DNA from: a virus | Strand: one strand, 5' to 3' | DNA length: 44,448 nucleotides | Virus genome (UHGV): UHGV-1376603 | Part shown: piece after piece, positions 1-44,448 of the stretch | How positions within the stretch are numbered: position 1 is the stretch's first letter | Layout of the letters: every line of letters begins with the position of its first letter | Notes under the pieces: generated by a model | What the model saw: the letters and a program-made list of their open reading frames with translations, nothing else | The model's database searches: none | Told to the model about the DNA's origin: nothing | Translations under genes and position numbers: made by a program

Positions 1-641
1 CCCGCAAGCCGATCAGTAAGCGGATACGATGGCTGACCAGAGAAGAAGCTGAGCGGTTGATCGAGTGCATGCCGGAGAGCATTAAGCCAGTGGTGATATT
101 TGCACTGGCAACCGGCCTGCGCCGCTCAAACATCATCGGGCTTGAGTGGCAGCAGGTCGATATGCAGAGAAAGGTTGCATGGGTAAATCCAGAGAACGCA
201 AAAGCGGGCAAGGCGATTGGCGTAGCTCTGAATGATACCGCATGCAGGGTATTAAGGGATCAGATAGGGAAGCACTCCCGGTGGGTGTTCGTTCACACCA
301 CGGCTAAACATCGCCCTGACGGAACACTAACGCCCGCGGTTAGAAAAATGCGGGTGGATGACAATAACGCCTGGCGCGCCGGGTTGAAAAAAGCGGGGAT
401 CGAGGATTTCCGTTTTCACGACCTCAGGCATACCTGGGCAAGCTGGTTAATCCAGTCCGGCGTCCCGCTTTCAGTTTTGCAGGAAATGGGCGGATGGGAG
501 AGCATCGAGATGGTGCGCCGATACGCTCACCTGGCACCGAACCACTTGACCGAACACGCACGGAAAATTGACGCCATTTTTGGCGCTAGCGACACAAATA
601 CGACACAAGGAGGAAATCAGGCTGGTTTAAAACTGGCGTAA
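1..641 (+). CDS. int: Tyrosine integrase, C-terminal catalytic part; continues in frame from 43926..44448 across the window junction
   Basis: Translation contains [15 protein letters not shown] and ends in MVRRYAHL, the R-H-R-Y catalytic-domain motifs of tyrosine recombinases. The frame at position 3 joins the open frame that starts at 43926 and ends at 44448 with one nucleotide left over. Confidence 0.9.
590..608. repeat. Two copies of the 8-mer CGACACAA spaced 11 bp apart, inverted relative to the 762..779 copies. Putative integrase arm-type sites (P arm) within the int 3' end.
   Basis: CGACACAA at 590-597 and 601-608. Its reverse complement TTGTGTCG recurs at 762-769 and, with one mismatch, at 772-779 on the other side of the att core. 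Confidence 0.4.
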
Positions 642-656
642 GTAACTGATTCTTAA

Positions 657-701
657 TGGCACGCCCTACAGGATTCGAACCTGTGACCTACGGCTTAGAA
701 G
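657..701 (-). other. attP core: 45-nt segment identical in type to the 3' half of tRNA-Arg(UCU), from anticodon loop to CCA. This is a tRNA gene fragment, not a full tRNA.
   Basis: The reverse complement reads CTTCTAAGCCGTAGGTCACAGGTTCGAATCCTGTAGGGCGTGCCA, with a T-arm, acceptor 3' strand and CCA. It closely resembles the 3' half of E. coli argU. Similarity stops at the anticodon loop and it sits immediately after int. Confidence 0.7.
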
Positions 702-761
702 AAAGTAGAGCGTTAAATAACACACTGTAATCACACATGTTTTCCGCGTTCGCATCCGGTT

Positions 762-822
762 TTGTGTCGTTTCGTGTCGTTTGAATACATCCCTGTCATT
801 ATCGTGCATTCCTGTCACGCCA
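762..822. repeat. Direct repeats TTGTGTCG/TCGTGTCG 10 bp apart, plus two CCTGTCA copies. Putative P' arm and accessory-factor sites of attP.
   Basis: TTTGTGTCGTTTCGTGTCGTTTG at 761-783. CCTGTCA at about 794 and 813. The region is non-coding. Confidence 0.35.
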
Positions 823-856
823 CATCTACGACACAGCAGCCTCGAGCTGACAGCGA

Positions 857-1174
857 CTAAACAACCGCATTGTCCTGGCGCACACCGCAGATAGTAAACG
901 TCACGACCCCGATGACAGTAACATCATCAAGGGCTTCACCCTCGATCGCTTCGCCATCTTCGGTAATCAGTGACTTTCCTCTCAGCGTGGCAAGCTCCGT
1001 CCCGCCGCCGTGCTGGATCAGAACCTGACTACCTTGTGATGGCTTCAGGGAGATATCCAGCACAACGTAACCGCCTGACCGCTCGAAGAGGCGCGTATTT
1101 GGCCCAACACTGCAGATCGAGTTAACCGTTAATCGCTGTTCCGTGTAGTCCGTCGCCGGTGATGGAAAGCCCAT
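857..1174 (-). CDS. UmuD'-like protein (LexA/S24 fold, lacks the N-terminal tail of UmuD). Moron next to attP.
   Basis: N-terminus MGFPSPATDYTEQRLTV matches the UmuD segment GFPSPAADYVEQRIDL. The C-terminal beta-rich segment is collinear with UmuD. The ORF track extends to 1207, but the internal Met at 1174 abuts the upstream gene stop. Confidence 0.55.
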   Translation of the reverse strand: MGFPSPATDYTEQRLTVNSICSVGPNTRLFERSGGYVVLDISLKPSQGSQVLIQHGGGTELATLRGKSLITEDGEAIEGEALDDVTVIGVVTFTICGVRQDNAVV

Positions 1175-1413
1175 TACAGAACCCTCCCCATGTTGGCCAT
1201 CATCCACAGCCGGTTTTCGCTATGGTCGGTGGTTTTGTCGACGAAATAACTCTGCTCTCTCGATATCCATGCATTAGCCTCAGAGTCGGTAAAATGCAGC
1301 CCGCGCCTGCGCAGCGCTGACACAAAATCCTTTGTGTGCAGGTACTGGTATCCTTTGGGGTTGCGCAATACCGACTCGCGGAAAGCCGCGGCGATGTCTG
1401 AATGTCGAATCAT
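1174..1413 (-). CDS. Hypothetical 79-aa protein, upstream partner of the UmuD'-like gene
   Basis: ORF track. Overlaps the downstream UmuD'-like gene start by a few nucleotides. No motif recognised. Confidence 0.4.
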   Translation of the reverse strand: MIRHSDIAAAFRESVLRNPKGYQYLHTKDFVSALRRRGLHFTDSEANAWISREQSYFVDKTTDHSENRLWMMANMGRVL

Positions 1414-1519
1414 GATCTGCCCTCCGATAAATACTGTTTACACATACAGTAGTTTTATGGGGAGAGAAGATCAATATAGCCCATGGCTATCAATGCACGC
1501 TTCTGTGCTAACGTTTTGA

Positions 1520-1720
1520 TTATTCAGCAGACCATGAATTAACTGTGACAGCATCAGGTATTCCACCACCGAATTTCATATTTATTGCATTCAGCTCAGC
1601 CATCACAGCCTCTTTTATCGCTGCATCATTTCCTTCTGATTCAACAGCAAGCGTTCCTGAATAAATTACCTGACCGTTTTTTGTCGCCTGATAATCCGCA
1701 ATATAGCCAGCCATATGCAC
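1520..1720 (-). CDS. Hypothetical 66-aa protein
   Basis: ORF directly downstream of the 250-aa fibre-associated gene on the same strand. No motif recognised. Confidence 0.35.
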   Translation of the reverse strand: MHMAGYIADYQATKNGQVIYSGTLAVESEGNDAAIKEAVMAELNAINMKFGGGIPDAVTVNSWSAE

Positions 1721-1723
1721 TCC

Positions 1724-2476
1724 TTAAATGTTTTTGCCTTTCAGCTGATAGTAGTTTTTGTAATAGGTGTAAATAGTTGCCATTTCAGCATCCGTTATTG
1801 CCCTAGATACAATCAGACAGGCCCGCATGAAGATAGTGGCCGTCGTGGTTCCCTCAACCGAACCGCCCAGCAGAATTTTTGACGAAGGTACAGCATAAGG
1901 AGTCGTCGCTGCGGTGCCGGTTGCTGACTGTGATGTGCGTGGCAGATTAAGCTTAGTCAGCATTGATCCGCTACCGTTATTACGAACAAAGCGACTTACG
2001 GCCATTTCGCCATCAGTTGCGGCAGTAGATGGGGTGAGATCAGCCTGTTGTGCTGCCCCTGCAGCCGTTAACCATTTAGCTCTCCACGCTGTAGCCGTAG
2101 TTTGTGTGCCACGAGTACGCTGTGGCGCGTTCATCTGCACCCGGCCCACAACAGCACCAATTGCCCCTGGATGGACGGCTATTGTCACCATTGTCAGATC
2201 GCTGTCGTTATATGCTGCTATGTCGATGTTCGTATCAAGGTGGTTATCCTCAGTAAGGCTGACTCCGTAATCACCCAGAGCAGGAGAGCCAACAACGGAC
2301 ATGGCAGCCCCAACCCGGTTTCGGGTTAATGATGCAGTGTCGTTTACGTCAAAATCAGCCTGCAGGATAATCCCCGGTATTAAGGCCGGAAGTTGGGTGA
2401 TGTCGTATGGATAAGGGTAAGTGTCAAGGTAACGCGTGGCTGTCACACCGTTATCAACATAAAATCGGGTAGTCAT
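1724..2476 (-). CDS. Tail-fibre-associated protein with a putative jellyroll/lectin-like C-terminal domain
   Basis: 250-aa ORF immediately downstream of the tailspike. The C-terminal part is beta-rich (TATIFMRACLIVSRAITDAEMATIYTYY) and is tentatively read as lectin-like. Position fits a receptor-binding accessory protein. Confidence 0.45.
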   Translation of the reverse strand: MTTRFYVDNGVTATRYLDTYPYPYDITQLPALIPGIILQADFDVNDTASLTRNRVGAAMSVVGSPALGDYGVSLTEDNHLDTNIDIAAYNDSDLTMVTIAVHPGAIGAVVGRVQMNAPQRTRGTQTTATAWRAKWLTAAGAAQQADLTPSTAATDGEMAVSRFVRNNGSGSMLTKLNLPRTSQSATGTAATTPYAVPSSKILLGGSVEGTTTATIFMRACLIVSRAITDAEMATIYTYYKNYYQLKGKNI

Positions 2477-2489
2477 GATTTACAGTCCT

Positions 2490-4658
2490 TTAAAGCTGAA
2501 TGGAGAAAACGCAAAGGTCGTTATAGAGAGGCAGGCCTGATAGTGACGTCCCTGTTTGGGAATCTCTGATACACCCGCGTGAACCAGTTACAGGCCCGGG
2601 GTTTTGTCCGGCAATCCCTTGGCTTGCATAAGATATCAATGTCGCAGTGGTAGAATCGGTCTTGGTGATAACTATTTTTGCTGTTGTTCCGCTTCCGCTA
2701 ACGGCTACCGAAGCAATAGTGGCCCCGGTCAGGACAAAGCCGTAGTTGCCTGGATCGGTAACCCTCGAGGTGTCAATCACGAGATCACCAACACAACCCG
2801 CCACTGGAATAGTGATTGTGGTTCCGGACTGCACAACACCAGACTCTATCGGCGCAAGAGAGGATTTTGTATTGTCATTCAGCCACCCACCAACCACCGC
2901 GCCAATAACTTCGCCTTCTGTCCGATACCCTGCGCTGGTCAGATGCTCACCGTCTGAATACGGGCGGGCATACTGTGCGCTGGCAAGATGGATTAATGCG
3001 TTATCACGGGCCTCCTGGTACTGTGCAATACCGATGTTATTGGTTTTGGTCGTGCCGGCAGTTCCGCCGTATGGAATGGTATTAGATAGCTGGCCGACAA
3101 ACATGTGAAGCGACTGGCTTTTTCCTGTTGCCGCGTTAATGACAGACTCATACTGAGCACGGAGAGTCTCCATTGCGGAGCGATAACTGGATATAGATGT
3201 GCCTGCTGCTGCATTCTGATTACCGTGAATAAGCACCATTACGGGAACATACTGCATACCCAGCTTTTCAGCCATGGCTACAGCTGACTGAATCATTTTC
3301 GTTGCACCGGTAAAAGTCGCTGAACCGGATGAAATGTCGGCAATTGCAGTACCGGATGAGCACGCATCGGAAACCAGAACCGTATGCCCGGTGAGATCAT
3401 GAATTTTAAACGCCATACCGCTTGATGGCGACTCCTGTCCAGGTCGCGTCCCAGCATTCTCCCGGCATGGGATGACAGCCTCAAGGAGCGATTCATTCAG
3501 CGTGTCATACTTAAAATCGACTTTCGGGCCGGTCTCAAACGAGAGTATGCCGTAATCTGCCTGCGCTGTTGTCGTTACAGGGCTTTGTGCTTGCGTTGAA
3601 CCGCCTGCAGCAAGAGACTGACCAGTGATAATCAGGTGAATAAGAAAGCGCAATGACTCTCGCGCCCGGTAATTCCCGTCATAAGTGGATCGATAAGTGA
3701 TGTAGTTGCCGCTGACATTCGACAAATAACGCAAAAATTCCGCATATGCCACTGGCGCAATATTTGAAACTCCGGAGTCGTTCGTGATCTGAGTTACATC
3801 GCTGCCATCTACCGCAATGATATTTCCATCAACTGAAGCAACCATTGGGAATTCAGAGGCGTCATCATCAGGTGTGTCATCGCCCACCTGCTCCACGGTA
3901 CCATCTGTGCGAACTCGCCGAAAAATTCTCCCCTGTCCGTCCATATGTATTTCAGAATAGTCACTGACACTGTCATCATCAGCAAACCACGTGGTCAGGC
4001 TGCCATGTGTCAGATTGCCAAGGGCAGAAATGTTAAATATTTCTTCACCAGTGGCGCGCATCTGGCAGACAAATCCTCCACCTGCAATTTGCACAAGCTC
4101 AATCCCTGAACCAATCATCAATGCCGGAAACTGGCTCGTGCCATCGGCATAACGGCGATAAACGGCGTGCCCTACACTATCAAGAATGAGCTCAGCAATA
4201 TCTGGGTATGCATCGGTAGTCTGAGCAGCACCGAAAGCCATAATTTTCGCCAGTTCAGTGGCAACCAAATCTCTCAGCGCGTCAACATATCCAGCAGAAA
4301 TCATCCTGCGACCGGTAGGCTGCAACGTTCCGCCAACGTTCATGACCTCGATCGCGAGGGCGCTGTCATCCGGGCTGCGATAATAAGTAGTGCTCCCCTC
4401 GGGGATATTCGCAATATCTGCCTGAGCCGCTGCCGGCGTCATATACTGGCGACTAAGCGGGATCAGGTTCTGGCGGGTTTCTTCAATTTCGTCTTCGTTT
4501 TTCTTTAATACGCCTTTCCAGGTTGGTGTCATAATTCCTGTGCGTGTCTCGACTTCCAACTCCTCGCTATTCAGTATTTCATCCTGAACACGGTTATTAT
4601 CCCAAACATCAGGCATAGCAGAAGACGGGACTGGGTTACCCGTTTTATATAAAGCCAT
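2490..4658 (-). CDS. Tailspike / tail fibre protein with a central SGNH/SASA-type carbohydrate esterase domain
   Basis: 722 aa. ITGQSLAAGG matches the GQSN(M)xG block of sialate O-acetylesterase/SGNH hydrolases. A later HGNQNAAAG block is present. The C-terminal part is beta-rich, and the gene follows the tail fibre gene. Confidence 0.6.
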   Translation of the reverse strand: MALYKTGNPVPSSAMPDVWDNNRVQDEILNSEELEVETRTGIMTPTWKGVLKKNEDEIEETRQNLIPLSRQYMTPAAAQADIANIPEGSTTYYRSPDDSALAIEVMNVGGTLQPTGRRMISAGYVDALRDLVATELAKIMAFGAAQTTDAYPDIAELILDSVGHAVYRRYADGTSQFPALMIGSGIELVQIAGGGFVCQMRATGEEIFNISALGNLTHGSLTTWFADDDSVSDYSEIHMDGQGRIFRRVRTDGTVEQVGDDTPDDDASEFPMVASVDGNIIAVDGSDVTQITNDSGVSNIAPVAYAEFLRYLSNVSGNYITYRSTYDGNYRARESLRFLIHLIITGQSLAAGGSTQAQSPVTTTAQADYGILSFETGPKVDFKYDTLNESLLEAVIPCRENAGTRPGQESPSSGMAFKIHDLTGHTVLVSDACSSGTAIADISSGSATFTGATKMIQSAVAMAEKLGMQYVPVMVLIHGNQNAAAGTSISSYRSAMETLRAQYESVINAATGKSQSLHMFVGQLSNTIPYGGTAGTTKTNNIGIAQYQEARDNALIHLASAQYARPYSDGEHLTSAGYRTEGEVIGAVVGGWLNDNTKSSLAPIESGVVQSGTTITIPVAGCVGDLVIDTSRVTDPGNYGFVLTGATIASVAVSGSGTTAKIVITKTDSTTATLISYASQGIAGQNPGPVTGSRGCIRDSQTGTSLSGLPLYNDLCVFSIQL

Positions 4659-4679
4659 TATTGATATACTCCGGATTAA

Positions 4680-5471
4680 TCAGGCGGAACGGTACCAGCC
4701 CATCAGTTTTACATAGGCGTTGGTAATATTTAATGCGGTACCACTACCCATGTTCTCGGTATTACCGGAAACACTGTGGCTGTGAGAACCCAAGGCAACG
4801 CTATGGGTATGTGCCCCACTCGTTGATGTAGTGCCAAAATCAGTACCGCCATTAGAGCCCACCGCCTGATCTGAACCACCTTTTTTCTGCATTGAGCTAC
4901 CCCATCCGTGTGAGTGCGCTCCCTGGCTGTCGGTAGTTTTTGTGCCCAGATCGACTGAAGCAGCAGTTCCGGTAATACTCAATGCCTGTGCAGGTAAGTT
5001 TGCTTTGGCCAGAGAAACCGTATCCGCTCCCCCTGTACCCAGAACATCCGATCCATTCTGAAGTCCAAGTCGAATTGTTTTGTTTTCTCCGATGTAATTC
5101 CATGCCGTCCCAGGGAAAAGTGTGTTGGGGTTTTTGTTCTGAGCGAAGAACAACACCGCGCCCACCGGGTATACGGAATCAATTTGTAATGAGGTAAGGG
5201 CCGTTAATAGCTGTGCCTTTAGCGCAGCTGTGTCCCCGTTATCGAGGACATCCTCGGCGGTTTGCTCCAGAATTATCTGCCCCAGAACGCTAGCCATTAC
5301 GGTACCCTGTCGCAGCGCTTTGTTGATCTGCTCAGCGCGGGCGATCCCCGCGGTAAAACCGGTAGACAATGCAACCAGATTTTCCCAGTCCGTTTGTGAG
5401 GACACGTTTGCACCTGCACCAACGGCAAACGGCTTAAAATTATTTTCAGCCATCAGAATGTTTCTCCCCAT
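4680..5471 (-). CDS. Tail fibre protein (HxH repeat, P2 gpH / Mu S-like C-terminus)
   Basis: GAHSHGWGSS, GAHTHSVALGSHSHSVSG His-x-His repeats. C-terminal YVKLMGWYR is typical of myovirus fibre C-termini. Confidence 0.65.
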   Translation of the reverse strand: MGRNILMAENNFKPFAVGAGANVSSQTDWENLVALSTGFTAGIARAEQINKALRQGTVMASVLGQIILEQTAEDVLDNGDTAALKAQLLTALTSLQIDSVYPVGAVLFFAQNKNPNTLFPGTAWNYIGENKTIRLGLQNGSDVLGTGGADTVSLAKANLPAQALSITGTAASVDLGTKTTDSQGAHSHGWGSSMQKKGGSDQAVGSNGGTDFGTTSTSGAHTHSVALGSHSHSVSGNTENMGSGTALNITNAYVKLMGWYRSA

Positions 5472-6226
5472 GCGCCGGCATCAAAACCCGCGATGTAATC
5501 GTTATCGGCATCGAATCCAAAAAATTTATATCCGTTGGATGGTGTAATTGTTTCCCTTATTCGTACCCCGGCAGCTTTCACCGTCAATAACCCAGCGCGA
5601 ATGACAAAAACAAATTCAGAAGGAAGTTTGTCTATCGGGTTTATATCGTAGCGTGATGGCTCATATCCTTCGGGTAGCGGAATAAACGGGCCGTGGTTAA
5701 TTGCAGAGTCAAATATCAACCGGTCAATATTGGGAATGATATATTCATCATCCACGACGATTAAAACCGATATCGACATATCCTGATTGTCCAGGATAAT
5801 CATTTTTATACCCGTGCCTTCAAGCGCCGTTTCCAGAATATCCGGCAGCGTGCCGTTCTGGCCGTTCCAGTTGTTTATCCCTATGCGGGCCTTGAGCACG
5901 ACGCGATAGACATCATCGCTGAGATACGTCAGCGCGTCAGAGGACTGGTAAGGGCCCAGCCAGATCCCCTGATCCCAACCGACACGCTCTTTATCCCACT
6001 GCAGGAAAACTCCAGTAATGGGTGCCGCTACCGCTCGGGATACTCCGATCCACTTGCCGAGGATATCCAACTGGTCGCCGACTGCGGTATCAACATCAAA
6101 AGCGGTGATTAACCCTGACGTAGCAGTAGAAACATCAATCAGCGGCCGCGTCGATAAATCAACGTGCTCGACGAACTTGGGCTTTCCGGCGTGGTAATTG
6201 GTGATCAGGTCGGTGTATTTGCTCAT
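5453..6226 (-). CDS. Baseplate wedge / tail-fibre attachment protein (Mu gp48-like)
   Basis: 257-aa ORF between the baseplate J-like gene and the fibre gene. Conserved-looking phage protein. Confidence 0.5.
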   Translation of the reverse strand: MSKYTDLITNYHAGKPKFVEHVDLSTRPLIDVSTATSGLITAFDVDTAVGDQLDILGKWIGVSRAVAAPITGVFLQWDKERVGWDQGIWLGPYQSSDALTYLSDDVYRVVLKARIGINNWNGQNGTLPDILETALEGTGIKMIILDNQDMSISVLIVVDDEYIIPNIDRLIFDSAINHGPFIPLPEGYEPSRYDINPIDKLPSEFVFVIRAGLLTVKAAGVRIRETITPSNGYKFFGFDADNDYIAGFDAGAWGETF

Positions 6227-7422
6227 GGCGTCACCACCAGTGCGATGTTATCCACGCTGCAGGATGCCGACTCATCATAGGCAACCACCAGGTTAGCCGC
6301 GGCTACATCATCGGCAGAGCGCCCAATCAGCAGCTCCATGATGTCGTAATAGCGCGCGTTACCGCCGCTCACGACGCCCAGGTTAGCCGGGGAATAAACG
6401 CGGCTCAGCAGCACGCTGTCACCGATGGCCAGAGAGTTGATATACGAAGCCACAGCCGCTTTGATCTCATCGCCGACCTCAGAGCTATAACCCGTCAGTG
6501 CCTTAAGCGTTATCGACACATAAACCGGCACGTCAATCGGGCGGGAAAAGCGAATTGTGTAGGGGTTGCCGTATTTGTCGGTGACTATCACGGACGTAGT
6601 GCCGTAAGTGGATACGCCCTGCCCTTTAACGCTGCGGATAGTGTTAGCGATTTCCGTTGCATCACCACCCTCGACAATCGCCGAGATCGAGTGCGGAGGA
6701 AGTCCGTTTGAATCCGTCACCTCCTGGTCGTTCTCAAACAGTTTGTGACGGGTCACGCCTTCAACGTTGGCTATCGCACCATCTACCGCATCAAATGGCG
6801 TGAGAGACGCCAGCGCGACGCTTTGCGACTGCCTTACGCGTAGTTCTGCATCTGTTTCCGCTGCTACGCCTACTGTAGCCGCCAGCGGGTTAGTTACCGA
6901 AGCCCATCCGCGCGTAGGTGTGTTGATGCCGTTTACCGACCCCGCTACCGCGGCGACCGCTCCCGAGTTTGCACAGGTGGCCGTAGCTACCACTGTCCCG
7001 TCGGAGCCAATGACCACCGTTGCAGGCAGATTCCAGACCACGCTGTTTGTGTCGCGCACTGAGCCATTGGTGATAGCCGTACCGACGGTACCGGTAAGCA
7101 GCAGATCGACGGTTGAATTTGTCGCTGCGCGCCGGGTGATGCCGTTAATTTTGACGTTGCTCGTCAGTGCGTCACCCAGGGCCGTCGCCGGCGAGAATGA
7201 CCTGTAAACCGAGATGGCCGTGTTATTGGCGTCGTGAATGGCCAGCGCCACCAGCGCTACCATCTGGCCGTCTTTACTGTCAGGCTCCAGATAGGCATCA
7301 CTGCCGTAGATCTGCTGGAAATAGCCGGTGATGGTGTCAAGAACGGTCTGATAGTCGGGCGCACTTATCCCCTCAGCGGTTACCGTTGCCGATAAGCCGA
7401 GTGTGTCGAGGTCCAAAGACAT
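6223..7422 (-). CDS. Baseplate J-like protein (Mu gp47 / P2 gpJ family)
   Basis: 399 aa. Gene order and length fit the baseplate J family. Start overlaps the upstream gene stop. Confidence 0.65.
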   Translation of the reverse strand: MSLDLDTLGLSATVTAEGISAPDYQTVLDTITGYFQQIYGSDAYLEPDSKDGQMVALVALAIHDANNTAISVYRSFSPATALGDALTSNVKINGITRRAATNSTVDLLLTGTVGTAITNGSVRDTNSVVWNLPATVVIGSDGTVVATATCANSGAVAAVAGSVNGINTPTRGWASVTNPLAATVGVAAETDAELRVRQSQSVALASLTPFDAVDGAIANVEGVTRHKLFENDQEVTDSNGLPPHSISAIVEGGDATEIANTIRSVKGQGVSTYGTTSVIVTDKYGNPYTIRFSRPIDVPVYVSITLKALTGYSSEVGDEIKAAVASYINSLAIGDSVLLSRVYSPANLGVVSGGNARYYDIMELLIGRSADDVAAANLVVAYDESASCSVDNIALVVTP

Positions 7423-7775
7423 TACGCCTCCGAGGTTACTGTGGTTGTCCCGTAGATGGTTTCTACCGTTGCTGTGAACGTTACACGGCGCGTGGTACCG
7501 TCAACGGTGGTGTTAAATGCAGTGATTGAGCTAACCCCCTGCGTTTCGAGGATCCGCTTACGGATAGCGAGGTTGTAGGTATCCGGCTTTTGCTTACCCA
7601 GAACGGACTGAATCCATGGCGTACCTTCTGTGGTGTCCAGAAACCACTGACCGTACCAGAGCAGGAAGCGCGTTTTAATGGCCTGCGCTACAGCCTCGGG
7701 TGAGTTAACCAGCCAGGTATCATCGCCCTGACCGAAGGTGTAATCCCCATCGTCATCTTCTCGACGGTATCGCAT
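7422..7775 (-). CDS. Small baseplate protein (gp25/Mu gp46-like position)
   Basis: ATG at 7775 is preceded by GGAGG at 7 nt and directly follows the TGA of the spike gene (ATGATATG). The longer track ORF to 7853 overlaps the upstream gene. Confidence 0.55.
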   Translation of the reverse strand: MRYRREDDDGDYTFGQGDDTWLVNSPEAVAQAIKTRFLLWYGQWFLDTTEGTPWIQSVLGKQKPDTYNLAIRKRILETQGVSSITAFNTTVDGTTRRVTFTATVETIYGTTTVTSEA

Positions 7776-7776
7776 A

Positions 7777-8430
7777 TCATCCTCCGAGTGGTGCTGTACT
7801 GCTGCCACCAGGCTCAACACCACCATGCGTATGCTTATCAACGATTGAGCCATCCACCAGTTGCAGGCGTCCGTCCGAAAGAATTTTAAGCCCGTTCAGG
7901 TTAAAACCTCCCGGCGCCGTACCGTTGATAGCTCCGCTGGCAGGATTAAGGCTCAACTTTGTTTCCCCGTCATCACTGCGCAGCTCTACCGCACTGGTGC
8001 TGATACCGCCGATTTTCTTCGCCTGAGACTGCGGGCCGACAATGCAGAAGGCATCCGACAAATCATGCATGCGCTCGTCTACTGGCTCCTGAATACCTCC
8101 GCTTTGCCACCAGAAATCAATACAGCGGTCTGCAAAGATAACAAGGCATTCATCACCAGCCTTAACAGGAAAAGTCAGCGTGCAGCCGCCCCCGCGGGGG
8201 AATACAACTGGAACATCCACCAGCAGCGGATAATCCTTCGTGCTTTTGTTGCCGTCGTTGTCGCGCTCGATGTAGCGGATCGCTGGCTGAACAACAGCCG
8301 TCAAAGATTCTGGGTCGAATGACTGGATGATCCCCGGCAGTGCTACGCGCATTTGCTCGCTAAGCGTCTTTCGCTCAGACGCCAGAACCTCCGCCAGCGC
8401 CCCACTACGGGTTTGGCTTGATACGCCCAT
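7777..8430 (-). CDS. Baseplate central spike (phage gpV / Mu gp45-like)
   Basis: 217 aa with a LPGIIQSFDP-type N-terminus typical of gpV/gp138 N-terminal domains, and a Gly-rich C-terminus. Confidence 0.6.
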   Translation of the reverse strand: MGVSSQTRSGALAEVLASERKTLSEQMRVALPGIIQSFDPESLTAVVQPAIRYIERDNDGNKSTKDYPLLVDVPVVFPRGGGCTLTFPVKAGDECLVIFADRCIDFWWQSGGIQEPVDERMHDLSDAFCIVGPQSQAKKIGGISTSAVELRSDDGETKLSLNPASGAINGTAPGGFNLNGLKILSDGRLQLVDGSIVDKHTHGGVEPGGSSTAPLGG

Positions 8431-8517
8431 GTTTTCTCCAGATAATGATTACCCTCACTTAGTGAGGGGTAGAATAAAAATTTAATTACTTAGTATTTTT
8501 GACTACAGGAGATACCT

Positions 8518-8835
8518 ATGGGCTTCAGATTTAGGAAGCGGATACGCATAGCTCCAGGCCTAGCAATCAATATCAGCAAGAGTGGCGTTAGTACGTCGAT
8601 TGGCCCAAAAGGCGCCACTACCAACATAAGTGGAAGAGGAATAAAAACCACCGTTGGAATTCCGGGATCCGGTTTGTCATACACCGTTGGCCCAGGGAAA
8701 AAATCTGGAAAAGCTACATCGGAAGAGGAATTTTCAGAACAGGAACCAACGGCTCAAAGGGAAGGGATCCATTGGTGGAGGCTTGCAGTTTTCATCATTG
8801 CCGCCATAGTTCTATCGCAAATATTTAAGCAGTGA
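8518..8835 (+). CDS. DUF4236-type protein with a C-terminal transmembrane helix. Moron on the opposite strand.
   Basis: RBS GGAGATACCTATG. Gly/Ser-rich N-terminus (GPKGATTNISGRGIKTTVGIPGSGLSYTVGPG) followed by a hydrophobic tail LAVFIIAAIVLSQIF. A + strand terminator follows. Confidence 0.6.
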   Translation: MGFRFRKRIRIAPGLAINISKSGVSTSIGPKGATTNISGRGIKTTVGIPGSGLSYTVGPGKKSGKATSEEEFSEQEPTAQREGIHWWRLAVFIIAAIVLSQIFKQ

Positions 8836-8841
8836 GATTTT

Positions 8842-8868
8842 AGCCCTGATTAACTCAGGGCTTTTTTA
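8842..8868 (+). terminator. Rho-independent terminator for the DUF4236 moron
   Basis: AGCCCTGA-TTAAC-TCAGGGCT hairpin followed by TTTTT. Confidence 0.6.
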
Positions 8869-9198
8869 TACTGTTTTGCATGGATATGAACCAATCAATT
8901 TAGGAGCATCCATACTGTTCTGTAGCAGTTGAACATTGAGCCAAGATTTGCCATCCCGCTTGATGAATTGAAATCCGTAATTATTTCCATCACGGGAAGG
9001 CATTATACCCATATCCCATTTGGCATTTGATTCGTCACCTTTCTTTCCGAGATATTTAACCTTTTGACTGGTAACCAATTCTCCATTGATTCTTACCAGA
9101 CCCTCAGAATCGTTAATAGTTAGCTTGTAACCGCCACATTGGATGGCAGAAAGTGCCGGTGCAGAAAATAAAGCGATCAATATCAATAATTTTTTCAC
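8866..9198 (-). CDS. Secreted/periplasmic 110-aa protein with signal peptide (moron-like) inside the baseplate operon
   Basis: N-terminus MKKLLILIALFSAPALSA. GTG start overlapping the TGA of the hub gene (GTGA). Confidence 0.5.
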   Translation of the reverse strand: MKKLLILIALFSAPALSAIQCGGYKLTINDSEGLVRINGELVTSQKVKYLGKKGDESNAKWDMGIMPSRDGNNYGFQFIKRDGKSWLNVQLLQNSMDAPKLIGSYPCKTV

Positions 9199-10262
9199 CC
9201 AGCGCCTCTCTCCAGTGCTGATTGAGTTTTTAGATCCATCGCGCCACGCGCTTCACACATCATATCCATGTACCACGCCTGGCCCCTTGTGTCGCCAGTG
9301 TACATAATGCCACGGACAATATAAACGCCGTCAGTCGCAATACTGGCAGGCTGCGCAGTCGTGCCTTCAATGGTGATGTTTCCGTTGTTGTTCTGGTCAG
9401 TGATACGCCCTTGGGTCATGGCGATATCGTTATTCCCCAGTACGGTACGGAATACAGAAGCCTGATTCAGCTCGATCAGGCCATTAACGCGGATATTAGG
9501 GTTAATCAGGCAACGGACGTTAACGCCGCTACCAATGGTCTGCTGAGGCATACCCACAAGGCCGGTGGCGCTGTTCAGCTTAATGGCTTCGTGAACAACC
9601 TCATTTTTCGCCACCATTTCCCGCTTACCGTCGACAAACATCCAGTCAGCCTTGCATTGCTCGGCGACGTTATCCATCAGATGCCGGGTCATACCAAAAA
9701 GCACCCTGCCGCGAGGAAACACCGTTGCAGGCATTGCAGGGGTATTCCCTTCCGTGGCCCCGTTAGCGTTGAAGTCCTTCATGAGCACTGCATTGACGTC
9801 AGAGACCGTATAGCCAGCCGCCAGCGTCTGCGCAGTGATCGAGGTGGCGAATGCCCGATCAGAATCAGCCGCCTGAATGAGGACAAAGCTATCAACGGGG
9901 TTATCTTTCCCTGTGATGGTGTACCGGATTTCCCCGTCGAAAATCAGCCCATAATTTCGACCATCCATCTGCTCGACTTCATCGGGGTTTACTGTCCTGG
10001 CGACGCCTACCTGGCTGGCGGGAACGTCAGCTGCAATCCCATCGTAACCAGCGATAACCCTAATCCGGGAGAATTCCTCTCCGACGATCCGGTTTACGGT
10101 ATCAGCTGAAAGGTTATAGATTTTGAAAGTACCTACTCGCGTTTCGCTGCTGAGGTTAAACCAGTCGATAGTAAAAGTGACCTTGAAGCCACCAAAATCA
10201 GTAGCGTTACCCTTCGAATCGACTAACTGCAATTCGAAGTGCCGCATCCAGTTCTGAGACAT
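9195..10262 (-). CDS. Baseplate hub protein (Mu gp44/P-like)
   Basis: 355 aa. Position between tape-measure-proximal genes and the spike. Conserved phage tail protein features. Confidence 0.55.
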   Translation of the reverse strand: MSQNWMRHFELQLVDSKGNATDFGGFKVTFTIDWFNLSSETRVGTFKIYNLSADTVNRIVGEEFSRIRVIAGYDGIAADVPASQVGVARTVNPDEVEQMDGRNYGLIFDGEIRYTITGKDNPVDSFVLIQAADSDRAFATSITAQTLAAGYTVSDVNAVLMKDFNANGATEGNTPAMPATVFPRGRVLFGMTRHLMDNVAEQCKADWMFVDGKREMVAKNEVVHEAIKLNSATGLVGMPQQTIGSGVNVRCLINPNIRVNGLIELNQASVFRTVLGNNDIAMTQGRITDQNNNGNITIEGTTAQPASIATDGVYIVRGIMYTGDTRGQAWYMDMMCEARGAMDLKTQSALERGAG

Positions 10263-10264
10263 TT

Positions 10265-10567
10265 TTACTCCGTTACCGCATAAAGATGGCTATAAATCCC
10301 CAGATCTGCCTCAGTGGGATTTTCGCTGGACTGGTTGTCGCAACCAACATAAAGCGAAAAGCCAAGCCCGAGATAGCGATACTGCGCCAGCAGGTCGGCG
10401 CCGGTGATAAGCGGGATCCCCTTTATCAGGTCAGCACCGCTGCTATCCATAATATCCAGACACCAGAAAGCAGCACGCCAGGTCACAGCCATTTGCAGAC
10501 TTTGACCTGCCACAGATATGGAGAATCGCTGGTTTTCCGGGGAAAGAGGGATTTCGCTGATCGTCAT
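10265..10567 (-). CDS. Tail/baseplate assembly protein (100 aa)
   Basis: ORF in the tail operon between the 192-aa gene and the hub gene. Confidence 0.4.
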   Translation of the reverse strand: MTISEIPLSPENQRFSISVAGQSLQMAVTWRAAFWCLDIMDSSGADLIKGIPLITGADLLAQYRYLGLGFSLYVGCDNQSSENPTEADLGIYSHLYAVTE

Positions 10568-11146
10568 TTACCCTCCCGCTACAAAGCCACTTAACCGGCT
10601 CAATATTGATTCATTTTTTTGAACTGGCGTTTTCACCCCGGAGTTTTGCACAGCTGAGGTGTTCGCTCCTAACTTCATATTGGACTTTGGAGCCACCTGC
10701 GTGGTGGTTGTGCTTGTGATAATCACTTCCCGGAGCGTCAGCACGGCAGAGAGAATATTTTCCGACGTCCTGTCAGTAGTGACCTCAAGCGCACGGATCA
10801 GCATATTGGTGTAAATCCGCTTACCGGTCACCACATCTAAAGGCACCCTGCTGCTCTGCAGATTTAACAGCTCCTGATAAGTCTCCTTCGGGCCAATACC
10901 TACGCTCAGCCCAAGAGAAGACGTATCTACAAAGTCAAGCAAGGAACCGCCACCAGCGAAACCGACCTGCATTACCACTTCCGAAGGACGTCGAAATGCA
11001 TGGTCGGAAATTGCTGCGCCGACCTCTACGGGATGCTCGGTTATTTCAAGCGAGTCATCGTGCTTTTCCGAAATAACAACACTGGGGACTATCAGCCCGA
11101 TCCGCCTGCTCTGCTGCTGAAAGAGAGTAGAAAGAATATCCATCAT
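10568..11146 (-). CDS. Tail protein, DNA-circulation N-terminal-domain-like (Mu gp43-like position)
   Basis: 192-aa ORF immediately downstream of the tape measure gene. Stop-start coupled. Confidence 0.4.
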   Translation of the reverse strand: MMDILSTLFQQQSRRIGLIVPSVVISEKHDDSLEITEHPVEVGAAISDHAFRRPSEVVMQVGFAGGGSLLDFVDTSSLGLSVGIGPKETYQELLNLQSSRVPLDVVTGKRIYTNMLIRALEVTTDRTSENILSAVLTLREVIITSTTTTQVAPKSNMKLGANTSAVQNSGVKTPVQKNESILSRLSGFVAGG

Positions 11147-13065
11147 CCTGCTCCAGTTTGGTTATTTCTCAGCACCCTGGCATTAGCATCAAGCTGGCGG
11201 CGACTGACTTCCTGCCCAATTTCCTGAGCATTACCGCCATAGATGTTGTAGGTGTTTTGCTGGTTCACCTGCGCTCCAGCAGCCTGATGGGCAAGCGGGC
11301 TATTCCAGTTCGAATACCCCTCTTTGCGGGCCATAGACTGCATGAGAATAGCCATCGTATTGGGGTCGGACAGGTTTAATGCTGCCGTCGGCGATACACC
11401 CATCCAGCCAGCAACATCACGGGCATATTTGGCAGGATCGTTGTTATCGGCCGCAGGTGCCCAGGTGCTGACGATATCCATGATAGTCTGCAGGCGGCGC
11501 CCGGTCGTTTTACCAGTAAAGTACCGCATGAGCTGGTTTTTCATGGCCTCCCAGCCTTCCAGCGCAGAACCAAACGCACGAAAGCCTACACCGCCTACGG
11601 GCCGAATATTGCCGGGATTGTTGTTGCGATCGGCAAGCGTGTTCTGCTCATGCTGATACCAGCCGCCATCACTGAAACGGGATTTAACCTCCTCCCAAAA
11701 TCCCAGAACTTTACCTCGCGCATTGACTGCGCTACTGGTTACACCAGGAAGGGCGTCAGGTTGATCGCTGCCTTGCTTGAGAAGAGCCTTTCCAATACTT
11801 GCAGCATCCGACCAGCGACCGTCCTTGATAGCGTTAAGCAGGTCGCCGATCATACTCAGCATCTTGCTAAACTCACCCATCTGGGTAATGAAGTTGCTGA
11901 AATCCCATTTTAAAGACCAGGATTTAGGGTCGATATTGAGCAACTTTGCCAGCGCTTTTCCGAGATCGAGGACAGTCTGTTTCAGGTCACCGACCATTTT
12001 CAGTGCTGCGTCTACTTCCGGCTTCCATTTCCCCCAGTCAATGAGGCTCTTACCGCCCTCCTTCCAGGTCTGGTAATCCTCCCATAGCAAAGCGATGGCC
12101 GCGGCAAGACCGAGAACCCACGTAATCGGCGATGCGAGCATAGCGCGGTTGAGCATCCACCACGCTGCGGTTAGCGCTCCAATAAGTTCGATCAGCTGCT
12201 GCGACTGCTTATCAAGAGAGTCCCACCAGTCGCTGATACTCTGACCCAACTGGATGAGGCGGTAAATTACCCTGCCTACCATCTCACCAGCCCAGAGAAT
12301 TCCTTTCACGGTACCGGTTATTGCGCCTTCAATTTTCGGGAAGTTTTCCAGTATCTGGCGACGCAGCCTGTCGAGAGAACCAGCAAGGCCATCAGCGAGA
12401 CTGGAGCCTATTTTATCCCGCGCCATGCCTGCCATCAGCCCAAAGGAGCGCAGCGAGGTCATGAATTTATTAGAGCTGACGGCGGCCGCATCGGCGTTAT
12501 AGCCGATCGCCTTCGCCATCGCGGTGTATTCGCCACTAAACTGGCCGATACCGCGACGCATTGCCATCAGAGTGTTTTCATCCAGACCCAGCATCTGAGC
12601 GTATTGGTTCGCGCGGTAATACGGCATGCTGCTAAGACGCTGGCCGACGCCGGTAAAGATCGTCGCCATATCCCGCATGTTGCCGCTGGCATCACGCGTT
12701 TGAACCCCCAGCCGGTTCAGGAAACCCTCAGCGCCGGGATTGTTACGCATGAACCTGGCAAGATTTTCGAGAGAGCCGCGGGCCCCGTCGACACTGCCGC
12801 CAACCTGACTAACCGCATACCCAATCTGCTTAATGCCCTCCACCGTCGCGCCTGTGCGCTGAGAGGCCCAGTACAGGTCGTCGAGACCGCTGGCAATTTT
12901 CGCGGTGAATGCAACGACGGAAAGCGCCGCCGCCTCAACTTTGACGCCCAGTTCAATCGCTTTAAGCGTTGTCCCGGCAACGACGGCATCGAATTTTCTG
13001 GCGCCAGCCTCATCAACTTTGAACCCAAGCGAGATCAGAAAGTCCTTGAGCGTTTCAGCGTTCAT
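11143..13065 (-). CDS. Tail tape measure protein
   Basis: 640 aa, Ala/Gly-rich helical composition with an internal hydrophobic segment. Located after the chaperone pair. Confidence 0.75.
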   Translation of the reverse strand: MNAETLKDFLISLGFKVDEAGARKFDAVVAGTTLKAIELGVKVEAAALSVVAFTAKIASGLDDLYWASQRTGATVEGIKQIGYAVSQVGGSVDGARGSLENLARFMRNNPGAEGFLNRLGVQTRDASGNMRDMATIFTGVGQRLSSMPYYRANQYAQMLGLDENTLMAMRRGIGQFSGEYTAMAKAIGYNADAAAVSSNKFMTSLRSFGLMAGMARDKIGSSLADGLAGSLDRLRRQILENFPKIEGAITGTVKGILWAGEMVGRVIYRLIQLGQSISDWWDSLDKQSQQLIELIGALTAAWWMLNRAMLASPITWVLGLAAAIALLWEDYQTWKEGGKSLIDWGKWKPEVDAALKMVGDLKQTVLDLGKALAKLLNIDPKSWSLKWDFSNFITQMGEFSKMLSMIGDLLNAIKDGRWSDAASIGKALLKQGSDQPDALPGVTSSAVNARGKVLGFWEEVKSRFSDGGWYQHEQNTLADRNNNPGNIRPVGGVGFRAFGSALEGWEAMKNQLMRYFTGKTTGRRLQTIMDIVSTWAPAADNNDPAKYARDVAGWMGVSPTAALNLSDPNTMAILMQSMARKEGYSNWNSPLAHQAAGAQVNQQNTYNIYGGNAQEIGQEVSRRQLDANARVLRNNQTGAG

Positions 13066-13396
13066 TAGCCTCTCTCCATTTCGCTATACGGTTTTCGTTA
13101 TCGGCTTTCAGGTCCAGCCAGTCATTCAAACGGGCAATATCAGCCAGATCGACTGATCCATCTTTCAGGGCGGTGTAAGAGATGAGCCCGGCATCCACCG
13201 GGCGCATCAGGAAATCCTCACCTTCTGGCATGGATTCGAGGACAGGACCTATGGCTGGGTAGGCGTCCCGCTGCCGGGGAGTTCTTTCAAAAAATTTCCC
13301 AGGCTGTCGGCGACCACCCGCGCCACCAGCTGCAGCATCGTGAACAGGTCGATATCGTCGAACATCAGCGCGCCCTGATCGAAAATTTTCACCCAC
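13055..13396 (-). CDS. -1 frameshift extension of the tail assembly chaperone (GT-like product)
   Basis: The overlapping -1 frame is open. The slippery heptamer T_TTT_TTG (plus-strand complement 13288..13294) sits about 11 codons before the G stop. The extension ends 11 nt inside the TMP start. Confidence 0.6.
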   Translation of the reverse strand: MGENFRSGRADVRRYRPVHDAAAGGAGGRRQPGKFFERTPRQRDAYPAIGPVLESMPEGEDFLMRPVDAGLISYTALKDGSVDLADIARLNDWLDLKADNENRIAKWREANER

Positions 13397-13698
13397 CCTT
13401 TTTCATGCTGGCGCATAACAACGCCCAGGCACGGATGAATCACCGCGTTAACGTCCTCTTCAGGCAGAGCTGCCAGCGTATCGGCAATCTTCGGCAAAAC
13501 GATATCCAGAGCGTCGAACGCCCTTTTCTCACCGAAAACCAGTTTGCCCTCGCTGTCTCTGACCATCATGGATTTCAGCGTGCCAAAGTCAGAAACCAGC
13601 CCGGCCAGCACCGGCAGCAGTTTGCGGCTTACCTTCAACTGCTGGAAAACATCGAGCTTGGCGGTGCGGTATTTAACGCCTTTGATTTCAAATTCCAT
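13249..13698 (-). CDS. Tail assembly chaperone (G-like)
   Basis: 149 aa between the tube and tape measure genes. Ends just after the slippery site. Confidence 0.65.
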   Translation of the reverse strand: MEFEIKGVKYRTAKLDVFQQLKVSRKLLPVLAGLVSDFGTLKSMMVRDSEGKLVFGEKRAFDALDIVLPKIADTLAALPEEDVNAVIHPCLGVVMRQHEKGWVKIFDQGALMFDDIDLFTMLQLVARVVADSLGNFLKELPGSGTPTQP

Positions 13699-13701
13699 CT
13701 G

Positions 13702-14142
13702 TTAAAACTCCCCGAGCAGTTGATCAATCTTGCCGCAGTCAAAGACCCAGGAAACCGTATTGCCGACTTTGGCGTTAGCGTGATCGGGTTGCTTCTGGAA
13801 AGCACAAGAACGCGCTGTAGTGGTATCACCTGATACTTTGTTGCGAATGACGATGACGTTATTGCCCCACGTCGCCGAGGACAGGCTCTGTGCGTTGTAC
13901 ATCAGCGAGAGCTTTTTGTTTACCGGGGAGGTTTTCAGCAAAGTTACCGTGATAGTGCCGCTCTTTCCGGCGTGCAGGCTGTGCATCACCTCGCCATCGG
14001 CGCCAATGGTCATGGTGTTTTTGGCCTCTGTCATTGTGACAGTAATGCCCTCTTCGGCGTTCGCTGAGCCGTAGCCAAGCTCAACTAACCCGGTAGGCCC
14101 TGCGAGAGAGGCCGAAACATCAAGAAACGAATACGTAGACAT
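13702..14142 (-). CDS. Tail tube protein
   Basis: 146 aa directly downstream of the sheath gene. Beta-rich. Confidence 0.65.
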   Translation of the reverse strand: MSTYSFLDVSASLAGPTGLVELGYGSANAEEGITVTMTEAKNTMTIGADGEVMHSLHAGKSGTITVTLLKTSPVNKKLSLMYNAQSLSSATWGNNVIVIRNKVSGDTTTARSCAFQKQPDHANAKVGNTVSWVFDCGKIDQLLGEF

Positions 14143-14152
14143 CTATGGCTCC

Positions 14153-15304
14153 TTAGCGCACGACCGTGATTGCGACGGTGCCGTAATGAACGGCTCCGGC
14201 CAGTTTCCCGGCAACCTGAATTGGCACACCTTTCCGCGCTTCGCGATCGACCTGAAGCTGGTCATCAACGTTTTCTGCCCAGGTGTAATAGCCCTTCGTC
14301 AGCATATCGCCGGTATTGAGCTGGCCAAGCGGGCCACCAGTCCATTTACCCGGCGCAAAGAGACCGTTTTGCACGGCCTTATCGAGCACCAGCTCAATGT
14401 TGGCGATACGGGTTGTGGTACCGGCGTCGGTCTGGGGGATTTTGGTTGTGCTCGTATAGAGCGTGTTGTAGTCAGCCGTCTGCACGGCGTTCTGCAACCA
14501 GTCGAGGCCATGGCGCTCGTCGAAGAAATCGCCGTTTGCCATAACGCCTTGCTCAAGAATCGCTGTATCGTTTTCGTAGTACACGTAAACGTTGCAGTTC
14601 TTCGCTTCCAGGTTGTTAGCTTGCGAGGTACCCAGGGTTTCGTAGGTAACGCCCGGCAGCTGTTTAAACTTGAGGGTGATCGTCGTGTTGCTTCCAGTGA
14701 AGTCAACAGTGAACGCACGCGCAAACGAGGACAGCGCAGCATAGCGACTGCTGGTCGAATACTGGATAAAGGTACGGCTGTATTTCGCTACTTTCAGCTT
14801 TGAAGCCAGATCCGTCGTGGTAGCCGCGTCAAGAATCGTTGAATCAGCCGAGGTAACGCCAAAGATGCGGGATACGCTCGCGGCTTCGATAGCCGCCGCA
14901 ACACTGATAATGTCGGTGTCGGAAGGATAATCAGCTACCGGCACGGCAAGATGAAGGCCATACCATGAATTCCAGTCCAGCAAAGCGTTAACCGCCTGCA
15001 GGAGGCTTTCTGCGCTGCCTGTTTCGCCAGTGGCCAGCGTTTTCGCCCAGCGACCGACATACACAAGAGTCGGCTGCGGTTGCTGGGAGAACCAGATAAC
15101 AGCCGCCGCATATTCCTGGCTGTCTACACCAAAGTCATCGCCGATATCATCAGCGCTGGAGTAAAGGCGCAGCCGCTCAGAAATCGGAATAACAGTTGAG
15201 TCGCCCAGGATGAGCATTGAGCCAAAATTGCGCCCCTGCGCGGCCCGAGCAGAAAGCGTCACCGTCACGTTAGCGATACGGTTAAGGGGAAGCCCTTTTT
15301 CCAT
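14153..15304 (-). CDS. Tail sheath protein
   Basis: 383 aa. Sheath-tube-chaperone-TMP order. Confidence 0.7.
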   Translation of the reverse strand: MEKGLPLNRIANVTVTLSARAAQGRNFGSMLILGDSTVIPISERLRLYSSADDIGDDFGVDSQEYAAAVIWFSQQPQPTLVYVGRWAKTLATGETGSAESLLQAVNALLDWNSWYGLHLAVPVADYPSDTDIISVAAAIEAASVSRIFGVTSADSTILDAATTTDLASKLKVAKYSRTFIQYSTSSRYAALSSFARAFTVDFTGSNTTITLKFKQLPGVTYETLGTSQANNLEAKNCNVYVYYENDTAILEQGVMANGDFFDERHGLDWLQNAVQTADYNTLYTSTTKIPQTDAGTTTRIANIELVLDKAVQNGLFAPGKWTGGPLGQLNTGDMLTKGYYTWAENVDDQLQVDREARKGVPIQVAGKLAGAVHYGTVAITVVR

Positions 15305-15305
15305 T

Positions 15306-15857
15306 TTAGTCTCCGGTAACTATCGTGACGTTAGGGTCAACGACAGATTTAACGTTGTAGGTACGGGTGTTTTTGCGGGAAAGGGTCACGGCAAGGTCAT
15401 ACCGGCGCACCCACTGGTTGTTGATCAATTCGGGGAGGTTTCGTATATCATCAGCGCTCACCAGCGACAAACCTGAGATTCGTCGCAACGTATCTGCGTT
15501 TTGATCTACAAACATTCCGTCACGAAACCGCGTGGCCATCCCGGAACCGCCGGGGCCATAGAAACAGAAAAGCACCTGGATGCTCTCCCATGACCATTGT
15601 TCGCTCTGATCTTCGCTTACCTGGACATTTGCAGGAGTGCCGGGACGTAAGAGCGTGGAGAAGTTAAACCCACACCACGTCTCACCGTTCGGTGGTATTT
15701 TGGACTGTGGATCGGTAAACCGGGGCAATACCAGGTTAACCGCAATCCCTGTCACGCCTCTTACCCAGCGACTTAGTTGCTTTTCCAGCTCCTTATCGTA
15801 CTCAGGAGCATCCCCGACGGGGGTAAGATACCCAGGCTCTGTACTGTCGTTACTCAA
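15306..15857 (-). CDS. Virion structural protein (neck/tail terminator region), probable TTG start
   Basis: TTG at 15857 overlaps the TAA of the upstream gene (TTGAGTAA) with GGAGG 7 nt upstream. The ATG-initiated track ORF (to 15938) overlaps the upstream gene by 89 nt. Confidence 0.45.
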   Translation of the reverse strand: MSNDSTEPGYLTPVGDAPEYDKELEKQLSRWVRGVTGIAVNLVLPRFTDPQSKIPPNGETWCGFNFSTLLRPGTPANVQVSEDQSEQWSWESIQVLFCFYGPGGSGMATRFRDGMFVDQNADTLRRISGLSLVSADDIRNLPELINNQWVRRYDLAVTLSRKNTRTYNVKSVVDPNVTIVTGD

Positions 15858-16253
15858 CGGGAATCCCTCCGTTAAACTCCAGCAGCTCGCAATGTGCCTG
15901 CACGAACCCGGCACCGTAACGGGTGTACGGATCGACAAAGGTCACGCGGTACCGTCTGCCGCTGTATAAAACGATATCAGCGTCGAGTTCTGGCGTTGAG
16001 TCACTGGCAGGCATCCCCTGAGTTAGCCTGAACTGGGTAACGATGAGGATGGCGCCATTGATGTTTTGCCCGGCGGCCATTCGCTTAGCCTCAAGCGAGC
16101 GGTCGACGGTTACGACACCAGAGAACGGAATAGCCTGCGCGGTATTGGTCGGAAAATTATCTTCGTCCACCGTCTGCACCTGCCGATAACACACCAGAGA
16201 CAGGTCGACAAAGTCCGGGTCAAGCAGAACATCAGTCACATCGAGAAACGGCA

Positions 16254-16254
<1 letters not shown>
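15850..16254 (-). CDS. Head-tail joining / tail completion protein (134 aa)
   Basis: Position in the connector gene block. Confidence 0.45.
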
Positions 16255-17435
<1,181 letters not shown>

Positions 17436-17465
17436 TCAGGAGCGGCCCTTTCGGGCCGCCGCAGG

Positions 17466-18407
17466 TTAGATGCCGTCGACGTAGGCCAGAGTTTCCGGAT
17501 AAACCGGCTCTACTGCACCCAGCTTGCCGTAATAGGTTACGAGCTGATACAGGCCGCGATACTGGATCGGCACGCTCATCAGCGGAACCATCGGGAAGCG
17601 AACGTATTTCTTGTCGTTGGTGTAGAACATCATGCGATCAGAGTTCGACACGCCACGACCTTTCGCCCATTTCACCGGACGGATGTTCAGAGGACGCCCG
17701 TTCTGGTGGTATGCGATGGTGTTGGTTTCCAGATAGGTCAGCAGTGACTGGTTACCAGCGCTGGATACGATGGTGCTTGCCAGCAGAGAGAACTGCTCCG
17801 GCGGGATCAGCAGGTCCGTCGGTACCATGGAGTAAGCAGAGTTGGCCCACGCTGCACTCAGCCCGGCATTAATGCTCGCCCGGATTTCGTCAGCGGTGGA
17901 GGTCGCCCAGGTCTTCGCTGCGTTGGTCGGCGTTACCTGCGTCAGGTTCATCAGGCCTTTAACGTTCAGACCGGAATCGCCGATATAAACCTGCTCGTCC
18001 GTGTCCATGTTCCACTTCAGCTGCATGCCGTCGTACTTCTGCGTGTCGATCGGGCGACCGACCTGTGCAGCGGCCTGCAATTCAGGAACGGTCCAGCCAA
18101 GCTCCATACCCCACAGTGTGAGCGGGAAGCCAGTTTTTGCGATGTCGACGTTAAGTCCAGCCATCGCGGTCGCGGCTTTGCTCAGCCAGTTTTTACCGTT
18201 GGCGTTCGGTGTACCGGCAGCGGCAAAGGTGGTGTTAGTGAACGAGCTGATCTCGTCAGCAATAGACACGTCTTCACGCAACTGGATATCGCGCGACCAG
18301 GTGTAATTCACCAGCGGCAGATTCAGTGTCTGATCGAGACGCTCCAGCTCATGGACAAGAAAGGCACCAGTGCCGTCGACTGTCGCCTGGTCAAATGTCA
18401 TTGGCAT
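17466..18407 (-). CDS. Major capsid protein (Mu gpT-like family)
   Basis: 313 aa following the protease/scaffold and decoration-like genes. Typical capsid composition. Confidence 0.7.
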   Translation of the reverse strand: MPMTFDQATVDGTGAFLVHELERLDQTLNLPLVNYTWSRDIQLREDVSIADEISSFTNTTFAAAGTPNANGKNWLSKAATAMAGLNVDIAKTGFPLTLWGMELGWTVPELQAAAQVGRPIDTQKYDGMQLKWNMDTDEQVYIGDSGLNVKGLMNLTQVTPTNAAKTWATSTADEIRASINAGLSAAWANSAYSMVPTDLLIPPEQFSLLASTIVSSAGNQSLLTYLETNTIAYHQNGRPLNIRPVKWAKGRGVSNSDRMMFYTNDKKYVRFPMVPLMSVPIQYRGLYQLVTYYGKLGAVEPVYPETLAYVDGI

Positions 18408-18418
18408 TTGCGATTTCC

Positions 18419-18913
18419 TTAAATATTGAAGGCCAGCTCAATGTTGCCGCTGGTGTCGCCAGGGCCATTGAAGTAAGCGTTAGTGATCTGGACGGTATTC
18501 GAGCCATCAGCGGCGGCAAGGAACGCGCCGAGAGGGCTTGAGGCGGATGGTGTGGCCACTCGCATGTAGACCGGGCCATGCAGCGCAACGCTGGATGCAT
18601 CCGCGCCGATGTTTACCGTGACGTAACCACGTACCAGGCAATCGCCGGTGAAGTTTTTACCGCTGCCTACCTGCTGGACTTTATCCGGCTGGCTGGCGGT
18701 CGGATACGGACGAACGTAAATGCCTACCAGCACCGACGCTGTATCACTCGCAGCGATTGGCACAAATTTCCCGGAGGAAATCTTGCCGCCAAGACCGTAA
18801 GCGGGGAAAAGGTTGGAGGAGTCCAGCAGTTGAGGTTCAACCGTCAGATCCTGCGGACGAGAAATTGCCCCGGCGATGCCCGCTGGCATCCGGTAAAGAA
18901 ATGTATTACCCAT
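18419..18913 (-). CDS. Head decoration / capsid cement-like protein
   Basis: 164-aa beta-rich ORF between the scaffold/protease and major capsid genes. Confidence 0.45.
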   Translation of the reverse strand: MGNTFLYRMPAGIAGAISRPQDLTVEPQLLDSSNLFPAYGLGGKISSGKFVPIAASDTASVLVGIYVRPYPTASQPDKVQQVGSGKNFTGDCLVRGYVTVNIGADASSVALHGPVYMRVATPSASSPLGAFLAAADGSNTVQITNAYFNGPGDTSGNIELAFNI

Positions 18914-18916
18914 TGG

Positions 18917-20119
18917 TTAGCCTCGTTTAGACCAGAATTCCTGCGCGGCCTGATTCATACCGGCAATGGTTTTAACAGTGGTGGCAGTCTGCGTTTGCAG
19001 GCTGTCGACGGTTTTGGTATTGCGGTTTTTCGCCAGCTCAGAAACAGCCGTGAAAGCCATATCTACCGTGGCTTTTTTCAGCTTGCTGATATCGGCATCA
19101 CCGACAATAGAGCGCACCAGAGATTGATCGGCAGAGGCGAGCACCTGACGCTTGAATGCTGTCGGCTTCGCCTTCTCTGGCAATTGGATGCCTGGCTGAA
19201 TCAGATCGGCACGGTAAGCGGCGTCGCCGGTAACCTTACCCTCTTCTTCCTTTTTCTCCTCTTCGTCCTCGGCATCGCCGGTACCAGGAGCAGCTGCCGC
19301 AGGCGTGAGTTTGGCAACTGCCTCAATCAGCGCCTTACCCCATGCAGGAATTTCTTCCTCGCCATCGCCGGTACCAGGCAATGCCGGGCCGGGAAGCGGA
19401 TTTTGCGGCGCAAGGTTAATGACTACGCCGCCGGGTGTCATAGAGGTCGATACATCGTTATCGCCCGTGACATCATCAGGCGGGTTATCAATGAGACTTG
19501 CCATTTCGGCAGCGTCCCCGGTTTTACGGGCCTTCAGGAGCCGGGTAAACCAGTTTTTAGTAGTGCTTGGCATAGAATCCCCTATTGCACAACGGAAACC
19601 GGCCCGCCCGTTAGGGACAAGGGCCAGATGGTTAGCGGTAATCGCAGATTGCTTTGCGAGACCAGGTGAAATTTGTTCGTAATCGGCGTCGTACCCGCAG
19701 CTGACCTCGTCATCACCATCATCAATGGCCTGCAGGGCTTCCGGAGTTTTGACGATGACATCAGCCAGCAGCAGATCGGTTTTATCGTCCGTGCCACGTC
19801 GTACGTTCTGGATGTGCCCGTGAGCCAGCTGGCGCCAGTTATCAGGGGTAACAAAGATGATCTGCCCGTCAAAATCTCGCGGATGGCCGATAGTGACTGC
19901 CATGCCTTCAAATGACGCCATGGCTCGCTCGCTGAACACCTCTTCTGGCATCCGGCGTACGATGACCTTCCCTCTGTCGTTTGGGACAAGCTCAGGCCGC
20001 TCTGTGGCGTCGTACTCCTGCTCACCAGTCCTTGCGATCGGGACGTCCTTAAACAGGACTGACCCATCAGCAAGTTGAAAGCGGGTATTACCCAGGCGGG
20101 TTTTAAAGAAATATTTCAT
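18917..20119 (-). CDS. Prohead protease/scaffold fusion (Mu gpI-like, DUF2213)
   Basis: 400 aa. N-terminal protease-like region. Acidic Gly/Glu-rich central linker with PGTGDGEEE / [11 protein letters not shown] repeats, the second of which is about 60% Glu in a 10-aa window. Helical C-terminal scaffold part. Confidence 0.6.
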
Positions 20120-20170
20120 GGGTTACCTGCTGAATTGCGGGCATTGAAAAGGCCGCTCATTGGCGGCCTG

Positions 20171-20953
20171 TTATTTTTTTGGTTCTGGGATCTGCACTTC
20201 TGGCCAGCAATCGCAGTTCGGCAGGCATCCGGCGTGGCCGGTCATACCGTCAAGCGTTGGCGGGTTATCCCAGCGCACAAATTTATCTTTCATTCCTCGG
20301 TGCGATGGCCTGGTACCAGCCCCCTTGATGCGCCACCAGTACCCCTCAGAACCAACGGACAGTGCCCGAGCCTGAGTTAATGCGGTAGTGGCGCGGCCTA
20401 TCTCAGTGCGGGCTATCATCCGCGCCCTGCTGGCTGCCACGTCGCCGGACTGCATGATCATCTCGTAAAGCTGATCTGGGCGCTCACCATGGATGACAGC
20501 TTGTATTGCACGCTCCTGAATCTCCCTGACACGTCCGGCCGCCTCTAATGGCAGAGACTTCATGTAGCGAATCTGTCGGTAAACGATATCTTGCGCCACC
20601 ATGCCGACTGGTGTGTTACTAATCACGTCACGAAGACCAGCGGAAATTTCTTCCGAAACAGAGCGCCACTGATCCCACTCTTCTCGCTCCACCTGGGCAA
20701 ACATCTTTCGACCGACCATTTCGGCCCAGTCGTCGATCACCACGGAGTAGTCAACAAGCGATTTAGCAATGCTCTCAGCGCTTGCCTGTGAACCATCGTA
20801 GGAGCCCGTGACGATTTGGTTTATCTGGTCGACTATCGCCAGTAGGCTTTTCTGATACTGGACCTCCGATCGGCGGCGGAGGGCTGGTTTCAGATTCAGT
20901 CTCCTGCCACTGTTTCTTCGCACTCTGGATATCCTCATCGCTAATTGAAGCAC
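20171..20953 (-). CDS. Head morphogenesis protein (Mu F / SPP1 gp7 family)
   Basis: 260-aa ORF following the portal. The listed start overlaps the portal by about 180 nt, so the true start is probably an internal or non-ATG codon. Confidence 0.55.
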   Translation of the reverse strand: MLQLAMRISRVRRNSGRRLNLKPALRRRSEVQYQKSLLAIVDQINQIVTGSYDGSQASAESIAKSLVDYSVVIDDWAEMVGRKMFAQVEREEWDQWRSVSEEISAGLRDVISNTPVGMVAQDIVYRQIRYMKSLPLEAAGRVREIQERAIQAVIHGERPDQLYEMIMQSGDVAASRARMIARTEIGRATTALTQARALSVGSEGYWWRIKGAGTRPSHRGMKDKFVRWDNPPTLDGMTGHAGCLPNCDCWPEVQIPEPKK

Positions 20954-22226
20954 CGATGCCGGTAACGTCAGACAGCTCGCGCAAATCGGTCAGAGCAGCA
21001 GCCGGCGACATTCCCAAATCACGCACCGCGGTTGCCAGGGCGGTGGTCGTGTTGGTCGCCACCGTGGAGCGATCGGTGTCGCTCATCTGCCACAGGGGGT
21101 TAAACTCAAAGGTGAAATCTTGCGGCAACGGCTCGCCAAACTCTGAGCGATGCAGTACATCGAATAACAGGCGGATGTGAGGCCGTAAATCTCGCTCCTG
21201 AAGCGTTCCCACGTCGTCGTAGTAGTTCGCGAGGTCAGCGTCACCGGTTGAAAAACCCTTCGGTGACTGGCGGAACAGACGGACAAGAGGAATGCCAACA
21301 GCACCCGCAATATCCTCTTTAAACTCACCCAGCAGGTCAGACAGCCCTGCGAAAGAATAGGAATGTGTTTCAAATTCGTCCTCCGAATCAAACAGGGACA
21401 TACCCTCGTTCGTCTGGTACTGGCGGACCATTTCCATATTCTTGATAAGCGCTTCAAACGCCTTGCCGCCCGTGGCGATAATCTCACGCAGCTTTTTAAT
21501 CTTTGCCGTTCGCAAATGCGCCTTGTAGGCAAGCTGGGCGGCGCCGACGCTGGTGCTATCGTAGGAAGTCAGGCGATCGAAGATGCGCTCAACAATGGAC
21601 ATCCCCCACTCGTTTTCGGTGATTTTCTGCTGGTACGGCAGTTTCACACCATCCATACGGATCAGGCGGCTGTGGTGAACAGTCCACGCAGGAAGCCCCT
21701 GCGCCGTTGTCACGATGTCATAGAATTCAGGCTTGCCGAGGTTAGGGCCAAGCGCCTTAATGCGCCTGGTGAGCTGCGGGTTAATCATCCAGCGGTCAAG
21801 TACAGCCAGACCTTTAAAACTGCCCTTACCTACCTTATCCAGCACCAGCGGCGTCAGCGGTGCCTGACCTTCAATCAGAATCAGTGCCACCGCCCCGCCA
21901 TACAGCCGGGACCATTTCAGCGTCTCGTTGATGCAATCCCAAAGCTGAAGATCATCGAACCGTGATTCCAGAACGCCACGACGCTTCGGGTCTATCTCAC
22001 TGGTGATCCGCACGCCTTTTTTGGTCATATCGTCCGCTTTCGAATCGACTGCGGCGCCAATAATCCAGGAGGAACGATAAGCCCACTCGATGAGCAGACG
22101 GTTGCGGCTGGTATAGTTCGCCCTGTAGGTCGATGCGGCATGCTGGTTAGGCTGCTGCATACCGACACGGGCAACAAAGTTATCGTACGAATCCGCCGTG
22201 GCGACTCGTCCTGTTTTCTTCGCCAT
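20775..22226 (-). CDS. Portal protein (Mu gpH / DUF935 family)
   Basis: 483 aa following terL. Acidic C-terminal region. Confidence 0.7.
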   Translation of the reverse strand: MAKKTGRVATADSYDNFVARVGMQQPNQHAASTYRANYTSRNRLLIEWAYRSSWIIGAAVDSKADDMTKKGVRITSEIDPKRRGVLESRFDDLQLWDCINETLKWSRLYGGAVALILIEGQAPLTPLVLDKVGKGSFKGLAVLDRWMINPQLTRRIKALGPNLGKPEFYDIVTTAQGLPAWTVHHSRLIRMDGVKLPYQQKITENEWGMSIVERIFDRLTSYDSTSVGAAQLAYKAHLRTAKIKKLREIIATGGKAFEALIKNMEMVRQYQTNEGMSLFDSEDEFETHSYSFAGLSDLLGEFKEDIAGAVGIPLVRLFRQSPKGFSTGDADLANYYDDVGTLQERDLRPHIRLLFDVLHRSEFGEPLPQDFTFEFNPLWQMSDTDRSTVATNTTTALATAVRDLGMSPAAALTDLRELSDVTGIGASISDEDIQSAKKQWQETESETSPPPPIGGPVSEKPTGDSRPDKPNRHGLLRWFTGKR

Positions 22227-22463
22227 GGTGACTATTCTCCGGCTATTTCGATACTCGTGGCGGATAGGATAATTTGTTAAAAAACGACCCGATTTAACAT
22301 AATGACTGTTACCCGCACCAGCCGGATCCCTCCCATGATGAAATGTCCGCCAAAGGCTTATTTATCGTGGTTAAGTGGCTAAAAGCGCGTGAATAAAACA
22401 TGCATAAACAGGGTCGAAAAATGAATAGCGTGAATTTTGCGTGAAACGGTTATTTCCAGGTAT

Positions 22464-23891
22464 TTAGCTATTCCCCAGCGCTTCCCAGATATCCATTGCC
22501 GTATCGGTTGGAGCAAACGCCATGATGAACGCGTCGGCTACGTTCGGCGATGGTACGTCACGCTTGGCGAGGTCTTTCTTGCTTTCCACCATCACGCGAC
22601 CGTTTTTGTCAAAATCACGGTGCGGGGTAGTAAGTTCCAGCTTGAGCTTTTCCAGCAGCGGACAGGATGAGTCAATGCTAATCAGCTCATCTACCGGGTA
22701 CTGCTCGCCGTTCTTTACCGCGTTGAAGGTGTTACGGAAGCGATCCGCTACCAGCCACCAGGCTTGCGCTTTTAGGTTGGCGAAAAAATCCTTGTTTGGG
22801 ATGCCAATATATTCGTAGTCAGGCTCATTCACACCAGCGCCAGCATTGAATCGCTGATAATTGATGCGGGATGCATTCATGTTTTCGCGCTTACGATCCT
22901 CATTAATTTCTGAGAATTTCGCGCCAGCAGATGCCCCAACGCCGATTGAGTCGTAGACGATATCAGCATCGCGCTCCAGTGCTGCCTGATACGTACGCTG
23001 GCAGCTCTTCAGCAATTCGTCTTCTTTCGCCTTCCACTCATCCGCCCAATACACGACGGAGCCGTGGCGATAGACGTTAGCGCACTTATCGGCGCCGCTA
23101 TCGGCAACGTCGAAACCAATACGCTTACGCCCGCTTGGCTCGAAATTAAGGACTTTATGGGCATCAACAGCCGCCTCAATCCATGACAGCTTGATAATGG
23201 CCGCATCATCATCCGACTCTGGCACGCCTTCGTAGACGTGCTTAAATCCATCCGGATCCCGGCGCTTAGCGGCTTCGATAACCTTCAGCATGGTGTCGGA
23301 CAAAAAGGGGTTTTCATCGTAGTTGATTTTGCGTATCAGCGTATCTTCTGGCGGATCGACCACAAAGTTACGCCACACGAAATCAGTCACCAGCCCGGGG
23401 TTAAAGATAAACCAGCACTCTGAGCCTTCTTTACGGATGGTAGGCTCCAGTATCTTCCACTGGTATTCCGTCAGCGCGTGAGCCTCTTCAAGCCACAGAA
23501 CGCTGATACCTTCCAGAGACTTAATCTCTTCAATGTTGCGCCAGAGCCCATAAAAGACGAATTCAGACCCGGTCACCCGGTTAATGATTTTGTTGTTCAG
23601 AATGCGGAAACGATGCCGTAGGCCAAAGCGGTCAATCTGAATTTTGAGCAGGGTATACACCGACTCTTCAATTTTGTTCTGGATCTGACGTGCACAGCAA
23701 AAGCGCAGGCTGTATTTATTCGACAGAAATATGGCTATGCCAGCGGCATCCCACGATTTTGACGATGACCGGCCACCATAAAGCACTTTGTTACGCGCCT
23801 GCGTCGTCCAGAAGCTACGCAGGACCGGATTCAGCGTCGGTTTGGATGTCAGAGTAGAAGTCATTGAGGTCACGCTCTCCGTTGCCATCAT
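22464..23891 (-). CDS. terL: Terminase large subunit
   Basis: 475 aa. Contains the Walker A-like block VLYGGRSSSKSWDAA and a C-terminal nuclease domain with acidic residues. Follows terS. Confidence 0.8.
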   Translation of the reverse strand: MMATESVTSMTSTLTSKPTLNPVLRSFWTTQARNKVLYGGRSSSKSWDAAGIAIFLSNKYSLRFCCARQIQNKIEESVYTLLKIQIDRFGLRHRFRILNNKIINRVTGSEFVFYGLWRNIEEIKSLEGISVLWLEEAHALTEYQWKILEPTIRKEGSECWFIFNPGLVTDFVWRNFVVDPPEDTLIRKINYDENPFLSDTMLKVIEAAKRRDPDGFKHVYEGVPESDDDAAIIKLSWIEAAVDAHKVLNFEPSGRKRIGFDVADSGADKCANVYRHGSVVYWADEWKAKEDELLKSCQRTYQAALERDADIVYDSIGVGASAGAKFSEINEDRKRENMNASRINYQRFNAGAGVNEPDYEYIGIPNKDFFANLKAQAWWLVADRFRNTFNAVKNGEQYPVDELISIDSSCPLLEKLKLELTTPHRDFDKNGRVMVESKKDLAKRDVPSPNVADAFIMAFAPTDTAMDIWEALGNS

Positions 23892-24588
23892 CTATACCAG
23901 CATCACGGCGAAGACGATCGGCCTCCAGCGACACCTTATCAGTAGCGGCCTCTCTATAAGTAACGTCAGCGCGCTGCTTAATGATTGATACCTTGGTGTA
24001 CTCCAGAGATTCAATGCGCGCAGTATTGCGATGCATGGCTGTCTGAGCTGACGAAATCAAGTTGTGAATGTCTTTAGCCGCCTTGGCATTCGCGGTCTCA
24101 AGCTCTGCTTTCCAGCGGCCAATATTCTCTGCAGCGGTCAGATTTGCCGCACGCAGCCAGAAAAGCTCATCGTCGAGTGTAAGCATCTGAGCATCTTCAG
24201 TAGTAGCATCAGAAAGCAACATTCGACGACCGTAGCCGCCATGCTTCAGGGCGTGCTGATTACCGGTCTGAAATGGATTGGTTGGAGGATTGGTACGCAC
24301 TCCGCGTATCGGTTTCGTTTCTGGTGGAGGTTCAGCTTTTGGTTGCGTACTTTTTTGCGTACGGCCAGCGCTGGCAGGCTTTTCGCTGGTACGCACCTTG
24401 CTCTTTTGCGTACCACTTTGCGTACCATTTTTGCGTACCTGCGTACCGCTATTGCGTACCCAGTCAAACTTTTTAGCCCTCTTCCTGATAGCCCCTTCAG
24501 TAACGCCGTATTTATCGCCTATATCACGGAGACTAAGGACTCCGGCCCGGTATGCCGATTCGATGGCCTCCCAGTCCGGTTTTGCCAT
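23815..24588 (-). CDS. terS: Terminase small subunit with N-terminal HTH
   Basis: N-terminus MAKPDWEAIESAYRAGVLSLRDIGDKYGVTEGAIRKR is terS-HTH-like. The central low-complexity segment is encoded by the heptamer repeats. Overlaps the terL start. Confidence 0.7.
   Translation of the reverse strand: MAKPDWEAIESAYRAGVLSLRDIGDKYGVTEGAIRKRAKKFDWVRNSGTQVRKNGTQSGTQKSKVRTSEKPASAGRTQKSTQPKAEPPPETKPIRGVRTNPPTNPFQTGNQHALKHGGYGRRMLLSDATTEDAQMLTLDDELFWLRAANLTAAENIGRWKAELETANAKAAKDIHNLISSAQTAMHRNTARIESLEYTKVSIIKQRADVTYREAATDKVSLEADRLRRDAGIDDGNGERDLNDFYSDIQTDAESGPA
24291..24461. repeat. Cluster of about 9 copies of heptamer TGCGTAC/GTACGCA (7 direct, 2 inverted) inside terS. Candidate pac site.
   Basis: TTGCGTAC at 24345, 24355, 24407, 24419, 24431, 24441, 24453. 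GTACGCA at 24293 and 24389. Confidence 0.45.
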
Positions 24589-24646
24589 AATTTTGTCCTC
24601 GCCTTGACATTATCGAGCCACCTCTTGAAGTGGCTCTGTAATGCCA

Positions 24647-25075
24647 TCAAGCTAAAACTCCGACCGTCTGTTTTTCTACTTTGTCTCTGGCCAGAGAAAT
24701 GCAGAACCGCACAAACAGGGATGAAAGCGCATAACACACTGCGGTGAATACCCAGCCGCCGTAGGCAAGCAGAGCGATGGTTGCCACCATGCAACACCAT
24801 CCCCACCAACGAGCAACTACGTTCTTACGCCGGACAATCTTTCTCAGCGACTCAAGCACCGACTGACGTGTTTTCTCATCAGTTACATGCTCAGCGCCAT
24901 GGGCGAGGAATGTTGTAAGAACACCCCCAAATACACCAAGGAATACCACCACCCAAAACGCAGTAGCGGCCACGTTCAGAATGTTGCTTTGCCCTGTAAC
25001 CGATCCAAAGGCCAGTGCCGCAAGCAGCGCGTAATAGAGAATTTTATTCAGTGTGTCGATCAAAAAGTTTTTCAT
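24647..25075 (-). CDS. Integral membrane protein (about 4 TM helices). Moron between the lysis cassette and terS.
   Basis: ATG at 25075 with AAAGGAAA RBS. Hydrophobic segments LYYALLAALAFG, AFWVVVFLGVFGGVLTTFL, WWGWCCMVATIALLAYGGWVFTAVCYAL. An interrupted palindrome lies upstream. Confidence 0.55.
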   Translation of the reverse strand: MKNFLIDTLNKILYYALLAALAFGSVTGQSNILNVAATAFWVVVFLGVFGGVLTTFLAHGAEHVTDEKTRQSVLESLRKIVRRKNVVARWWGWCCMVATIALLAYGGWVFTAVCYALSSLFVRFCISLARDKVEKQTVGVLA

Positions 25076-25200
25076 GCAGTTTTCCTTTAGATGTGAGCCT
25101 GTCGTACAGGAACGCCGCCCGAGAGAGGTCGCCACCTTTAACGGCGTTCCTCAGGCTCACGACTGAAAGACTCTCGATGGTTTGCGTGTACGATACGCAT

Positions 25201-25233
25201 AAAAAAGCCCCGCTATTGCGAGGCTCGTTTTTT
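25201..25233 (-). terminator. Rho-independent terminator at the Rz1 3' end (also T-run on + strand)
   Basis: AGCCCCGC-TATT-GCGAGGCT hairpin flanked by A6 and T6 runs. Near-identical stem sequence recurs at 27307..27328. Confidence 0.6.
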
Positions 25234-25470
25234 CTCTGCTTGCCTGATGTCAGCCTTATCCCGGTTGCACTGCCCAAGCGCTGATAGCAGACTGACGTTT
25301 AAATCCAGGCTCTGGCCCCACGTCAGGTTGTCAGGGATTTCCGGTTGCGGGGTGTCAGCCGTCAGGCTGGCCGGTAACGGGACCACCGGAACCTTGACGT
25401 AGACCGTTCGCGAATTGTTGCAGCCGCTTAACTGCGCCAGCAGGCACAGGGCGATTAGTGCAATCATCAT
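25213..25470 (-). CDS. Rz1: o-spanin (Rz1-like outer-membrane lipoprotein), partly overlapping Rz in another frame
   Basis: Lipobox LLAQLSGC. Pro-rich mature part. Start embedded in the Rz coding region. Confidence 0.6.
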   Translation of the reverse strand: MMIALIALCLLAQLSGCNNSRTVYVKVPVVPLPASLTADTPQPEIPDNLTWGQSLDLNVSLLSALGQCNRDKADIRQAEKKRASQ

Positions 25471-25744
25471 TCGCAACAGCAACCCGGATATCAGCCGAGG
25501 CTCCCGATGCGTCCAGTGCGATCTGCTCTTTTGCATGCTGATTGGCCTCGGCGATGGTGTTGAAGATGGTCATGGTGGTCAGAACGTTGGAGGTGATCGC
25601 CTGAGCTGCGTTTACCTGCTGCTCGGCGCCATCGGCTCGGGTTTTCTGCTCAGCAGCAGCGTTGTGGTAATGCATTGCCAGCCAACCAAGGCAAACAACC
25701 AGGCAGATCACAACGGCGCTGATAATGGCGGTTAATCGGCTCAT
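25355..25744 (-). CDS. Rz: i-spanin (Rz-like)
   Basis: N-terminal TM segment [19 protein letters not shown] then a helical periplasmic domain. ATGA overlap with the endolysin stop. Confidence 0.6.
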
Positions 25745-26244
25745 TTCTGCCCCCACAAACAAACTTCGCGCTCAATCTCGCGGCGAGTTATCAAGCCTTT
25801 CCACTGTTTTCCCTTGGCATAGGTCCAGCGGCGCAGCTGATCACATGCACCTTTCTGGTCGCCCTGGTTGATTTTGCGCAGCAGCGTGGAGGTCTGGAAA
25901 TTGCCAGCGCCGACGTTATAGGCGAACGAGTACAGAGCCCCGCGCATTGTCTCGGGGATCGGCTTCTGGATGTATGGGTTAATCTGGCGGGCGACGGTGT
26001 TCAGGTCTTTGCTGAGTAGCGCACGGCATTCAGCCTCGGTATACTTCTTGCCGAGCATGATGTCTTTGCCAGTGTGGCCATAACAGACAGTCCAGACGCC
26101 TACCACGTCTTGATAGGGATCGTATCGCACACCTTCAAGGCCATCGTTACCGGTCGGGCCGGTGATGAGCGCTGAAGCAATGGCTATGGCGCCACCGCCG
26201 ACGGCAGCGATAACGCTATTCCTCAGTTTTGGTGTCATAGCCAT
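25741..26244 (-). CDS. R: SAR endolysin (GH24 lysozyme with N-terminal signal-anchor-release domain)
   Basis: N-terminus [21 protein letters not shown] is Gly/Ala-rich and weakly hydrophobic. E-8x-D-5x-T catalytic spacing in [23 protein letters not shown]. Confidence 0.75.
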
Positions 26245-26485
26245 TGAGCCGATCCTCGCGTTCTTTCCGCCGGTAGTACCAGTTCACCCCACAGGTGGTA
26301 ATGGTGCAGGCGATACCGACAATAATTGCCCAGTCACTCAGGGTCATCCCCGCTATTTTGTCGGCCAAAATCCATACCTCTGCCTTAACTGCCCCGGCAT
26401 ACGCCTTTGCTGAGACACCGCAGCCCGTCAGTGCGGTCCCGGTGCCGTATGAAAGTCTGCTGTAAATGGTGCTCATTTTTGTCAT
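26216..26485 (-). CDS. S: Class II holin (pinholin-type, 2 TM)
   Basis: 89 aa with two hydrophobic segments and a charged C-terminus [19 protein letters not shown]. Overlaps the endolysin start. Confidence 0.65.
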
Positions 26486-26604
26486 AACCTCACCTCCGTA
26501 GATGACGGATGGCGCTGTGCGTAAAGGGGAAAAGAGACCCAGACCCTGCGGGCTGATTTATCAACAAAGCACGTCGGGGATGATTCCCGAGGGCCTAGGC
26601 ATGC

Positions 26605-26632
26605 TCAATAAAAAACCCGCTCAAGGCGGGAA
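26605..26632 (-). terminator. Rho-independent terminator upstream of the holin in the late leader
   Basis: On the minus strand CCCGC-CTTGA-GCGGG is followed by TTTTTTATT. Confidence 0.55.
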
Positions 26633-26889
26633 GAAATACCAAGGGTAAAAGTGACGGCGCGGTAGCCGTAATGGTCCCAAGGTAGAGGGATTTAGAAGGC
26701 TGCAGCATAACTATCACTGGTGATGCAGGATAGCCAGTTAGGGCTGCAGCTCGGTTTCTTGAGTGGTGGCCGGTGCTGATCTCCGGCTTTCTCTGGCATT
26801 ACACGTACCCAAGACTATTCTCCAGAGATAGCGCTGTCCTCATTAAGGGGTGCCGTCTCTAACGCATCAGCCTGCGCATTCACCACAAC

Positions 26890-26990
26890 GGGAAGAGCAC
26901 TGCGGCGGAATCGAACCGCATCTGCATAAGCCGCATTTCCCAGATATGCTACTTACAATGCCCTTACCTGTTATGGGCTCCGTTTCGTGG
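26890..26990 (-). other. tRNA-like remnant: perfect T-arm (GCGGTTCGATTCCGC) and a D-arm-like hairpin, but no complete cloverleaf
   Basis: Reverse complement contains GCAT-ATCTGGGAA-ATGC and GCGG-TTCGATT-CCGC. Acceptor and anticodon stems could not be paired. Confidence 0.3.
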
Positions 26991-27138
26991 AGCAACGGCC
27001 AGTCGATCAATCTGGCACCCGGGGAGGACTTATTTTAGGCGATAATGCCCGTGCTCCATATCTGGCGGCCTGTTGCGTTGCGCCAACAACGCCCTGATGG
27101 ATTGGATTATGAGCCCGTCATCAGGTCAGGCCATTATC

Positions 27139-27214
27139 TGGTGCTGGTTGACGGAATCGAACCGCCGACATCCTGCTTACAAGGCAGGCGCTCTACCTGC
27201 TGAGCTAAACCAGC
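27139..27214 (-). tRNA. tRNA-Thr (anticodon UGU)
   Basis: Reverse complement GCTGGTTTAGCTCAGCAGGTAGAGCGCCTGCCTTGTAAGCAGGATGTCGGCGGTTCGATTCCGTCAACCAGCACCA folds as a 76-nt cloverleaf: 7-bp acceptor, D-arm GCTC/GAGC, anticodon stem CCTGC/GCAGG with loop CTTGTAA, T-arm GGCGG/CCGTC, encoded CCA. Confidence 0.85.
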
Positions 27215-27216
27215 AA

Positions 27217-27278
27217 TCTGGTTCAGGGCTCTTGCGCGGCGGGTGTCGAAGTGTCGTGCAGCACGTCTCTACCCAAGA
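27217..27278 (-). other. Long hairpin (11-bp perfect stem CAGGGCTCTTG/CAAGAGCCCTG, 40-nt loop) immediately 5' of tRNA-Thr in the late leader
   Basis: Seen directly. Cloverleaf folding failed. The 3' flank AACCAG can pair with the tRNA 5' CUGGUU. Confidence 0.4.
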
Positions 27279-27295
27279 GCCCTGACCGGATTGCA

Positions 27296-27330
27296 GATAC
27301 AAAAAAGCCCCGCACGATGGCGAGGCTCGG
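27296..27330 (-). terminator. tR'-like intrinsic terminator about 60-90 nt downstream of Q
   Basis: On the minus strand GAGCCTCGC-CATCGT-GCGGGGCT is followed by TTTTTTGT. The stem is almost identical to the Rz1 terminator. Confidence 0.55.
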
Positions 27331-27339
27331 TGTTCTGAT

Positions 27340-27402
27340 AGGTCAAACGCAAATACGGCAACCTACACTAAATATATTGCTCATTTGTTCATTGAAATGC
27401 AA
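27340..27402 (-). promoter_or_regulatory. Putative late promoter PR' / Q-utilisation region overlapping the Q 3' end
   Basis: On the minus strand TTGCAT ... AATATATT with an 18-20 nt spacer. The position (Q stop, short leader, terminator) mirrors lambda PR'-tR'. Confidence 0.3.
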
Positions 27403-27889
27403 GCGCGTTATGACTATTTTTTGCAATTTTCCTCACGCTTTCGCGATCGTTAAACGCATTTTGCAGCGGCTGGTACAGGCAGAAGAGCGCCGCGTTGATA
27501 ATCTGCTTAACTTCCCGGCGGATGGTTGAAATGCTCGGGTGCTTATACTGGTTTCCGGCGCGGGTCTTCATCAGGCGAGGTTTGCTCACAGCATGCTGCC
27601 ATGAAGCGATCCTTATCTCGCTTGAGTTACAGACGTAATAGGCAAAAATCACCTTCCATGCGTTCTCATCTACGTTTTTCAGGTAGTGTCGGATTACGGC
27701 ATCAATCAGCAACCCATCATCATCGCTGCATACAGGCCTTGATGGTGCTTGCGGCTCAACGGTGGCCATGAACTTGGCGATCATATTTATCATCGCCTTG
27801 TCTATCTTCCCTGTCTGGCACCATGCGCCCCAAAGCTGGAGCCACTGATCTATCCACTGGTGCTGTTCGTTGGTTAATTCCAGTTTCAT
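27389..27889 (-). CDS. Q: Late-gene antiterminator Q
   Basis: 166 aa. N-terminus [27 protein letters not shown] contains the W-x2-WG-x-W block of Q-family antiterminators. Located upstream of the tRNAs and lysis genes. Confidence 0.65.
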   Translation of the reverse strand: MKLELTNEQHQWIDQWLQLWGAWCQTGKIDKAMINMIAKFMATVEPQAPSRPVCSDDDGLLIDAVIRHYLKNVDENAWKVIFAYYVCNSSEIRIASWQHAVSKPRLMKTRAGNQYKHPSISTIRREVKQIINAALFCLYQPLQNAFNDRESVRKIAKNSHNALAFQ

Positions 27890-28026
27890 GCTGTCTCTCC
27901 CGGGGTCTGATAGATGCGAACGAAATTTCGCAGTATGCGGTAGTCAACCAGTACGGTGCCGCGGTGCCGGCAGAGGCGGAGCTTTTGCCAGCGATCCCGG
28001 ATGCGCTCGATAACGTCATGGCTCAT
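27886..28026 (-). CDS. ylcG: 46-codon ylcG-like micro-ORF between rusA and Q (absent from the ORF track)
   Basis: ATG overlaps the rusA TGA (gcATGAgcc). Its TGA overlaps the Q ATG (gcATGAaac). It fills the 133-nt rusA-Q gap exactly. Translation is [46 protein letters not shown]. Confidence 0.45.
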
Positions 28027-28388
28027 GCGGCCTCCATTTCGGTAATGGTTAGCTCAAGCCGCCCACCTTTGACGACAGGCATTCTCTTGACGCTGTAGTA
28101 GTCAACCTGCTGGTCATCGAGCCAGAAACCCGATTTCGTCAGGGCGTCGAATGCTGCCTTTTGCAGGTTGTCAAGGTCACGGCGCCGGCGATCCGGCATG
28201 TGACACTCAATACGGATTTTCAGTGGCGTGGCCAGGCCGATATCAAGCATCAAGTCTTTGATGATTCTGGCGACACTGTCGCGGTATGCCTGCCCTTCCG
28301 CGCTGATGTGTGTGCGCCCCCGGTTATGCCGGTAGTAGCGGTTGTTGCTTGGTGGCCAGGGTAATGAAATTCGATATTGGTTCATGCT
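28023..28388 (-). CDS. rusA: Holliday junction resolvase RusA
   Basis: [16 protein letters not shown] matches the RusA catalytic Asp motif. The start at Met 28388 gives 121 aa. Confidence 0.8.
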
Positions 28389-28672
28389 TTTATCAGCCCC
28401 TCTTTCATCCAGATAACCTGCGTTCGGGCCATTCCCTCCAGTGCGCACTCTTTCGCATACTCCGCATCTACCAGGCGCGTGCGGCGGTCTATTTCATCGT
28501 GACAGGATGAACAGGCGATAGCGGCGATCAGATCAGGCGGCTTAATCCCGGTCCCGCACAATCCAGCAATGCGGATATGGGCCAATACCGTGGTTTCAGG
28601 GTTACCGTTGCAGACGCCCGGGATACGAACCTGACATTCGCGGCCGCGCGCCGCTTTGCGAAGATTAGCCAT
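28382..28672 (-). CDS. ybcO: DUF1364 protein (YbcO-like, Cys-rich putative nuclease)
   Basis: [22 protein letters not shown] ... CSSCHDEID cysteine pattern. Same position as ybcO in the DLP12 nin region. Confidence 0.55.
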
Positions 28673-28674
28673 GC

Positions 28675-28884
28675 TTACCCCCAAATCCGTTGACGAAGTG
28701 ATCGCGGCGTATACTCCGGTCGAGCACAAACCGGAAGCCTGGCGCTGACCGTCCAGCTCAGATAATCCGGGTTAAGGCTTTTCTCGGTGACGATGCCACG
28801 CGCCTGATATCTGGACACCAACTGTTCTGCCTGCTCCGCAGTGCATTCGGGATGCTGAAACCATGAGTGTTTCATCGGCATCAC
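28675..28884 (-). CDS. Small nin-region protein (NinE-like position, 69 aa)
   Basis: ORF between the YbcN-like and YbcO-like genes, stop-start coupled. Confidence 0.4.
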   Translation of the reverse strand: MMPMKHSWFQHPECTAEQAEQLVSRYQARGIVTEKSLNPDYLSWTVSARLPVCARPEYTPRSLRQRIWG

Positions 28885-29477
28885 CCCGCAAAGCTCAGCA
28901 GCTGACTAGCGGCGTTTTCAGCCTCAGCCGGCGAGTGGAATTTGCGACGCAGAATGTAGTTCCAGAGCACATTCAGCACTGATTTGTAGACGCCGTTAAA
29001 CTGGCTGTCGTCCATGCTGGCGAAGGAGATCGACTTTGCGACACGACGACGGCTGCCGTCAGGCATCTGGTATTCATCGTAAAAGCCGGCCTGAATGGTT
29101 GCCCACTCGCGGAAGGATTCGAAGTGTTTCAGCAGCGCCATATCGCGGGAACGGGATATACCGACCGAGGAGAGATACATCTCCGCGGCGTTCTGGAGCG
29201 CAGCGCGCTGATCGAAGTCGGATGAGAGGAAGTCGATAAACCCGGATATGAGGGCACGCTCAGCGGGCTCAATGAGGCCACCGGAAGGCGTCCAGTAGTG
29301 ATACCCGAGAGTCAGAAGCTTGAAGAACTTCTTGTGGAATGCGTAATTCCGGGGCTTGCGGAACTCACCGCAAAGCAGTTGCCCTACTGGGATAAGTTGC
29401 AGGTATTCGCTGGTTCCCGGCTCTGCGGGAATCAGTACGTTTTGATAACTCTTCTCAAATTGCAGTGTTTGCGCCAT
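28881..29477 (-). CDS. ybcN: DUF1367 protein (YbcN-like)
   Basis: 198-aa ORF at the head of the nin-like block. Order ybcN-ninE-ybcO-rusA-ylcG-Q as in the DLP12 prophage. Confidence 0.5.
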   Translation of the reverse strand: MAQTLQFEKSYQNVLIPAEPGTSEYLQLIPVGQLLCGEFRKPRNYAFHKKFFKLLTLGYHYWTPSGGLIEPAERALISGFIDFLSSDFDQRAALQNAAEMYLSSVGISRSRDMALLKHFESFREWATIQAGFYDEYQMPDGSRRRVAKSISFASMDDSQFNGVYKSVLNVLWNYILRRKFHSPAEAENAASQLLSFAG

Positions 29478-29571
29478 GTGTCCCCACTTGGCGCCGGGGT
29501 AAAGTTGTCAGTTGTCCAGACTGACGAGGTAATTATCGCCCTTCCCGGGGATAAATGCAAAATGAGCATAT

Positions 29572-29600
29572 ACGAGAAAACCCCTCCAGAGAGGGGTTTG
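29572..29600 (-). terminator. tR2-like intrinsic terminator in front of the nin block
   Basis: On the minus strand AACCCCTC-TCTG-GAGGGGTT is followed by TTCTCGT. Confidence 0.45.
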
Positions 29601-29634
29601 ATTTCAACTGGAGGCTTTGCGTTCTGCGGGGGAT

Positions 29635-30015
29635 TTAGGCATCGCCAACCTCCTGCGGGGCGGCTGCAAAATGCTCAACACCTTTAGCCCAGATATCTTT
29701 GATAGTTGTCCATGTGACAGGTACCGTGATTTCAATTCTCCCGCTTCCGTCGCAGGTTTCACATTCATCATCACCAAAGCATTCCGGGCAGTTTACGAAC
29801 TTGGTTTCTGAAAACTCACCAGATAGCGCCCACTTCGCGCCGTTTTCAGCAGTTAACCTCATTGGCACCATCACGTAACCATCCGGAATTGCCGGAGAGT
29901 TGCCAGCCTTATTCACAAGAATGTCGATAGCTCTCTGCAGGAGCATTGCTTCAGCGAATGATATCCTGTGGCCCATCTTCAGCTGATTTCTGAGTAGCAG
30001 CAGTTCCTCTTTCAT
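29635..30015 (-). CDS. Hypothetical protein with a zinc-ribbon CPECFGDDECETCDGSG
   Basis: 126 aa. CxxC...CxxC motif. Confidence 0.45.
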   Translation of the reverse strand: MKEELLLLRNQLKMGHRISFAEAMLLQRAIDILVNKAGNSPAIPDGYVMVPMRLTAENGAKWALSGEFSETKFVNCPECFGDDECETCDGSGRIEITVPVTWTTIKDIWAKGVEHFAAAPQEVGDA

Positions 30016-30578
30016 GGCTTACCTCCGCTGAGCATGGTGGCGCGGCAGGCATTCCAGGAATCAGCGGCCGCATTTCGTTGGTCTTCATCCCACTGGAATA
30101 CAGCGTGGTCACGACGCCTGGCACTGGCAAGAATCCCGATACTGTCCGGGGTGGCTTCTTCCGGCACTACCGGCGCTGGCTGCGCGTGGCGATAGAGCTG
30201 AGTGCCGACAGGAAGAGCCCTGTCGATTGTCGACGTGTCATTGCCTGGGCGGTTAGATAAAACTTCGGCCACAGGCTCGCTGTCCGCTACCGGCTGCACT
30301 GGCGGCATATCTGGACCTTTGCGAATAGCTTTTGCCAGCTCTATAGGGTCATCGTAAAGCCAGTCTCCGGTCTCGGGGTGGTTGGCTTCTGCCAGTTGGG
30401 AGGCCCACTCCAGGCCGTCTTTGTGTCCCTGTAAGTAGTCGAGAGGCAAACACCAAGACTCGCTGTCCATTGCGGAAAGCGCCATGCGGGCCATCATCGC
30501 AAACTCGCTACCCTGATTAATCATTGGGTCGCTGACAATTTCTTCCAGGCGCTCTCTGGTTATGGTCGATTTGGTCAT
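30012..30578 (-). CDS. Hypothetical phage protein (188 aa)
   Basis: ORF in the early-right operon. ATGA-type overlap with neighbours. Confidence 0.45.
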   Translation of the reverse strand: MTKSTITRERLEEIVSDPMINQGSEFAMMARMALSAMDSESWCLPLDYLQGHKDGLEWASQLAEANHPETGDWLYDDPIELAKAIRKGPDMPPVQPVADSEPVAEVLSNRPGNDTSTIDRALPVGTQLYRHAQPAPVVPEEATPDSIGILASARRRDHAVFQWDEDQRNAAADSWNACRATMLSGGKP

Positions 30579-30958
30579 TGGTTGGCTCCTTCTGCCTGAT
30601 ACTTTTCGAACCAGAACACTACCGGCGCGTTAGTTGGTTGAACCAGGCCGAATGATTCCGCTGTTCTGTAGCTTCTCGATGCCCGACGAGTCACATCAAC
30701 CTGGGTTGCAATGCGATTGCGAAAATCCTCAACGGTGCTGCACATTTTGAACAGGTTGCAGGGAATGCATGCTGGAACCATGTTGCTGACCGTATCGTTT
30801 TCTGGCCTGTCCATTGCGTAGCCGTTACTGATATTCCTTCGTACTGCTTCGACGTGGTCAGCGTGCCATTTATCGCCAAGCTCACAGCCGCAGTAAGCGC
30901 AGCGGCCGCCGAACTTCATGCGCAGTTCAGTGCGTTGTTTTTTGGTCAGTGCCATCAC
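30575..30958 (-). CDS. HNH endonuclease
   Basis: CAYCGC ... HADHV ... N ... CIPCN arrangement (CxxC, H-N-H, CxxC). Confidence 0.65.
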   Translation of the reverse strand: MMALTKKQRTELRMKFGGRCAYCGCELGDKWHADHVEAVRRNISNGYAMDRPENDTVSNMVPACIPCNLFKMCSTVEDFRNRIATQVDVTRRASRSYRTAESFGLVQPTNAPVVFWFEKYQAEGANQ

Positions 30959-31371
30959 TCAGCCTCCACCTTGATGCCAGCGGCTGCCAGCGCTACCTTT
31001 ACGTCCTGGCTGTAGTTATAAACACCATCAGACCAGACATATCTGTCCCCAGATACAATCTGCCGTAAGTCTGGCAGCTTCACGGTGCGGGCCTCCAGCC
31101 CGGCGATGCGCTGGCGCAGTGCTGTGTTATCGTCGAACAGCTCACAGATGTGGCGATTCTGCTTGCGAACGCGATTTTCGCTTTCAGTCATTTGCTGCTG
31201 CGCCTTCTCCAGCTTTTCGCTGTTAGCCTCAGCTGTTTTTCTCCACGTTGCGCAAATACGTTTCTCTGATTCCAGTGCCTCTACCAGCTCCATGGTCTCC
31301 GCCGGGGAAAGATGCTCACCGCATTCAGCGTTGATTCTGGCTCTCTGCGCCAGTTCGGTGATATCAGTCAT
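30955..31371 (-). CDS. Hypothetical coiled-coil protein (138 aa)
   Basis: Helical, heptad-like central part. No catalytic motif seen. Confidence 0.4.
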   Translation of the reverse strand: MTDITELAQRARINAECGEHLSPAETMELVEALESEKRICATWRKTAEANSEKLEKAQQQMTESENRVRKQNRHICELFDDNTALRQRIAGLEARTVKLPDLRQIVSGDRYVWSDGVYNYSQDVKVALAAAGIKVEAE

Positions 31372-31651
31372 GCGGCATCTCCTGTTTTGGCATCAGCGCA
31401 TCGCGGACGCTCTGCCGGTAGTAGTGGTGAAAGGCGAATGTCAGACCGAGCTTTGTTGGCCGCTCCTGTTTACCCAGCAGCTTGAGGCGAGTGCAAATGG
31501 TCGTCGCCGTCCAGCCAGAGTGATAACCGGCGGCTCGCTTCATAACGGTTTCCGCCAGGATGGTGCGAAAGTCGTCTCGCCCGAAATTAGTGTTTTCGAA
31601 TGCGGCGTTGATCACTTCGTCAGTGAGATGTGCATCGATAGCGTGGCTCAT
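31364..31651 (-). CDS. Hypothetical protein (95 aa)
   Basis: ORF. Overlaps neighbours by 8 nt and 4 nt. Confidence 0.4.
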   Translation of the reverse strand: MSHAIDAHLTDEVINAAFENTNFGRDDFRTILAETVMKRAAGYHSGWTATTICTRLKLLGKQERPTKLGLTFAFHHYYRQSVRDALMPKQEMPHD

Positions 31652-32187
31652 TTGTCAGCCCCCTCGCGCAGTTGCTTGGCGATATCTTCCAGGATGCCAT
31701 CAGCAAAGGAGCGGTCGAAATCCCCCTCAGGTGCATCTGCCATAAACTCGGTTGAGGTGAGAATCATGCGGGCTATATCGGCGGCGTTTTTGGCTGTGTC
31801 TTCAATAAAACCTGCATCCCAGGCGGCCAGCATTCGGTTAGCCACAAAGTGCGCACCTTCAACGCGGCCATCAGCCTTAATCCCGGGCAGGTATGCGTCG
31901 GTAGCTGGGAACGGGTTTTCAGCATTAACATCGCGGGAAACGTACATGTTGATTTCTGAAACATAATCCAGCGGCACACCCGCGAACATGGTTCCTTCGC
32001 CTTCAGAGAAGTATTCAACGTGGTTGTCGCTTATGTCGGTCAACAAGCGATTCATCGTTAAATTCTCCGCCGCCAACTGCTTAAACGCTTTCGCTAGCTT
32101 CAGGAACTTCTGCCCTCTGATCGACAGCTCGCCAGCGCTCTCCAGGGAAGCGATGAGCTCGTTTACTGCCTGTAGTGTGATAGTCAT
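31648..32187 (-). CDS. Hypothetical protein (179 aa from Met 32187)
   Basis: ATG at 32187 overlaps the TGA of the upstream wHTH gene. The longer track ORF (to 32322) overlaps that gene. Confidence 0.45.
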   Translation of the reverse strand: MTITLQAVNELIASLESAGELSIRGQKFLKLAKAFKQLAAENLTMNRLLTDISDNHVEYFSEGEGTMFAGVPLDYVSEINMYVSRDVNAENPFPATDAYLPGIKADGRVEGAHFVANRMLAAWDAGFIEDTAKNAADIARMILTSTEFMADAPEGDFDRSFADGILEDIAKQLREGADK

Positions 32188-32477
32188 GCTGATGTTCTCC
32201 CGTAAACAGCCAGTACCCGCTTCATCGCCGGGCTTTGCCGACACTCGTTGAAAATCTGATTGGTGCTCTTTCTGCCTGCAATCTCTTCTTCGGTGGCCAA
32301 CCGGTAGTAAACCGTACGCCACACACGAGCTTCCGCTACCAGCACCCCCTGCTTTGCCAGGATATTGGCAGCCTGGTTGATGCAGGTATGCGTCATTCCG
32401 GAAGCCGCGGCGACATCTGGAGAGCTGCAGGTTTTATGCGTTTTCAGGTAGTTCAGAATTGCGTCTTTGCCTGTCAT
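32184..32477 (-). CDS. Winged-helix DNA-binding protein (97 aa)
   Basis: HTH-like segment SSPDVAAASGMTHTCINQAANILAKQGVL. Directly after the helicase gene. Confidence 0.45.
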   Translation of the reverse strand: MTGKDAILNYLKTHKTCSSPDVAAASGMTHTCINQAANILAKQGVLVAEARVWRTVYYRLATEEEIAGRKSTNQIFNECRQSPAMKRVLAVYGRTSA

Positions 32478-33922
32478 CAGAATCCACCCCGCTTAGTTGG
32501 TTTTTCCTCTTTCTCGCGCCGGCGCTGACTGGCAGCTTCCTGATCGCAGTCATAAATAGCCCCGTGACGTTGCTCGCAATAGACAACACCAGTCTCACCA
32601 TGCCGGTTAAGGCGCAGGAGGAGCTCTGTGTCACTCTGGTTTGCGTTCTCGTCGTAGGCACCTTCCCGGTATATGGCCAGCCAGTAATCGCAGTCCTGCT
32701 CTATCTGGCCTGTGTCGCGGGAGTCGCTCGGCAGCGGTCGCTTGTTGGTTCGCTTCTCAAGCTCACGGTTAAGCTGAGTCAGGAGAACCACGACGCAATC
32801 CAGCTCCTTCGCCAGGGTCTTGAGGCCTTTGGTGATCAGCCCGTAAGCCAGGTCATTTCGCTCTGCCTTATCGGCAGTCATCAGCGTCAGGTAGTCGACG
32901 AGGATCATTCCGACCTTGCCGCGTTCGCGCTTGATGCGACGTGACTCAGCCATGACATGCGCCAGTGAAATACCCGGGGTGTCATCAATCAGGAGGTTAT
33001 TGGTGTCAATCAGCGCTCCCATAACGCCAGTCGCTTTTTGCAGATCGCTGTTCCAGTCTCCCCGATAGCCGTAGTCGTCCTTCGTCATATCCGGGTAAAA
33101 CAGGTTTGGCGAGATCCGCCCCTTCTGCGCGGTGATTTTCTCCACCATCTGGCCTTCCGGCATTTCGAGAGAGAACATCAGGGCCGGTTCGTTTTCGACC
33201 GTTGCGCAGTTGATCCCCATCTGGGTGTAGAGCGTGGTTTTACCCATCTTCGGGCGTGCGCCTATAACAAACAGGCTGCCACGCACAATGCGCTTCACAC
33301 CGAGAAGTTCATCCAGAGAGCGGATCCCGGTCGACAACCCGCGGGAACGACCATCCGGCTTGAGCCTTTCGTCGAATTCCGCCGACCAGTCAGTAACAGC
33401 GTCATAGAACGTGCGAAGCCCTGTCCGTCGACCTGTTTTTACGTGCTCGGTTATCTCAGTGAACAGCCCCTGAATAGCATCGAATTTCTGCTCTGCGGTC
33501 ATGCCGTTGCGGGCATAAAGCAACTCGATCGCCTTCGTTGTTTTCTCGATGCCGTAGCGCTCCATAGCGGTCTCACGGACACGCATTGCATAGGCCACGA
33601 TGTTCGCCGCGCTTGGCGTGTTCTTCGACATTTCAGCCAGGTATGCAAAGCCCCCAACGGTTTCCGTCAGCCCCTTGCTATCGAGAGCATCAAACAGGGT
33701 CAGCAGATCAACCGGCTTATGGTCGCGGTACATCTGGCGCATTTCGGCGAAAATGACCTGGTGCTGACGCGCGTAGAACGATTCTGGCTTGAGAATCGAA
33801 AGTACCTTCTGAGTACGCTCGCTGTTGTCGTCGTCCAGCAGGAGCCCGCCCAGCACGCTCTGCTCTGCTTCAATGCTGTGCGGAGGTGTCATGAAATCAG
33901 CGGTCATCACGATCCCCCTCAC
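32477..33922 (-). CDS. Replicative DNA helicase (DnaB family)
   Basis: N-terminus SIEAEQSVLGGLLLDDD. Walker A GARPKMGKTT. RecA-like C-terminal domain. About 470 aa. Confidence 0.85.
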   Translation of the reverse strand: MRGIVMTADFMTPPHSIEAEQSVLGGLLLDDDNSERTQKVLSILKPESFYARQHQVIFAEMRQMYRDHKPVDLLTLFDALDSKGLTETVGGFAYLAEMSKNTPSAANIVAYAMRVRETAMERYGIEKTTKAIELLYARNGMTAEQKFDAIQGLFTEITEHVKTGRRTGLRTFYDAVTDWSAEFDERLKPDGRSRGLSTGIRSLDELLGVKRIVRGSLFVIGARPKMGKTTLYTQMGINCATVENEPALMFSLEMPEGQMVEKITAQKGRISPNLFYPDMTKDDYGYRGDWNSDLQKATGVMGALIDTNNLLIDDTPGISLAHVMAESRRIKRERGKVGMILVDYLTLMTADKAERNDLAYGLITKGLKTLAKELDCVVVLLTQLNRELEKRTNKRPLPSDSRDTGQIEQDCDYWLAIYREGAYDENANQSDTELLLRLNRHGETGVVYCEQRHGAIYDCDQEAASQRRREKEEKPTKRGGF

Positions 33923-34796
33923 GCACTTCGATATAGAGTTTTTCCGTCAGAAACTTATCGAATTTCATGCGGCGCCATGTCTTCCCTGACTTCTGGTCTG
34001 GTCGGTCTTCCAGCATCCAGCGACAGTTCTGAGCTATGTAGCGGAGATAAGCGCGAAAACCATCCATGTCCATCGGCTTACCATCAAGGTTGCGAGCGAT
34101 TTTGTTCGCCTTGCTCCAGAAGGTGCGGATCAGATTGCGTCGCTCATCAGTGAGGCATCTCCACCCCCTGGCTTCAGGAAGTTCGTCTTTCAGGCATTGC
34201 CACACTTCATCGCATGACAAGCGTGTTTTTTTGTCTTCAGCCGGTTTCTGGTTATTTGCGACATACTTACTACCGTTAGGTAGTAAGTTATTTAATATAT
34301 TGTTATCTGTGGACACTGGCTGGACATCGGCTGGACACTCCACCTCCGCAGGCATTGGTACTACTGCGTTTTGGCTGGACATCGGCTGGACATCGGCTGG
34401 ACAAAAATTTGACTGATATTCGTCATATTTGACCACTTTTAGAACAGTAAAACGGTTGTTCGATTTGGTGGTGATCATGCCCAGGTTCTGGAATTTACGG
34501 AGCAGTGATTTAACGCGATCAGCGGTTAACCCCGTTTCCATTGCCAGGGTGTTTCGCCCGGTGATGAACTCTCCTCTTTCGCACATCACATCGCCGACAT
34601 CAGTCGATACCATTGTCTGTTCGTGATTAGCGCGCAGGAGCAGGTGAACCCATAGATGGGCCGCCTCAGCATCCTTGTAGAACGGCACATCCATAATTTT
34701 ACGGTGCAGCAAGGCAAACCCCTTACCGTCATTCGTGCGCGGTTTCTGGAGCCTTCTGGCCTCTCTGGCTTCGGCTAAATTTGATACGTTACTCAC
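33897..34796 (-). CDS. Replication initiator (lambda O-like), GTG start, origin iterons inside the gene
   Basis: 299 aa. N-terminal DNA-binding-like domain. Central linker encoded by iterons (CPADVQP repeated). Located directly upstream of the helicase. Confidence 0.6.
   Translation of the reverse strand: MSNVSNLAEAREARRLQKPRTNDGKGFALLHRKIMDVPFYKDAEAAHLWVHLLLRANHEQTMVSTDVGDVMCERGEFITGRNTLAMETGLTADRVKSLLRKFQNLGMITTKSNNRFTVLKVVKYDEYQSNFCPADVQPMSSQNAVVPMPAEVECPADVQPVSTDNNILNNLLPNGSKYVANNQKPAEDKKTRLSCDEVWQCLKDELPEARGWRCLTDERRNLIRTFWSKANKIARNLDGKPMDMDGFRAYLRYIAQNCRWMLEDRPDQKSGKTWRRMKFDKFLTEKLYIEVREGDRDDR
34318..34405. repeat. Replication origin: five 11-bp iterons GGCTGGACA(T/C)(C/T) in a 2+3 arrangement, flanked by an 8-bp-arm palindrome and AT-rich stretches
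   Basis: Iterons at 34318, 34329, 34373, 34384, 34395. Palindrome CTTACTACC-GTTAG-GTAGTAAG at 34266..34287. AT-rich 34288..34310 and 34403..34440. Confidence 0.6.
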
Positions 34797-34935
34797 GGCC
34801 TTCCTCCTTCCGTTTCAGCTCTTCCAGGATGGCGCGCATTTTCATGCCAACCACCGGGTTAACCGAGCGAATGAAGCGATCGCGGGTAACATTTTTGTGT
34901 GTTTGTGCCTGGTAAAATCTGTTGCTCTTAGGCAT
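34789..34935 (-). CDS. 48-codon ORF translationally coupled to the O-like gene (absent from the ORF track)
   Basis: ATG at 34935 with CAGGAG RBS at 7 nt. The stop overlaps the GTG start of the O-like gene (GTGAGTAA). Translation is MPKSNRFYQAQTHKNVTRDRFIRSVNPVVGMKMRAILEELKRKEEGRE. Confidence 0.45.
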   Translation of the reverse strand: MPKSNRFYQAQTHKNVTRDRFIRSVNPVVGMKMRAILEELKRKEEGRE

Positions 34936-34972
34936 AATTACTCCTGTGAATTGATCCAGTTAATTCGCGTAG

Positions 34973-35012
34973 AAAGCCGTTAGTGTTTGCCCACTGCGGC
35001 TTTCGCCTTTTC
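34973..35012 (+). terminator. Plus-strand intrinsic terminator facing into the early-right operon (OOP-like antisense RNA terminator candidate)
   Basis: GAAAGCCG-17 nt-CGGCTTTC followed by GCCTTTTCT on the + strand. There is no T-run on the minus strand. Confidence 0.35.
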
Positions 35013-35021
35013 TGCCCTTCA

Positions 35022-35342
35022 TTAGTCCCATCCCAACGGACCAGGCCGGCACCGCTCAGCACGTAATCCGATATCTGCCAGCGTTTCTACCGACTGCAGG
35101 TAATGCCGGGACACTACTACTGCTTCAGGCGGTACAACCTGCAGACCAAGCACTGACAGCTCTTTTGCTATGTCGGCGAAATGCCCTTCCCCCTTTCTGC
35201 GACTGACTGTTGATTCACTGATACCCAACATCTCCGCGTAAACCTTCTGCCCGATGGATGAAAGGCGGTTGAGTAAAACCCCTTCCAGCTCAATCGGTTT
35301 GAGGATTGGCGGTTCTAAGTTGCGGGCTATTGCATTCTCCAT
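35022..35342 (-). CDS. cII: CII-like transcriptional activator
   Basis: LLNRLSSIGQKVYAEMLGISESTVSRRK resembles the lambda CII HTH region. Located after cro. Confidence 0.65.
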   Translation of the reverse strand: MENAIARNLEPPILKPIELEGVLLNRLSSIGQKVYAEMLGISESTVSRRKGEGHFADIAKELSVLGLQVVPPEAVVVSRHYLQSVETLADIGLRAERCRPGPLGWD

Positions 35343-35381
35343 CTGTGATACTTCCTCTGGTGTTGATTGGGAGGCCGCTGG

Positions 35382-35615
35382 TTAGGCGGCCGGAACGCCC
35401 TTCGGAGAAGGGAATAGTTTTGGAAGGTCTGGTCTAATTTGATGCGCCTGAACCTCCCCATTAGTTGCATTTACGATGCTGTTTACATGTTCAGGCGAAA
35501 CCTTTGCCTTGTTGTGGAGCCACTTGTAAACCGCCTGCTGAGAAACATCGCAGGCTTCACCAAGCTTTTTCTGAGAGCCGACAATATTAATTGCGGTTTT
35601 AATGGTTGGGTTCAT
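35382..35615 (-). CDS. cro: Cro-like repressor (HTH)
   Basis: The Met at 35615 gives MNPTIKTAINIVGSQKKLGEACDVSQQAVYKWL, a Cro/YdaS-type HTH. Divergent from cI. Confidence 0.7.
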   Translation of the reverse strand: MNPTIKTAINIVGSQKKLGEACDVSQQAVYKWLHNKAKVSPEHVNSIVNATNGEVQAHQIRPDLPKLFPSPKGVPAA

Positions 35616-35642
35616 GACAACCTCCGTAGTAAATACAAACAA

Positions 35643-35719
35643 AGAATAAAACCTTAGTTGTATTTAGTCAACAACCATTTTCGTTTGCCGCTATAAAACC
35701 ATGGTTGTAAATTGAGAAG
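35643..35719. promoter_or_regulatory. OR-like region: divergent PR (for cro) and PRM-like promoter giving near-leaderless cI, with palindromic operator candidates
   Basis: PR on the minus strand: TTGACT (35666-35671 rc), 17 nt, TATTCT. Palindrome CAACCATGGTTG at 35696..35707. TAAATT at 35708..35713 lies 7 nt before the cI ATG. A second palindrome GTTGTATTTAGTCAAC is present. Confidence 0.5.
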
Positions 35720-36409
35720 ATGAAAACGACACTTGCAGAACGATTAAGAGAAGCCAGAAAGGCTGCCAGCATGACCCAGAAGACTCTGGGAGATGTTGTT
35801 GGAGTTAGTCAGGCTGCGATCCAGAAGATTGAAACTGGAAGGGCTGCTCAGACCACAAAATTGCTCGATATAGCCAAGGCTTTAAGGGTGAGACCTGAGT
35901 GGCTTTCTTCGGGAACTGGCGCCATGAGGGCTGATGGTGAAGATGACAAGAAGCCTTCACACATAAATCATGATGTGTTCAGGGTCGACATTTTGGATCT
36001 GGCCGTCAGTGCCGGCCCGGGCATTGTGAATCAGGAGTTCGTGGAGATCCTCCACTCGGTTGAGTATGCGCCAGCGGAAGCCCGGCACATGTTCGATGGG
36101 CGTAAGGCTGAGAACATCCGTATCATCAACGTCCGGGGTGACAGCATGTCCGGCACGATTGAGCCGGGTGATCTGCTGTTCGTCGACATCAGCGTTAAGA
36201 GCTTTGACGGCGACGGGATATACGCCTTCCTGTACGACGACACTGCTCACGTCAAGCGCCTGCAGAAGATGAAGGACAAGCTGCTGGTTATCTCAGATAA
36301 CAAGAGCTATGCAGCCTGGGACCCGATCGAAAAAGACGAGATGAACCGGGTGTTCGTGTTCGGCAAGGTGATCGGCAGCATGCCGAAGACGTACAGGAAG
36401 CATGGTTAG
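35720..36409 (+). CDS. cI: CI repressor (HTH plus S24 LexA-like peptidase domain)
   Basis: N-terminal HTH QKTLGDVVGVSQAAIQKIE. C-terminal GDSM ... K autocleavage motifs (VRGDSMSGTIEPGDLL, HVKRL). Confidence 0.85.
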   Translation: MKTTLAERLREARKAASMTQKTLGDVVGVSQAAIQKIETGRAAQTTKLLDIAKALRVRPEWLSSGTGAMRADGEDDKKPSHINHDVFRVDILDLAVSAGPGIVNQEFVEILHSVEYAPAEARHMFDGRKAENIRIINVRGDSMSGTIEPGDLLFVDISVKSFDGDGIYAFLYDDTAHVKRLQKMKDKLLVISDNKSYAAWDPIEKDEMNRVFVFGKVIGSMPKTYRKHG

Positions 36410-36546
36410 TCATGCCTGTGGACTGATGCGGTGTTTGGGAGATCAGAAGCAAGGGGTTCAAACCCGTTGACGGCTCTCTAGTGATGCACAACAATGATTA
36501 TATGTAATGGGCGATTTTTAATTGATGTTGGGGTTTCGATAAATTA

Positions 36547-37263
36547 ATGGGCAAAGATAAGCGCCTGACCTTGAAACTTGATGGTACCAGTCCTGACGAG
36601 CTTACAATGTCTCGCCTTGGTAAGTATCTATCAGCTCTATCCGACCTTTATGGTTCGGTGGATGCCGTTCACTTTAAGGATGTGAGCGAAGGGTCGGCGT
36701 GCCTGAATACCTGGGTGGATAACCAAGCGTCATACGATGCAGTTATACAGCGCTCAATGACACAAGCTGCAACATCTGGAAGCTCTTACTTAAAATTAGT
36801 TTCTTTGCTGGCTCAAGATGGTTTTGGCGCAAAATTAATCAACCAGGATAAAGTTACTATTCTTGATTTTCCATCAATCAATGAAGAAGCCCCTTTCGTC
36901 GTAAGAAAGAAAGGCAAGGTGCAAGGAAAACTTTACAACGTTGGTGGCAAGGATGACTCCGCGCCAGTGAAGCTTGAGGGGGCTAACGGGGAGACATATC
37001 ACTGTGAGGCAACTCCCGCTATGGCCGCAAAGCTTGGTGCATTGCTTTTCAAGCAAATACGGGTTTCAGGTGATAGTGAATGGATTAAAAAAGATGGCAA
37101 GTGGAAGCTAAAAAAATTAATAATTGAATCCTATGAAGTCTTAGAAAGCTCTAACTTGAAGACTGCTTTTAAAGCATTGCAGAATGCTCCCGGTAATCAA
37201 TGGACAGAAGAAGATGACACTCAAGCCATCTTAAAAGCTTTAAGGGCGCTAAATTGCGAATAA
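36547..37263 (+). CDS. Unknown 238-aa protein, first gene of the cI-adjacent cargo (defence-module candidate)
   Basis: ORF in a visibly AT-richer segment directly downstream of cI. No recognisable motif. Its stop lies 10 nt inside the TTG start of the PIN gene. Confidence 0.5.
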   Translation: MGKDKRLTLKLDGTSPDELTMSRLGKYLSALSDLYGSVDAVHFKDVSEGSACLNTWVDNQASYDAVIQRSMTQAATSGSSYLKLVSLLAQDGFGAKLINQDKVTILDFPSINEEAPFVVRKKGKVQGKLYNVGGKDDSAPVKLEGANGETYHCEATPAMAAKLGALLFKQIRVSGDSEWIKKDGKWKLKKLIIESYEVLESSNLKTAFKALQNAPGNQWTEEDDTQAILKALRALNCE

Positions 37264-37799
37264 TATTCGATACTAACATTTTAGTGCAGGCCATCACAGG
37301 AATGAAAGATGGATGCAAGTTATCTAACCCTGAAAATGGCATGGAAATACCAGATCCCATGAGAAGGGTAGAAGCACTGATCGATATGGTAGAGAGCAGT
37401 GGCGGAGCCGTCATCATACCTACCCCAGTTTTAGCTGAGTATCTGGTTGGTATTGATAAGAAAGATCACCAAACGCACCTTAATTTAATTCAGAGACAAT
37501 CTTGTTTTGAGATTGCTAGCTTTGATGAAATATCTGCAATTGAATGCGCTCAGATGCCATCGATAAAAGAGTTAAAGCTTATGATGAAATCTGACACAGC
37601 AAGCAAAGTAAAATTCGACCGGCAAATTATTTCCATTGCTAAGGCGCTCAATGTAGATGAGGTTTGGACACATGACAAAGGTGTATTCAACCGCTGCAAA
37701 GAAATGGGTATAGTGGTCAAATCACTTGCAGATATAGACCCAGCCCCAGTGCAGGTACTAATTGATATGAGTCATGACGCCCCCTCAGAGCTTCACTAA
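37254..37799 (+). CDS. PIN-domain protein (putative RNase), TTG start, coupled to the preceding gene
   Basis: N-terminus RIIFDTNILVQAI is a PIN first-strand motif with the conserved Asp. Later acidic residues at PTPVLAEY, WTHDKG, FDRQ. AAGGG RBS 7 nt before the TTG. Confidence 0.6.
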   Translation: MRIIFDTNILVQAITGMKDGCKLSNPENGMEIPDPMRRVEALIDMVESSGGAVIIPTPVLAEYLVGIDKKDHQTHLNLIQRQSCFEIASFDEISAIECAQMPSIKELKLMMKSDTASKVKFDRQIISIAKALNVDEVWTHDKGVFNRCKEMGIVVKSLADIDPAPVQVLIDMSHDAPSELH

Positions 37800-37817
37800 C
37801 TTAAAAATAAAACCAGT

Positions 37818-37841
37818 ACCCGGCCACCGCGCCGGGTTTTT
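37818..37841. terminator. Bidirectional intrinsic terminator between the PIN gene and the 67-aa minus-strand gene
   Basis: ACCCGGC-CACCGC-GCCGGGT with TTTTT on the + strand and TTTTATTTTT (after 5 nt) on the minus strand. Confidence 0.55.
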
Positions 37842-37847
37842 ACTGCC

Positions 37848-38051
37848 CTACTCTTCCCTCAGCATCAGCACGTCCAGTGCCAGCTCCACAGCCAGATCTA
37901 CCTGGTCACCCTGCCACAACACCTGAATCATCTCTATCAGCGCCTCTCTTGATGGCTCGCGCTTCTCAACCAGCAGTTGCATAACCGCTATCCCGATGAC
38001 CTGCGCTATCTGCGGGTGCATTTCTGCGAAAAACTCATCCTCATTCGACAT
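37848..38051 (-). CDS. Acidic 67-aa helical protein transcribed divergently from the PL-like promoter
   Basis: AGAGGG RBS 10 nt upstream. Sequence MSNEDEFFAEMHPQIAQVIGIAVMQLLVEKREPSREALIEMIQVLWQGDQVDLAVELALDVLMLREE. No motif recognised. Confidence 0.5.
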   Translation of the reverse strand: MSNEDEFFAEMHPQIAQVIGIAVMQLLVEKREPSREALIEMIQVLWQGDQVDLAVELALDVLMLREE

Positions 38052-38059
38052 GGCGCTGC

Positions 38060-38215
38060 CCTCTTTGGCGTTTTTTTGAGCTTACCAGCACGCTTTACAA
38101 AAATAAATAACCAATAAAAACAACCAAATAAAACCATTGCAGCCATTTAAACAACTATTGTTGTTGACTATAAAACAACTATGGTTTTAAATTAACTCAT
38201 CCAAACAACACCGGC
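38060..38215. promoter_or_regulatory. OL/PL-like region: strong + strand promoter TTGACT-17-TTAAAT plus operator-like palindromes shared with OR
   Basis: TTGACT 38164..38169 and TTAAAT 38187..38192. The block CTATAAAACAACTATGGTTTTAAATT parallels CTATAAAACCATGGTTGTAAATT at OR. Half-palindrome AACAACTATTGTTGTT. AT-rich leader for the divergent 67-aa gene. Confidence 0.5.
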
Positions 38216-38271
38216 AACGCCGGGGTGAAGTCAAAACGTCCCGTTAGCCGCGATAAGGCAAAGGTGAAGAG

Positions 38272-38379
38272 ATGATCCGAGAACATGAGGTTCCTGCGTG
38301 GAACAGATTCAAGGTGAAGGTGGCACTGTTGTTGGCTTTGGTCGCATTCGTAAGCGTTCAGTGCTGGGGTGCGGTATGA
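38272..38379 (+). CDS. 35-codon micro-ORF, first in the PL operon (hydrophobic central segment)
   Basis: Translation MIREHEVPAWNRFKVKVALLLALVAFVSVQCWGAV. Its TGA overlaps the next ATG (ATGA). Confidence 0.3.
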   Translation: MIREHEVPAWNRFKVKVALLLALVAFVSVQCWGAV

Positions 38380-38486
38380 GCAGAAACGGCATTCGTTCAC
38401 TGGTTATCGCGCTGGCCATTGGTGTGGTTTTCTGGGCTGGTCTGGCTGTCGAAATTATGCATTTCACGGGGGTGTTCAATGGTTAG
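38376..38486 (+). CDS. 36-codon single-TM micro-protein
   Basis: Translation MSRNGIRSLVIALAIGVVFWAGLAVEIMHFTGVFNG. Coupled upstream and downstream (ATGA, ATGGTTAG). Confidence 0.35.
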   Translation: MSRNGIRSLVIALAIGVVFWAGLAVEIMHFTGVFNG

Positions 38487-38685
38487 TCATCATTACGGGA
38501 CACAGACCGTTAACCGCGGAGCCGTTCTCCCAGGGATGCTCGTTAAGCATCGGGAAAGCACCTGGACAGCATCAGCAAATAAACGCGGCCGCCTGTACCT
38601 GCATCGTGGGATTGAGCGGACTTACACAACCGACTTGCTGGTTGAAGTTTATCTGAACGGGTTGGGACAAGGTCTCAGCCGGTAA
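38479..38685 (+). CDS. Hypothetical 68-aa basic protein
   Basis: ATG at 38479 overlaps the stop of the preceding micro-ORF. Arg/Lys-rich. Confidence 0.35.
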   Translation: MVSHHYGTQTVNRGAVLPGMLVKHRESTWTASANKRGRLYLHRGIERTYTTDLLVEVYLNGLGQGLSR

Positions 38686-38765
38686 TCGAAACGAAGAATT
38701 TAACTGAGCTATCAGGCAGCCAATACGGTGCCGGGATTCTTACAACCAAATTTCAGGAGCGAGCT

Positions 38766-39050
38766 ATGAACGCATACCGCGCATACGACGCTATCGAAGA
38801 GCGTAAGTGGGCTGAACAAACGCTGTCCGAAGAGAAGGAAAAGTGGATTGACGATCGGGCGAAAGAGGTCTTTGACAGACTTCCAGAGGATCCATACGCG
38901 GCACTACGCCAGTCTGTATCGTCCAAGGCGTTTCCATATGAAGGCCTCCGTAGCGATAAGGCTGGCGAGGTATACAACGACTTGCGCACAGCAATAGCTT
39001 ACGCCCAGGCGGAATACGACTGGGATCACCGCACCGGCTGCCCGTTTTAA
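38766..39050 (+). CDS. Hypothetical protein (94 aa)
   Basis: CAGGAG RBS. Acidic and helical. Confidence 0.45.
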   Translation: MNAYRAYDAIEERKWAEQTLSEEKEKWIDDRAKEVFDRLPEDPYAALRQSVSSKAFPYEGLRSDKAGEVYNDLRTAIAYAQAEYDWDHRTGCPF

Positions 39051-39052
39051 GG

Positions 39053-39565
39053 ATGCATGAAATGTCTGAATCTAAAACTCACTACCGAAAAGCTTTTGAC
39101 TCTCCATACCTGAGCAGCGCCGACATCGTTGAGCCCACGGTGCTGACGATTGCCCGGGCAACGTTAGAAAGCGATAAAACCAAAAAAACTAAAGACGTTT
39201 TTAACACCGCTTATTTTGAGGAGCGCGAGTTGCGCCCTGGCGAAAAGCTTAAGCCAATGATCCTGAATGCCACCAACAGCAAGATGCTGAAAAGCATTAC
39301 CGGATCGCCATTCCTTGAGGATTGGGTCGGCGTGAAAGTCACTGTTTACGTCGATAAAAATGTCAGGTTCGGAAAGGAATCGGTTGAAGGTCTCCGCTTA
39401 AGCCCAGCGCGCGTTACAAAACCTGTGCTTTCGCCGGAAAAAACGCAGGCATGGAATAACGCTAAGGCCGCCTTCAGGCGCGATGGCAACCTTGATGCAG
39501 TGCTGGCGAGAATGGACATTTCTCCAGAGCATCGCCGCCAACTGGAAAAGGAGTGCTCAGCATGA
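39053..39565 (+). CDS. Hypothetical 170-aa protein directly upstream of, and overlapping, the exonuclease gene (possible ssDNA-binding/annealing partner)
   Basis: Positional partner of the YqaJ-type exonuclease (13-nt overlap). No motif recognised. Confidence 0.4.
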   Translation: MHEMSESKTHYRKAFDSPYLSSADIVEPTVLTIARATLESDKTKKTKDVFNTAYFEERELRPGEKLKPMILNATNSKMLKSITGSPFLEDWVGVKVTVYVDKNVRFGKESVEGLRLSPARVTKPVLSPEKTQAWNNAKAAFRRDGNLDAVLARMDISPEHRRQLEKECSA

Positions 39566-40185
39566 TCTGGCATGACGTCGAGCAAAACGGGGAAGAGTGG
39601 GATGCTCTTCGCCTGGGGAAGGCTACCGCTTCAAACTTCGGCTTGATTATGGCTAACGATGGCAAGGCGTTTGGCGAGCCAGCCAAGCGTTATGCGCTTC
39701 AGTTAGCTCTTGAGCAGATTAAAGGGTGTAAGTCTGAGTTTGGCTTCACAAACGACCATATGGAGCGCGGGCACGAACAGGAGCCAATCGCTCGCATGCT
39801 GTACGAAGAGATGAACTTCGTCGACGTGGATAACGGCGGTTTCTTTGATCACGAAACGTATGGGGATAGTCCAGACGGACTCGTAGGCCGGGATGGGTTG
39901 ATTGAGATTAAGTCGGTAATTGCCGCTACTCACTACGCCACCCTCACCCGCGGCTCCTTCGATCCGGCATACAGATGGCAACTAATCGGCCACCTTGATT
40001 GCTCTGGCCGGGATTGGGTTGACTTCATCAGCTACTGCTCTGATTTCCCTGATGGAAAGCAACTCATTGTTTACCGCCTGACGGCCGCTGAGTGTCAATC
40101 AGAGATAGCCCGCCTTCGCGCGAGAAGGAATGAGTTCCTCTCCCTTGTGGCAGAGACTAAGCGAATGATACTGGAGCTCGAATGA
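39553..40185 (+). CDS. YqaJ-type viral recombination exonuclease (PD-(D/E)XK, lambda Exo-like)
   Basis: Sequence WHDVEQNGEEWDALRLGKATASNFGLIM matches the YqaJ N-terminal motif. Later D...E.K acidic residues. Confidence 0.65.
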   Translation: MLSMIWHDVEQNGEEWDALRLGKATASNFGLIMANDGKAFGEPAKRYALQLALEQIKGCKSEFGFTNDHMERGHEQEPIARMLYEEMNFVDVDNGGFFDHETYGDSPDGLVGRDGLIEIKSVIAATHYATLTRGSFDPAYRWQLIGHLDCSGRDWVDFISYCSDFPDGKQLIVYRLTAAECQSEIARLRARRNEFLSLVAETKRMILELE

Positions 40186-40610
40186 AACGCACTCCATTTT
40201 ACCGCAGGCCCGGCAAAGTCGGGAAATTCTCCGGCCTTCGCGAGCGCGTGATCTGGATGATTCAGACGCGCGGCCGCCCTGTAACCGGTAGCGAAATAGC
40301 GGAGAAGTTCGGCGTGACGCTTGTCGAATTTAACCGCGTTGCGAACGGTATTACCAGGGGAGAAGGCCGCATTGCACAGCTGATCGCATCGGAAACCTGG
40401 CTCAACGAGGACGGCATCTGCGATCGCACCTTTGACCTGATCACAAGGCCAAAGGTCATTACCCCGCAGGGTAAAACGCGCCTGTTCACTAAGCGCTCGA
40501 TAGCTCAGGCCGCCTCTGGCAACCGCCAGAAATGTATTGATAAAGCGGCCCGGCGCCGCCGGCTTATCGCATCTGGCCTCTATATCGATGAAATGGAGTC
40601 AGTCCTATGA
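40182..40610 (+). CDS. Hypothetical basic protein (142 aa)
   Basis: ORF with ATGA coupling to both neighbours. Confidence 0.4.
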   Translation: MKRTPFYRRPGKVGKFSGLRERVIWMIQTRGRPVTGSEIAEKFGVTLVEFNRVANGITRGEGRIAQLIASETWLNEDGICDRTFDLITRPKVITPQGKTRLFTKRSIAQAASGNRQKCIDKAARRRRLIASGLYIDEMESVL

Positions 40611-41263
40611 CCCGCTACTCACTTATCTATTCTGACCCGGCCTGGTCTTACGGGAACACGATCAGCAACGGTGCCGCCGTAGATCACTACCCCACCATGA
40701 GCCTGCTCGATATGAAGCGGCTCCCGGTATGGGAGCTCGCCGCGGATAACGCTGTTCTAGCGATGTGGTACACCGGCACCCACAACCAGGAGGCGATCGA
40801 GCTGGCCGAGGCCTGGGGCTTTACGGTGCGCACTATGAAGGGCTTCACCTGGGTAAAGTTGAATCAGTTGGCCGAGTTGCGAATTACCAAGGCTCTGGCA
40901 GAGGGAGAGATCGCAGATTTTTACGACTTCCTCGCCCTGCTTAATGCCGAGACGCGCATGAACGGCGGCAACCACACCCGCGCCAATACCGAAGACGTGC
41001 TGATCGCCACCCGCGGCGCCGGGCTGGAACGCAAGCACGCCGGCATTAAGCAGGTGGTCTACAGCCCCCTCGGCGCTCACAGCGAGAAACCGTGGGAAGT
41101 TCGCCACCGCCTGGAGTTGCTCTACGGCGACGTGCCGCGGATTGAGTTATTCAGCCGCAGCGCTGCGCCAGGCTGGAGCCATTGGGGAAACCAATGCGCC
41201 ACCGCTTCCGTTGAGCTGATCCCTGGATGCGCCATCGACGTTGTGAAGACGGAGGCAGCATGA
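40607..41263 (+). CDS. MT-A70 family N6-adenine DNA methyltransferase
   Basis: Block IYSDPAWSY is the DPPW catalytic motif of MT-A70/Dam-like phage methylases. Confidence 0.7.
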   Translation: MTRYSLIYSDPAWSYGNTISNGAAVDHYPTMSLLDMKRLPVWELAADNAVLAMWYTGTHNQEAIELAEAWGFTVRTMKGFTWVKLNQLAELRITKALAEGEIADFYDFLALLNAETRMNGGNHTRANTEDVLIATRGAGLERKHAGIKQVVYSPLGAHSEKPWEVRHRLELLYGDVPRIELFSRSAAPGWSHWGNQCATASVELIPGCAIDVVKTEAA

Positions 41264-42309
41264 GCGCGGCAGCTTACTACAACGAGATCGACCCATTCGC
41301 GGCGCAGTGGCTGCGTAACCTCATAGCCGCCGGGCATATCGCCCCGGGCGAAGTTGACGAACGGAGTATTGAAGATGTCACACCTGACGACCTCAGAGGA
41401 TTTACCCAGTGCCACTTTTTCGCCGGTATCGGCGTCTGGTCCCATTCCCTCCGCCTCGCCGGATGGCCTGACGATCGCCCGGTCTGGACTGGCTCCTGCC
41501 CGTGCCAGCCTTTCAGCGCGGCAGGTAAGGGCGATGGATTTGCTGACGAGCGGCACCTATGGCCAGCCTTCAACCACCTTATCAGCGAGCGCAGGCCTCA
41601 GCATGTCTTTGGCGAACAGGTTGCAGCGGGTAGTGCAAACGCTTGGTTCGACCTTGTACAGGCAGACCTGGAAGGACTGGGATACGCCTTCGGGCTTGTG
41701 CCGTTTACGTCAGCGGGCATCGGCGCGCCGCACATCAGAGAGCGGGCCTACTGGGTGGCCAACGCCGACAGCCTCATCAGTGACCGGCGCTGGAACGTCC
41801 GGGCGCCAGGGCGGCATGACTATTCAAACGGCGGCGATGATGTCAGGCTGGGTAACACCAACGTCACGCGACTGGAAAGACTCGGCGGGAATGACGGCGC
41901 AGCGGGACGGGAAAGAGCGACTGGACCAACTGCCGCGTCAGGCGTTCATGACGGGCTGGCCAACGCCACAGGTCAACTACATCACCAATGCAACGACGGT
42001 GCAAATGAGTGCGGACGGCAGGGAGACACCGAACAAAATCGGATGGGCGGCGAGCCTCTGCGGCCCCTTGAGGTTAACGGTTTTTGGCGAGATGCGGACT
42101 GGCTTCTTTGTCGAGATGGCAAATGGCGTCCAGTTGAACCCGGCACATTCCCGCTGGTTGATGGGGCTGCCGCACGCATGGGACGAGTCGAGCCCGGGGT
42201 GGCAAGAGTGGCAAGCAGCAACCGCGTCGGCCGCCTGAAGGGTTACGGCAACGCCATAAACGCACAGGCAGCTGCGGCTTTCATTCGAGCTTATATGGGG
42301 GTCGCATGA
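41260..42309 (+). CDS. DNA cytosine-5 methyltransferase. The conserved motifs and GC3 signal switch frame twice (frame 1 to frame 2 near 41800, back near 42230), so this is a possible pseudogene or recoded gene.
   Basis: Frame 1 holds motif I FAGIGVW, motif IV PCQPFS and motif VIII PHIRERAYWV at the 5' end, and motif X GYGNAINAQAAAAFI at the 3' end. Frame 2 (41354..42238) holds GW-TP repeats (SGWVTPTSRDWKD, TGWPTPQ) and a near-consensus motif IX LNPAHSRWLMGLPHAWDE. Third-codon-position GC in the middle segment is about 72-74% in frame 2 versus 42-53% in frame 1. The frame-1 5' end is about 69%. Confidence 0.6.
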   Translation: MSAAAYYNEIDPFAAQWLRNLIAAGHIAPGEVDERSIEDVTPDDLRGFTQCHFFAGIGVWSHSLRLAGWPDDRPVWTGSCPCQPFSAAGKGDGFADERHLWPAFNHLISERRPQHVFGEQVAAGSANAWFDLVQADLEGLGYAFGLVPFTSAGIGAPHIRERAYWVANADSLISDRRWNVRAPGRHDYSNGGDDVRLGNTNVTRLERLGGNDGAAGRERATGPTAASGVHDGLANATGQLHHQCNDGANECGRQGDTEQNRMGGEPLRPLEVNGFWRDADWLLCRDGKWRPVEPGTFPLVDGAAARMGRVEPGVARVASSNRVGRLKGYGNAINAQAAAAFIRAYMGVA

Positions 42310-42527
42310 CGCCAGAAGAAAAAGAAAACGCTCTCCGCGCCCAGGCACGTCGCTGCGCAGAAGAGATAACCAAAGCGATGAGCGTAAAGCCTAAACCGAA
42401 GTGGAACGCTGTATGCCCCCCCATCCTTCGCAAGCACTACGAGAAGGTAAAGCCGATGGGTGTCAGCCTGGTGAAATTTGTCAGTGTTATTGGCCGCATG
42501 AATGGGCGGTATGGAGTGGAATCATGA
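42306..42527 (+). CDS. Hypothetical protein (73 aa)
   Basis: ORF with ATGA coupling to the next gene. Confidence 0.4.
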   Translation: MTPEEKENALRAQARRCAEEITKAMSVKPKPKWNAVCPPILRKHYEKVKPMGVSLVKFVSVIGRMNGRYGVES

Positions 42528-42796
42528 GCAAAAACCTACACATCGAACTCGGTGATAAATACGTCGTCACAGGGTCAACGCATGACCTCATCCTGAACGA
42601 GAAACGCATCATTAAGGATGGTAAGAACGCCGGTCAGGAAACGCTGGCTCGACTCGGCTACTACAGCAAGTTTGATCACCTGGTGAAAGAACTTTGCCAT
42701 CGTGAAATTCTGCAATCAGAAGCGCAGTCACTGGAAGAGTTACGCGACTACATCTTTGCGCTCGGCGAGAAGCTGAGTAAGGCAGTCGAGTTATGA
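42524..42796 (+). CDS. Hypothetical protein (90 aa from Met 42524)
   Basis: ATG overlaps the upstream stop. The longer track ORF start (42401) overlaps the previous gene. Confidence 0.4.
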   Translation: MSKNLHIELGDKYVVTGSTHDLILNEKRIIKDGKNAGQETLARLGYYSKFDHLVKELCHREILQSEAQSLEELRDYIFALGEKLSKAVEL

Positions 42797-43497
42797 GCTT
42801 CTTCGAAATTGACTCACGATTTTTGATTGATACCGCATTTCACCGTCTGGAAATCATCCGTGACGATGGGCTGTATCGCCACCTGCGCATGCAGCAGCCG
42901 GGAACATCTTGCTACTACTACGACGTTATCACATGGCCTGGTTACTTGACCGTAACCGGCGACATGGGAACCTGGACATTCAGTCGCATCGCGGACATGT
43001 TCGACTTTTTTGGCGCCTGGGAGGGTGGAATCAATACCCATTATTGGGCTGAAAAGCTGGAGGCTGGCGCGGGATGTTCGGCACGAGAAATGCTGGCAAA
43101 AGAGTATGACCACGACGCGTTCTACAAAAGCCTGAAAGAGTCTCTGAGTGATTACCTGGGGGACGACGAAAGCGAGGAGCCAGAAGAAGATGACGACTGG
43201 GACGACGATGACGACACACCCGATAGCGACAAAGCAGTGGTGCGCGAAATCGTCCGCGGCTTGTGCCGGGCGGGTTTCAACAATGAATGGGAGGCTTATC
43301 AGGCTGTTTATGATGCTGATTGGCCAGCTGGCTGGAGCGCTTGGGATGTCTGCGAAGGACTGACATTTAAAACGTATACCAGCCATTTCCGATGGATTCT
43401 GTTCGCCATCACATGGGCAATCAGCAAATACCACAACGCGAAGATTGTTGATAAAGCGATGGCTACGTTTTTGGCCGTTAAGGGAGTTTCAGCATGA
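42793..43497 (+). CDS. Hypothetical protein with a strongly acidic central stretch (234 aa)
   Basis: ORF. Asp/Glu-rich segment DDESEEPEEDDDWDDDDDTPDSD. Confidence 0.45.
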   Translation: MSFFEIDSRFLIDTAFHRLEIIRDDGLYRHLRMQQPGTSCYYYDVITWPGYLTVTGDMGTWTFSRIADMFDFFGAWEGGINTHYWAEKLEAGAGCSAREMLAKEYDHDAFYKSLKESLSDYLGDDESEEPEEDDDWDDDDDTPDSDKAVVREIVRGLCRAGFNNEWEAYQAVYDADWPAGWSAWDVCEGLTFKTYTSHFRWILFAITWAISKYHNAKIVDKAMATFLAVKGVSA

Positions 43498-43712
43498 GCG
43501 CAGAAATCATCGATCAGGCCAACGAGCTGGCAGAGCGCCGGCTTGAAATGACCATCCAGAACATGCGCATCAACCATCACGCAGTTTCAGCTACTCACTG
43601 CCGCGACTGCGGGGAAGAGATACCGGCTCGGCGCCGGGAACTTGTGGCGGGCTGTCAGCGCTGTGCTGACTGTCAGGAAGAAGAGGAATTACGCGGTAAG
43701 CATCGGAGGTGA
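43494..43712 (+). CDS. TraR/DksA-family C4 zinc-finger protein
   Basis: HCRDCGEEIPARRRELVAGCQRCADC matches the four-cysteine TraR/DksA pattern. Confidence 0.6.
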   Translation: MSAEIIDQANELAERRLEMTIQNMRINHHAVSATHCRDCGEEIPARRRELVAGCQRCADCQEEEELRGKHRR

Positions 43713-43713
43713 T

Positions 43714-44049
43714 ATGGCATCTGACAAACCGATAACAGCACAGCAGGCCGCCGATTTGCTCATCGTGTCTGCGCGGGTGATCTACCGCCTGATTGAGTCT
43801 GGGGAGCTCGCCGGCCGCAAGGTCGGCAACAAGTACAGAACGACTGAGGCGGCGTGTATTGCATATTTGAAAACCCCGCGCGATCCTGTCATCGCGAACG
43901 CGGGTGAACATAAAGGAGAAGTTTTATGTCAATCACCCTCAGGGGCGGCGTGTGGCACTGTCATTTCTTTACGCCGTCAGGAAAAAGAGTTAGGCGATCT
44001 CTTGGCACGGGGGACAAAAAGCAGGCTCAGGAGCTCCACGACAAGCTGA
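43714..44049 (+). CDS. xis: Excisionase (AlpA/Xis-type HTH). The ORF runs about 120 nt into int.
   Basis: ITAQQAADLLIVSARVIYRLIESGELAGRKVGNKYR is an excisionase-type HTH. GGAGGTGA RBS. Immediately upstream of int. Confidence 0.6.
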   Translation: MASDKPITAQQAADLLIVSARVIYRLIESGELAGRKVGNKYRTTEAACIAYLKTPRDPVIANAGEHKGEVLCQSPSGAACGTVISLRRQEKELGDLLARGTKSRLRSSTTS

Positions 44050-44448
44050 AGGCGGAAGCGTGGCGGGTTGACCAGATTGGCGACCTGCCCGTCAGAACCT
44101 TTGAAGAGTGCTGCATCCGGTGGCTGCGGGAAAAGGACCATAAGCGATCGCTGGATGATGACAAAACCAAAATTGTTTTTTGGCTGCAGCATTTTTCCGG
44201 CCGTGATGTCTCGAAGATAACGGCGGAGGAAGTTCATGAAGCCGTTAACGGGATGATCAACCGTAAACACCTGCAGGTGTGGGAGAGTAAGCGTGATGCC
44301 GCGCTGAGGAAGGGTAAGCCTGTTCCGGAGTACAAACCACGGCAGGTTTCGCAGGCGACGAAGGCGCAACACCTTTCCTTCATTCGTTCCCTTCTCAGGG
44401 CCGCGGCGAATGACTGGGGCTGGATAAAAACAGCTCCTGTTATCAAAA
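43926..44448 (+). CDS. int: Tyrosine integrase, N-terminal arm-binding and core-binding domains. Continues at 1..641.
   Basis: AAAGGAG RBS. N-terminus MSITLRGGVWHCHFFTPSGKRVRRSLGT is the lambda-family Int arm-binding beta-sheet motif. The frame is open to the window end. Confidence 0.85.
   Translation, partial: MSITLRGGVWHCHFFTPSGKRVRRSLGTGDKKQAQELHDKLKAEAWRVDQIGDLPVRTFEECCIRWLREKDHKRSLDDDKTKIVFWLQHFSGRDVSKITAEEVHEAVNGMINRKHLQVWESKRDAALRKGKPVPEYKPRQVSQATKAQHLSFIRSLLRAAANDWGWIKTAPVIK

Follow-up and report, generated by a model that had tools for sequence, protein, structure and literature searches.

How the small terminase subunit (TerS) of pac phages chooses viral DNA is poorly understood, and few pac sites (those of P22, SPP1, P1 and Sf6) have been defined. 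The window analyzed here, the whole stretch of 44,448 bp, raises the question of whether a cluster of short repeats inside its terS gene is such a site. The original prediction described nine clustered copies of GTACGCA/TGCGTAC, seven direct and two inverted, and exact matching on both strands bears this out: the window contains exactly nine matches, seven of TGCGTAC on the plus strand (starting at 24344, 24356, 24407, 24419, 24432, 24440 and 24453) and two on the minus strand (24293 and 24389), all located within 24293-24459. Between 24200 and 24600, there is, besides these exact copies, a single TGCGTAC copy with one mismatch. The heptamer, taken originally as the repeat unit, is indeed present in nine exact copies, but the true conserved unit is the 8-mer GGTACGCA, which is complete at seven of the nine sites; the copies at 24344 and 24356 differ from it at the first base. 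The number of heptamers in the whole window is unremarkable (nine against 4.6 expected) but their clustering is remarkable, with P of approximately 4e-19 for nine uniformly placed matches to fall inside 167 bp.

Read in the orientation of terS, which lies on the minus strand, the array occupies nt 130-296, within the 5' third of the coding region. It starts with a block of five direct copies of GGTACGCA (24407..24460, minus strand; block 1), with the heptamers at terS nt 130, 143, 151, 164 and 176, that is, at spacings of 13, 8, 13 and 12 bp; the spacings of about 10-12 bp that had been given for the last five copies turn out to be 12, 13, 8 and 13 bp. An inverted copy of GGTACGCA (24388..24395, plus strand; terS nt 194) follows 18 bp past block 1, and an inverted copy placed after direct ones recurs in other layouts, for example, +12, +13, inverted +15. 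Block 2 (24344..24362, minus strand; terS nt 227 and 239) consists of two direct copies 12 bp apart that are imperfect at the first base (AGTACGCA and CGTACGCA), and a distal inverted GGTACGCA (24292..24299, plus strand; terS nt 290) represents the terminal '51-' layout element that is found in many relatives. Footprinting over 36 unique Klebsiella-type arrays identified block 1 as the best-conserved core of the array; the conservation of block 2 is lower and only moderate. A perfect 12-bp palindrome, GCCAGCGCTGGC (24364..24375, no strand), lies in the interval between blocks 1 and 2. Its conservation among the relatives is likewise only moderate, and a role of the palindrome as a cut site found no support.

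The terS gene (23815..24588) is directly upstream of terL (22464..23891) in the same orientation, both on the minus strand, with the start of terL overlapping the end of terS by 77 nt. The 475-aa TerL belongs to Terminase_3 (E 3e-40) and to the PBSX family (TIGR01547), and is a close homolog of Sf6 gp2 (structure 4idh, E 7e-80); judging from this homology, it is a large terminase of the headful type, as originally proposed. The 257-aa TerS corresponds to the phrog_370 terminase small subunit (E 2e-86) but produced no Pfam, NCBIfam or PDB sequence match, so that no solved TerS was matched, SF6 G1P included, and proteins of this type are mostly labelled 'hypothetical protein' in public records. 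AlphaFold2 models, which were generated from the single sequence with no alignment and are of moderate confidence, predict a three-helix N-terminal bundle (helices 6-14, 20-27 and 31-41; aa 1-43, encoded by 24460..24588, minus strand), with pLDDT of about 80 when this domain is modelled alone. Residues from about 44 to 114 are predicted with low confidence and are probably disordered, and a long helical region makes up the C-terminal part. The top Foldseek matches of the N-terminal domain were almost all helix-turn-helix (HTH) DNA-binding domains, although the best E value, 0.5, is not significant for this short query, and we treat the domain as a putative HTH. The array codes for the predicted disordered linker immediately after this domain, and accordingly this segment should be able to tolerate an imposed peptide sequence.

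The encoded peptides are indeed diverse. The nine sites specify, in order, VRN, GTQ, VRK, GTQ, GTQ, VRT, RTQ, STQ and VRT: the heptamer is read in frame 0 as VRN and VRK, in frame 1 as GTQ (three times), RTQ and STQ, and in the inverted orientation as VRT (twice). Thus, the GTQ/VRK/GTQ stretch noticed originally does occur but the full set additionally includes VRN, VRT, RTQ and STQ; the spurious overlapping open reading frames on the other strand also exist. When codons were resampled with the TerS protein held fixed, the mean was 0.73 heptamers with a maximum of 5 in 20,000 trials, and permutation of the gene's own synonymous codons gave a mean of 1.29 and a maximum of 6, against the nine real copies. 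Chance and protein coding fail to account for the nine copies, and there is selection at the DNA level.

If the repeats are the target of the very TerS whose gene contains them, changes in the DNA-binding domain would be matched by changes in the repeated word. The first scans yielded at least 586 matching stretches in IMG/VR, and relatives were present in 235 species-representative genomes, from Enterobacterales, Pseudomonas and others; alignment of the N-terminal domain provided 160 further loci from these two sources. In 153 non-redundant loci, we took the GTNNNCA heptamer repeated most often in the vicinity of the domain and compared it with residues 30-36, which in the window read TEGAIRK (24481..24501, minus strand) and form the start of helix 3. 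The helix variants co-vary with the heptamer: (S/T)EGAIRK is accompanied by GTACGCA in 105 of 107 loci, THGA(I/V)NK by GTATCCA in 19 of 20, NHATI(L/I)K by GTAACCA in all nine, THQAISK by GTTGCCA in three of four, and SDTAVRK and (T/S)HTAINK by GTTCGCA and GTTTCCA, respectively, in two of two loci each, with the qualification that the loci are phylogenetically related and these counts overstate independence, the number of specificity switches being perhaps six to eight. The density of heptamers in the flanks is approximately 0.1 per 700 bp, and unconstrained counting of 7-mers recovered the same words. A G precedes the heptamer in every class, so the general unit is GGTNNNCA.

The correspondence also holds in the reverse direction, when IMG/VR is searched with the DNA pattern alone (more than 100 exact matches per triad pattern; the counts are of distinct matches away from contig ends, with regular expression failures inspected). 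The predicted helix was encoded upstream in 96 of 104 matches to GTATCCA with spacings of 15 and 12, in 99 of 102 matches to GTAACCA (12, 13) and in 103 of 106 matches to GTACGCA (15, 12). The layout of the window itself, GTACGCA (13, 8, 13), has 81 matches in IMG/VR in all, and the (T/S)EGAIRK helix was found in 76 of the 79 that could be counted in this manner. Overall, the predicted helix accompanies about 95% of the matches, fewer for GTTGCCA, which goes with two helix variants, (T/S)HQAISK and SHTAIQK; a helix of the wrong class was observed in no IMG/VR match.

The variable residues 31, 32 and 35 occupy, in the predicted structure, positions 1, 2 and 5 of helix 3, which are the positions that classically contact bases in the recognition helix of HTH domains. 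Arg35 pairs with G at heptamer position 5, and a small residue at position 32 goes with A at heptamer position 3, and Q or T with T. The covariation in both directions provides strong, if indirect, support for recognition of the heptamer by the cognate TerS.

Comparison of the relatives allows one to separate the contribution of the helix from that of the rest of the protein. The close relatives of the window are temperate phages and prophages of Klebsiella (GZ7, Chronis, Mulock, RCIP0034 and the ST-series prophages), which retain five to eight copies, with copy number differing by whole units. Phages SEN34, HK639, GF-2 and others share with the window TerS only the N-terminal domain of about 45 aa, and they carry three or four GTACGCA just past this domain. 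Conversely, RothC combines a C-terminal part of the window type with an unrelated N-terminal domain, and it lacks GTACGCA but possesses a repeat of its own, ATTCGCA, in five copies at the same place. The +15/+12 triad is seen at the same gene position with four different heptamers, and the +12/+13/inverted +15 layout with two. EhrS_59 and ENT1 have a common scaffold and a common layout of three direct copies and one inverted copy, but their linker peptides are VRS/VRT/GTQ/VRT and VTK/VTK/GNQ/VVT, respectively, and these differences are exactly those produced by the change of GTACGCA to GTAACCA over two frames and both orientations. Pantoea phage PdC23 has three intergenic GTACGCA copies just upstream of terS and one within the first 60 nt of the gene; the intergenic copies show that the signal resides in the DNA. 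When the C-terminal parts are clustered, GTACGCA occurs with three scaffolds unrelated to one another, and a single scaffold family occurs with six heptamers. The heptamer tracks the helix, not the protein scaffold.

The TerLs paired with this module in the window, SEN34, HK639 and EhrS_59 have little or no detectable similarity to one another; those of SEN34, HK639 and EhrS_59 had no Pfam match, and those of HK639 and EhrS_59 had no PDB match. By these comparisons, the HTH domain and the array together appear to behave as a portable cassette.

Each of six complete genomes contains one cognate cluster, always in the 5' part of terS, and non-cognate heptamers are never clustered in these genomes. 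Outside the array, the window has no singleton heptamers; the other genomes have three to nine, at about background or somewhat above, and the notion that the heptamer is avoided genome-wide outside the array was dropped in view of these singletons. We also considered the record starts as a clue to the termini, but records open at terS or terL by convention; the RCIP0034 and RCIP0098 records end at terS nt 685, opening 12 bp before terL. The two ends of the window do not overlap.

Taken together, the covariation of helix and heptamer, the single cluster per complete genome and the headful-type, Sf6 gp2-like TerL make the array most likely the recognition part of the pac site, in support of the proposal that a candidate pac site lies within terS. 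We consider it probable, with good but not complete confidence, that the TerS specified by this gene has the array as its DNA target; physical binding, wrapping around the ring and initiation of packaging are what we infer from this pattern. Under this scenario, E31, G32 and R35 at the start of helix 3 would read the central bases of the 8-bp GGTACGCA, and this TerS would prefer GGTACGCA arrays over GGTAACCA arrays. An invariant heptamer that co-varies with helix residues would imply direct base readout, which is not the rule for TerS, given that the HTH domain of the best-studied pac TerS, that of SF6/SPP1, binds DNA non-specifically (PMC4737164). Head-to-tail sites 8-15 bp apart would match adjacent subunits in a TerS ring of rotational symmetry around which the DNA is wrapped, an arrangement that would not suit a dimeric repressor, which needs inverted repeats. 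In the solved TerS rings, the HTH motifs are arranged on the periphery at intervals of about one turn of DNA (PMC4737164), a geometry that the 12-15 bp head-to-tail spacing would fit; the occupancy of two adjacent sites 8 bp apart has to differ from that of sites spaced by 12-15 bp. The bound TerS would then recruit the Sf6-like TerL, which would cut somewhere nearby and start a headful series, presumably in the terS-to-terL direction. The linker would accept whatever peptide the sites impose (VRx, GTQ), and with the sites placed in DNA for a disordered linker in which any peptide is tolerated, domain and sites could travel as one portable specificity cassette.

Arrays also occur apart from the domain. 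Among 759 loci surveyed, we identified 290 distinct sites with at least three copies of one GTNNNCA heptamer. The great majority (236) are single-class with the domain adjoining; 47 are single-class sites at which no domain was detected, some of which may be regular expression misses or arrays at contig ends; and the remaining seven are composite, all seven without the domain. The composite array of locus L277 (9687-9877) contains, within about 190 bp and in one orientation, complete triads of GTATCCA, GTAACCA and GTTGCCA together with two good copies of GTTTCCA, at near-canonical +15/+12 spacing (about 13/12 for GTAACCA), and lies in non-coding DNA between prophage accessory genes and excisionase-like genes. 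In loci L220 and L368, four to five classes are combined. No terS lies near any of these three arrays, which bring together complete triads for three to five specificities. The explanation of orphan arrays as mere remnants of terS holds, or probably holds, for L199/L216, which have a disrupted terS 3.3 kb upstream of the array, and for L570/L601, but fails for the composite arrays. Assignment of L277 to a clear satellite was abandoned as well: with its tape-measure and excisionase-like genes, it rather resembles a prophage accessory region.

The composite arrays suggest that triads are portable cis signals. If so, other elements might gather triads and thereby gain packaging by several unrelated helper phages, a form of pac piracy or enhanced lateral transduction; alternatively, the composite arrays might be decoys that divert the terminases of competing phages. 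The more specific proposition, that residues at positions 1, 2 and 5 of the recognition helix dictate the three bases at the center of GGTNNNCA and that a +15/+12 triad is a sufficient portable label exploited by other elements, is tentative, and we regard it as possible but somewhat doubtful.

The alternative that survives best is that the array is an operator through which TerS, or its free N-terminal domain, autoregulates terS and terL, for example, as a transcriptional roadblock, with packaging specificity residing elsewhere. Covariation proves only that helix and site match, not the purpose of binding, and the pac region of SPP1 overlaps the terS promoters (PMC4737164). Nevertheless, the known role of the TerS DNA-binding domain is recognition of the packaging site, the sites lie 130-300 nt into the coding region instead of at a promoter, the genomes hold no second cognate cluster that could act as pac, and orphan arrays are found away from any terminase gene. 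We therefore consider a purely regulatory array unlikely; a dual role, in which the same sites serve as operator and in packaging, may exist.

Much less credible is a pac site gated by methylation in the manner of P1, in which the GTAC/CG core would be modified by a phage methyltransferase and its state would control cleavage. Two methyltransferase genes are indeed present in the window, one for an adenine enzyme of the MT-A70 type and one for a C5 cytosine enzyme, similar genes are present in EhrS_59, and the arrangement of two repeat blocks around a central spacer resembles that of P1. However, neither GATC nor TGATC(A/G) occurs in 24291-24461, and the sister specificities GTAACCA, GTATCCA and GTTGCCA, which have the same layouts, contain neither GTAC nor CG, so methylation of the core, which the original prediction had raised, cannot belong to the mechanism in general and is a highly improbable account of the array.

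Very little probability likewise attaches to the possibility that the repeats are cosB-like sites, at which TerS would position TerL for a sequence-specific staggered cut leaving cohesive ends, in place of headful packaging. The cosB of lambda does work by repeated TerS sites beside the cut site, and the HTH-plus-array module is also paired with dissimilar, unclassified TerLs in SEN34, HK639 and EhrS_59; against this, the TerL of the window is a close homolog of the headful Sf6 gp2 within the PBSX family, the sites are within coding sequence, and no obvious cosN-like symmetric nicking site is apparent. Finally, the suggestion that the repeat is a by-product of a basic, low-complexity linker (VRK/GTQ) generated by slippage or duplication, with selection acting on the protein and the DNA word being functionless, draws on the basic, predicted disordered character of the encoded stretch and on the whole-unit variation of copy number, as in slippage-prone repeats, but can practically be discarded given that one word is maintained in two frames and both orientations at the expense of different peptides, that the synonymous nulls average at most 1.3 copies, that all copies of a locus shift together with the helix, and that the PdC23 copies are intergenic and orphan arrays exist in non-coding DNA.

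Recognition of the array by its cognate TerS as the packaging signal would have several consequences. Specificity variants that exist in nature, with helix residues and site bases matched one to one, allow TerS-DNA recognition to be tested by swaps of helix and site. If the interpretation is correct, pac sites and pseudo-pac sites in host genomes would become predictable from sequence, which is relevant to the transfer of resistance and virulence genes in Klebsiella by generalized and lateral transduction, and could be of use for packageable cosmid-like vectors or non-transducing therapeutic phages. A candidate packaging signal is also supplied for phages such as SEN34, whose authors stated that packaging sequences could not be identified. 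The pac site of ES18 is still unknown (PMC11260489). The literature searched contained no paper linking GTACGCA to a terminase, and on pac, TerS and repeats it yielded general or unrelated work only.

Among the known packaging systems, that of Sf6 is one of those closest to this locus. In this phage and in P22-like phages, according to Leavitt et al. 2013 (Virology 440:117), the TerS site is reportedly located within terS, and the N-terminal DNA-binding domain is said to be exchanged horizontally. The locus described here shares with the Sf6-like system the homology of TerL to gp2, the position of the recognition site inside terS beside the codons for the DNA-binding domain, and the joint movement of domain and site onto other C-terminal scaffolds and TerLs. 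Instead of the Sf6 arrangement, there is here an explicit array of three to nine copies of an 8-mer in linker-coding DNA; no report of residue-to-base covariation for Sf6 was found in the literature searched.

The pac region of SPP1/SF6 consists of pacL, pacC and pacR with direct repeats of boxes a, b and c, and the corresponding small subunit, G1P, is ring-shaped with peripheral HTH motifs. Direct repeats at the 5' end of terS are shared with the present locus, and the geometry is likely to be common, too: DNA wrapped around a TerS ring whose HTH motifs sit on the periphery at intervals of about one helical turn (PMC4737164). The isolated HTH domain of SF6/SPP1 binds DNA irrespective of sequence, and the boxes of the two phages show little conservation (PMC4737164), whereas the heptamer described here does not vary within a locus and changes together with the helix residues. 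Furthermore, the repeats of SPP1 extend over the promoters and the start of the gene, whereas this array lies well inside the coding region; in the window, we found neither a G1P-homologous TerS nor boxes over promoters or the start codon.

The pac site of P1 comprises seven TGATC(A/G) hexamers within pacA; the cut, which is under Dam control, has four of them on one side and three on the other. It resembles the array in having multiple copies of a short word in two blocks inside the gene for the recognition subunit. It differs in that the repeat units here contain no Dam GATC (24291-24461) and the sister arrays have no common methylatable core. In lambda, the cosB sites R1-R3 are bound by the winged HTH of gpNu1, which positions the large subunit, and swapping the helix together with the sites alters specificity among lambda, 21 and N15. 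The reading of several copies of a short site by an N-terminal HTH of the small terminase is common to both; lambda, however, employs cos packaging, an intergenic site and bending by IHF, as opposed to the headful-type TerL and the sites in coding DNA found here.

Of the precedents invoked originally for repeats inside terS, P22 does not apply, given that its pac is a single 22-bp site and not a set of repeats (PMC11447400, PMC11260489). Location inside terS (gene 3) is shared with P22, and one asymmetric site contrasts with the array; the 22-bp site, GAAGATTTATCTGAAGTCGTTA, is absent from the window, where the best match has six mismatches and lies outside terS. A pac-wobble mutant of P22 reportedly shows a reduced burst size together with a larger proportion of transducing particles. 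In P22, pac-like copies in the host drive transduction (PMC11260489). The principle of a pac site inside terS that is read by an exchangeable N-terminal domain is already known from Sf6 and P22-like phages, with further parallels in SPP1, P1 and lambda cosB. What differs here is an uncurated TerS family, an explicit 8-mer array embedded in linker-coding DNA, and a clean covariation between residues and bases.

Among the close relatives of the window (L003, L019-L062 and L538-L617 of the collected comparison loci, compared with window positions 24344-24460), the number of heptamer copies embedded in terS ranges from 4 to 9, changing in steps of whole 12-13-bp units, and the length of the TerS linker shifts along with it, such that the proteins span 253-262 aa. 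Between the two repeat blocks of the window lies a perfect 12-bp palindrome, GCCAGCGCTGGC (24364-24375), which is only moderately conserved among relatives. Downstream, terS and terL overlap in different frames by 77 nt (23815-23891) when terL is taken to begin at its first ATG; the overlap is annotated as 89 nt in the close relative GZ7, and the real terL start may be a downstream Met.

Elsewhere in the window, two adjacent plus-strand genes encode DNA methyltransferases, one an adenine methylase of the MT-A70 type (40607-41263) and the other a C5 cytosine methylase (41227-42309); similar genes are annotated in EhrS_59. A tRNA-Thr gene (anticodon TGT; 27139-27214, minus strand) has the Q-like antiterminator region on one side and the lysis genes on the other, at a place equivalent to that occupied by tRNA-Asn and tRNA-Arg in the close relative RCIP0034.

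Several loci contain composite arrays in which complete triads (three copies of one heptamer at set spacing) of several TerS heptamer classes are joined end to end, in one orientation, within non-coding DNA, for example, GTATCCA x3, GTAACCA x3, GTTTCCA x2 and GTTGCCA x3. Such arrays were identified in L277 (9687-9877; the same element is found in L292, 1902-2092), L220 (6220-6399 and 2201-2234), L368 (203-405, 3854-3931 and 4114-4145), L647 (6691-6928), L668 (5155-5243) and L726 (12300-12422). A search for the TerS N-terminal domain within 400 nt of the composite arrays produced no hits, and none of the terS-embedded arrays in the survey of 759 loci showed the composite arrangement. The surrounding genes are prophage accessory genes, including those for the tape measure protein, superinfection immunity, excisionase-like proteins (HTH_17 and DUF1233), a tail assembly chaperone and a DNA invertase. 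These composite orphan arrays may play a role in multi-helper packaging piracy or as terminase decoys.

An orphan GTACGCA triad in L425 (approximately 6245-6381, minus strand) is directly followed by four copies of GGTTAGCGC, a repeat that differs in form from the heptamer arrays and may be the target of yet another terminase specificity.

In L216, and likewise in L199, terS encodes the helix SHVSINK and breaks off after about 110 codons (1388-1720 in oriented L216). Some 3.3 kb downstream of the broken gene (4711-4745 in L216) comes a GTATCCA triad, along with weakly recognizable remains of residues 87-128 of TerS, adjoining two conserved small genes, for proteins of 209 aa (MREQTRVYTSALPRINLQF...) and approximately 140 aa (MSKSNLVAFRVPAEL...). 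In both loci, terS seems to have taken up an insertion or to have been rearranged internally.

The TerS of Pantoea phage PdC23 (L016) contains the helix TEGAIRK, and its GTACGCA copies lie outside the linker-coding part of terS, spanning positions -68 to +56 relative to the gene start: one direct and two inverted copies in the intergenic DNA just upstream, and a further one less than 60 nt into the gene. The TerS of Klebsiella phage RothC (L004) shares its C-terminal part with that of the window and has an unrelated N-terminal domain. At the place equivalent to the window array, RothC terS carries its own repeat, ATTCGCA x5 (nt 144-190), including two 12-bp palindromes TGCGAATTCGCA, which suggests that the pairing of a DNA-binding domain with linker-encoded sites is a design not confined to a single domain family.

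Follow-up and report, generated by a model that had tools for sequence, protein, structure and literature searches.

A PIN nuclease and a predicted OB-fold partner form a candidate antiphage cassette behind the repressor of a Klebsiella prophage

We find that two genes lying directly downstream from the lysogeny repressor of a lambdoid Klebsiella prophage probably constitute a lysogen-expressed, toxin-antitoxin-like abortive-infection module, a reading to which we assign a probability of about 0.6. The first of these (gene A) encodes a protein with a predicted OB fold that belongs to a large family without a name; the second (gene B) encodes a predicted PIN-domain nuclease. The window, by which we mean the whole stretch of 44,448 nucleotides analyzed here (UHGV-1376603), is ~94% identical to Klebsiella phage ST101-KPC2phi6.1 and its relatives over the blocks that they share.

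An earlier note, made from the letters of the window alone, had described a same-strand pair of genes next to cI, the second with a TTG start behind an AAGGG ribosome-binding site and overlapping the first by 10 nt, in a segment more AT-rich than its surroundings and closed by a bidirectional terminator. All of these features were located in our analysis (Table 1). Gene A is separated from cI by a spacer of 137 nt, the overlap between the two genes occupies 37254..37263, and the GC content of the pair is 0.40–0.46, compared with 0.52–0.58 on both flanks. The terminator is called on both strands; its hairpin (37818..37837) has a 7-bp stem with six G-C pairs and is flanked by T/A runs. The operator-like repeats on the two sides of the pair match each other in inverted orientation (22 nt at 82% identity and 15 nt at 93%), and a promoter-like site is predicted on the OL side (38164..38193, + strand). 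Because such repeats are present on both sides, A and B are placed within the immunity region, with OR on one side and OL on the other, like rexAB in lambda.

Table 1. Features of the cassette and of the surrounding immunity region (window coordinates)
Feature	Coordinates	Strand	Remarks
OR-side operator-like repeats	35646..35709		Between the cro-like gene and cI; left bound of the immunity region; direct repeat D4, inverted matches I1 and I3 to 38149..38189
cI-type lysogeny repressor, 229 aa	35720..36409	+	Pfam HTH_3 (E = 6e-18) and Peptidase_S24 (E = 4e-13); context, outside the cassette
Conserved 5′ leader of the cassette	36462..36546	+	Contains the promoter-like site 36467..36495
Gene A, 238 aa	36547..37263	+	Predicted N-terminal domain, OB barrel, and C-terminal tail; no named family
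Shine-Dalgarno of gene B, AAGGG	37242..37246	+	Within the 3′ end of gene A; spacing to the TTG, 7 nt; read from the sequence
Gene B, 181 aa, TTG start	37254..37799	+	Predicted VapC-type PIN nuclease; tetrad D6, E62, D122, D141
Bidirectional intrinsic terminator	37818..37842		Called on both strands; right junction of the cassette
OL-side operator-like repeats	38149..38189		Right bound of the immunity region; repeats D6, I1, and I3

Sequence and structure prediction agree in assigning gene B to the VapC type of PIN proteins. Its product matches the PIN family PF01850 with 26.0 bits (cut-off, 23.6 bits; E = 1.5e-5), and the same domain is present in most of its homologs. Four acidic residues (D6, E62, D122, and D141) are invariant among 35 homologs, down to 32% identity. 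The AF2 model (pLDDT 88, pTM 0.81) has the alpha/beta/alpha architecture of a VapC-like PIN fold, and bona fide VapC toxins are the closest structures to it; NCBI names the protein a "type II toxin-antitoxin system VapC family toxin." Gene B differs from the solved VapC proteins in that a search of its profile against PDB sequences gives no significant match to any of them, nor to any other entry, and in an extra stretch of ~20 residues between strand 1 and helix 2. The earlier note had read a PIN first strand and further acidic positions in this gene and had named a lack of conservation of the acidic residues in homologs as one outcome that would tell against the reading; the domain match above cut-off, the predicted fold, and the invariance of all four residues bear it out. 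By prediction, then, gene B would be a Mg2+-dependent ribonuclease and the effector of the cassette.

The 5′ end of gene B deserves attention. Residues 1–16 are conserved in homologs down to 32% identity (D6 is invariant, and T7, N8, and L10 are nearly so), and the TTG start of the 181-aa protein is therefore taken to be genuine. Many database records begin the gene at Met17 and so report a protein of 165 aa (P0434, found on 814 contigs). Since the codons lost in this way are 37254..37301, such calls remove strand 1 together with the catalytic D6: a systematic annotation error.

Gene A is strongly conserved over its full length and belongs to a family of 1,454 clusters at 50% identity, yet it is annotated as "hypothetical" in all records found. 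The earlier note could place no motif in it. This holds as far as named families are concerned: no Pfam, NCBIfam, or PADLOC model matches the protein, its profile has no significant match among PDB sequences, 42 diverse relatives have no Pfam match, and diverse relatives likewise have none in PADLOC. A match to some known antitoxin, structural, or regulatory family, which the note had named as an outcome that would tell against a new system, was thus not encountered in these four collections. The protein is not featureless, however. Its predicted layout consists of an N-terminal alpha/beta domain (residues 1–110), an OB-fold barrel of the nucleic-acid-binding type (residues 118–198), and a C-terminal helical tail (residues 204–234) in which W219 and R233 are near-invariant. 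A domain search found no antitoxin DNA-binding domain of the RHH, AbrB, Phd, or HTH kind, and the protein is about three times the size of a typical VapB.

We sampled 36 genome loci by way of gene A and further loci by way of gene B, including its most distant homologs. Wherever both genes are intact in the 36 loci, B directly follows A; the genome loci retrieved with gene B always have an A-family gene upstream, even for the most distant homologs; and in 58 IMG/VR viral contigs, also retrieved with gene B, an intact gene A directly precedes B wherever upstream sequence is present. The junction is a 10-nt overlap in all Enterobacterales loci and a gap of 0–2 nt in Marinobacter and Pseudomonas. 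Pairwise divergences of A and B are closely correlated (r = 0.94; none of 5000 permutations was as high), and dN/dS lies between 0.03 and 0.08 for both genes in comparisons with three homologous loci. In the Klebsiella/Raoultella group, at least 1000 contigs encode a protein identical to that of gene A, and at least 1000 further contigs carry an E. coli version. To judge by these comparisons, A and B are real genes under purifying selection that together form an obligate unit.

Some contigs carry the pair twice. Pantoea latae NZ_MWUE01000022.1 has two diverged A-B pairs ~11.9 kb apart (L006 and L010), whose A genes are 90% and 54% identical to that of the window, respectively, and IMG/VR UViG_2791355159_000004 also has two copies (L051 and L074). 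In these cases cI precedes one copy and a tail-tip J gene is the neighbor of the second, a hint that paralogous pairs can be kept side by side without substituting for each other.

Decay of the pair is one-sided. Gene B is frameshifted, truncated, or absent beside an intact gene A at five loci (L014, L024, L029, L030, and L103), and both genes are lost at a sixth (L035); an intact gene B with a broken gene A was never seen among the sampled loci. The sample of orphan A genes is small, and four of the five come from loci found by searching with gene A itself, but the pattern fits what is expected if gene B is harmful without gene A.

It is here that the main rival to a guarded toxin has to be weighed, namely a two-component nuclease in which A acts positively, by conferring specificity or by activating B. 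The OB fold of A would bring the PIN protein to a phage target (ssDNA, RNA, or an intermediate of replication); B by itself would be harmless, and both proteins would be needed for defense. That A behaves as a classical antitoxin is not assured, because it is some threefold larger than VapB and has none of the usual DNA-binding domains; it is conserved throughout, unlike short disordered antitoxins, and its predicted OB fold would suit a targeting role. There is also a precedent. DS-5, a system of E. coli found with DefensePredictor, consists of a 166-aa DUF5830/AcrIF4-like protein and a 376-aa PIN protein whose catalytic mutants D7A and E44A lose defense (PMC13092281). Deletion of the partner abolished defense and did not unleash toxicity (PMC13092281), and A could for this reason be an activator or targeting subunit. 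Like our pair, DS-5 is a two-gene system in which a PIN nuclease has a nonclassical upstream partner; sizes and architectures differ. The genomic slot and the island contexts described below serve the rival as well as they serve the toxin-antitoxin-like reading. Against it, partner-first order, translational coupling, and one-sided decay are all predicted by a guarded toxin, B is structurally nearest to bona fide VapC toxins, and DS-5 is homologous to neither A nor B. We consider a two-component nuclease unlikely on balance.

We also asked for identity with DS-5 and rejected it: BLASTP recovers the DTNIL motif and nothing more (E = 0.71), and hhalign gives a probability of 0.2%. The proteins of the window are absent from the systems tested in that study, whose supplements were searched for sequences (PMC13092281).

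The position of the pair is as informative as its composition. According to the earlier note the pair occupies the place of rexAB, and this is confirmed by the closest phage, Klebsiella ST101-KPC2phi6.1 (L005, MK448231), in which annotated RexA and RexB lie between cI and the terminator, followed by a convergent ORF of 204 nt. Homology between this phage and the window restarts exactly at the terminator. The terminator sequence, ACCCGGCCACCGCGCCGGGTTTTT, is identical in the RexAB phage, in a locus linked to a DUF927 primase (L008), and in a distant lambdoid prophage (L039), and may be a shared recombination junction for the swapping of cargo.

Two side observations concern the edges of the cassette. 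On the right, an ORF of 67 aa (37848..38051, − strand; phrog_3946, function not assigned) is oriented toward gene B from the other side of the terminator and precedes OL/PL. It is also present in the RexAB phage (8512..8715 of L005), and an Atlantibacter prophage has a 69-aa ORF in its position (5625..5834 of L039); the convergent ORF is phage backbone and not part of the cassette. On the left, a near-identical prophage (IMG/VR UViG_2778261196_000007; L048 2925..3307) has ~200 bases more in the interval from cI to the cassette, flanked by a duplicated cI 3′ end.

Similar slots are used in phages with unrelated repressors. A lysogeny repressor lies directly upstream of the pair in 37 of the 58 viral loci: 23 are of S24 type, 10 are Mnt, and four have an HTH only; several of the other 21 have their upstream sequence cut by contig ends. 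Pairs that follow a same-strand cI-type S24 repressor occur in Pantoea, Halomonas, Pseudomonas, Atlantibacter, and P. aeruginosa prophages, and an isolated phage, Pseudomonas phage Pacha, likewise has the pair after cI. Its annotation (Pacha_bin_1, PQ533669; L037 4001..5248) represents the 246-aa A homolog as a minus-strand ORF plus a short plus-strand ORF, with the PIN gene directly after it, just past the annotated cI. In Rac-like Enterobacter prophages, the repressor before the pair is of the HTH-only kind. P22-like E. coli prophages have the pair next to mnt, between mnt and gene 16, where sieA lies in P22; Mnt marks the immI region of P22-like phages. Taken together, these sequence comparisons support the view that the pair occupies an exclusion slot.

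Outside prophages, the neighbors of the pair include recognized defense genes. Wadjet JetA (E = 8e-277) adjoins it in five Pseudomonas loci, and type I restriction-modification genes hsdS and hsdM lie beside it in two loci (L012 and L021), with similar neighbors, judged by size alone, in seven more. A Schlafen-like helicase that matches Nhi and AbiO weakly and a MazG-like gene are also among its neighbors, as are a PLD protein, RelA_SpoT with NA-iREase2, the phage tail-tip J gene, and the DUF927 primase. Defense-island settings include Marinobacter and Pseudomonas. Four chromosomal contexts are not defense-like (L009, L011, L015, and L046), and the proximity to defense genes is expressed as raw counts of neighbors. 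The recurrence of the pair both after the repressors of unrelated phages and inside defense islands strengthens the defense reading.

These contexts bear on two further explanations. The pair might be a plain type II VapBC-like addiction module, which stabilizes its prophage or island by post-segregational killing and has no antiphage role. The NCBI naming of gene B, the toxin-antitoxin operon layout, and the occurrence of the pair on mobile elements and at chromosomal sites without defense neighbors would all be in keeping with this. Against this, gene A lacks any antitoxin DNA-binding domain, and defense better explains why unrelated phages repeatedly have the pair in rexAB- and sieA-type slots and why it also lies beside Wadjet and restriction-modification genes. 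Alternatively, the cassette could serve the life cycle of the phage itself, tuning the switch between lysis and lysogeny as RexA reportedly does, or processing phage transcripts. The pair does lie inside the immunity region, and RexA is reported to bias the lambda switch (PMC11077077). Such a role sits poorly with pairs located outside prophages (in Marinobacter and Pseudomonas defense islands and at chromosomal sites), with the variety of unrelated repressors that accompany it (cI-type, Mnt, and HTH-only), and with the exchange of the cassette for RexAB in near-identical backbones. Because of the defense-island contexts and the interchange with RexAB, both explanations are less likely than the main rival: we regard addiction alone as improbable and a role confined to the life cycle of the phage as very improbable. 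Addiction and defense do not exclude each other.

The cassette also appears to carry its own means of expression. Some 85 nt upstream of gene A are conserved across loci whose upstream genes are unrelated (cI, a gene of no known function, or a primase); the conserved block includes TTGACG-17 nt-AACAAT at 36467..36495, and conservation ends upstream of about 36462. Because this block is retained despite the unrelated genes before it, the cassette travels with its own promoter-like element. The earlier note had proposed expression either by read-through from PRM or from a promoter of the operon's own; the second possibility gains a conserved promoter-like block, and dependence on PRM read-through is not required. 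A search of 36380..36600 for a palindromic autoregulatory operator found one weak AT-rich 9-nt inverted repeat and nothing else. Rfam found no RNA element in 36300..38300, and there is hence no sign of an RNA antitoxin in that interval.

Comparison with known systems brings out what is familiar in the pair and what is not. Like VapBC and FitAB, it combines a VapC-type PIN protein carrying the D-E-D-D tetrad with a partner gene that comes first and is translationally coupled. The difference lies in the partner, which is a small DNA-binding antitoxin in those systems and here a 238-aa protein from a large unnamed family, in which an OB fold is predicted and RHH, AbrB, Phd, and HTH domains are absent. 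With lambda RexAB the pair shares the identical genomic slot, after the repressor, within the immunity region, and before the same terminator, but there is no relation in sequence or domains, and neither A nor B matches a PADLOC or Pfam Rex model. RexB forms an ion channel in the membrane; the effector of the cassette, by contrast, is a predicted cytoplasmic nuclease. In P22-like E. coli prophages the slot of the pair is the one that SieA has in P22. The OB-fold proteins SSB, PriB, and RPA show no sequence similarity to A, which has additional N- and C-terminal domains.

Neither protein of the window is matched by PADLOC v2. Among PADLOC candidates, PDC-M11 was considered and rejected: four of 35 gene B homologs weakly match PDC-M11A (best E = 3.8e-5), which we judge to be generic PIN similarity. 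Gene B of the window itself has no match to PDC-M11, and no member of the A family matches any PDC model.

How might such a module work? We suggest that the two genes and their flanking signals, from about 36462 to 37842, make up a self-contained cassette that moves horizontally and whose expression in the lysogen would shield the cell, and hence the prophage, from other phages. Translational coupling would ensure that A is made in a fixed proportion to B, and A would bind B and keep the PIN nuclease inactive, in the manner of an antitoxin. The FitA and VapB antitoxins insert an arginine into their toxins, as seen in the FitAB and VapBC structures. By analogy, the C-terminal tail of A, with W219 and R233, would probably reach the PIN active site, where R233 would plug the acidic pocket. 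The OB-fold and N-terminal domains would then act as the sensor. On superinfection, a nucleic-acid or protein cue from the incoming phage would displace A, titrate it, or lead to its degradation, and the freed B, now toxic, would cut cellular or phage RNA (tRNA, rRNA, or mRNA) and so abort the infection.

The window also carries a phage-borne tRNA-Thr (anticodon UGU) at 27139..27214 on the minus strand (Rfam, 74 bits; ARAGORN). This gene could be relevant if the PIN nuclease, or the defense of a rival phage, cleaves tRNA.

A more general form of the abortive-infection reading can be put forward tentatively, and we think it possible, if doubtful. The A family as a whole may consist of OB-fold infection sensors that hold a VapC-type RNase and release it in response to an intermediate of phage replication (ssDNA, SSB-coated DNA, or phage RNA). 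Temperate phages of the lambda-like, P22-like, and Rac-like groups and those of Pseudomonas would then favor the cassette, with its own promoter, as a substitute for RexAB and SieA in the slot linked to the repressor.

We found no description of the A-B pair in the literature covered; the E. coli prophage defense screen of Brenes & Laub 2025 falls outside that coverage, and a homolog may be present there. The NetFlax, domain-centric defense, and Photorhabdus toxin-antitoxin papers contain no PIN partner that matches A, and the searches turned up no homolog whose phenotype had been tested. Megablast with the cassette as query returned no match in collections of phage and E. coli genomes; the E. 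coli homologs, which are found at the protein level, are missed there because they are too diverged in DNA sequence. Defense modules built on a PIN toxin are already known. Not so the family of the partner, the fold predicted for it, or its preference for the place behind the repressor. The cassette is in this sense a solid, testable candidate for defense rather than a surprise.

If the abortive-infection reading is true, a common defense system that is absent from PADLOC v2, Pfam, and NCBIfam would be added to the catalog, and the large orphan family A would acquire a function, with an OB-fold partner joining the few known means of controlling PIN toxins. The host range of therapeutic phages in K. 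pneumoniae lysogens would be affected as well. For temperate phages more widely, the gene that follows the lysogeny repressor would be a productive place to seek new defense systems, across phages that are otherwise unrelated.

Follow-up and report, generated by a model that had tools for sequence, protein, structure and literature searches.

Two nested, same-strand phage genes that probably encode a single C5-cytosine DNA methyltransferase

Introduction

The C5-cytosine methyltransferase M.EcoHK31I, which recognizes YGGCCR, is composed of two polypeptides. According to its published description, motifs I-VIII and X are carried by the alpha polypeptide and motif IX by the beta polypeptide, beta is encoded entirely inside the alpha gene in another frame, and both are required for activity (PMC2836561; PMC3404938). 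In a second split enzyme, M.AquI, the large subunit has motifs I-VIII, and motif IX together with part of the variable region resides on the small one (PMC3404938).

The window analyzed here is the whole 44,448-nt stretch of the virus genome UHGV-1376603. Within it, the gene at 41260..42309 had been noted as a C5-cytosine methyltransferase whose conserved motifs lie in two different frames. We consider it likely, with a probability of about 0.7, that this locus is a conserved nested same-strand gene pair, alpha and beta, which jointly encodes one C5-cytosine DNA methyltransferase, probably a two-chain enzyme like M.EcoHK31I. This likeness is drawn from the published description of layout and motifs of M.EcoHK31I: the gene for the second chain is completely nested in that for the first, in a different frame, and motif IX is in beta. 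In the same description, however, the predicted recognition domain of M.EcoHK31I is in alpha and beta contains only motif IX, whereas both are found in beta here. The phage beta also differs from its described counterpart in taking up 82% of the alpha gene, the shared DNA serving alpha as a neutral linker. Since the recognition-domain homology is in beta, the phage pair would represent a variant of the M.EcoHK31I type and not a copy of it. As in M.AquI, the split is located within or near the variable region, but motif X, which M.AquI also has on its small subunit, here belongs to the catalytic chain, and the nesting of one gene in the other is here complete. The phage family is apparently orphan, with no adjoining restriction enzyme gene. 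No published description of the nested family was found in the literature on overlapping or overprinted phage cytosine methyltransferase genes.

Results and Discussion

The catalytic chain in frame 0

The ATG of alpha overlaps the stop codon of an upstream adenine-methyltransferase gene (ATGA). The protein matches phrog_363 along its full length and Pfam PF00145 over aa 77-173 (E 4e-13), and a public protein that is 100% identical to it (P0241) originates from independent public assemblies. Its homologues are likewise annotated in frame 0. The following features were identified for alpha.

41260..42309, + strand: alpha gene, frame 0, 349 aa; catalytic core, linker, C-box and motif X
41260..41760, + strand: alpha catalytic core (hhalign to M.HhaI, PDB profile search)
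41275-41292, + strand: motif II-like YYNEID
41416-41442, + strand: motif I FFAGIGVWS, aligned with M.HhaI FAGLGG
41494-41526, + strand: motif IV SCPCQPFSAAG
41605-41622, + strand: motif VI VFGEQV
41722-41760, + strand: motif VIII GAPHIRERAYWVA
41764..42075, + strand: alpha linker, aa 169-272; stop-free, amino acids unconstrained
42076..42165, + strand: alpha C-box NGFWRDADWLLCRDGKWRPVEPGTFPLVDG; conserved in frame 0, over the RLT-to-motif-IX segment of beta
42175..42222, + strand: clade-specific 48-nt insertion, read by alpha as RMGRVEPGVARVASSN; in beta it yields the ESSPGWQEWQAAT... tail
42223..42294, + strand: alpha motif X region RVGRLKGYGNAINAQAAAAFIRAY, mostly 3' of the beta stop codon

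The original prediction had assigned motifs I, IV, VIII and X to frame 0. The alignments with PF00145, M.HhaI and the mycobacteriophage protein ShiLan gp70 agree with this assignment, and motif VI was found in the same frame. M.HhaI residues 8-177, spanning motifs I to VIII, align to alpha with an hhalign probability of 97.6, and PCQPFS (including the catalytic Cys), GEQV and HIRERAYW pair with M.HhaI residues 72-176. The positions of motifs IV, VI and VIII and the YGNA of motif X are invariant among 79 homologues; motif II/III-like segments stand before motif I in the alpha family of the window.

Between motifs VIII and X, alpha gave no Pfam match and evolves neutrally, and neither a recognizable recognition domain nor motif IX was detected in alpha by Pfam search or by hhalign against M.HhaI. 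The linker is rich in G, R, A, D and N, only 16% hydrophobic, and differs in length among relatives through in-frame indels. The C-box that follows is 78-87% identical at the DNA level between otherwise unrelated phages. Of the aligned sequences, 59% have the 48-nt insertion; BcepC6B, PHB09, Golestan and EBPR podovirus 2 lack it.

The second chain in the +1 frame

The +1 ORF extends from 41354 to 42238, the span first given, although its conserved start is not the TTG at 41354 but the ATG at 41375. The product matches phrog_1008 and phrog_31772.

41363..41366, + strand: beta Shine-Dalgarno (SD) sequence GGAG, 8 nt 5' of the ATG at 41375
41375..42238, + strand: beta gene, +1 frame, 287 aa; wholly inside alpha
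41375..41503, + strand: beta N-terminal tail, aa 1-43; S/P/A-rich, near-neutral
41504..41752, + strand: beta N-core, aa 44-126; over alpha motifs IV to VIII
41753..42064, + strand: beta GWxTP modules, aa 127-230; putative target-recognition domain
41753-41779, + strand: module GWPTPTASS
41846-41881, + strand: module GWVTPTSRDWKD (GWVTP)
41954-41980, + strand: module GWPTPQVNY
42065..42184, + strand: PLRLTVFGEM...QLNPAHSRWLMGLPHAWD; end of the recognition domain and motif IX

The N-core consists of the elements ASLSARQ..LLTSGT, the helix LSMSLANRLQ.. and the hairpin GSTLYRQTWKDWDTPSG..RASARRTS. It is kept in the product of the 'g50 internal gene' of Paenibacillus phage Redbud. The beta ORF of phage N15 begins 3' of the N-terminal tail region. 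The number of GWxTP modules varies among relatives. The earlier placement of GW-TP repeats and motif IX in the +1 frame was borne out by the three modules at 41753, 41846 and 41954 and by QLNPAHSRWLMGLPHAWD at 42131-42184, which contains the motif-IX-like LNPAHSRWLMGLP.

Homology to a single-chain enzyme

ShiLan gp70 is a single-frame relative, to which the locus matches collinearly in the frame order 0, +1, 0. Its residues 65-159 match the alpha core (E 1.5e-18), and its residues 200-359, a region of in-frame LLPTPxAxDGxGG repeats, match beta aa 127-284 in hhalign with the beta profile (E 2.7e-5). Inside the latter match, the motif IX end of beta is aligned with ShiLan gp70 LAPAFSEWMMGWPAGW (BLASTP E 0.001). 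Finally, residues 351-385 match alpha motif X (BLASTP E 0.001; RLKGYGNAINAQAAAAF versus LRIIGNGVVPQQAAAAL), the C-terminal RLKGYGNAI of alpha being aligned with the motif X region of ShiLan gp70. These matches support +1 as the frame of motif IX and the target-recognition segment, and frame 0 as that of motif X and the catalytic motifs. ShiLan gp70 and M.HhaI, unlike alpha and beta, have all their parts in a single frame; in single-chain phage C5-methyltransferases of this clade, such as ShiLan gp70, the +1 frame is full of stops. ShiLan gp70 lacks a counterpart of the beta N-core (LTWK hairpin) and of the alpha C-box.

Against M.HhaI, the sole local pairing of the beta profile was motif IX KLHPRECARVMGYPDSYK, which is non-significant (hhalign E 0.47). 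Chimeric 0/+1/0 proteins added nothing for the C-terminal part of PF00145 in Pfam. Among 240 close beta matches and the top 150 representatives, no in-frame alpha-beta fusion was found other than indel artefacts.

It could be argued that alpha alone is a working methyltransferase, with the C-box as a minimal recognition element, and that beta, overprinted on it, has a separate role, perhaps as a DNA-binding regulator or an anti-defence factor. In alpha, purifying selection indeed acts on motif X and on all of the catalytic motifs. Beta by itself is predicted to be largely unstructured, and it gave no Pfam match and no PDB sequence or profile match at E up to 10. The AlphaFold2 model of beta alone has a pLDDT of 58 and is confident only at aa 71-120 and 261-283, the N-core reaching 78-85 and the N-terminal tail about 50; a Foldseek search with this low-confidence model gave no meaningful result. 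For alpha, the pLDDT was 30, from an alignment of sequences at least 81% identical; neither model lends a complex any backing from structure. Nevertheless, beta is homologous through its modules and C-terminus to ShiLan gp70, where these parts form the in-frame recognition domain and motif IX, and alpha is devoid of both. Moreover, the two-frame genes of phiRSP, SOVA965, phiGT1 and phPA-G encode very short alphas with no DNA-recognizing part between motifs VIII and X, and known C5-methyltransferases require the recognition domain and motif IX (PMC3404938). We therefore regard a self-sufficient alpha as unlikely.

Openness of both frames

After resampling of the synonymous codons of the +1 frame over the middle segment, about 4.5 frame-0 stops are expected per sequence, but none was present in 75 of 75 homologues; the statement in the original prediction that the annotated frame stays open is confirmed. 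Reciprocally, resampling of the frame-0 codons in 11 homologues gave an expectation of 2.2-3.1 stops in the +1 frame of the 5' overlap. None was observed in ten of them, and the eleventh has a single stop, at the start of the region. The +2 frame contains 10-26 stops per gene. Judged by these resampled codons, the openness of both frames is beyond chance.

The base composition changes frame within the gene, in agreement with the values first given (72-74% GC at third positions in the +1 frame, 42-53% in frame 0 and 69% at the 5' end). On recomputation, GC3 over 41860..42180 was 0.75 in the +1 frame versus 0.52 in frame 0, and frame-0 GC3 at the 5' end (41260..41500) was 0.69.

Gene decay, homopolymer sequencing errors or phase variation had been proposed to account for the two frames; on a reading of this kind, indel errors in general included, the second frame would be open by accident, owing to base composition. 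The GC content of the gene is indeed high (61.6% versus 53.1% in the window), which lowers the frequency of stop codons, and frame-breaking indels do occur in a few relatives. The two-ORF layout, however, recurs with both frames open in more than 90 independent homologous loci, down to 47-52% GC, which argues against decay as well as against homopolymer errors. The longest homopolymer within the gene is 5 bases, and relatives differ in length by multiples of three, leaving no tract suited to phase variation. Together with the independently assembled P0241, the stops in the +2 frame and the excess of openness over the codon-resampling nulls, these observations make such explanations hardly credible.

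Start signals of beta

The GGAG of beta is formed by the frame-0 codons of Arg35 (CGG) and Ser36 (AGT). At Arg35, CGG or AGG is used in 70 of 81 sequences, compared with 3/81 at Arg19 and 7/81 at Arg65; at Ser36, AGY is used in 73 of 81 sequences, compared with 6/81 at Ser61. Likewise, the codon of Asp39 is GAT in 78 of 81 sequences, while GAT is used in 9-34/81 at other Asp positions. A beta-frame ATG with an SD sequence 5-16 nt upstream was found in all of the 83 loci examined, some clades having an alternative beta ATG with its own SD. This codon usage indicates that synonymous codon choice in alpha maintains the SD and ATG of beta, and the conserved signals suggest that translation of beta may start independently of alpha.

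Selection on the two frames

The strength of selection in each frame was estimated as omega from OLGenie-style pair counts, and the following values are to be read as coming from non-independent sequence pairs with no multiple-hit correction: alpha 0.07 and beta 0.85 in the beta-tail region; alpha 0.24 and beta 0.43 in the beta N-core region (aa 44-126); alpha 1.03 and beta 0.16 in the alpha linker and beta modules; and alpha 0.40 and beta 0.32 in the alpha C-box and beta motif IX. The alpha catalytic core thus shows omega of 0.07-0.24. That homologues might be conserved end to end in the single annotated frame had also been considered; they do align end to end, but amino-acid conservation is missing from the middle, where omega is about 1.0.

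The entropy of aligned positions followed the same pattern. In the linker, frame-0 codon position 1 varies most; in the C-box, entropy is low at all three codon positions; and in the motif X region of alpha the typical third-position variability of frame 0 is seen (entropy 1.3-1.5). At 4-fold sites of alpha, entropy is about 1.55-1.57 where the DNA is singly coded versus 0.52 where it is doubly constrained (0.40-0.68 over the beta N-core), a drop with a Mann-Whitney p of 7.7e-6. By these substitution patterns, purifying selection is complementary along the gene, with two segments constrained in both frames: the N-core stretch, because the beta N-core overlaps alpha motifs IV to VIII, and the C-box stretch, because it is conserved in frame 0 and lies over the beta segment from RLT to motif IX.

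The original prediction had explained the change of frame by a +1 shift near 41800-41830 and a compensating -1 shift near 42200-42240. As programmed frameshifts, one after motif VIII and one before motif X, these would yield a single chain in canonical order, in keeping with the collinear 0, +1, 0 homology to ShiLan gp70 and with the mid-gene change of frame in GC3 and substitution patterns. Neither junction, however, has a conserved sequence: 41795-41835 is among the most variable stretches, with per-base entropy mostly 1-1.9, and 42195-42222 lies inside the clade-specific insertion. A ribosome that shifted would have no need of an open frame 0 in the middle, yet frame 0 is free of stops there. 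The SD and ATG of beta stand already 390 nt upstream of the supposed first shift, and beta is open and under selection over about 125 codons upstream of it, the constrained aa 44-126 being included. Furthermore, the C-box, although it would be read in the +1 frame by a doubly shifted ribosome, is under selection in frame 0, with purifying selection at WLLCRDGKWR (42100-42129). We know of no precedent for two efficient frameshifts in one gene. Two programmed shifts, the deliberate recoding suggested earlier, are thus very unlikely: the junctions are variable or clade-specific, the zero frame is open throughout and the +1 frame has a start of its own.

A model of the nested pair

At the level of sequence, the two open frames, the start signals of beta, the complementary selection and the homology to parts of single-chain enzymes are established for the nested pair. 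By analogy with M.EcoHK31I, we infer that both chains are made and bind each other, and that only the complex methylates DNA. Alpha would supply the AdoMet-binding and catalytic core (motifs I, IV, VI and VIII), the C-box, motif X and a linker of roughly 100 residues, for which the sole constraint would be the absence of stop codons. Beta, initiated at its own GGAG and ATG, would supply the N-core, the variable GWxTP recognition modules and motif IX, and contact between the chains may be mediated by the alpha C-box and the beta N-core. With the recognition modules placed over a linker indifferent to its sequence, the modules could change or recombine, leaving the catalytic chain unharmed. If this is true, specificity could shift through the exchange of modules, and the locus would remain single, compact and co-inherited.

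Embedded phage genes encoding partners of one complex are known from the spanin of phage lambda, in which Rz1, in the +1 frame within Rz, specifies a subunit of the same complex. Rz1 is short, about 60 codons, and the function of Rz/Rz1 is unrelated to methyltransferases; to our knowledge there is no homology between Rz/Rz1 and alpha/beta. If both chains are made and cooperate, few conserved overlaps between same-strand phage genes would be as long as this one of 864 nt, or 287 codons, and it would clearly exemplify how one stretch of DNA can serve two subunits of the same enzyme. The family would also be a natural model for the partitioning of constraint between overprinted frames. A specificity prediction from the annotated alpha would target the neutral linker and miss the real recognition domain.

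Distribution and annotation

The phages with the two-ORF layout infect Proteobacteria, cyanobacteria and Paenibacillus, and in about 80 viral loci neither frame is interrupted. The layout is also found in distant phages such as Vibrio phage Marilyn and N15 (51-52% GC), and Paenibacillus phage Redbud, with a GC content of 47%, likewise has both frames open. In 4 of about 85 loci and in phage PMG1, one chain is broken by indels or a nonsense codon. We read these as decayed or mis-sequenced copies; the layout is still not inviolable.

The beta family comprises more than 6,800 matching predicted proteins at 90% clustering and 16,719 representatives at 50% clustering. We lean slightly toward the view that the large phage 'DNA cytosine methyltransferase' family consists of largely unrecognized heterodimers with the specificity subunit overprinted in the +1 frame; it may include N15, epsilon15, BcepC6B, the Kagunaviruses and many prophages. 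Thousands of database entries would then have one gene annotated and the other dropped, or named 'hypothetical' or 'Mte8-like'. The CDS annotated in PMG1 and phPA-G is a beta-type ORF, with no cytosine-methylase (alpha) CDS over it. Both CDS are annotated in the record of phage K1ind2.

Two open reading frames in one methyltransferase gene

The C5-cytosine methyltransferase gene of the window carries two overlapping reading frames on the same strand:

41260-42309, + strand: alpha (frame 0), 349 aa, beginning with MSAAAYYNEID and ending in RLKGYGNAI
41354-42238, + strand: +1 open reading frame (ORF) overlapping alpha; its product from the conserved ATG is referred to as beta

The Pfam PF00145 match of frame 0 is confined to aa 77-173, and M.HhaI residues 8-177 (motifs I to VIII) can be aligned with frame 0 by HMMER and hhalign. 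Three GWxTP segments and QLNPAHSRWLMGLPHAWD are encoded in the +1 frame. Third-position GC (GC3) at 41860-42180 is 0.75 for +1 against 0.52 for frame 0, which reaches 0.69 at the alpha 5' end. Since ORF extents, motifs and GC3 values all agree with it, the original prediction was correct in describing two open frames, a motif split and a shifting GC3 pattern. The GC content of the doubly coded gene (41260-42309) is 61.6% and that of the entire window 53.1%, consistent with pressure against AT-rich stop codons in two frames.

The upstream gene (40607-41263, 218 aa, DPAW motif) is an adenine DNA methyltransferase by annotation of relatives. Because its stop overlaps the alpha ATG (ATGA at 41260-41263), the two methyltransferase genes are predicted to be translationally coupled. 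The downstream gene begins on the alpha stop (ATGA at 42306-42309). In this alpha family, motif II-like YYNEID and motif III-like DERSIEDV are located N-terminal to motif I (FFAGIG; 41275-41442), in contrast to the order I, II, III of M.HhaI. HMMER places the motif pieces of alpha in swapped order with insignificant sub-scores, and the AdoMet-binding region may thus be locally permuted.

Identity of the +1 protein

The +1 protein gave no match in sequence searches of Pfam, NCBIfam or PDB, but matched PHROG families phrog_1008 and phrog_31772, both labelled 'DNA methyltransferase'; frame 0 matched another family, phrog_363. Mycobacterium phage ShiLan gp70 (389 aa) is a single-frame relative whose +1 frame is full of stops. 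Its residues 65-159 correspond to the frame-0 core (hhalign E 1.5e-18), residues 200-359, where three LLPTPxAxDGxGG repeats are found along with LAPAFSEWMMGWPAGW, match aa 127-284 of the +1 protein (hhalign E 2.7e-5; BLASTP E 0.001 for motif IX), and residues 351-385 match the frame-0 C-terminus including motif X (E 0.001). Because gp70 matches in pieces to frame 0, +1 and frame 0, the +1 ORF can be assigned by homology as the recognition domain plus motif IX of this enzyme clade, and the earlier allotment of motifs to frames is borne out. AlphaFold2 gave a pLDDT of 58 for beta alone and 30 for alpha with a shallow alignment, too low to inform on how the chains might assemble.

Conservation of the two-frame layout

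A protein identical to frame 0 (P0241) was found in independent public assemblies. Both frames are open in the closest phages (Klebsiella ST13-OXA48phi12.5, Klebsiella phage 2 LV-2017 and Salmonella epsilon15) despite in-frame indels, with gene products of 349 to 389 aa, and also in Burkholderia BcepC6B, Bordetella PHB09, E. coli Kagunavirus Golestan and EBPR podovirus 2. Of 80 IMG/VR loci with protein identities of 52-79%, a motif anchor allowed 74 to be scored; almost all of these have a +1 frame open over 235-368 codons, and the +2 frame contains 10-26 stops. The identical P0241 and the layout in relatives make a defect peculiar to the window sequence very unlikely, and the decay and sequencing-error options raised originally are not supported.

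More distant cases were found in phages of Rhodobacter, Xanthomonas, Erwinia, Aeromonas, Komagataeibacter and cyanobacteria, and, at lower GC, in phage N15 gene 58 (52%) and Vibrio phage Marilyn (51%). Paenibacillus phage Redbud, a Firmicute phage of 47% GC, has the same nested layout (L104:1067-2119 and 1251-1955). In N15 gene 58 (L099:1498-2493) the upstream part of the beta frame is closed and the start is displaced downstream to MTNDTSG, opposite alpha DDERHLW; N15 beta thus lacks the poorly conserved N-tail (beta aa 1-43), suggesting that this tail is dispensable. Exceptions are few: a nonsense codon midway through frame 0, in the linker (L012), single-base indels swapping the frames (L051, L054 and L072), of which that in L051 happens to join beta in frame to motif X, and a 4-nt GATC duplication splitting alpha in PMG1 (L005). 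Each breaks one chain, by true mutation or perhaps by sequencing error.

Separate start signals and selection for open frames

By synonymous-codon resampling of frame 0, 2.2-3.1 +1-frame stops are expected in the 5' overlap, while none was observed in 10 of 11 homologues (chance about 0.01-0.07 per sequence). The reciprocal resampling of the +1 frame gives about 4.5 expected frame-0 stops in the middle, against none in 75/75 sequences. The openness of both frames is under selection.

Codon choice in alpha around the +1 start
Arg35: CGG/AGG in 70/81; controls Arg19 3/81, Arg65 7/81
Ser36: AGY in 73/81; control Ser61 6/81
Asp39: GAT in 78/81; controls, other Asp, 9-34/81

These choices jointly give GGAG, an 8-nt spacer and the +1-frame ATG (41375 in the window). 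Where a lineage lacks that ATG, another is used four codons further on with GAGGA ahead of it, and a +1-frame ATG with a Shine-Dalgarno sequence 5-16 nt upstream is present in 83/83 loci. Most predicted beta proteins in a library of 1.84 billion proteins start at the conserved ATG. The +1 ORF thus appears, from these signals, to have its own start.

Division of constraint between the frames

Codon-position entropy over 81 sequences
41260-41500: frame-0 pattern
41500-41770: depressed at all three positions
41770-42070: +1 pattern
42070-42160: low at all three positions, frame-0 pattern at WLLCRDGKWR
42220-42309: frame-0 pattern

Entropy at conserved 4-fold (synonymous) sites of frame 0
Codons ahead of the +1 start: 1.55
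Codons 39-80: 1.29
Codons 81-130: 0.68
Codons 131-170: 0.40
Alpha C-box (conserved segment before motif X): 0.43
Codons past the +1 stop: 1.58

Selection ratio (omega) in alpha and beta
Beta aa 1-43: 0.07 and 0.85
Beta aa 44-126 (N-core): 0.24 and 0.43
Beta aa 127-230 (alpha linker, after motif VIII): 1.03 and 0.16
Beta aa 231-270 (alpha C-box): 0.40 and 0.32

The 4-fold sites differ between singly coded and doubly constrained codons (p 7.7e-6). Omega was obtained from counts in which each difference was classed by what it changes in either frame, with non-independent pairs and without multiple-hit correction; the values are rough, although the contrasts between segments are large. Selection along the gene is complementary between the frames. 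The alpha reading of the recognition-domain DNA is a neutral linker rich in G/R/A/D/N (16% hydrophobic). In a DNA search, 42072-42186 alone is 78-87% identical among otherwise unrelated phages, because this stretch is doubly constrained. A 48-nt insertion at 42175-42222, peculiar to the Klebsiella/Salmonella clade, resembles a local duplication in alpha (RMGRVEPGVARVASSN ahead of RVGRLKG) and swaps the beta tail DxCAPTAxxSxRK of other clades for ESSPGWQEWQAATASAA.

Probably two chains rather than one

The original prediction invoked a +1 shift with a compensating -1 shift; ribosomal frameshifting between frame 0 and +1 would yield a single chain. This reading is not supported and was rejected: the putative junctions are unconserved, the 3' one being the clade-specific insertion; frame 0 stays stop-free even where a ribosome that had shifted would not read it; over the roughly 125 codons that precede the junction the +1 ORF is open, has start signals and is under selection; the beta N-core lacks a counterpart in ShiLan gp70; and frame-0 selection persists in the alpha C-box, which overlaps the +1 part ending in motif IX. 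Of the original interpretation, the motif allotment stands, and the shift and defect explanations find no support.

The locus is best described, on comparative grounds, as a conserved nested gene pair, most likely encoding a two-chain C5-methyltransferase. Alpha and beta would both be made from the nested genes and bind each other, the complex being the active enzyme. The main rival, an alpha active by itself and a beta with a different role, is unlikely, given that beta is homologous to the recognition domain plus motif IX and that related two-frame genes have almost nothing between alpha motifs VIII and X. A second group of two-frame C5-methyltransferase genes comprises L100 (Ralstonia phiRSP), L101 (Stenotrophomonas SOVA965), L102:1130-1867 (Sulfitobacter phiGT1) and L105:1098-1826 (Pseudomonas phPA-G). 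Its alpha is very short (~220-245 aa), with canonical motif order and almost nothing between VIII and X, and LPTP-type segments are encoded by its overlapping ORF together with a motif IX of the form EWMMGxPxGW.

A direct precedent is M.EcoHK31I, whose alpha gene (motifs I-VIII, recognition domain and X) contains the whole coding sequence of the beta chain (motif IX) in a different frame, and whose activity requires both chains (PMC2836561, PMC3404938); M.AquI is a second natural two-chain C5-methyltransferase (PMC3404938). In M.EcoHK31I the nested gene holds motif IX alone, whereas in the present family it holds the entire recognition domain as well, covers 82% of the host gene, and is read by the host gene, over the recognition domain, as neutral linker. 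Judging from sequence, the present family most likely belongs to the M.EcoHK31I type as a new variant, one that is very widespread.

Breadth and annotation

No paper describing or interpreting the nested arrangement was found in the literature searched, mainly journals open without subscription. At 90% identity, over 6,800 clusters match beta; at 50% identity, 16,719 representatives do (E up to 0.001). Of the 217 phage records that contain beta-like sequence, all those listed have it under a gene of methyltransferase type or an unnamed (hypothetical) one. Both CDS are annotated in the K1ind2 GenBank record ('C-specific methylase' and 'Mte8-like protein'), and the Redbud record names the nested ORF 'g50 internal gene', with a product homologous to beta by hhalign (E 8e-12). 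The CDS on record for PMG1 and for phPA-G is a beta-type ORF (a hypothetical protein in phPA-G), with no cytosine-methylase (alpha) CDS over it, and in the phiKX1 record neither CDS is properly annotated.
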